Both the position numbers and the translations under genes were made by a program. From contig CAXHJY010001349.1 in NCBI GenBank assembly GCA_964016885.1, forward strand, positions 25,859 to 89,858: 64,000 nt of DNA. Direction: 5' to 3'. The notes below the pieces were generated by a model. The model saw only the letters and a program-made list of their open reading frames with translations. It was not told the DNA's origin and did no database searches. The DNA is from Eledone cirrhosa. Lineage: Eukaryota. Positions 1 through 64,000 of the stretch are shown here, piece by piece; position 1 is the first letter of the stretch, and each line of letters opens with the position of its first letter.

Positions 1-85
1 TTAAAAGTTCATAGTCCACGGATCAACTGGGATTCAGTATCAGCTGCGTGGACTCTCTGGGAAATGTACGTGTGGATCAAATAGC

Positions 86-580
86 TAGTGGTTGCTGGGT
101 GTCGTCCGTTCGATCTTTTAGTTTCGGGGATTGCACGCGTTTGCGATAGATCAGCCTGCCGGTTCCAAATCCAAGATCTCGCTACATAGGATGGACTGGT
201 CTACATGCCAAAAATACCACAAGAGAGACCCTTTGGATAGCGTAGACGCCGGACCATACCCGCAAATATATACCCTGATCTGTCTTCAATATACAGGGCT
301 GACAGAATATGGATAACACGACCACCATCTAAGCTGGAACCGACCCATACAGCAAACAAAGAGGGGACAGCCCTTCGCATTTGACCAGTCGCGTGTGGGC
401 TTGGGGTTCGTAATATACCACCCCAGTCAAATCTAAACTGGTTTTTTTACCAATATAGCATGTAGACCAGTACATCCTATGTGGCGAGATCTTGGATTTG
501 GAACCGGCAGGCTGATCTATCGCAAACGCGTGCAATCCCCGAAACTAAAAGATCGAACAGACCACACCCAGCAACCACTA
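86..580. repeat. Inverted repeat, 123-bp arms (86-208 / 458-580), 249-bp spacer
   Basis: tagtggttgctgggtgt...ggtctacatgc is the near-exact reverse complement of gcatgtagacc...cagcaaccacta; right arm ends in the TA microsatellite. Confidence 0.9.
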
Positions 581-691
581 TATACATATACGTATATACA
601 TATACATATATACATATATATATACATATATATATACATATACATATATACATATACATATATACATATATATATACATATATATACGTAT

Positions 692-730
<39 letters not shown>

Positions 731-759
731 TATATACATATATATATACATATATATAC

Positions 760-802
<43 letters not shown>

Positions 803-819
803 TATATACATATATATAC

Positions 820-862
<43 letters not shown>

Positions 863-867
863 TATAC

Positions 868-924
<57 letters not shown>

Positions 925-929
925 TATAC

Positions 930-972
<43 letters not shown>

Positions 973-977
973 TATAC

Positions 978-1016
<39 letters not shown>

Positions 1017-1081
1017 TATAAACATATATATATATACATATATATACATGTATATATACATATATATATACATATATATAC

Positions 1082-1120
<39 letters not shown>

Positions 1121-1173
1121 TATACATGTATATATACATATATATATATACATATATATACATGTATATATAC

Positions 1174-1204
<31 letters not shown>

Positions 1205-1205
1205 C

Positions 1206-1270
<65 letters not shown>

Positions 1271-1287
1271 CACATATATATATAGAC

Positions 1288-1318
<31 letters not shown>

Positions 1319-1365
1319 CATATATATATATACACATATATATATAGACATATATATATATATAC

Positions 1366-1412
<47 letters not shown>

Positions 1413-1425
1413 CATATATATATAC

Positions 1426-1458
<33 letters not shown>

Positions 1459-1509
1459 CATATATATATACATATATATATACATATATATATATACATA
1501 TATATATAC

Positions 1510-1560
<51 letters not shown>

Positions 1561-1637
1561 CATATATATATATACATATATATATATACATATATATATA
1601 CATATATATATATACATATATATATACATATATATAC

Positions 1638-1686
<49 letters not shown>

Positions 1687-1697
1687 CATATATATAT
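581..1697. repeat. (TA)n/(TATATACA)n microsatellite
   Basis: Direct reading. Confidence 0.98.
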
Positions 1698-1790
1698 AGT
1701 TGAGCAGTTGAAGTATAAGGACGTGTTTTTACTTCTCTCCCCGAGTAAGCAGCAAGTCACACAGCCACAAAACAAAACCAAACAAACAAA

Positions 1791-1896
1791 AATTGACCGG
1801 TTAATACATTTACATACATCTATATTATTATATATTTGAAAATTGACCGGTTAATACATTTACATACATCTATAATATATTATTATATATTTGAAA
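1791..1896 (+). repeat. ~50-bp direct tandem repeat in the LINE 5'UTR
   Basis: aattgaccggttaatacatttacatacatctata... at 1791 and 1841. Confidence 0.9.
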
Positions 1897-2147
1897 CCAC
1901 GTGTTTTCGAACTTGTGAGTACATTTTCCTTTAACTACAAATTATTATTATATACTTTCGTCTTTTCATTAACTTAATTAATTTCAAATAACCAGAATAT
2001 ACATATATATATATATACTCATATTTATATATATACTCTTCTCACTCACACACAAGAAAAACAAAAAACAAAAATAAATCAAAAATAAATTAAAAAAAAA
2101 TATATATATATTGAAATACTTAACTAAAACACACACTCAAAACTAGA

Positions 2148-3296
2148 ATGGCTAACCAGCAAAAATCCAAACAGAACTGGTCTGATAATGAAATCGACAT
2201 TCTAATAAACACATGGCATTGCCTTACCCAAACAGTAGATATAGATGCTTCATCTCTGAACGACATTGCTAAACGTACAGTTCAATTTTTGAAAACTCGA
2301 TCTGAACAACAGATTCAAAATAAATTAAAGCAAATCGAAATTGCTTTTAAATTAATCAATAAACATTTGGATAAACTACGGTGTGTTTTTTCTTCGAATG
2401 CTGTCCAGCAGCAGCAACAACAACAACAGCAGCTACAACGGCAACAACAACAACAGCTACAACAACAACATCAACAACAGCAACAACAACAACAACAACG
2501 ACAACAACAGTGTGAACCACTCCTTGATTCATCAACAATGGCCGATCTACTAAATGAAACTATTGACCCCCCAGTAGCCTCTGTCTCACAGCATGAAACG
2601 CCACATCCTTTCTCTGGCCCAGCAGTCCAATCATCACCACTGCCAACATCTCTGCCTACTACTACTACTACAACATTTTTGTCTACTGCTATGTCAAGGA
2701 ATTTACCTTCTAATACCAGAACAAGAACTCTCCCTCCCACAGTCCACAAAGGTCGTCAAATCCTACCCAAACCATCATCTACACCTCTCACAACACACAC
2801 ACCCACATACCCACCCACTCGAAACCCCATCATTTGCCGCTACTCTCTACGCTATAGAATATGTACGGATAGTGGCTGCAAATTCACCCATTTACCTAGG
2901 ACAAAACGATCTATCCCCACAAACAGCCACCACCATAATACATACTCTAATTTAACACCAACACAACCACCAATAACTCAAACAAGGAATCCACAAATCT
3001 GCCGCTTTTCCCTGCGAGACAGATTGTGTTTAGACCGGGATTGTCCCTTTACCCATCTCCCGGGGACCCGTCGGACAAATGAAAATAAAATTAAAAATAA
3101 AAACAAAAACAAAAACCATAACCTACATAAAAATAACCACTACCACAGTCACCAACAGTCTTCTAAACAGGAAACTTCTTCCTCTTTTTTAGCCATAATG
3201 AATCTGGCAAAAGTACTGGAAAAAAACATTCGAGCTATCACCCAGCACCACCCTCCACTATCACCCCACTGCACAAACTCCCATTGCTGCCATTAA
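2148..3296 (+). CDS. LINE ORF1: N-terminal Myb/SANT-like domain, polyQ, two C-x8-C-x4-C-x3-H zinc fingers
   Basis: 382-aa ORF; NWSDNEIDILINTW...RSEQQIQNKLKQI resembles the Myb/SANT-like (trihelix/MADF) consensus; CRYSLRYRICTDSGCKFTH and CRFSLRDRLCLDRDCPFTH. Confidence 0.8.
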   Translation: MANQQKSKQNWSDNEIDILINTWHCLTQTVDIDASSLNDIAKRTVQFLKTRSEQQIQNKLKQIEIAFKLINKHLDKLRCVFSSNAVQQQQQQQQQLQRQQQQQLQQQHQQQQQQQQQRQQQCEPLLDSSTMADLLNETIDPPVASVSQHETPHPFSGPAVQSSPLPTSLPTTTTTTFLSTAMSRNLPSNTRTRTLPPTVHKGRQILPKPSSTPLTTHTPTYPPTRNPIICRYSLRYRICTDSGCKFTHLPRTKRSIPTNSHHHNTYSNLTPTQPPITQTRNPQICRFSLRDRLCLDRDCPFTHLPGTRRTNENKIKNKNKNKNHNLHKNNHYHSHQQSSKQETSSSFLAIMNLAKVLEKNIRAITQHHPPLSPHCTNSHCCH

Positions 3297-6200
3297 CAAA
3301 CAAACAAATTAACAACACACCAAAACAATTAAAACCATCCACTCTCGCCTCTACATTTTTGCTTAACGCCCAAGGCATCAGCCCTTCCACCAATACTCAA
3401 AAATGGAAGATCAAATTCCTGGAGGACTGGATTGATGTCCATCCAAACCACATGCCCTTCTTCGTCCTCACTGAAACCCATCTCAGTAACCTCCACTTGG
3501 AAGCCGAGGTGAAAGTGAAAAATTTCAAAGCCATCCGTGCTGATCGCGCTGGCAGAAGAAAGGGCGGAACTGCTATTTATGTCCATAATTCTTTCTCAAC
3601 AGAGGCTATGAACATATTCACTAATGGATACTGTGAGGCAGTCACTGAATTCAGTCAAACCAACAACCTATTAGTAGTTGGGCTCTATAGGCCACCCCAA
3701 ACGCCTGTACCATGCTTCAAGGAATGCCTCAACAGCATAAAGTGTTTCATCCAAGAGTGTCACCCTGACAACATCTTAATGATGGGGGACTTCAACCTCC
3801 CCGGAGTTGACTGGTCCACAAACAGCCTGCCACCAGGTTCTTCTGCCTCAACCTCTGACAGGGAAGCTGTGGAATCGCTTCTTGACTTCATGGATGATTT
3901 CTTCCTATCCCAACTGGTGCTCGAACCAACGAGGTGCCACAAAAACGTCCTAGACTTAATTTTCAGCAATCACACTGACAATATCCACAATATTGCAGTG
4001 GAGAAAACTCTACTCTCTGATCATGACATGGTTCTCTGTGATCTGAGATTCCACCGTCCAATATACAAACCCAATGTCATCTCTCCTGTCCATCCGTTTG
4101 ACGCTATGGATTTCCATAATGCAAACTGGGAAGCGATCAGTCATGATCTTGCACATGTCGACTGGTCCTTCACGCACACTCATACACCCACTAACATCAA
4201 AAAGTCCTGGCAGACATTTGTGGACACTGTTACAAACATATGTGCTAAACACACCCCATTAAGAACTATAAACAAATCTAAGAGCAGAATCCCTAGAAAT
4301 AGAAAAACGCTCATCAGAAAAATTAAGAGAACGAACAAAAAAATCAACAAGCTGAAATACTGTCAGCAGCAACACATCAACTTAACTGCCATTTCATCAC
4401 TAGAGATTAAAAAACATAACCTCCAAAACAACATAATGTCCCTCATCAACAATCAGAGAAGAGCTGACGAGGCCTGGGCCATTGAGAAGATCAAACTCAA
4501 TCCCAAAGTGTTCTTTTCATTTGCAAAAAAACACAAAATCACTGGCTCTACTGTTGGCCCTCTAATTGATGAAAATGGCACTCTTCAAGACAATGCTAAA
4601 ACCATGGGTGAGATACTGCAGAAACAATACTGCTCTGTTTTCAGCAATCCTGATATGGCCGATCTGGACTGTATCGGCGATGTTACTCCCCATTACACCT
4701 TATCGGACATAACGTTTGGCGCCCCTGATGTCTTGGCGGCAATAAAGGAAATCAAGCATAATTCAGCAGTAGGTCCCGATAGGTTCCCTGCTTGTGTCTT
4801 GAAGGCGTGTCAACACCAACTTGCATCTCCTCTTGCCAATCTGTGGCGGAACTCACTGGATGCTGGATATGTGCCAGAAAACCTTCTATCCCAGTCTGTT
4901 GTCCCAGTTTTCAAAAAGGGAAACAAATCCCTTGCCGTGAATTACCGTCCAATCTCACTCACCTCTCATATCATTAAGGTATTTGAGAGAGTGGTGAGAT
5001 CGCGAATGACCTACTTCCTTGAGAGTAACAATATGCTGAAATCCAACCAGCATGGATTCCGTAATGGAAGGGATTGCCTGACGCAGCTAGTGCATCACTT
5101 TGATGACATTTTGAGAGCCTTGGGAGAGGGTTCCAACACTGATGTTATCTACCTTGATTTCAGCAAGGCCTTTGACAGGGTTGATCATAACATTCTACTG
5201 AGAAAGCTGTCCAATATTGGTGTCACTGGAAAGCTGCTGCAGTGGATCAAGAGCTTCCTGTCAAACAGAACCCAACATGTTGTAGTTGAGGGAGTCAAAT
5301 CCAGCCCAGCCAAAGTCAGTAGTGGGGTCCCACAAGGCACTGTGTTGGGCCCACTTCTCTTCATCATCTATATTAATGACATCACTGACATCATCAAACA
5401 CAGCAACATTAAAATTTTCGCTGATGATTCCAAGCTCCAAAAGGTCATCAATGGCGTGGATGACCGGATAAGCCTTCAGTCAGACCTACTGGCTGTTACC
5501 CAATGGGCGGAAAAGAACAACATGTTACTGAACGAAGACAAATTCGAACTGATCCACTTTGGAAAAGAGGATGCTCTGAAACTCCCGTACTCCCTTCCCT
5601 CCGGGGAAACTCTCGTGGCATCTAACAACATCAGAGACTTGGGAGTAACCGTGGACAGCAACATAAGCTGGACCACGCATATAAGCAGCAAAGTTGACAT
5701 GGCCCGCAGAATGTGTTCCTGGATCCTCAGAACCTTCCAGTCGAGAGATTCCCGCACCATTATCCTTCTCTTCTCTACTTTTGCCCGACCACACCTTGAA
5801 TACTGTTGTCCACTGTGGTCTCCCCACACGAAACAAAGTATCATGAAACTTGAAGCTCCTCAAAGGGCAATCACGAAAAAGATAGATGGCATGTCAGACC
5901 TTGACTACTGGGGTCGATTAGAAAACCTGAAACTTTACTCACTCCAACGTCGCCGTGAGCGTTATATTATCTGCATGATGTGGAAAATGTTCCATCATCA
6001 CTGCCCAAATGATGTTGGCATCGCCTTCAAGATACACCCAAGGCTTGGGCCCCGTGCTATCCGTCCCATTCAAAAATCTAAATCGCAACTCATAACAACA
6101 ATACGGCACAATTATTTCACCTCAATCGGCCCTGCTCTCTTCAACATCACACCAGGTCACGTCAAAACAGAAACTGACCACACAAAATTCAAGAAGTCTT

Positions 6201-6304
6201 TGGACAAATTCCTCCAAGTAATCCCGGACAAACCACCCACACCCGGATATGTCTCCGCAAACAGTAATTCTCTTCTCGAATGGGCCATGGTGCCCAAATC
6301 CTGA
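3284..6304 (+). CDS. LINE ORF2: apurinic-like endonuclease plus reverse transcriptase (start uncertain, frame open from 3167)
   Basis: APE motifs LLNAQG, LTETH, GLYRPP, MGDFNLP, LDLIF, SDHD; RT motifs NYRPISLTS, QHGFR, YLDFSKAFD, GVPQGTVLGP, FADD; no stops over 1006 aa. Confidence 0.95.
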   Translation: MLPLTNKQINNTPKQLKPSTLASTFLLNAQGISPSTNTQKWKIKFLEDWIDVHPNHMPFFVLTETHLSNLHLEAEVKVKNFKAIRADRAGRRKGGTAIYVHNSFSTEAMNIFTNGYCEAVTEFSQTNNLLVVGLYRPPQTPVPCFKECLNSIKCFIQECHPDNILMMGDFNLPGVDWSTNSLPPGSSASTSDREAVESLLDFMDDFFLSQLVLEPTRCHKNVLDLIFSNHTDNIHNIAVEKTLLSDHDMVLCDLRFHRPIYKPNVISPVHPFDAMDFHNANWEAISHDLAHVDWSFTHTHTPTNIKKSWQTFVDTVTNICAKHTPLRTINKSKSRIPRNRKTLIRKIKRTNKKINKLKYCQQQHINLTAISSLEIKKHNLQNNIMSLINNQRRADEAWAIEKIKLNPKVFFSFAKKHKITGSTVGPLIDENGTLQDNAKTMGEILQKQYCSVFSNPDMADLDCIGDVTPHYTLSDITFGAPDVLAAIKEIKHNSAVGPDRFPACVLKACQHQLASPLANLWRNSLDAGYVPENLLSQSVVPVFKKGNKSLAVNYRPISLTSHIIKVFERVVRSRMTYFLESNNMLKSNQHGFRNGRDCLTQLVHHFDDILRALGEGSNTDVIYLDFSKAFDRVDHNILLRKLSNIGVTGKLLQWIKSFLSNRTQHVVVEGVKSSPAKVSSGVPQGTVLGPLLFIIYINDITDIIKHSNIKIFADDSKLQKVINGVDDRISLQSDLLAVTQWAEKNNMLLNEDKFELIHFGKEDALKLPYSLPSGETLVASNNIRDLGVTVDSNISWTTHISSKVDMARRMCSWILRTFQSRDSRTIILLFSTFARPHLEYCCPLWSPHTKQSIMKLEAPQRAITKKIDGMSDLDYWGRLENLKLYSLQRRRERYIICMMWKMFHHHCPNDVGIAFKIHPRLGPRAIRPIQKSKSQLITTIRHNYFTSIGPALFNITPGHVKTETDHTKFKKSLDKFLQVIPDKPPTPGYVSANSNSLLEWAMVPKS

Positions 6305-6449
6305 ATTGAAAGACTTCGCCAGGTGGTGCTATTAAGTTAGACATGGCCTGGGCCAATACTGGCCAAAACATTTCAAAGTTATTCAAAGTTATATATATAT
6401 ATATAAGAGGGTGTTAAAGTTTGCTTGAAGCATTGTGAAATGTGTAAAA

Positions 6450-6797
6450 ATACGTATTTAAGAAAGCCACAACAATGCAAAGGGAAATCTCGAGGTAGGA
6501 AGTGAAATATAGATAGGAAAAACAGGTGAAAGTGAAAATTGAGAGAGACAAAGATGAAAACAAAACAAAGGTAGAAGGGTTACCGTAGTAGAGATTTAAT
6601 CCCAATATTTCGGACTCACGCCCATCAACGGGGGAAAAGTTCCAAAAGGGGGGAAACAGGCCAAGCGGAGAAAGTTGTGATGTCGTTAAGCCAGGAATGC
6701 TCTCTCAATTTTCGCTTTCACCTGTTTTTCCTATCTATATTTCACTTCCTACCTCGAGATTTCCCTTTGCATTGTTGTGGCTTTCTTAAATACGTAT
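6450..6797. repeat. Inverted repeat, 98-bp arms (6450-6547 / 6700-6797), probable Penelope pLTR remnant
   Basis: atacgtatttaagaaagcc...aattgagagag vs ctctctcaatt...ggctttcttaaatacgtat; right arm ends in a TA tract; pLTR origin is inference. Confidence 0.8.
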
Positions 6798-6800
6798 ATA

Positions 6801-6860
<60 letters not shown>

Positions 6861-6867
6861 TATATAC

Positions 6868-6899
<32 letters not shown>

Positions 6900-6900
6900 G

Positions 6901-6948
<48 letters not shown>

Positions 6949-6949
6949 C

Positions 6950-6994
<45 letters not shown>

Positions 6995-7041
6995 TACATA
7001 TATATATATATACATATATATATACATATATATATATATAC

Positions 7042-7088
<47 letters not shown>

Positions 7089-7158
7089 CATATATATATA
7101 CATATATATATACATATATATATATATACATATATATACATATATATATATACAGATA

Positions 7159-7241
<83 letters not shown>

Positions 7242-7311
7242 ATATACATATAAATATATATATATATATAAGTATATATATATATAAATATATATATATA
7301 TACATATAAAT

Positions 7312-7342
<31 letters not shown>

Positions 7343-7423
7343 CATATATATACATTTATATATATAAATATATATATATATAAATATATATATATATACA
7401 TATATATACATATATATATATAA

Positions 7424-7454
<31 letters not shown>

Positions 7455-7482
7455 AATATATATATAAATATATATATATATA
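6798..7482. repeat. (TA)n-type microsatellite
   Basis: Direct reading. Confidence 0.98.
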
Positions 7483-7539
7483 TACAATATTAAATAACAA
7501 TATTAAATAAATGGAAAACTATATTTATAAAACCATATT

Positions 7540-7605
7540 TATTTCATTATATATATTTCGGGGATATCATATTAACAATATGCTATGCCTTCATCAGACA
7601 AAATA
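7540..7605 (-). ncRNA. Type I hammerhead ribozyme (weak stem I, A-C at the base of stem II)
   Basis: Minus strand: UAUUUUGU CUGAUGA AGGCAUAGCAUAUU guu AAUAUGAUAUCCCC GAAA UAUAUA UA AUGAAAUA. Confidence 0.6.
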
Positions 7606-7968
7606 CAATATAAACAGTTTTATAGATAAATATATTCGACATACCGTAATAAACATCAACTTCATTTGAAGAGGTTTAGTCTAGCAGTGAAAATACAGAG
7701 AGAAAGAAAGAGAGAAAGAAAAGAGGGAAAAAACGAAAGAAAGAAAGACAAAACGAAGAAAAGGAAGAAAAAGAAGAAAAAGAAAAAGAAGAAATGCATG
7801 GAACAAAATAGAGAGATGGAAAAATAGATAAAGTGAAGAGCTTCATGTAAAGAGACAGAAAGATATATATATATATAGAGAGAGAGGAAATAGAGATAGA
7901 TACATATATATATATATAGAAAATTAGGTAGTGGGAGGTCATTTTGAGTAAGTGTATCAATGATACAT

Positions 7969-8003
<35 letters not shown>

Positions 8004-8827
8004 GCTCAAGTATTAATGTAAGGGAGATATATAGAGAGATATAGAGAGATATAGAGAGAGAAAAAAATTTAAAAATATCCAGACATATTCGAGGCGTAGA
8101 AAACCCTATGTTTTAATGTATTAGTATTTATAAAACTTACACTACACTGTAAATATCAGTATTCCTGAATGAAACAAGTATTCACAATGTGTGAAAATTG
8201 ATTATCTTATGTTTAGTTTTAAAAATTCATATGTCTATGTGACAGCTACAAATCTCAATGTGAATCCAACTGATTCACTCCGCAAACTCTAAGTTATCGG
8301 AAAACATTCTCAATGTGGTATAAAAATTTGAGCGTATTATTATTCTTGCGATTACTCTACAAGATTATCTATCAAGCAGAAATAGAGAGCAGATTTCAAT
8401 ATACTAATCGAAAATATATATTATATTATAAACATAATAATAAGTAAAAATATAGAATAGAAAACTAAAAAAATATTACGAAAGAATATTACATAATAAA
8501 AATATTGCATATTAAAAATACTACGTATTAAAAAATATTACGTATTAAAGATTTACATATAAAAATTTACATATAAAAATATACATATAAAAATTTACAT
8601 ATAAAAATTTACATATAAAAATATATAAAAATATTAAAAAAAAAAAAAATAAATAAATAAAATAAAAATAAAAATATTATAGAATACTACAATACTAAAA
8701 GAGTAAAAGTAAAAATAAAAATAAAAATAAAAATAAAAATAAAAATAAAAATAAAAATAAAAATAAAAATAAAAATGAAAATAAAAATAAACCACAAAAA
8801 AAAAAAAAATTTTTATTTTTATTTTTA

Positions 8828-8858
<31 letters not shown>

Positions 8859-9560
8859 TTTACTTTTATTCTTTTAGTATTGTAGTATTCTATAATATTT
8901 TTATTTTTATTTTATTTATTTTTTTTTAAATATTTTTATATATTTTTATATGTAAATTTTTATATGTAAATTTTTATATGTATATTTTTATATGTAAATT
9001 TTTATATGTAAATCTTTAATACGTAATATTTTTTAATACGTAGTATTTTTAATATGCAATATTTTTATTATGTAATATTCTTTCGTAATATTTTTTTAGT
9101 TTTCTATTCTATATTTTTACTTATTATTATGTTTATAATATAATATATATTTTCGATTAGTATATTGAAATCTGCTCTCTATTTCTGCTTGATAGATAAT
9201 CTTGTAGAGTAATCGCAATAATAATAATACGCTCAAATTTTTATACCACATTGAGAATGTTTTCCGATAACTTAGAGTTTGCGGAGTGAATCAGTTGGAT
9301 TCACATTGAGATTTGTAGCTGTCACATAGACATATGAATTTTAAAAACTAAACATAAGATAATCAATTTTCACACATTGTGAATACTTGTTTCATTCAGG
9401 AATACTGATATTTACAGTGTAGTGTAAGTTTTATAAATACTAATACATTAAAACATAGGGTTTTCTACGCCTCGAATATGTCTGGATATTTTTAAATTTT
9501 TTTCTCTCTCTATATCTCTCTATATCTTTCTATATATCTCCCTTACATTAATACTTGAGC

Positions 9561-9595
<35 letters not shown>

Positions 9596-9966
9596 ATGTA
9601 TCATTGATACACTTACTCAAAATGACCTCCCACTACCTAATTTTCTATATATATATATATGTATCTATCTCTATTTCCTCTCTCTCTCTATATATATATA
9701 TATATCTTTCTGTCTCTTTACATGAAGCTCTTCACTTTATCTATTTTTCCATCTCTCTATTTTGTTCCATGCATTTCTTCTTTTTCTTTTTCTTCTTTTT
9801 CTTCCTTTTCTTCGTTTTGTCTTTCTTTCTTTCTTTCGTTTTTTCCCTCTTTTCTTTCTCTCTTTCTTTCTCTCTGTATTTTCACTGCTAGACTAAACCT
9901 CTTCAAATGAAGTTGATGTTTATTACGGTATGTCGAATATATTTATCTATAAAACTGTTTATATTG

Positions 9967-10032
9967 TATTTTGTCTGATGAAGGCATAGCATATTGTTAA
10001 TATGATATCACCGAAATATATATAATGAAATA
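9967..10032 (+). ncRNA. Type I hammerhead ribozyme, mirror copy
   Basis: CUGAUGA at 9975-9981, GAAA at 10013-10016, palindromic stem III AUAUAUAU, stem I tattttgt/atgaaata. Confidence 0.6.
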
Positions 10033-10170
10033 AATAGGTTTTATAAATATAGTTTTCCATTTATTTAATATTATTTAATATTGTAAATATACTCCAAATA
10101 TTTGTCGAGTGCTTTTATATCAGTTATAAATATTTACTAGTTGTAACCCAACAATTTTAAATATAACTTT

Positions 10171-11808
<1,638 letters not shown>

Positions 11809-11970
11809 AGTATTAGTTATACTATTTATGGTTATGTAAATACAAAACCTTAAGCAGTTGTAAGTATTTTACACACACCCTAAATAGTGGTAGGCAGTAA
11901 TGTATTACTACCTTATTACCAGTAAGTTAAGTAGCTCAATGTAAAGACATCAGATGATTTACAGAGCAGT

Positions 11971-12108
11971 TATATGAAATATAAGAATCAAAGAACTGTT
12001 CAAAACATTATTGTGCTTACAGCTGTTTCCTCCAAACCTCGGTTTGGAGGAAACAGCTGTAAGCACAATAATGTTTTGAACTGTTCTTTGATTCTTATAT
12101 TTCATATA
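11971..12108. repeat. 138-bp palindrome (one mismatch, 2-nt loop) centred on an HHR stem II
   Basis: Apex tccaaacc-tc-ggtttgga at 12031-12048, followed by g GAAA CAGCUG UA agcac; same stem II as the HHR at 24302. Confidence 0.9.
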
Positions 12109-12120
12109 TTTCATATTTCA

Positions 12121-12143
12121 TACATATATATATATATATATAC

Positions 12144-12174
<31 letters not shown>

Positions 12175-12319
12175 CATATATATATACATATATATATACA
12201 TATATATATATACATATCTATATACATATATATATACATACATATATACATATATATATACATACATATATATATATACATATATATATACAAATATATA
12301 TATATACATATATATATAC

Positions 12320-12367
<48 letters not shown>

Positions 12368-12653
12368 ACATATATATATACATATATATATATACATATA
12401 AACTAACCACGGAGTTTGAGGCAATCCATATATATATACATATATATATATACATATATATATATACATATATATATATACATATACATATATATATACA
12501 TATATATATATACATATACATATATATATATATACATATATATATATACATATACATATATACATATATATATATACATATATATACATATATATATATA
12601 CATATATATATATACATATATATACATATATATATATATATACATATATATAC

Positions 12654-12684
<31 letters not shown>

Positions 12685-13150
12685 CATATATATACATATA
12701 TATATACATATATATATACATATATATATACATATATATATACATATATATATACATATATACATACGTGGGAAAGTGAAAATTCGGAGAATAGACCGTT
12801 AAAACATGTTTATTTAAAATAACACCTACGTACGTTTCGCCCAGTTGGGCTTCTCAACTGGGCGAAACGTACGTAGGTGATATTTTAAATAAACATGTTT
12901 TAACGGTCTATTATCCGGTTTTTCACTTTCCCACGTGCTTACGCTCTGCTAACTCTCTAGCCCACTAAATATTAACACTTCGAATATTTAATACTGCCGG
13001 CACTAGTATCGAGCAGCTTTGGCATACGCTACTTGGCAAATAACTATATGTATCACCTATCCCTCCTTTTTCTCTCTTTCTCGATACGTAAATACTATAT
13101 ATATACATATATATATATATACATATATATATACATATATATATATATAC

Positions 13151-13201
<51 letters not shown>

Positions 13202-13212
13202 CACATATATAC

Positions 13213-13243
<31 letters not shown>

Positions 13244-13448
13244 CATATATATACATATATATATACATATATATACATATATATACATATATATACATAT
13301 ATATATATACATATATATATATACATATATATATATACATATATATATATATACATATATATATATACATATATATATATATACATATATATATATACAT
13401 ATACATATACATATATACATATATATATATACATATACATATATATAC

Positions 13449-13517
<69 letters not shown>

Positions 13518-13655
13518 CATATAAACTAACCACGGAGCTTGAGGCAATCCATATATATATACATATATATATATACATATATATATATCATATATATATA
13601 TACATACACATATATATATACATATACATATATATATATACATATATACATATAC

Positions 13656-13703
<48 letters not shown>

Positions 13704-13735
13704 ATACATATATATATATACATATATATACATAC

Positions 13736-13766
<31 letters not shown>

Positions 13767-13860
13767 CATATATATACATACATATATATATATACATATA
13801 TATACATACATATATATATATACATATATATACATACATATATATACATATATATACATA

Positions 13861-13894
<34 letters not shown>

Positions 13895-13915
13895 CACACA
13901 TATATATACATATAT

Positions 13916-13946
<31 letters not shown>

Positions 13947-14101
13947 TATATGTACATATATATACATATAAATACATATACATATATATACATATATATA
14001 CATATACATATATATACATATATATATACATATATATACATATATATATATACATATATATACATATATATACATATATATATATATATACATATATATA
14101 C

Positions 14102-14170
<69 letters not shown>

Positions 14171-14172
14171 CA

Positions 14173-14204
<32 letters not shown>

Positions 14205-14207
14205 CAC

Positions 14208-14272
<65 letters not shown>

Positions 14273-14317
14273 CATATATATATACACATATATATATATA
14301 TATACATATATATATAC

Positions 14318-14348
<31 letters not shown>

Positions 14349-14425
14349 CATATATATACATATATATACATATATATATATACATATATATATATACATA
14401 TATATATATACATATATATATATAC

Positions 14426-14474
<49 letters not shown>

Positions 14475-14557
14475 CATATATATATACATATATATATATA
14501 TACATATATATATATACATATATATATATACATATATATATATACATATATATATAT
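12121..14557. repeat. TA-type microsatellites (12121-12765, 13097-14557) with short embedded inserts
   Basis: Direct reading. Confidence 0.95.
12766..12936. repeat. Fold-back inverted repeat (12766-12847 / 12855-12936) with an HHR remnant at the apex
   Basis: Minus strand across the apex: UUGAGAA GCCC aacu GGGC GAAA CGUACG UA GGUGU. Confidence 0.85.
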
Positions 14558-15566
14558 CATAAAATGTCTATAGAATCACAAGATAAAATATAAACTATTT
14601 CCTCTTCCAATTAGCACAATTAACTATATAAGGAATCGAATAGACCAGGCTATACGAATGAGGCTTCTATGAAGGAATCTCCGACAAATAACCGAAAGTA
14701 GCGCTTCGCGCCGGCCGTAGCGGAATATTTATCGAATATTTCGACAGCGTAATCGCCTAGATATAGTCAACTAAACAGAATTAGGTTTAAAATACACTTG
14801 GAGAAAAGAGAATACATGTAAATACCTCTACCATGGTTTCGTCCGTGTTTTGAGTTTTCCAATAATTATGTAATAATTATATAAACTCGAGCGCCGGATT
14901 CTTCAGGAAGCTCGCTCACATCTAGACATTAAATTTTCCAGAACGATTGCGCCAAGAATTCATTTCAAAATGGCTAAAAATCGTGACGCAGTCGCGGTAA
15001 AGTTGGAAGGGGTGTGGTAGTTGCTTACGACTGGTGGCATTTTTGCGAGAAAGCACAGCACAATACAGCCAAATTTGTATCTCAACCTAGTGGGAGATTA
15101 TTACATATAAAAGTTTACATATATATATACATACAGATACATATACGTGTTTTGCAACTGGTCACTTTGTGGCACAATGAAAAATTAATAAATTAAACAA
15201 TCAGAGCTATATATCATAAAACATGTCTATAGAATCACAAGATAAAATATAAACTATTTCCTCTCCGAATTAGCATAATTAACTATATAAGAAATCGAAT
15301 AGACCATGCTATACGAATGAGGCTTCTATGAAGGAATCTCCGACAAATAACCGAAAGGAGCGCTTCGCGTCGGCCGTAGCCGAATATTTATCGAATATTT
15401 CGACAGCGTAATCGCCTAGATATAGTCAACTAAACAGAATTAGGTTTAAAATAAAGTAGGAGAAAATAGAATACATTTAAAAACCTCTACCATGGTTTCG
15501 TCCGTGTTTTGAGTTTTCCAATAATTATGTAATAATTATATAAACTCGAGCGCCGGATTCTTCAGG
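14558..15566 (-). mobile_element. Tandem repeat, ~659-bp unit x1.5, HHR-bearing (retrozyme or PLE pLTR)
   Basis: tagaatcaca at 14571 and 15230; HHR core in both copies. Confidence 0.75.
14824..14911 (-). ncRNA. Type I hammerhead ribozyme with long stem II
   Basis: GCUUC CUGAAGA AUCCG...CGGAC GAAA CCAUGG UA GAGGU; second copy 15483-15566 lacks the 5' strand of stem I. Confidence 0.7.
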
Positions 15567-15632
15567 TATATATATACATATATATATATATACATATATA
15601 TAAAATATATATATATATATACATATATATAC

Positions 15633-15681
<49 letters not shown>

Positions 15682-15721
15682 CATACACATATATATATAT
15701 AAATACATATATATATACATA

Positions 15722-15759
<38 letters not shown>

Positions 15760-15812
15760 CATATATATACATACATATATATACAAACATATATATACAT
15801 ACATATATATAC

Positions 15813-15849
<37 letters not shown>

Positions 15850-16560
15850 CATATATATATACATATATATACATATATATACATATATATACATATATAT
15901 ACATATATATACATATATATACATACATATATATATACATATATATACATATATATACATACATATATATATATATACATATATATACATATATATACAT
16001 ATACATACATATATATACATATACATACATATACATATACATACATATATATACAGACATACATACATATACATGACATACATATCTATACATACATATC
16101 TATACATACATATCTATACATACATATCTATACATACATATCTATACATACATATCTATACATACATATATATACATACATATCTATACATACATATACA
16201 TACATATCTATACATACATATATATACATATATATATACATACATATATATATAAATACATATATATATATACACACATATATATATATACATACATATA
16301 TATCCATACATATATATACATACATATATATCCATACATATATATACATACAAATATATATATATACATATATATATATATACACATATATATATATACA
16401 TACATATATATATACATACATATATATATATACATATATATATATACATATACATATATATACATATACATATATATACATATACATATATATATATATA
16501 CATATACATATATATACATATAGATATATATATACATATATATATATATACATATACATA
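15567..16560. repeat. TA/TACA microsatellite
   Basis: Direct reading. Confidence 0.97.
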
Positions 16561-18314
16561 TCCATTAATATCCTCGTGATATTTAATGTTTTTCACCGTG
16601 AAACTGTACAGTTAGGGCCATTTGAATAGGTAAATATTTATATTATATTTTTTAATTTTGATTAATTTTAATTGTATATTAATTTTGATTTATTTTGAAA
16701 AATTGGTTGAATTTTACTTGTTCTGCTTATCGATATTAAGTTCTGGTATATCAAATTATTACCATAGAACCACCTTAAATCATAGACACACTATATATTT
16801 CCGGGGGTACATTGTACCCTCAGATATATATTAACCTTATTCAATAATCTCCAGTATGTAGAGATACAAATTTGTCGTTCTATTTAGTTACTAAAAATCT
16901 TTTTTTTTAGTGGCGATTATAGACGGCGAGTCTACGATTTCCCCCCTTCACTATACACCAATGTATTTACGGGTCACTTTCACGACCTTTTAGACCTGTA
17001 TTAGTTGGTGTGAGGTCATATATTTTGTCGTTTCTGGGGTTTTTAACCCTAGGACAGGAAAATGCTTCTCTGATGATCGTTGCTTTTCCATTAATATCCT
17101 CGTGATATTTAATGTTTTGCACCGTGAAACTGTACAGTTAGGGCCATTTGAATAGGTAAATATTTATATTATATTTTTTAATTTTGATTAATTTTAATTG
17201 TATATTAATTTTGATTTATTTTGAAAAATTGGTTGAATTTTACTTGTTCTGCTTATCTCGAAATTAAGTTCTGGTATATCAAATTATTACCATAGAACCA
17301 CCTTAAATCATAGACACACTATATATTTCCGGGGGTACATTGTACCCTCAGATATATATTAACCTTATTCAATAATCTCCAGTATGTAGAGATACAAATT
17401 TGTCGTTCTATTTAGTTACTAAAAATCTTTTTTTTTAGTGGCGATTATAGACGGCGAGTCTACGATTTCCCCCCTTCACTATACACCAATGTATTTACGG
17501 GTCACTTTCACGACCTTTTAGACCTGTATTAGTTGGTGTGAGGTCATATATTTTGTCGTTTCTGGGGTTTTTAACCCTAGGACAGGAAAATGCTTCTCTG
17601 ATGATCGTTGCTTTTCCATTAATATCCTCGTGATATTTAATGTTTTGCACCGTGAAACTGTACAGTTAGGGCCATTTGAATAGGTAAATATTTATATTAT
17701 ATTTTTTAATTTTGATTAATTTTAATTGTATATTAATTTTGATTTATTTTGAAAAATTGGTTGAATTTTACTTGTTCTGCTTATCTCGAAATTAAGTTCT
17801 GGTATATCAAATTATTACCATAGAACCACCTTAAATCATAGACACACTATATATTTCCGGGGGTACATTGTACCCTCAGATATATATTAACCTTATTCAA
17901 TAATCTCCAGTATGTAGAGATACAAATTTGTCGTTCTATTTAGTTACTAAAAATCTTTTTTTTTAGTGGCGATTATAGACGGCGAGTCTACGATTTCCCC
18001 CCTTCACTATACACCAATGTATTTACGGGTCACTTTCACGACCTTTTAGACCTGTATTAGTTGGAGTGAGGTCATATATTTTGTCGTTCCTGGGGTTTTT
18101 AACCCTAGGACAGGAAAATGCTTCTCTGATGATCGTTGCTTTTCCATTAATATCCTCGTGATATTTAATGTTTTGCACCGTGAAACTGTACAGTTAGGGC
18201 CATTTGAATAGGTAAATATTTATATTATATTTTTTAAATTTGATTAATTTTAATTGTATATTAATTTTGATTTATTTTGAAAAATTGGTTGAATTTTACT
18301 TGTTCTGCTTATCT

Positions 18315-18316
<2 letters not shown>
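16561..18316 (+). mobile_element. Tandem array, 528-bp unit x3.3, one HHR per unit (retrozyme-like)
   Basis: ctgatga at 17070, 17598 and 18126; near-identical non-coding units; TA tracts on both sides. Confidence 0.85.
17060..17149 (+). ncRNA. Type I hammerhead ribozyme (copies also at 17588-17677 and 18116-18205)
   Basis: AAAUGCUUCU CUGAUGA UCGUUGC...GCACCGU GAAA CUGUACAG UU AGGGCCAUUU; palindromic stem III, GUU triplet. Confidence 0.75.
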
Positions 18317-18999
<683 letters not shown>

Positions 19000-19000
<1 letters not shown>

Positions 19001-19146
19001 TGTTATATTTGGGGAGGGTCATATTTGCGTAATATTGCCAGAATTAATAACAGAACACACTCACTGTTTGGTTGGTTTTCGCTTCTCGCTGTCTTTTATA
19101 TATATATATCTGCGATCTAACTTACTCGGTCCTCAATGTTGCCATT
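19000..19146. repeat. Dispersed ~140-bp repeat (also 24597-24735; related end inverted at ~45370-45400)
   Basis: ttgttatatttggggagggtcatatttgcg...ctcaatgttgccatt repeated. Confidence 0.85.
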
Positions 19147-19220
19147 GACTGACCGGCGGTCAAAAATAATACAGATACAATATAGACAAACACATATATA
19201 TATAGTTTACATAATTTACA

Positions 19221-19260
19221 TAAATCTTTCGTTGCACATCTGCAACATCGTCAGTGGTGT
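19221..19260 (-). ncRNA. Partial hammerhead in the PLE 3' region
   Basis: ACACCA CUGACGA U GUUGCA gaug UGCAAC GAAA GAUUUA; stem I 3' strand largely missing. Confidence 0.5.
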
Positions 19261-19528
19261 TATATTCATTGTTCCTCCTGTTGTGTTGTATGTCTACGCC
19301 ATTTTTTTTTTGTTCAGTCTGTCTATATATTTATTTATTTATTTGCTTGTTTGTTTATCTTATTTTATTTTGTCTTCTTTGCGCATGCGTTTGCGTGTGT
19401 GTATAGTGTTATGTGTGATGTGTGACTAGTGTGTATAGTGTTGTGTCTGCTGGGTGACTAGTGTGTGTTTATGTGCTTGTGTATGTATTTATTTATCTTA
19501 TTTAATTTAATTTAATTTACTTATTTAT

Positions 19529-20608
19529 TTATACTTCTCTTAGGTCAGTGTTGTTTGTTTGGGTGTTGTTGTTGTTCCACTCATTCTTTCTGTTTAGCTT
19601 TGGTCTTCTAATTTCTATTTCACTGGCCTCTCTGATTTGCCTATCTGCTGGGTCATTCCTATGTTTAGATATTATTCTAATTTCTATGTTGTCTATGTTA
19701 CCGTCATGTTGTTGTCTAGCATGTTCGTATAGTACTGACCCGTTTTTTCGTCCTTTTAGTTCCCCCCAGTGTTGGTCTATCCTTTCACCTATGCTACGAG
19801 CTGTCTCACCTATGTATGTTTTTGTCGTGTTTCTGCAAGTACCCTCTGTACATCTTATGCTATAGACTACGTTTCTAGTTTTACAGTTTATCCGGGGGTT
19901 CACCTTACATATGATACATTTCCTATTGGTACAGTGGGTTTTCTTAAAAGGGTAGGTTTTGCTGATCAGGGATTTTATGGTGGTTCCTGGCTTTTCTACC
20001 ACATTTATTTTTAAGTGGGTCTTTCTCAGGGCCTTTCTACACTGGTTAGCTAATTTCCCTCCAGGGGTGGCGTCCACAAACATGACACTCTGATATCTCT
20101 GGTTGTCGTACCATGATGTGGCCTTCCCTATCTTATGTCTAGCCCTATCTAAGCTATTCCATGATTTGCTCCTGTATAGTGGGCAAATTCCTTTCATGTC
20201 CAGTTCTATGAGGGTCTTATACTTTTCCATGGCTCCTTCGTATACTCTGACTCTGTCTCTTTGGTTGTAGCCAGAGAACTGCATGCGGTTGATGAAGTGT
20301 TGGATGTGTCCTTCCATTTCTGTTGGGTCGCACATGCTGGACACATTCTTCATCACTCGTACCAAATCTGCGATCAGAATATTAAACTTAGCACTACTGG
20401 ACATTGCTGAGTTTTTTAGTATCAGGTATTTGGAGGCCATGGGTTTAGCATAGTGTGAGTGGAGAATTTGGGCTCTCTCGTCTATAGTGTTAATCCAGAA
20501 TTCTGTGTCTAATACAGGTAGTCTATTGTTAGGGTGTTTGGAAGGGAAGTCTATAGTTACAGTTATACTCTGGTGTATGGAATTAGCTATCTGCTGGATG
20601 CTTTCCAT
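19529..20608 (-). pseudogene. PLE ORF 3' part: RT thumb, linker and GIY-YIG endonuclease
   Basis: 359-aa ORF with VVY...YIGET.R motif; upstream RT part lies in other frames. Confidence 0.85.
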
Positions 20609-21080
20609 CGTGCTACGTTATAAATCAAACTTGTTAGTGCTCCCTAGTGGGGGTGTTCTTATAGCTATATTGATATCGTCTACATAACGAGAGTACATGA
20701 TGAGGTCTATGGAGCTTTCATTAAGGAGATCTTTAAGTCTCCTTTCCCATGAAAAGGTTGGCAACATCACCAGCTATGCTGACGCCGATGGCTGCTCCCT
20801 CATTTTGGGTGTAGATTTTCTCATTGAACTTAAATATGTGGCCCTTTAGGGTAGTTTTGATACTAGCCCCTATTGCATGTGCGACCATTTTTCTTACCTG
20901 ATCAGTGTTTTGGGGGGTCCGTATAGCTTTGGTCCACCCAATCCACCTTCCTATGGGAGTCTTTTTAGCCATTGAGGTTATGGTGGGGGGTCTACCTCTT
21001 ATAGGTCTACTAGGGCAGAAACGTCTAAGGTCATGGCTGTCTAGGTAGTCAGTGTCGTAGGTAAGTCTAAGTAGGAGGCC

Positions 21081-24010
<2,930 letters not shown>

Positions 24011-24060
24011 CAATTAAGATAAAACGAAACGAAATTTAATTTCGTTTCGTTATTTGTTTT

Positions 24061-24150
<90 letters not shown>

Positions 24151-24301
24151 TATTTTTATTTTTATCCTGTAACCTTTATATGTAAATTGCCATGCTATAT
24201 CATTTGATGAATGTCACCCCACTGTTGATCAATATGCGCATATGTTTTATATGTCTCTTGGGTTGAAAAGGAGGTCAAGTATGTTATAGATCAGTAAATA
24301 G

Positions 24302-24350
24302 TTGCTCCGAAGAATCCAAACCTCGGTTTGGAGGAAACAATTGTAAGCAA
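24302..24350 (+). ncRNA. Minimal type I hammerhead with U4->C core change
   Basis: UUGCU CCGAAGA AUCCAAACC uc GGUUUGGAG GAAA CAAUUG UA AGCAA. Confidence 0.6.
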
Positions 24351-24387
24351 ATAAATGACTTAAACTGAACTTTGATTATTGTAATCT

Positions 24388-25600
<1,213 letters not shown>

Positions 25601-25768
25601 ATTATTTCAAAATATTAATAAATATAGACATTCATGTAATCAAATATACTTTATTATATATATTTGGGATGTACTGTGCTGTTTCCTCAGTACGTCCTCA
25701 TAAGATAAAATACATAAATTGTTGTATGACATACCTCAACTGTGCTGATGGTTCAATTCCTGTCTTGG

Positions 25769-25817
<49 letters not shown>

Positions 25818-26778
25818 TATACATATATATATACAGACACACACATATATATATATGTATATATAAAGTAAAGAAAATTAACCAAGTGAGGACAAGACAA
25901 CGAACGGAAACAAAACAAAACGAAAAACAATTTTTATGGGGAAACCTTAAATAATTATTTAAAAAAAATAAAAATACGATCGAAGGATAAATAATTCAAT
26001 GGTCATCAGCAGCTGTAATGGACTTGGGCAGTTTCGATCCCTACCAATGGTACTGCTGTTCCATCCTGGCTGACAACGTCTGACACAAGCCAAATGCTGT
26101 CCTGTGAGGTAAGAGACGAGTGACAATACATTAATTTATAGCAATTAAGCTACAATACCTATATATATAGGTATTAAATGCTATGAGATATGTTGGTTTC
26201 ACTTGATAGTTTCTAGATAATAAATTTCAAGGCATATTTCAAATGCGCCCTCTGGACAAAACGGTGATGGTGTTGAAGTGAAGAACAAATTAGAAACACT
26301 AACTTCATCAATCACCCACCTTAGGGGTCCCTTCCCTTAGCAGGATACACTCATCACGAATTTGTTGGCGGAAAACGGCAGATCGTGGACTGAGGATATG
26401 AGCGGTGTTAGTGGCAACTGAGAGGTAAAGGGCGTGATGGCTCGCGAAAATCCCGGTATTTATCATCTTCTTTTCCTCTTCTTACGGGTAGAGTTTCCTG
26501 CTATCTCAAGAGATATTTGCTTTTCATGGTAAATCACAACTCAGCCTAAAGTTAAGCATTTGTTACAAAATCGCCATACCAGCGTTTTACAACATATGAA
26601 GGCTGTGTATGTTGTAAATGACAAAATGGTTATCTAAAACATACATATTTGTTGTCTCTTGAGTTGCTGTAACGCACAGTTTATATAGCGGGAATTTTAG
26701 TAGCAATAACTGTCCACCTATTAATTCTAGTACTATGCAAATAAAGACCCATACATAACCTCCCCACGCACATACATT

Positions 26779-26780
<2 letters not shown>

Positions 26781-26856
<76 letters not shown>
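26781..26856. repeat. (CA)n microsatellite
   Basis: Direct reading. Confidence 0.97.
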
Positions 26857-26860
<4 letters not shown>

Positions 26861-27954
26861 TATATATATATATTACTATGTAATAAGCAATATTATATTG
26901 TGTTTTTATTACATAATTAAATAGCTCTGTACTATACTTAGAACACTCTCCTTTCCTTTACCTTTTCCACGGAAATACTTAACATATATATATATATATA
27001 TATAATTGGTGTTGGATGCTTAAAGCGTCCGTATGCGGTAGGCCGTTTGAGCACGCGAATTAGGAAAATCTGCTTCGTAGAATTAAGACGTATCTGAGGA
27101 CATTGCGATTTTCAGAGTCAGGTTCGATCATCACATCGATCGTGCCTCGAGCTGGTCGCCAGAGAAACGATTGTAATATGTCCAATAAATTCCATTCGTC
27201 GCAATACTGATTCTCTTTTTTTCTGTTATATATATATTTCACAGGCGATACCCGCTGATGAAGCCGCATAAGCCGATTGTGCATTGTTGCATGATATATG
27301 TAGACAGATGGTGCAGTTCACCTTACTGCTGCATTAGTGCAGCAGAAACTCGAGTCTGGGAACCTTATAGGCACCCGTTTGCAAGCGACCTATCTTTTGA
27401 TATCAATTATATTCTTCGTATATTTATATATAGAAAGGAAAGAAAGAATAGAGAAATATAGAAAAAATAATATAGAAAAAAAATAGAAGGGGAGAAAGAA
27501 AGAAGAAAAGATCGGTAAGTGGAGGGGATGGCAAAGGTCTGGTGTTGAAGAAGTAGGGGGGGGGGTTGAAGGGAGTGGGTGATTGGGCTTTTTGCCTAGG
27601 GTAAGAGGGCAGAAGTGCTGCGCTCTGTTGACAAGATGGCAAAATCATTCCCCCAAACGATGGCCAGTGACACCAGCTGCAACAGCTACACACCCTCGTG
27701 GGACTACCTCCTCAGACGGGCCACCGATGTTCCGATCTTGCGGAGGAGCTCGGCAATACGGGGTCTAAGTACGCTTGAGGTCTTGAGGGCGACCGGTACG
27801 AAGAAGAAGCGGCCGGATAAGCCCCGGTATTTGTTTATTTTACGTTCTTCTGCGAGGTGGGCTAACAGACTTGAAAATGAACTTGAATTTACTTTTTATC
27901 ATCAATATATTTTAAAAGTAGCATTTATCCAACTTACTACTTTTCAACCCCGCA

Positions 27955-28475
27955 AAGCTCAACTTTGTATTTCACCCTTCCGAGGTTGATAAATTAAAGT
28001 ACCAGTAAAATGCTGGAGTCGATCAACTTTCCTCTTCCCTCAAATTCTGGCCTTTTGTCTAAATTAGAAACCATTATATTTGTGGATTGGCAGTATCGGT
28101 AGAGGGTCGGACGCCATGCTTTGATGCATAGAGTTACGGCCCTTGCCATTCTGAGTTCAAATCCCGCCGAGGTTAACTTTGCCTTTCATCCTTACGGATT
28201 CGATAAAATAAAGTACCAGTAATGCACTGGGTAATTGCTGGTCTTGTGCCAAACCTAGAAACAATTATATTTGTCGGTCTTCGAAATCTGTAGTTTGGCA
28301 GAGTCATAATACATAGAATGAAATGCACTGTAGTTTCCACTGTATTTTCCATGTTCAATCCCGCCGATGTTAACTTTGCCTTTTAACCTCCTGAGTTCGA
28401 TGAAATAAAGAATCAAAGAAGCATTGGGGTCGGTTTAAATTGTTGAGCTTGTGCCTAAATTTGAATTCATTTTAT
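27955..28475 (+). mobile_element. Cluster of three tRNA-derived SINE copies (octopus-type, Meta-like core)
   Basis: A-box tggcagtatcgg, B-box gagttcaaatcc, core ctttgcctttcatcctt..tcgataaaataaagtaccag, tail ttgtgccaaacctagaaacaattat; family name from memory. Confidence 0.8.
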
Positions 28476-29989
28476 TTGTCAATTTAGTTCTAGCCTCGTC
28501 TTGTATTCAAGAAAAGAGGAAATATATATTTGTGCGTATGCATGTATATACATTATAACGTTTTCTTTTTTATTGGACAGTGAAACAAAACTTTTAGTTT
28601 TATAGTAGAAGAGGGCGATTGATTGAAGATTAATTTACTTATTTATTCGATCTAGCCTGTAGATGCTAAGATAGTATAGAGGATAATTCTAAATTAATAC
28701 TAACCTTTTCTTACACATATATTCTGTTAAATTTCCAGGGACTAACCAAAGGCATCTGCTCTTTGTTATCCTACCACTCGATCTCTCACAATTCCAGTAC
28801 ACTATGTTTCATAGATTTTAATCTCTCTTCGTATTGTAAAATTCGCAACTCCTCCCTATAATTCTCATATATCTCGATTACGTTTCCGTGAAAATTTTCA
28901 GTATGTCTATCATCTTTTTGGTGAAAGAATATTTTCTAGGAGACTCATTAATACTTTCTCCCATTCAGTATATGGAATTGAAAGTTTCATATTTTCCGAA
29001 TTATGTTTAATAAAAAATATTTTGAAAAAAATACGTATATTGTGGCCTTTGGTGTTATTTGATAATTTCGGATAATCATCTTATTGAAACTTTCCACCGT
29101 AAAGTTATTTCTTAATTCTACTCAAACGAAAACGTATCTATTCTATCTATTAATTCTAGTGTCTAGTAGCTATGTTCTGTTGTGTTATGTAACCGTTCTC
29201 ATTCGTCACTTCCACAAAAATGATTATTGTTTTTATCAGACTCAAGGCTAATTTTATGTAAGCGAGGTTATTATTGCATTGAATCAACGAAAGTATATTA
29301 CAGTTCTTTAATTTATTTTTCTAGCAGAGATAAAAGGTAAATATATTTTAGTTTGAATTCATACCAGAACAAATAGACAGATGTGACATAGACCTTAATG
29401 CTGCTATCACTTAGCTTTAAATAAAAGCCATAATTTATGTGATCATTAAAAGTATTTTTTAAAGAAATGTATCTATTTCACTCTTTTACAAATTATTCAC
29501 TCTTCATTAAAGTTATGTTTTTGTCTAACGTATTAAAACATAAAATGAGTGAAATAACAAAAAAATAATTCTTTCCTTCAACAGGCGATGCTCGCCCAAT
29601 GATACAAGGAAATATTCTAAACACCACTTGATAAGTATGCCTTTGAGTTAACTTTGAAATTTTCTTTAGTTTTCTAGATATCATTCTATTGACATTGTTA
29701 GATTGCAGTATGTTGTGATTTTGAAGTATCTGAAAAAAAAGACACTTCTGAAAGAAACCTTCACTATCTTAGAAATAATCCCTCATTATGAAAACCGGAA
29801 ACTATTCTTCATATAACACAAACCACGCTAAAAGAAGGATGTCCAGAGAGAGTGGAAAACGTTCAATTCATCCTTTGATATGATTATTAGCAGTGCTAGC
29901 AAGCACTTTTGAGTGCAAGGCATGCTTTATGAATAATAGGTTGAGGCTAGAAATATGAGTCCTCTAACTCGGTACTGAACTTATAGTGG

Positions 29990-30900
29990 CTCCTGGGGTG
30001 CGTGGCGGCGGAAGGCCCTGAAACCCTCATCGACATCAAGTTTACAAAGGAGGACAGGTGGTCCGGGAATGGTTTGGAGTTTCTTCGCCAAATCAGACCC
30101 GAAGACGTGTACGAAATCCAGGTAGTCATGGAGGGCAAACGGCCACCACACTACTTCATTTGTGATGACGCCCCACACCTGCGAGTCTTTGCCCCCCCCC
30201 CCCCAGCTGAAAATTGCAGGGGGCCACAAACCTCCGTTGCTTGCTGCCAAGACTGGTGCCGGGACAAAAGACAACACCAGCACCAACAACAGCAACAGTA
30301 AAGGAAACAACACCACCTGCAACAACATCAGTAGCAACAACACCAACAAGGACTATTAAAACCACCAATGGAGACACCCAAACAGGCTCTCCCTCTTCCT
30401 CTTTTTCAAATACATGGACATGCCTCTCCTTGTGGCGGGGGACAGGTTACGTTGTTGAGGCGGCCCATTTATGCCAGTACCTTCTACGAAGAGGGATGGG
30501 CATGCCGTGGCTAATGATGCACAAACATGTACTGAGGCTGTTGCCGTGTGTAGAACGGATCCGTCTTTCGGCCGAGTCCATAGTGAAGAACGACCCACCG
30601 CCTACTTTTGTCCAGGAAGGGCAGGTAATTTTCCTCTGCCAGGTGGCGGTAGTGAAAGAGGTTGTCTGGTGGACCAGGTTGAAAGGATTGATGACAGACA
30701 CTTCTCTCTTCGGCCAATTCCTCATCAATTTTTTAAAAGTTTAACTTGGAAAGGAAGGCGAGGGCGGTGAGAGAAGTGCTGCTCCCAGTAAATTTGCTGA
30801 AAGATGGGTGAATGTGATGAGAATGACCTGTATGAAAGGGCCCTGCGCATGCCTCTGAGCATGCGCCTGTAAGCTGGTTAATTTGAGGGGGTGAGGGGAA
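29990..30900 (+). mobile_element. Degenerate, internally deleted L1/Tx1-like LINE remnant
   Basis: GC-rich island; VVMEGKRPPHYFICDDAPHL resembles a decayed ORF1 zinc knuckle; VAVVKEVVWWTRLKG resembles a Tx1-like ORF2 C-terminus. Confidence 0.4.
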
Positions 30901-31011
30901 CCCTTACCGGGTGTCCTCGAAGTGTTGGGTGGTCAGGTTTGGTGGGATACTTGAGTCGCCGCTGGGTGGTTATTCCCCCTATTAGGAAATTTCATTATTG
31001 TATTGCCAATA

Positions 31012-31460
31012 GGCGGTGGATTGGCAGTATCGGTAGAGGGTCGGTAGCCATGCTTTGACGTATAGAGTTACGGCCCTTGCCATTCTGAGTTCAAATCCCG
31101 CCTAGGTTAACTTTGCCTTTCAATCTTTACGGGGTCGATAAAATAAAGTACCAGTAATGTACTGAATAATTGCTGGCCTTGTGCCAAACGTAGAAACAAT
31201 TATTGTATTGCCAATAAATAAAACCTTTATTATTATTATTGTGTTGGATTGGCAGTATCGATATAGTTTCGGACATCATGCTTTTCAGCATAGAGTTACG
31301 GCCCTTTACGTTCAAATCCCGCTGAGGTTAATTTGCCTTTCATCCTTACGGGGCCGATAAAATAAACCAGTAAGGATGAAAGGCACAGCTAACCTCAGCG
31401 GAAATTGAACTCAGACCGCAAAGGGCCGTAACTCTATGCCGCAAAGCATGGTTACCGACT
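31012..31460. mobile_element. tRNA-SINE copies (31012-31183 +, 31245-31372 +, 31385-31460 - partial)
   Basis: Same A/B boxes and core as the 27955 cluster. Confidence 0.8.
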
Positions 31461-32716
31461 ATTAATATAATAATAATAATGAATTTATTTATTGGCCATA
31501 AGGGCCGAAAAATATAATAATAATTATTATTATTATTGTTATTATTTGGCTCCGGGTGGGGTTTTAACTGCACCATCTTATATATTAACACCGTTATCAG
31601 TGTCATGTATTGGCAGAAACTGTTGTACACCGAACGAAAGGTTTATCTTTTTTGTTTTTCGAAATATTAATTACCAGTTATGTACTGCAGTCAATTATTT
31701 TCACTATTCTTTTTCAATGTAAGAAATGTATAAAAAACATCATTGGAATTAAATCATGTTTCCATCTTATGAGGATTTTAGCATAAAAATATGTAGTCCA
31801 AATTTAGTTATGTCATAATATTTAGATATAAACATATAAATTTAGATATAATATTTAGACATAAACATATAACATTTTTTAAAAGAATGTTAAATATCAA
31901 AATGGGTTAGAAATAGCGTTAACATGATTCCAAATGCCGAAAATATGCAGTAGAATATTATTTAGGAAGGAAAGAATTAATACAAATTAGGTTAAAGTAC
32001 TCAAACAAAGTAAAAAATCAATAGAAAATATGAAACTTTCACAGACGTATTGCAGCCATTCAATTGGTCGTATACACACTACCCGTATATAAATATATAT
32101 GGCATATGAATCAATTTCCATACAAACTCATACACACAAGAACACATTTACACATACATTCATGTATACATACATGCATGCATACATCCATACATATGTA
32201 CGTACATTCGTACAATCATCCATACATACATACAAGCACACACACATACATTCATGTATACATACTTGCATACATACAATCACATACACATACATACATG
32301 TATACATACATATGTACATACAAAATACATACGTATATACATACTCACATACACACATATTACGCCATATTATGTTGAAATATTAAAGCACATACGTGCA
32401 TTCTCTTATTTTTATTCATTTTATGCATGCGTAAACGATGTATCTAAAATATGTTAAAATGCTAAAATGTCTAGCTGTAAAATAACTTCTAATATTTAGT
32501 AAAAGAACTGAAACATCTAACATTTTCTTATGACTTCAGAAAATAAACGGTTCCAGAACACCGACAAAGATTTCTTTACTTTTGATACTCGCTCACATTC
32601 TATCAAATCGGATACTTATTTGTATTTAGGAATTTATAACGTTCACCATTTTGTTTTTTGAATTTCAAAAATTTAGATATTCTTTTGGAAATTTGCTGTT
32701 ACACACACACGTATAT

Positions 32717-32796
<80 letters not shown>

Positions 32797-33163
32797 ATAT
32801 ATATATATATACACACATATCTCTTTATATATATACACATATCTATATATATACATATATATGCATATATACATATAAATATATATATATATAGATATAT
32901 ATATACATATATATGCATATATACAAATATATATATATATATATAGATATATACATATCTATATATATACATATATATGCATATATACATATAAATATAT
33001 ATATATAGATATATACATATCTATATATATACATATATATGCATATATACATGTAAATATATATATATATATAGATATATATATATATACATAAATGTAT
33101 ATATATACATATATATATATATATAAATGTATATATATGCGTATATATATATGCTGGCTTATA

Positions 33164-33215
<52 letters not shown>
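32717..33215. repeat. CA/TA microsatellite with ~50-bp higher-order units
   Basis: Direct reading. Confidence 0.9.
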
Positions 33216-33218
<3 letters not shown>

Positions 33219-33852
33219 ATAGACCCTCACACGCACATCTATATTTAAGTAAACCTATGAAAAGGGGCATTTAGTTAATACCATTTACGTAAATGTGTGG
33301 TAGTATGCATGAAGCAACGTAAGAATGCTTTTGATCTTCAGGATTTATATATTCTTGGGTATAAGGACAGGGAAATGAATTACATGTGAAATGTAACCAG
33401 ATATTGAATTTAAACCTATCGTATACAATCTGCTTGTTATTCATTCGAGGTCGATAAGAAAGTACTAGTCTAGTACTGATGTAGATGTTTCCTCTATATC
33501 TCTTTCTTATTTCCTCTCTCTCACTATCCTTCTTTGGAAGAAATCTGCTGTATTTAGATCTGGATAGAAGATGGGCTTCGCCAGGTTTAAAAAGTGTCCT
33601 AAGAAAAAGCCGTATGCTGATATGGCACCACTACGACTCCTTCAGGAGTTACGGGTCCATATCATACAAACTGCGTTTCTTATCTGTAACACTGACAAAC
33701 GTTAATGCATATACACACACACATAAACACACATATATGTATGTATACATACAAATACAAACACATATTCATATATATATATGTAAATATATTTATATAG
33801 ACATGGGTTTCCATCCCGCCCGTCCCGTCAATCTATCTTATTTCTTATTCTT

Positions 33853-33888
33853 TCTTCTGATGAAAGTCTAGCGTCCGAAACGTTAAGA
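33853..33888 (+). ncRNA. Degenerate minimal hammerhead-like motif
   Basis: UCUU CUGAUGA aagucuagcgucc GAAA CG UU AAGA; stem II poorly paired. Confidence 0.35.
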
Positions 33889-33983
33889 CCCTCTTCCTGC
33901 TACTTCAAGCGTTAACATAATATATTCCTTCCATATAGTGTACCGATTGTGATGTTATTTCTGTTTACCTTTTACATACATAT

Positions 33984-34033
<50 letters not shown>

Positions 34034-34322
34034 ATGTATGTGTGTTGGTATGTATGCATTTATATATGCCTGCATCTACGTATGTATGTATGTTCTGGTT
34101 TTATCATTTTATAAATTTTTTACCAATAGAGAGTCAATTTCTAACATAGGTACAAGACTCTCATTGGAATTTACACAACATCGACTAGGTAGATATGCAT
34201 TCATGTCTGCATTTATGCACGTGTACAGGTATGGATTCTAATGTATGTGTGGATGTGTATATTTTGAGTTATATGCGTGCATGTGCATATGCTTTGTATC
34301 TGTACATGTGTATATGCAGTTA

Positions 34323-34945
34323 TTAGATGCAGAATTTTTGGAATGTTTTTACTCTTCCATTAATGGATTGTACTTGTAATTTCCCAACTAGTCGTGTTTC
34401 TTCTGTTTCTGTGAAGCCCAACTTCTCAATATTTGTACCGAGGCAGTTACTAACATATTCCAGTGGCCCAATAATCACAGGAATAAATCTGAAGGTATAG
34501 TCAGGGTGAAGTATTTGCAGATTTCTCATTAGTTCTGCATAGATATTCTCCTTTTCCCTAATCTTTAAAATTATATTGGCATCTGCTGGGCAGATAACTT
34601 CCACTACCGTGCATGCCTTCTTTTCCCTGTCCCATATCATTATATCTGGTCTGTTATGTTTGCATTTTATTGGAGTTTTAACTGGGACATTCCACCAGTA
34701 CTCTTGCATATTATGTATGTATATGTCTTCAACATATAACTTTGTATATGTTTATTGTTGGGGCTACCTTTTCTACGGGTTGCATTGTACAGTGTTTTGG
34801 CCACTAGATCATGCCTCATAGATAGATAGTACCATGAATACATATTTGGAAAGCTGCTTATGACACCTTCGATGTTAATTCTGCAGAGTCTGCAGAAAAC
34901 ATCTAGGTGTTTTGCCTGCATCCCTATCTTTTTTGTGAATCAGGT
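34323..34945 (-). mobile_element. 3' fragment of an RLE-type (R4/Dong-like) LINE, pseudogenised
   Basis: CRLC...RHDLVAK knuckle region, then HNRPDIMIWD...VVEVICPAD...EKENIY...IPVIIG restriction-like endonuclease, in different frames. Confidence 0.8.
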
Positions 34946-34999
34946 ATTTTTATGTATGTATGTATGTCAGTATGTATGTATGTCAGTATGTATGTATGT

Positions 35000-35616
35000 C
35001 AGGTCACCACTTGGTGCTACTGGTAACATGTATTCCAGTACAACCTGTCCCATGGTCGGGTCGTTGGCGACTAAACTGGCAACCCCACTAAGGTTTCTTG
35101 GTGAGGAGGGTGACTTTGGACATCCTGCAGGACTAAAAACAAAACCTGTCAAAGGGCAAAGGAGCTCTTAAGAGTCAATGGCCATCCAAAATCACCGGGA
35201 GAGATGACCCCTTAGCCTTTGTCAAGGCAGAATTCTAGGAGAAGGAAAACTCTGATATAACACCTGCAACTCTGATGGTATCCAATAATGTTGACTTGTT
35301 CTTCTTTTTGGTAAATATCATCTTGGTTAAGTGAGTGGGACTGGCTTTGTGCAGTGCCTTTGATCACTATAAAAGCTTCACAGCACAGGCATTGCTTTAT
35401 ATCTGGAGATCTCCCTGCACTTGTCGTCATATGATACCATGGGCCCAGCACTATGTGTCGATAATTGTCACAAGTGTAGTGTTTGTACCAGAGTTTTCAA
35501 GTCGCTGGCTGGACTAAAAAGTCACACTCGTTCAGCGCATAGGTAGGGGTTCTCCTACATGGATATAAAGTAGTGGCCGTACTCGAAAACGAGTTGGCAG
35601 CCACCATATATGTATG

Positions 35617-35701
<85 letters not shown>

Positions 35702-35984
35702 ATGTATATATGTATATATATATGTATGTATATATATATATATATATGTATGTATATATATGTATATATGTATGTATATATATGTATGTATGTATCTGTA
35801 TGTATATATATGTATGTATATATATATATGTATGTATATATATATATATGTATGTATATATATATGTATATGTATATATGTATGTATATATATATATATG
35901 TATGTATATATATATATGTATATATATATGTATGTATATATGTATGTATATGTATGTATGTATGTATGTATATATGTATGTATG

Positions 35985-36035
<51 letters not shown>

Positions 36036-38434
36036 ATGTATGTGTGTATGTGTGTATGTATGTATGTATGTATGTATGTATGTATGTATGTATGTATGTA
36101 TGTCAGGTCACCAGTTGGTGCTACTGGTAACATGTATCCCAGTACAACCTGTCTCATGGTCGGGTCGTTGGCGACTAAACTTGCAACCCCACCAAGGTTT
36201 CTTGGTGAGGAGGGTGACTTTGGACATCCTGAAGGACTAAAAACAAAACCTCTCAAATCGCAAAGGAGATCTTAAGAGTCAATGGTCATCCAAAATCACT
36301 GGGAGAGATAACCCCTTAGCCTTTGTCAAGGCAGAATTCTAGGAGAAGGAACACTCTGATATAACACCTGCAACCCTGATGGTATCCAATGATGTTGACT
36401 TGTTCTTCTTTTTGGTAAATATCATATTGGTTAAGTGAGTGGGACTGGCATTGTGCAGTGCCTTTGCTCACTATAAAAGCTTCACGGCACAGGCATTGCT
36501 TTATATCTGGAGATCTCTCTGCACTTGTCGTCACATGGTACCATGGTCCTAGCACTATGTATCAATAATTGTCACAGGTGTAGTGTTTGTACCAGAGTTT
36601 TCAAGACGCTGGCTGGACTAAAGTTACATTCGTTCAGCGCATCAGTAGGAGTTCTCCTACATGGATATAAAGTAGTGGCCGGACTCGAAAACGAGTGGGC
36701 AGCCACCATGTATGTATGTATGTATGTATGTATGTATGTATGTATGTATGTATGTATGTATGTATGTATGTATGTATGTATGTATGTCATCTCTCCCGGT
36801 GATTTTGAATAGCCATTGACTCTTAAGAGCTCCTTTGCCCTTTGACAGGTTTTGTTTTTAGTCCTGCAGGATGTCCAAAGTCACCCTCCTCACCAAGAAA
36901 CCTTGGTGGGGTTGCCAGTTTAGTTGCCAACGACCCGACCATGAGACAGGTTGTACTGGGATACATGTTACCAGTAGCACTAACTGGTGGCCTTTGTCAA
37001 GGCAGAATTCTAGCAGAAGGAAAACTCTGATATAACACCTGCAACCCTGATGGTATCCAATGATGTTGACTTGTTCTTCTTTTTGGTAAATACCATCTTG
37101 GTTAAGAGAGTGGGACTGGCTTTGTGCAGTGCCTTTGCTCACTATAAAAGCTTCACCGCACAGGTATTGCTTTATATCTGGAGATCTCTCTGCACTTGTC
37201 GTCACATGGTACCATGAGCCCAGCACTATGTGTCAATAATTGTCACAAGTGTAGTGTTTGTACCAGAGTTTTCAAGTCGCTGGCTGGATTAAAAAGTCAC
37301 ACTCGTTCAGCGCATTGGTAGGGGTTCTCCTACACGGATATAAAGTAGTGGCCGTACTCGAAAACGAGTTGGCAGCCACCATGTATGTATGTATGTATGT
37401 ATGTATGTATGTATGTATGTATGTATGTATGTATGTATGTATGTATGTATGTATGTCAGGTCACCAGTTGGTGCTACTGGTAACATGTATCCCAGTACAA
37501 CCTGTCTTTTGGTCGGGTCGTTGGCGACTAAACTGGCAACCCCACCAAGGTTTCTGGGTGAGGAGGGTGACTTTGGACAGCCTGCAGGACTAAAAACAAA
37601 ACCTGTCAAAGGGCAAAGGAGCTCGTAAGTGTCAATGGCCATCCAAAATCACCGGGAGAGATGACCTCTTAGCCTTTGTCAAGGCAGAATTCTAGGAGAA
37701 GGAAAACTCTGATATAACACCTGCAACCCTGATGGTATCCAATGATGTTGACTTGTTCTTCTTTTTGGTAAATATCATCTTGGTTAAGAGAGTGGGACTG
37801 GCTTTGTGCAGTGACTTTGCTCACTATAAAAGCTTCACGGCACAGGCATTGCTTTATATCTGGAGATCTCTCTGCTTTTGTCATCACATGGTACCATGGG
37901 CCCAGTACTATGTGTCAATAATTGTCAGAAGTGTAGTGTTTGTACCAGAGTTTTCAAGTCGCTGGCTGGACTAAAGTCACATTCGTTCAGCGCATCGGTA
38001 GGGGTTCTCCTACATGGATATAAAGTAGTGGCCGTACTCGAAAACGAGTTGGCAGCCACCATGTATGTATGTATGTATGTATGTATGTATGTATGTATGT
38101 ATGTATGTATGTATCCAATGATGTTGACTTGTTCTTCTTTTTGGTAAATATCATCTTGGTTAAGAGAGTGGGACTGGCTTTGTGCAGTGCCTTTGCTCAC
38201 TATAAAAGCTTCACGGCACAGGCATTGCTTTATATCTGGAGATCTCTCTGCACTTGTCGTCACATGGTACCAAAGGCAAAGCACTATGTGTCAAAAAAAC
38301 AAGTGTAGTGTTTGTACCAGAGTTTTCAAGTCGCTGGCTGGACTAAAAAGTCACACTCGTTCAGCGCATCGGTAGGGGTTCTCCTACATGGATATAAAGT
38401 AGTGGCCGTACTCGAAAACGAGTTGGCAGCCACC
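35000..38434 (+). mobile_element. Five head-to-tail ~605-bp non-autonomous RTE-derived elements separated by (ATGT)n: 35000-35605, 36104-36707, 36788-37380, 37457-38060, 38111-38434
   Basis: Near-identical units; 3' part encodes a C2H2 finger [23 protein letters not shown] as at RTE C-termini; end ...gagttggcagccacc(atgt)n. Confidence 0.75.
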
Positions 38435-39125
38435 ATGTATGTATGTATGTATGTATGTATATTATTATCTCTTTCTCTTAATTTCGAGTATATTTTTGAC
38501 CGGCCACCCTCCTGGTGGCAAGGTTGTTAAAGAAAAGAAATTGTCATCCCTTGAATCGCAAGAATGTTTTTCAAATTTTGAAGGTGCCAGCTATCGAAGC
38601 GATTTGTATACTATGAATTAGGGAGCTGCCCTCTTTGTCCGCAAATACAAGTTCAGTTATACATTGTATGTATGTATGTATGTAAGATATATGTGTATGT
38701 GGGCATGTAGGAATGGGATTGCATGTACCAATCAATATGTTTTGATATAAGTATATGTGCATATACATAATTCTGTTTTGTGTGTGTACATATACATATA
38801 TTTGTCTGCACGTATTATAATGTGGACATCTGTAATATTTAGTGTACTTATGTTCACAATTCCAACAACAGCTTGTAATTTTGATATTTTAATTAAACAA
38901 GTATTGAATGATTGTATGGAGCACAACCTTCTAAGATAAGTTCTGAGTTAGTTAGAGGAACAACCAACTTTCCTAATAATTATAAGCATAAATCTAAAAT
39001 TATATATCGTGCATAGTATCTGAAGAGTTCTTATTTCGGCAAAGTTGTTTTCGTTTTCTCTTTATGTTTAATAATATATTATTGTCTGCTGGACAACTGG
39101 TTTGTACTACTGTGTGCAGTTCCAT

Positions 39126-39205
39126 TTATTTATCGCAGATCATCTTATCAGGACTATTATGCTTACAATCTATAGGTGTTTTCACTGGAGGTGTCACCAG
39201 TACGT
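39126..39205 (-). mobile_element. Small RLE-LINE fragment
   Basis: PVKTPIDCKHNSPDKMICDK matches PVKTPIKCKHNRPDIMIWD of 34323-34709. Confidence 0.55.
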
Positions 39206-39763
39206 TTATATAATAAAGATAATAGGGCTCACTATATCCCCGTGGTAACTTAATATTTTCATCTTCATGAGAAAAACAAACCACTGACATGATCTGTTTA
39301 ATTTCCCTAACTAAGAATTTGTCGGCAACATTTATTCCTGCACACCACAGTGTATAAATGCATGGTGTGAATATATGAATTTTAATGGGGTGATTTATCA
39401 GAGAACATGTACCAATATAAGTGATTAACACCGTTTCCAACGAAAACATGACGTACAATTTCGACAACCCGCGGGTAAAATGCTTAGATATGACAACCAA
39501 TGCATGGTATGTCGAAATGAAACTGAATATTTACTTTTGAGCTTTCACATAGTGGCCAAAACAGTACAGAATCTATAGAAAGGTATCTCAATACCATTAA
39601 AACATTGTGGTTAACTTAGTGTTAACGTTTTTAATGCATATAGCTTTAAAATGCTATCTAGGAATATACACCGAGGAAATATATTAGTTATATTGATTAA
39701 TATCTAATATTATTATGGGGGAAAGTACTCCGAACATATTTCGTTATATTATAATTAATCATG

Positions 39764-40690
39764 AAGGCGGGGGATTGGCAGTATCGGTGGCGCGTCGGGA
39801 AAAATGCTTTGCAGCATAGAGTTACGCCTCTTTATGATCCGCCGAGGTTAGCTTTGCCTTTCATTCTTACAGGCTCTATAAAATAAAGCACCAGTAATTG
39901 CTGGCCTTGTGCCAAAAGTAGAAACAATTATATAGTAAACCTGTATATTGTCAGCAAAGCCATCACTCCCACTGTCAACACAACACCAGATCTACGATTG
40001 CCAACCTCCATATGTAACGGTAGAAGAGCGTCAGACACCATGTTTTGCAGCATAGAGTTATGGTCCTTTACGTGCTGAGTTCAAATCCCACCGAGGTTAG
40101 TTTTGCCTTTCATCCTTACGTGGTCGATAAAATAAAGCACCAGTGACGACTTTCCCCTCCCCCCAAATTACTGTGGATTGTGCCTATACTAGAAATCGTT
40201 ATATTATCACACATCATGAGGGCGGTGGATTGGCAGTATCGGTAGAGCGTCGGGAAAAATACTTTGCAGCATAGAGTTATGCCCCTTTATGATCTGAGTT
40301 CAAATCCCACGGAGGATAATTTTACCTTTCATCCTTATGTGGTCAAATAAAATAAAGCACCAGTAAAGCACTGGGGTCGATTTTATCGACTTTCCCTTCC
40401 TCCAAAATTGCTGGCCTTGTGCCTATAGTAGAAATCATTATGGGGGAAAGTACTCGGAACATATTTCGTTATATTATAACTCTTCATGAGGGAGGGGGAA
40501 TGGCAGTATCGATAGAGCGTCGGGATAAAAGCTTTGCGGCATATCGTTACGCTCCTCTACGTTCTGAGTTCAAATCCCGCCGAAATTAGCTTTGCTTTTC
40601 ACAGCACCAGTAATGGACTGTGTTCAATTTAATCGACCCCCCCCCCCCTAAATTGCTGGTCTTGTGCCTAAAGTAGAAACAATTATTATA
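39764..40690 (+). mobile_element. Cluster of four tRNA-SINE copies
   Basis: A-box/B-box/core repeated at ~39764, ~40015, ~40219 and ~40489. Confidence 0.8.
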
Positions 40691-40882
40691 ACTCATCAAA
40701 GAAATATGGTTTTCTTGACGATATATTGATGACAGTCACTAAATCAATGTCCAATATTGTACGTTGGTTGGTGTAGGAAAACAGAATTGTTTGTTTAGAT
40801 AATAAAGAGACGCTATTCGTTTAAACAACATTGTTGGTCAATCACTACTATTATTTTCATCATTTTCTCTCGTAATTACCGG

Positions 40883-42326
40883 TTGAGAAACGTTACTTAC
40901 GATATCCATGAGTAGAAATGTCTCTCTTATACTCCTGTCGTTACAAAATCCAGAGACAAGCAGCTGCGCAGTCGACATACCATATCCCATATCAGTAATT
41001 CCATGTTGGACAGATTGTGGTGTAATTATGGCCGCATCAGTGAAACTAAAAAAATATTGTAACCTAGCGTGTTTTAAGGAGATACTATGGTGATTGTTTT
41101 TGTTTTTATTTACATATATCGTTCATTTAACATTCCTAACATTTATCTTTCCAGTCATACAAGCTTTAATATACAGTGTACTATCAAATGATATTACAAT
41201 CTAAAGAGGATATTACCTGCATGGTTGGTATTGCAATGTGGTATCTCGAATATTATTATATGACCACTACTCTTTGAACGATAACATGCCACATTATATG
41301 GTTATACAGAATATAATATAGAATATAAGCACATACATAAGATGGTATTCAGCTGTTTGTATATACATATTACTTAAAAATTAACCTCCTAAGTTTCAGA
41401 AGAAGATATTATACAAAGTATTTACTAGAAGAAAAAGCACATTTTTGTGCGTTATATACACTTGTATATGTTACATATTGTACGGCACAACATAATTCAC
41501 AGGATTAGTACGATAAAAATTAATACTGCATATAACAAAATACTATTCCACAATAGGCTACTACAAAATATAGTAGGCTACTATATAAGCTACTATAAAA
41601 TATGGCTACTATAAAATATGAAACACAGCTCGGTATATATTAGAACAGTATAGGAATGCCAGTAAAAATAATAGCTACTGAGACATCAATCAAGCTTTGA
41701 CGTGTCGAATTTTGAATAACTGAATACTGTTTTTTAGCGACATAGTGTTATAGAAAGAAAGGAGGAGAGAAGAGAGAAATAAGAATATATGTATACAACA
41801 GGAGGGGGAGAAAAGAAAATGAGACAGGCAAATTGAAAATCAATGCTTCTGAACCAAGCGTAAATTTTCTAGAATTCATGCCAATTCCATCATCAGATAT
41901 GTGTCCATGATTTCATAGAGAATTAGAAAAAATTGGCATTGAATCAAATTAATTCGTAGTAATGATGTTGGGCCTCATATGAGTTTCTTTTGGCAGCTTT
42001 TAGTTTTCGTTTCGTTTATTTCTTTTAAATGTTATTTGAAGTACTGTTTGTTTTCCTTTAGTTTCCCCACATAATCAAAAATAGTTAAAATAGTCTAAAA
42101 CAGTACGAGAGTTTCCCATTCTGTTGCATTTTGTTCAATAATAAAAGGCAGCCGCCAGGGCGTCAATCTTATTCGTAATTGAATTGAATATTTCTTACAT
42201 TTGTCTGTATTTACTGATATGGGATATGGTATGTCGACTGCGCAGCTGCTTGTCTCTGGATTTTGTAACGACAGGAGTATAAGAGAGACATTTCTACTCA
42301 TGGATATCGTAAGTAACGTTTCTCAA
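40883..42326. repeat. Apparently perfect 116-bp inverted repeat (40883-40998 / 42211-42326), 1.2-kb spacer
   Basis: Exact reverse complements by eye; no target-site duplication seen. Confidence 0.92.
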
Positions 42327-42947
42327 TGCGGTAGGATGGACGGGTTAATCAATTACTCTATGTCAACAAGGTTTTAAGGAAACAACATCAATAACCCGCC
42401 CATGGCATACATGCATCAGTAATATTTATCAAGTTTTGTATTCAAGAAAATTTTTGTTCATATAATAGCTGTCTGATGAGGTCTTAACCTTTACATAACG
42501 GTTACAGTTCACCTGCTAGGGCACTTACTATATATCTTAATTAATTACCAACACGAGCACTAATTATAGATAAATTAGTATGTCCATTTCAGAATGATAC
42601 TAAGAAAAAAACGGGTATATACACCCATAAAATACATGTTTATTTGTAGTTGATTGGATGATATACACATCTTTTGAAAAGGATTCAATAATATCCGAAG
42701 ATCGATTAAAGATGTTTATCATTTTTTTCAATTTACAGGAAAATTCGTATTTTCTTGCATGTTTAAATGCCTATAAAGTAGATTTCTTTATTGAGATTCT
42801 GGTTTTGCTTGACATGTGTGATGAATAGAATGAAGCTAGAGTCTGCTCTATATTAAAAATCTGGATATTGTGACACCCATCTGTGAAACCTTTGTAACTG
42901 AGCCTAATAAATAAAAACCTCAATGTGAAACTTTGCTTTGTTCTTTA

Positions 42948-43011
<64 letters not shown>

Positions 43012-43254
43012 GTGTGTATAATGGTAGCTATGGTGATTCCATAGGCGGTATGCCAAAATTAGCAATCAATATTCATTCAGTGTGTGGATAGTATGAAAAA
43101 ACCAAAAATCAGTGATGCATCTGGTTCCAGTTTATGGCGGGTTACAATTGTTTCGCCGACATGTAGTTCGAGACATGATCACTGTATGGATCTGGTTGAT
43201 TCTACGGCTGCAGGTTCCTTCGGACACGGGCAGTTGGTTCGGAGCAAATTTGTG

Positions 43255-44352
<1,098 letters not shown>

Positions 44353-45002
44353 CTGAGGTGTATTTCACTTTCTAGTACTTGAATGATATATATATATACA
44401 TATATATAATTCTAGTATGGTAAAATTAAATATATCTCAATGGCTGTCAAATTCATTTATCGATTCTTTTGACTGTGAGGTTTCTTGGGAACCTTTGGCT
44501 ATATATAGGCAATACAATATTCTCTATTGTATGTCGTAACTCATAATTTACTAGTGTATTTCCATATATGTATATCGGTATATGTACTATATCAATTAGG
44601 GGCTCTTGAGAATATGTTGAGTGGCAGAATATACAAGCTCCCACCATATCTCTTGCAGTATTGATATAACCACATATAAATATCTACAAGTTAATGTTTC
44701 CCATATACCTCTACGTGTATCTCAATCCGTGTCTAACACTGCATTTTTCATAGAAACCTCTATCCCTAGATACACATATACGAACATAGGAGGACATTAT
44801 TTTCATAATCCCTATCTTTGAATGTATTAATTGATGGCTTTCTCTCTATCTGATATTGCAGCTGATGATAATGAAGACGGCTTTGTGTTGACTCATCAGA
44901 AAAAACTACCCCAAGATGCGACGCTATGGCATTGAACCCATATGCGTCACGAATATGCGTGTATGCATGCAGATATTCATGTATATATGAATATATATAC
45001 AT

Positions 45003-45052
<50 letters not shown>

Positions 45053-45263
45053 GCACACACATACACACACACAGATATATATATACATACACATATTTAT
45101 ATATACATATATATGCATGTACACACACACACATACATGTGTGTGTGTATGCATATATAGATATATATGTATATATATAAATATTTACATATATACAAAT
45201 AAATGTATATATATATATGCACTTATAAACACACATATATACATACATATATATATACATATA

Positions 45264-45341
<78 letters not shown>

Positions 45342-45394
45342 CGTTTCTGAATTTGCGTGTGTTTCTTATTGGCAACATGACCCTCCCAAAGTAT

Positions 45395-45427
<33 letters not shown>

Positions 45428-45430
<3 letters not shown>

Positions 45431-45515
45431 CGAAGGAGTTGTGGTAAGGAACCAGATGGACCATAACGAACCGTCGAGACGGCTTTAGATCTGCCGTCGG
45501 GGTCATATATTTTAC
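45428..45515. mobile_element. Rearranged pLTR-like fragment with the 3' half of an HHR (GAGA core change)
   Basis: ccgtc GAGA CGGC tttagatct GCCG UC GGGGUC, preceded by an inverted copy of 51288-51325. Confidence 0.55.
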
Positions 45516-45839
45516 TATATATATATATATATACAAACATATATATACACACAGTTCAGACGTGCTTCTTTTTATCTATATACCAGCGTCATACCAACAA
45601 AAAGTTTGATTTTGTTGCGTGGGCTAGCCTTAAATACATGATACTTCCTACCGCGCGAAATCACGTGTCTAGAAGAGAACTGCTGAGGTGATTACGACGC
45701 TATAATCCTTTATTTGTTTTTACGTCCTTCAACTTTCTCGAACGTTTTATCTTTCTTAATTCTCCATGTAAAAGTTTTATGCTCCATCGCTCTCAATCGC
45801 CATTTTCTCATCTCTTTCTATATCTCTCCCCATATACTT

Positions 45840-45935
<96 letters not shown>

Positions 45936-46095
45936 TCTTCTTCTTTTCTAACCGTTCTGACCGTGCTTCTGTTCATAAGAGGTTATATTTCATCCTGACC
46001 CCTTGCTATTCATATTTGCATATAGCTGTGTTACAGCGATTTCCGTGCTTGAGATTCCTATAATATTATGACATTTTGTGCACACTTATCACTTG

Positions 46096-46186
<91 letters not shown>

Positions 46187-64000: not shown

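Follow-up and report, generated by a model that had tools for sequence, protein, structure and literature searches.

The locus raises the question of what produced a short tandem array of non-coding units with hammerhead ribozyme motifs inside a long TA microsatellite: a retrozyme, the 3' ends of a coding PLE or an ordinary satellite. The 64-kb window (the whole stretch of DNA that was analysed) is A/T-rich, animal-like and dense with TA microsatellites and retroelement debris. The features identified are listed in Table 1.

Table 1. Positions of the features discussed, numbered from the first base of the window
Feature	Position	Strand	Remarks
Whole array	16561..18316	+	3.33 units of 528 nt; from self-comparison and sequence
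Unit 1	16562..17087	+	526 nt; 5' end truncated inside hammerhead stem II
Unit 2	17088..17615	+	528 nt
Unit 3	17616..18143	+	528 nt
Partial unit 4	18144..18316	+	ends 121-125 nt past the last predicted cleavage site
Left (TA)n/(TACA)n microsatellite	15567..16561		TRF and sequence; putative insertion target
Right (TA)n microsatellite	18317..19000		TRF
5'-truncated hammerhead	16562..16623	+	distal stem II, GAAA, palindrome, GUU 16611-16613 and stem I 3' strand; lacks CUGAUGA
Hammerhead 1	17060..17149	+	own descriptor; predicted cut after U17139
Hammerhead 2	17588..17677	+	own descriptor; predicted cut after 17667
Hammerhead 3	18116..18205	+	own descriptor; predicted cut after 18195
Predicted monomer RNA	17140..17667	+	528 nt between two cleavage sites; 31% GC; strongly structured
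Long A/U-rich hairpin	18206..18305	+	between cleavage site and 3' end; in every unit; z -3.80, 0/200 shuffles
Block shared with 657-nt array	17352..17402	+	also 16824-16874 and 17880-17930; same sense as 15126-15070 (-) in the 657-nt array
657-nt unit	14551-15566	-	1.55 units, 95.5% identical; hammerhead at 14906 with 59-nt stem II and palindromic stem III
310-nt unit	59651-60607	+	3.1 units, >99% identical; 14-nt stem II
316-nt unit	63299-63948 (family to 64000)	-	hammerhead with U3-A8 core variant, HH9 match below gathering score; inverted 5' segment
Inverted pair	7597 (-) / 9975 (+)	both	hammerheads with 31-nt stem II
Hydra-type PLE fragment	53905-55100	-	CxCX5C linker, CxxC and CxH motifs

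Organisation of the array

When comparing the array with itself, 528 nt was the sole period from 500 to 559 with more than 50% self-match. The limits given in the first-pass annotation, as well as its count of about 3.3 near-identical units between TA tracts (1756/528 = 3.33), were reproduced exactly. The 3' limit holds because nothing after G18316, the last base incompatible with the TA target, is distinguishable from that target, and microhomology with the TA tract leaves the end uncertain up to position 18320. A target-site duplication is unreadable, the insertion lying inside a microsatellite, and as a TA-like 12-mer follows ~21% of the positions in the window a single (TA)n flank is weak evidence of targeting.

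The units are 98.9-99.6% identical to unit 2, which carries the majority base at every variable site but one, an ambiguous site at the position of the 3' terminus. Among units 1-3 six single-base differences were found, three of which, all in unit 1, are located at the position corresponding to the array end, and precisely at this terminus position unit 1 has lost 2 nt and carries a substitution. The changes are suggestive of a junction left by a template jump, but could be the result of slippage or sequencing error. At position 175 units 2 and 3 have an A while unit 1 and the 3' junction have a T; the remaining variants are each private to one unit with no nested sharing, and unit 2 differs from unit 3 by two changes and from unit 1 by two to three events. 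Differences private to single units fit one copying event, and since the units carry private substitutions they are not a collapsed read copy.

The unit has a GC content of 0.31 and the description of it as non-coding holds: when a doubled 528-nt unit was translated in six frames the longest stop-free stretch was 60 aa and the longest ATG ORF 33 aa. Self-blastn revealed no further copy of the unit in the 64-kb window, and when prokaryotic genomes were scanned for an exact pattern there were 0 matches, a result that is uninformative for an animal repeat.

Hammerhead motifs in the units

Each motif part previously listed (CUGAUGA, a stem II of ~49 nt, GAAA, the palindrome and the GUU at 17137-17139) was found, and the proposed 10-bp stem I with one mismatch corresponds to nine pairs out of ten, two of them G.U, and one C.C mismatch. 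The array contains three complete type I hammerheads and four stem III/GUU sites, only three motifs being complete because unit 1 begins inside stem II and lacks the CUGAUGA core. The sequence CTGATGA is located at 17070, 17598 and 18126, in each case followed by 49 nt and GAAA, and the 12-nt palindrome at 16602, 17128, 17656 and 18184. Hammerhead 1 consists of stem I (17060-17069/17140-17149), core (17070-17076), stem II (17077-17125, 49 nt), GAAA (17126-17129) and the palindromic stem III (17129-17138), the latter being self-complementary over 10 nt, or 12 nt when A14 and U17 are counted. The conserved core positions C3-A9, G12-A14, A15.1-U16.1 and H17 are all present, position 10.1:11.1 is U.U and not G-C, and the proximal part of stem II is imperfect. 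The first internal loop of stem II could supply a loop 1-loop 2 contact, and the 5'-truncated hammerhead could be cleaved by the core of the next unit in a double hammerhead.

The motif was searched for with a descriptor requiring the core, GAAA within 2-80 nt, a perfect palindromic stem III and four stem I pairs. In dinucleotide shuffles of the unit it was found in 0 of 5000, or 5 of 5000 when the palindrome rule was dropped. The real window gave 12 hits, compared with one hit in 200 shuffles of the TA-masked window, and 14 hits without the palindrome rule, compared with a mean of 0.13 in shuffled windows; these counts are flattered since the descriptor was devised after the motif had been seen, and unrelated families were recovered too. 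A search with Rfam gave no hammerhead match for the array at gathering score or at E 10, only low-complexity miRNA-type noise, and the long stem II is the likely reason for this. Short-stem siblings at 59911-60596 and 63448-63830 gave matches to Rfam Hammerhead_HH9 below the gathering score (E 0.0065-0.043). The array and its hammerhead motif are confirmed as real and beyond chance.

Predicted folding and activity

Folding of the monomer gave a z of -5.97 for the hammerhead strand (0/100 shuffles) and -2.00 for the opposite strand (3/100), with 23 and 12 G.U pairs, respectively, in the circular MFE structures. The middle 331 nt of the monomer alone gave z -5.71. This strand-specific structure points to selection on the RNA of the hammerhead strand and lends indirect support to its putative expression as linear and circular RNA of unit length. 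The 49-nt stem II region folds as a single interrupted hairpin (z -3.25, 1/200 shuffles). For the 657-nt sibling unit the fold was no better than in shuffles (z -1.11, 3/20), and the 310-nt unit folds at z -4.73.

When a single isolated motif was folded without constraints the MFE structure was another one than the hammerhead (z +1.66), and in constrained folds the monomer hammerhead made up ~5e-5 of the ensemble, seven other motifs in the window ranging from 2.6e-7 to 2.1e-4. In a transcript of two units one monomer hammerhead costs 16.1-17.8 kcal/mol and two cost 24.8, while the double hammerhead, a cis dimer, costs 9.5 kcal/mol in ensemble energy and 5.8 in MFE, in an energy model that ignores the tertiary energy of the core. 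The unconstrained two-unit MFE structure already contains the palindrome duplex between the units. The active fold is thereby predicted for adjacent pairs of units, as a double hammerhead, and not for single copies. Even the double hammerhead sits energetically above the free ensemble, and pairing of A14 with U17 may block the cleavage site. GUU is cleaved more slowly than GUC; the literature search found no measured rates for GUU cleavage. According to the accessible parts of PMC4209133 palindromic type I motifs work as dimers and the in vitro activity of PLE hammerheads is low, PMC6765202 agreeing, in what could be consulted of it, on palindromic stem III and dimers, and in the accessible text of bioRxiv 10.64898/2026.07.22.740005 in vitro cleavage is given for only one of nine predicted retrozyme dimers.

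An ordinary satellite or an assembly artefact in which a hammerhead-like motif had arisen by chance would account for the missing Rfam match, for an active fold that is not the MFE structure and for the low-complexity, assembly-prone surroundings. Such an origin is nevertheless highly improbable given that the motif never appeared in the 5000 shuffles, that the structure is strand-specific, that the units carry private substitutions and that the same architecture recurs in unrelated families of the window, the short-stem ones among them being those with Hammerhead_HH9 matches below the gathering score.

Comparison with retrozymes and known hammerheads

The array resembles metazoan non-LTR retrozymes, as these are presented in the accessible text of Cervera and de la Pena 2020 (PMC7229834) and Li, Clavereau and Pollet 2026 (bioRxiv 10.64898/2026.07.22.740005), in its short, non-coding head-to-tail units, structured monomer, one type I hammerhead per unit, GC content below 45% (31% in the array) and few units per locus (up to seven in 75% of the families). 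A complete type I motif in at least two consecutive units, used as a retrozyme criterion, was found in the array (three units, according to our own descriptor and not confirmed by Rfam). The likeness is drawn from sequence and predicted folding, cleavage and circles being properties of the published retrozymes. The array differs from them in its 49-nt stem II region, where theirs is a 4-bp stem, in the U.U at 10.1:11.1 and in the GUU site, and in the parts of the same two papers that were available insertion of retrozymes into (TA)n is not discussed, the word microsatellite being absent from those of PMC7229834 and used once, with another meaning, in those of the bioRxiv text. The suggestion that the unit is larger than usual stands when compared with the ~300-nt monomers in PMC7229834 but not with the range of 51-972 bp for retrozyme consensus sequences in the bioRxiv text, each as far as accessible.

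When compared with the PLE min-HHR and double hammerhead (Cervera and de la Pena 2014, PMC4209133, in its accessible part) the motif is similar in being of type I with a palindromic 15.2-16.2 region, in a helix II above canonical size and in predicted dimers of low activity. It differs in that the G10.1-C11.1 pair, there called highly conserved, is missing, in a helix II region far beyond the 6-8 bp of PLE min-HHR and in a longer stem I (nine of ten pairs). The canonical type I hammerhead (Rfam clan CL00010) likewise has G10.1-C11.1 closing stem II where the array has U.U.

A likeness was also found to the hammerheads of Hydra-clade PLEs (Craig et al. 2021, PMC8557442), of which 25 families were counted by hand in File S2, the part available to us; one is listed twice and several are closely related, so that the families are not independent. 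A U is present on both sides of the stem II base in 14/25 and U17 in 10/25, and the 528-nt hammerhead shares the combination of U.U at 10.1:11.1 and U17 with the 8/25 that have both. As in the Hydra-clade hammerheads, stem III opens with A-C, closes with G-U and is near-palindromic, and the orientation is sense. Section 11 of the same paper describes insertion of Hydra elements into (TA)n, and the array has (TA)n on both flanks. Consensus 3' ends of Hydra PLEs, computed by hand for eight families from the available Files S1 and S2, are located 36-123 nt past the cut, and the 3' end of the array at 121-125 nt is like these termini. The array differs from Hydra-clade PLEs in lacking an RT/EN ORF and in its tandem units of fixed length, and the single ORF with RT, C-terminal GIY-YIG and CxCX5C linker that defines an autonomous Hydra-clade element was not found in it. 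Stem II with its loop is also longer, 49 nt compared with 12-26 nt in the 25 families. Long stem II has a precedent among PLE hammerheads since those of spike-moss PLE-X have a stem II/loop 2 of 54 and 48 nt (hand count, File S2, PMC8557442), though these elements are unlike the array in being of plant origin, coding, rDNA-targeted and of another core context according to the accessible text. The literature search, with partial coverage, gave nothing relevant on long or extended stem II hammerheads in retroelements or on retrozymes together with microsatellites. PLE hammerhead variants have reportedly been described by Lunse et al., and long-stem-II variants may already be in print.

Judged by all sequence criteria that could be tested, the array would be classified as a non-LTR retrozyme, neither an autonomous PLE nor a canonical Rfam hammerhead. 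Its unusual traits are a stem II of 49 nt combined with a Hydra-type core, and the block shared with the 657-nt family described below.

Sibling hammerhead repeats in the window

Four further hammerhead-bearing non-coding families are located in or beside TA tracts of the 64-kb window. The 528-nt array is one member of a local crowd, and a long stem II is recurrent in the window. The 3' end of the 657-nt array falls at an AT run internal to its unit. The whole 310-nt array (59508-60607, + strand) has hammerheads at 59926, 60236 and 60546, and its 5' segment is inverted; its 3' end is 31 nt beyond the cut site, with a 3' flank that is not pure TA. A further copy of the 316-nt family, dispersed and partial, is located at 50017-50302 (+) and has a different 3' end; the family shares ~90-145 nt with the 310-nt family. 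Inverted 5' segments, as in both arrays, are typical of PLE insertion. The inverted pair belongs to a 4-kb inverted repeat (6787-10799) that includes the TA flanks, with one hammerhead per arm and 3' ends differing by ~80 nt. An inverted-repeat insert between TA tracts at 12766-13087 contains a truncated short-stem hammerhead-like sequence with its palindromic stem III at the inversion junction.

To the 657-nt unit the 528-nt unit shows similarity in one block of ~45-55 nt, partly an AT run (blastn E 1.5e-5; score 51, compared with a maximum of 35 in 100 shuffles), which is a candidate cis-element. Common ancestry of the two families was considered but is not supported by global alignment, in which the whole unit did no better than shuffles (125/200); from the shared block to the core the alignment was marginal (6/200 shuffles). 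When the 528-nt unit was compared with the 310-nt unit, the 316-nt unit and the element at 9975, similarity was no better than in shuffles.

PLE fragments in the window

The ORF of the Hydra-type PLE fragment in Table 1 is located 36 kb from the array. It has eight longer homologues (E 6e-18 to 3e-10), and DKT and R.W(K/R) are present in the two full-length homologues inspected; the 3' UTR of the fragment terminates with a hammerhead whose stem II measures 36 nt, and (TA)n follows after 34-38 nt. Fragments of this type, tandem and inverted, occupy 52890-58190 and 62146-63090 (ORF pieces 53905-55100 and 56844-57264), with hammerheads of 35-36-nt stem II near their 3' ends at 52978, 55886, 58083 and 62996. 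The 3' part of a Neptune/Nematis-like PLE was identified at 19012-21080 (-), with a CX4CxxC linker and GIY-YIG, 23 homologues of at most 49% identity over nearly the full length, a frame broken near 20620-20730 and a hammerhead core, at 19254, that is degenerate. At 24609-24734 TA tracts flank a 126-nt copy of the 3' end of this PLE. No Pfam family was found for the PLE fragments, and of six homologues one had a weak match to GIY-YIG; the clade assignment therefore rests on motifs compared with those in the accessible text of PMC8557442.

The 528-nt unit showed no similarity to the Hydra-type 3' UTR, 62 of 100 shuffles equalling or beating the score, nor to that of the Neptune/Nematis-like element, where the opposite strand gave a borderline score (1/100 shuffles). 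These comparisons bear on the possibility that the unit is the 3' end (pLTR or 3' UTR) belonging to a coding PLE of Hydra type at another place in the genome, the array then consisting of 5'-truncated copies or tandem pLTRs. We regard this as unlikely. It would explain the Hydra-type core signature, the 3' end 121-125 nt past the cut (by hand calculation 123 in Penelope-2_HM and 116 in Hydra-1_Crog) and the location of three of the six single-base differences at the array-end position, as a template-jump junction might give, and retrozymes are related to, and argued to derive from, PLE pLTRs in the accessible text of bioRxiv 10.64898/2026.07.22.740005. The unit lengths are, however, all alike where independent 5' truncations would differ, the array has no ORF remnant, tblastn with the PLE proteins of the window found no match in it, and the PLE 3' UTRs of the window are without similarity to the unit. 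The tandem pLTRs of a coding PLE proposed at first thereby found no support within the window, which holds neither a second copy of the unit nor a PLE 3' UTR similar to it.

Origin of the array

The array is probably one recent insertion of a non-autonomous non-LTR retrozyme that used the RT and GIY-YIG endonuclease of a (TA)n-targeting PLE, most likely of the Hydra clade. This upholds the retrozyme or PLE-derived reading of the first-pass annotation and narrows it to a hammerhead of Hydra-clade type with (TA)n as its target; the clade of the carrier is deduced from motif style and target and not from homology, since the unit lacks similarity to the PLE 3' UTRs of the window. In the mechanism proposed, read-through transcription would give a multimeric RNA, in which neighbouring hammerheads would cut slowly at GUU and release 528-nt monomers that a host ligase may circularise. 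After nicking (TA)n, the PLE enzyme would prime 121-125 nt beyond the cut, at an A/U-rich point, and would copy over three unit lengths until it stopped inside stem II.

The 5' end of the array is located 52 nt upstream of a cleavage site, at the base of the distal hairpin of stem II. As neither array end is a cleavage site, the array was not made by copying a cleaved linear multimer from one end to the other. Rolling copying of a circle has been proposed in PMC4209133 and in the discussion of PMC7229834, and a non-integer number of units was originally taken to fit rolling reverse transcription of a circle. It does fit, but it does not discriminate: the array 3' end matches published positions of Hydra-PLE 3' termini, so that the fraction is no proof of a circular template, and an identical fraction would result from template jumping on linear RNA or from a 1.33-unit insert that later underwent unequal crossing-over. 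Rolling round a circle and jumping repeatedly on a linear RNA whose 3' end is fixed are about equally probable.

The third route would be a PLE-type insert of ~1.33 units that later grew to 3.33 by unequal crossing-over or slippage, a satellite birth with the hammerheads as passengers; the array would then say nothing in favour of rolling reverse transcription. Unequal exchange between the 177-nt terminal repeats would preserve the fraction, the A at position 175 is common to units 2 and 3 with T in unit 1 and the 3' junction, and such a route is proposed in the discussion of bioRxiv 10.64898/2026.07.22.740005, in its accessible part. Against this, the other variants are private without nesting, unit 2 is equally distant from units 3 and 1, and three other hammerhead families of the window are partial tandems (1.55, 2.1 and 3.1 units), suggesting that tandems form at insertion. 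Growth after insertion is for these reasons quite improbable compared with insertion of the retrozyme as a tandem.

If the retrozyme insertion is the true origin the array would in part be one more, ordinary, retrozyme family. Its core signature and its (TA)n target would also tie a retrozyme to a specific carrier clade, the Hydra PLEs. Several families of a single animal genome would be shown to have hammerheads with a long stem II that Rfam misses, and the array, young and near-homogeneous with a defined 3' end, would be suited to testing circle against template jump. A joint reading of all families, which we put forward tentatively and hold to be doubtful, is that the genome harbours a radiation of (TA)n-targeted retrozymes mobilised by Hydra PLEs, with a stem II of 31-59 nt, missed by Rfam and short-stem descriptors and undercounted in animals, that the ~45-nt block shared by the 528- and 657-nt families acts as a genuine cis-signal, for RT recognition or as an internal promoter, and that the arrays arose not from circles but from template jumps that recurred at a fixed 3' end. 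The circular intermediate that has been assumed would in that case be directly testable.

Other features of the window

By eye, a splice-donor-like site was noted at 17156 (+), 16 nt past the cut, followed ~280 nt further on by an acceptor-like site with branch point, polypyrimidine tract and AG (~17438). PLE terminal repeats can hold introns; the splice-like signals in the 528-nt unit were set aside, as they are common in A/T-rich DNA and may be due to chance. Copies of a ~700-nt repeat, tandem and inverted and 92-96% identical, are located at 34951-38460 with (ATGT)n tracts between them, and no hammerhead core was found in this repeat. An apparently intact two-ORF LINE is located at 2124-6304 (+), with a 390-aa frame (weakly Myb/SANT-like) and a 1045-aa frame containing endonuclease and RT domains, and a broken relative was identified at 22390-24013 (-).
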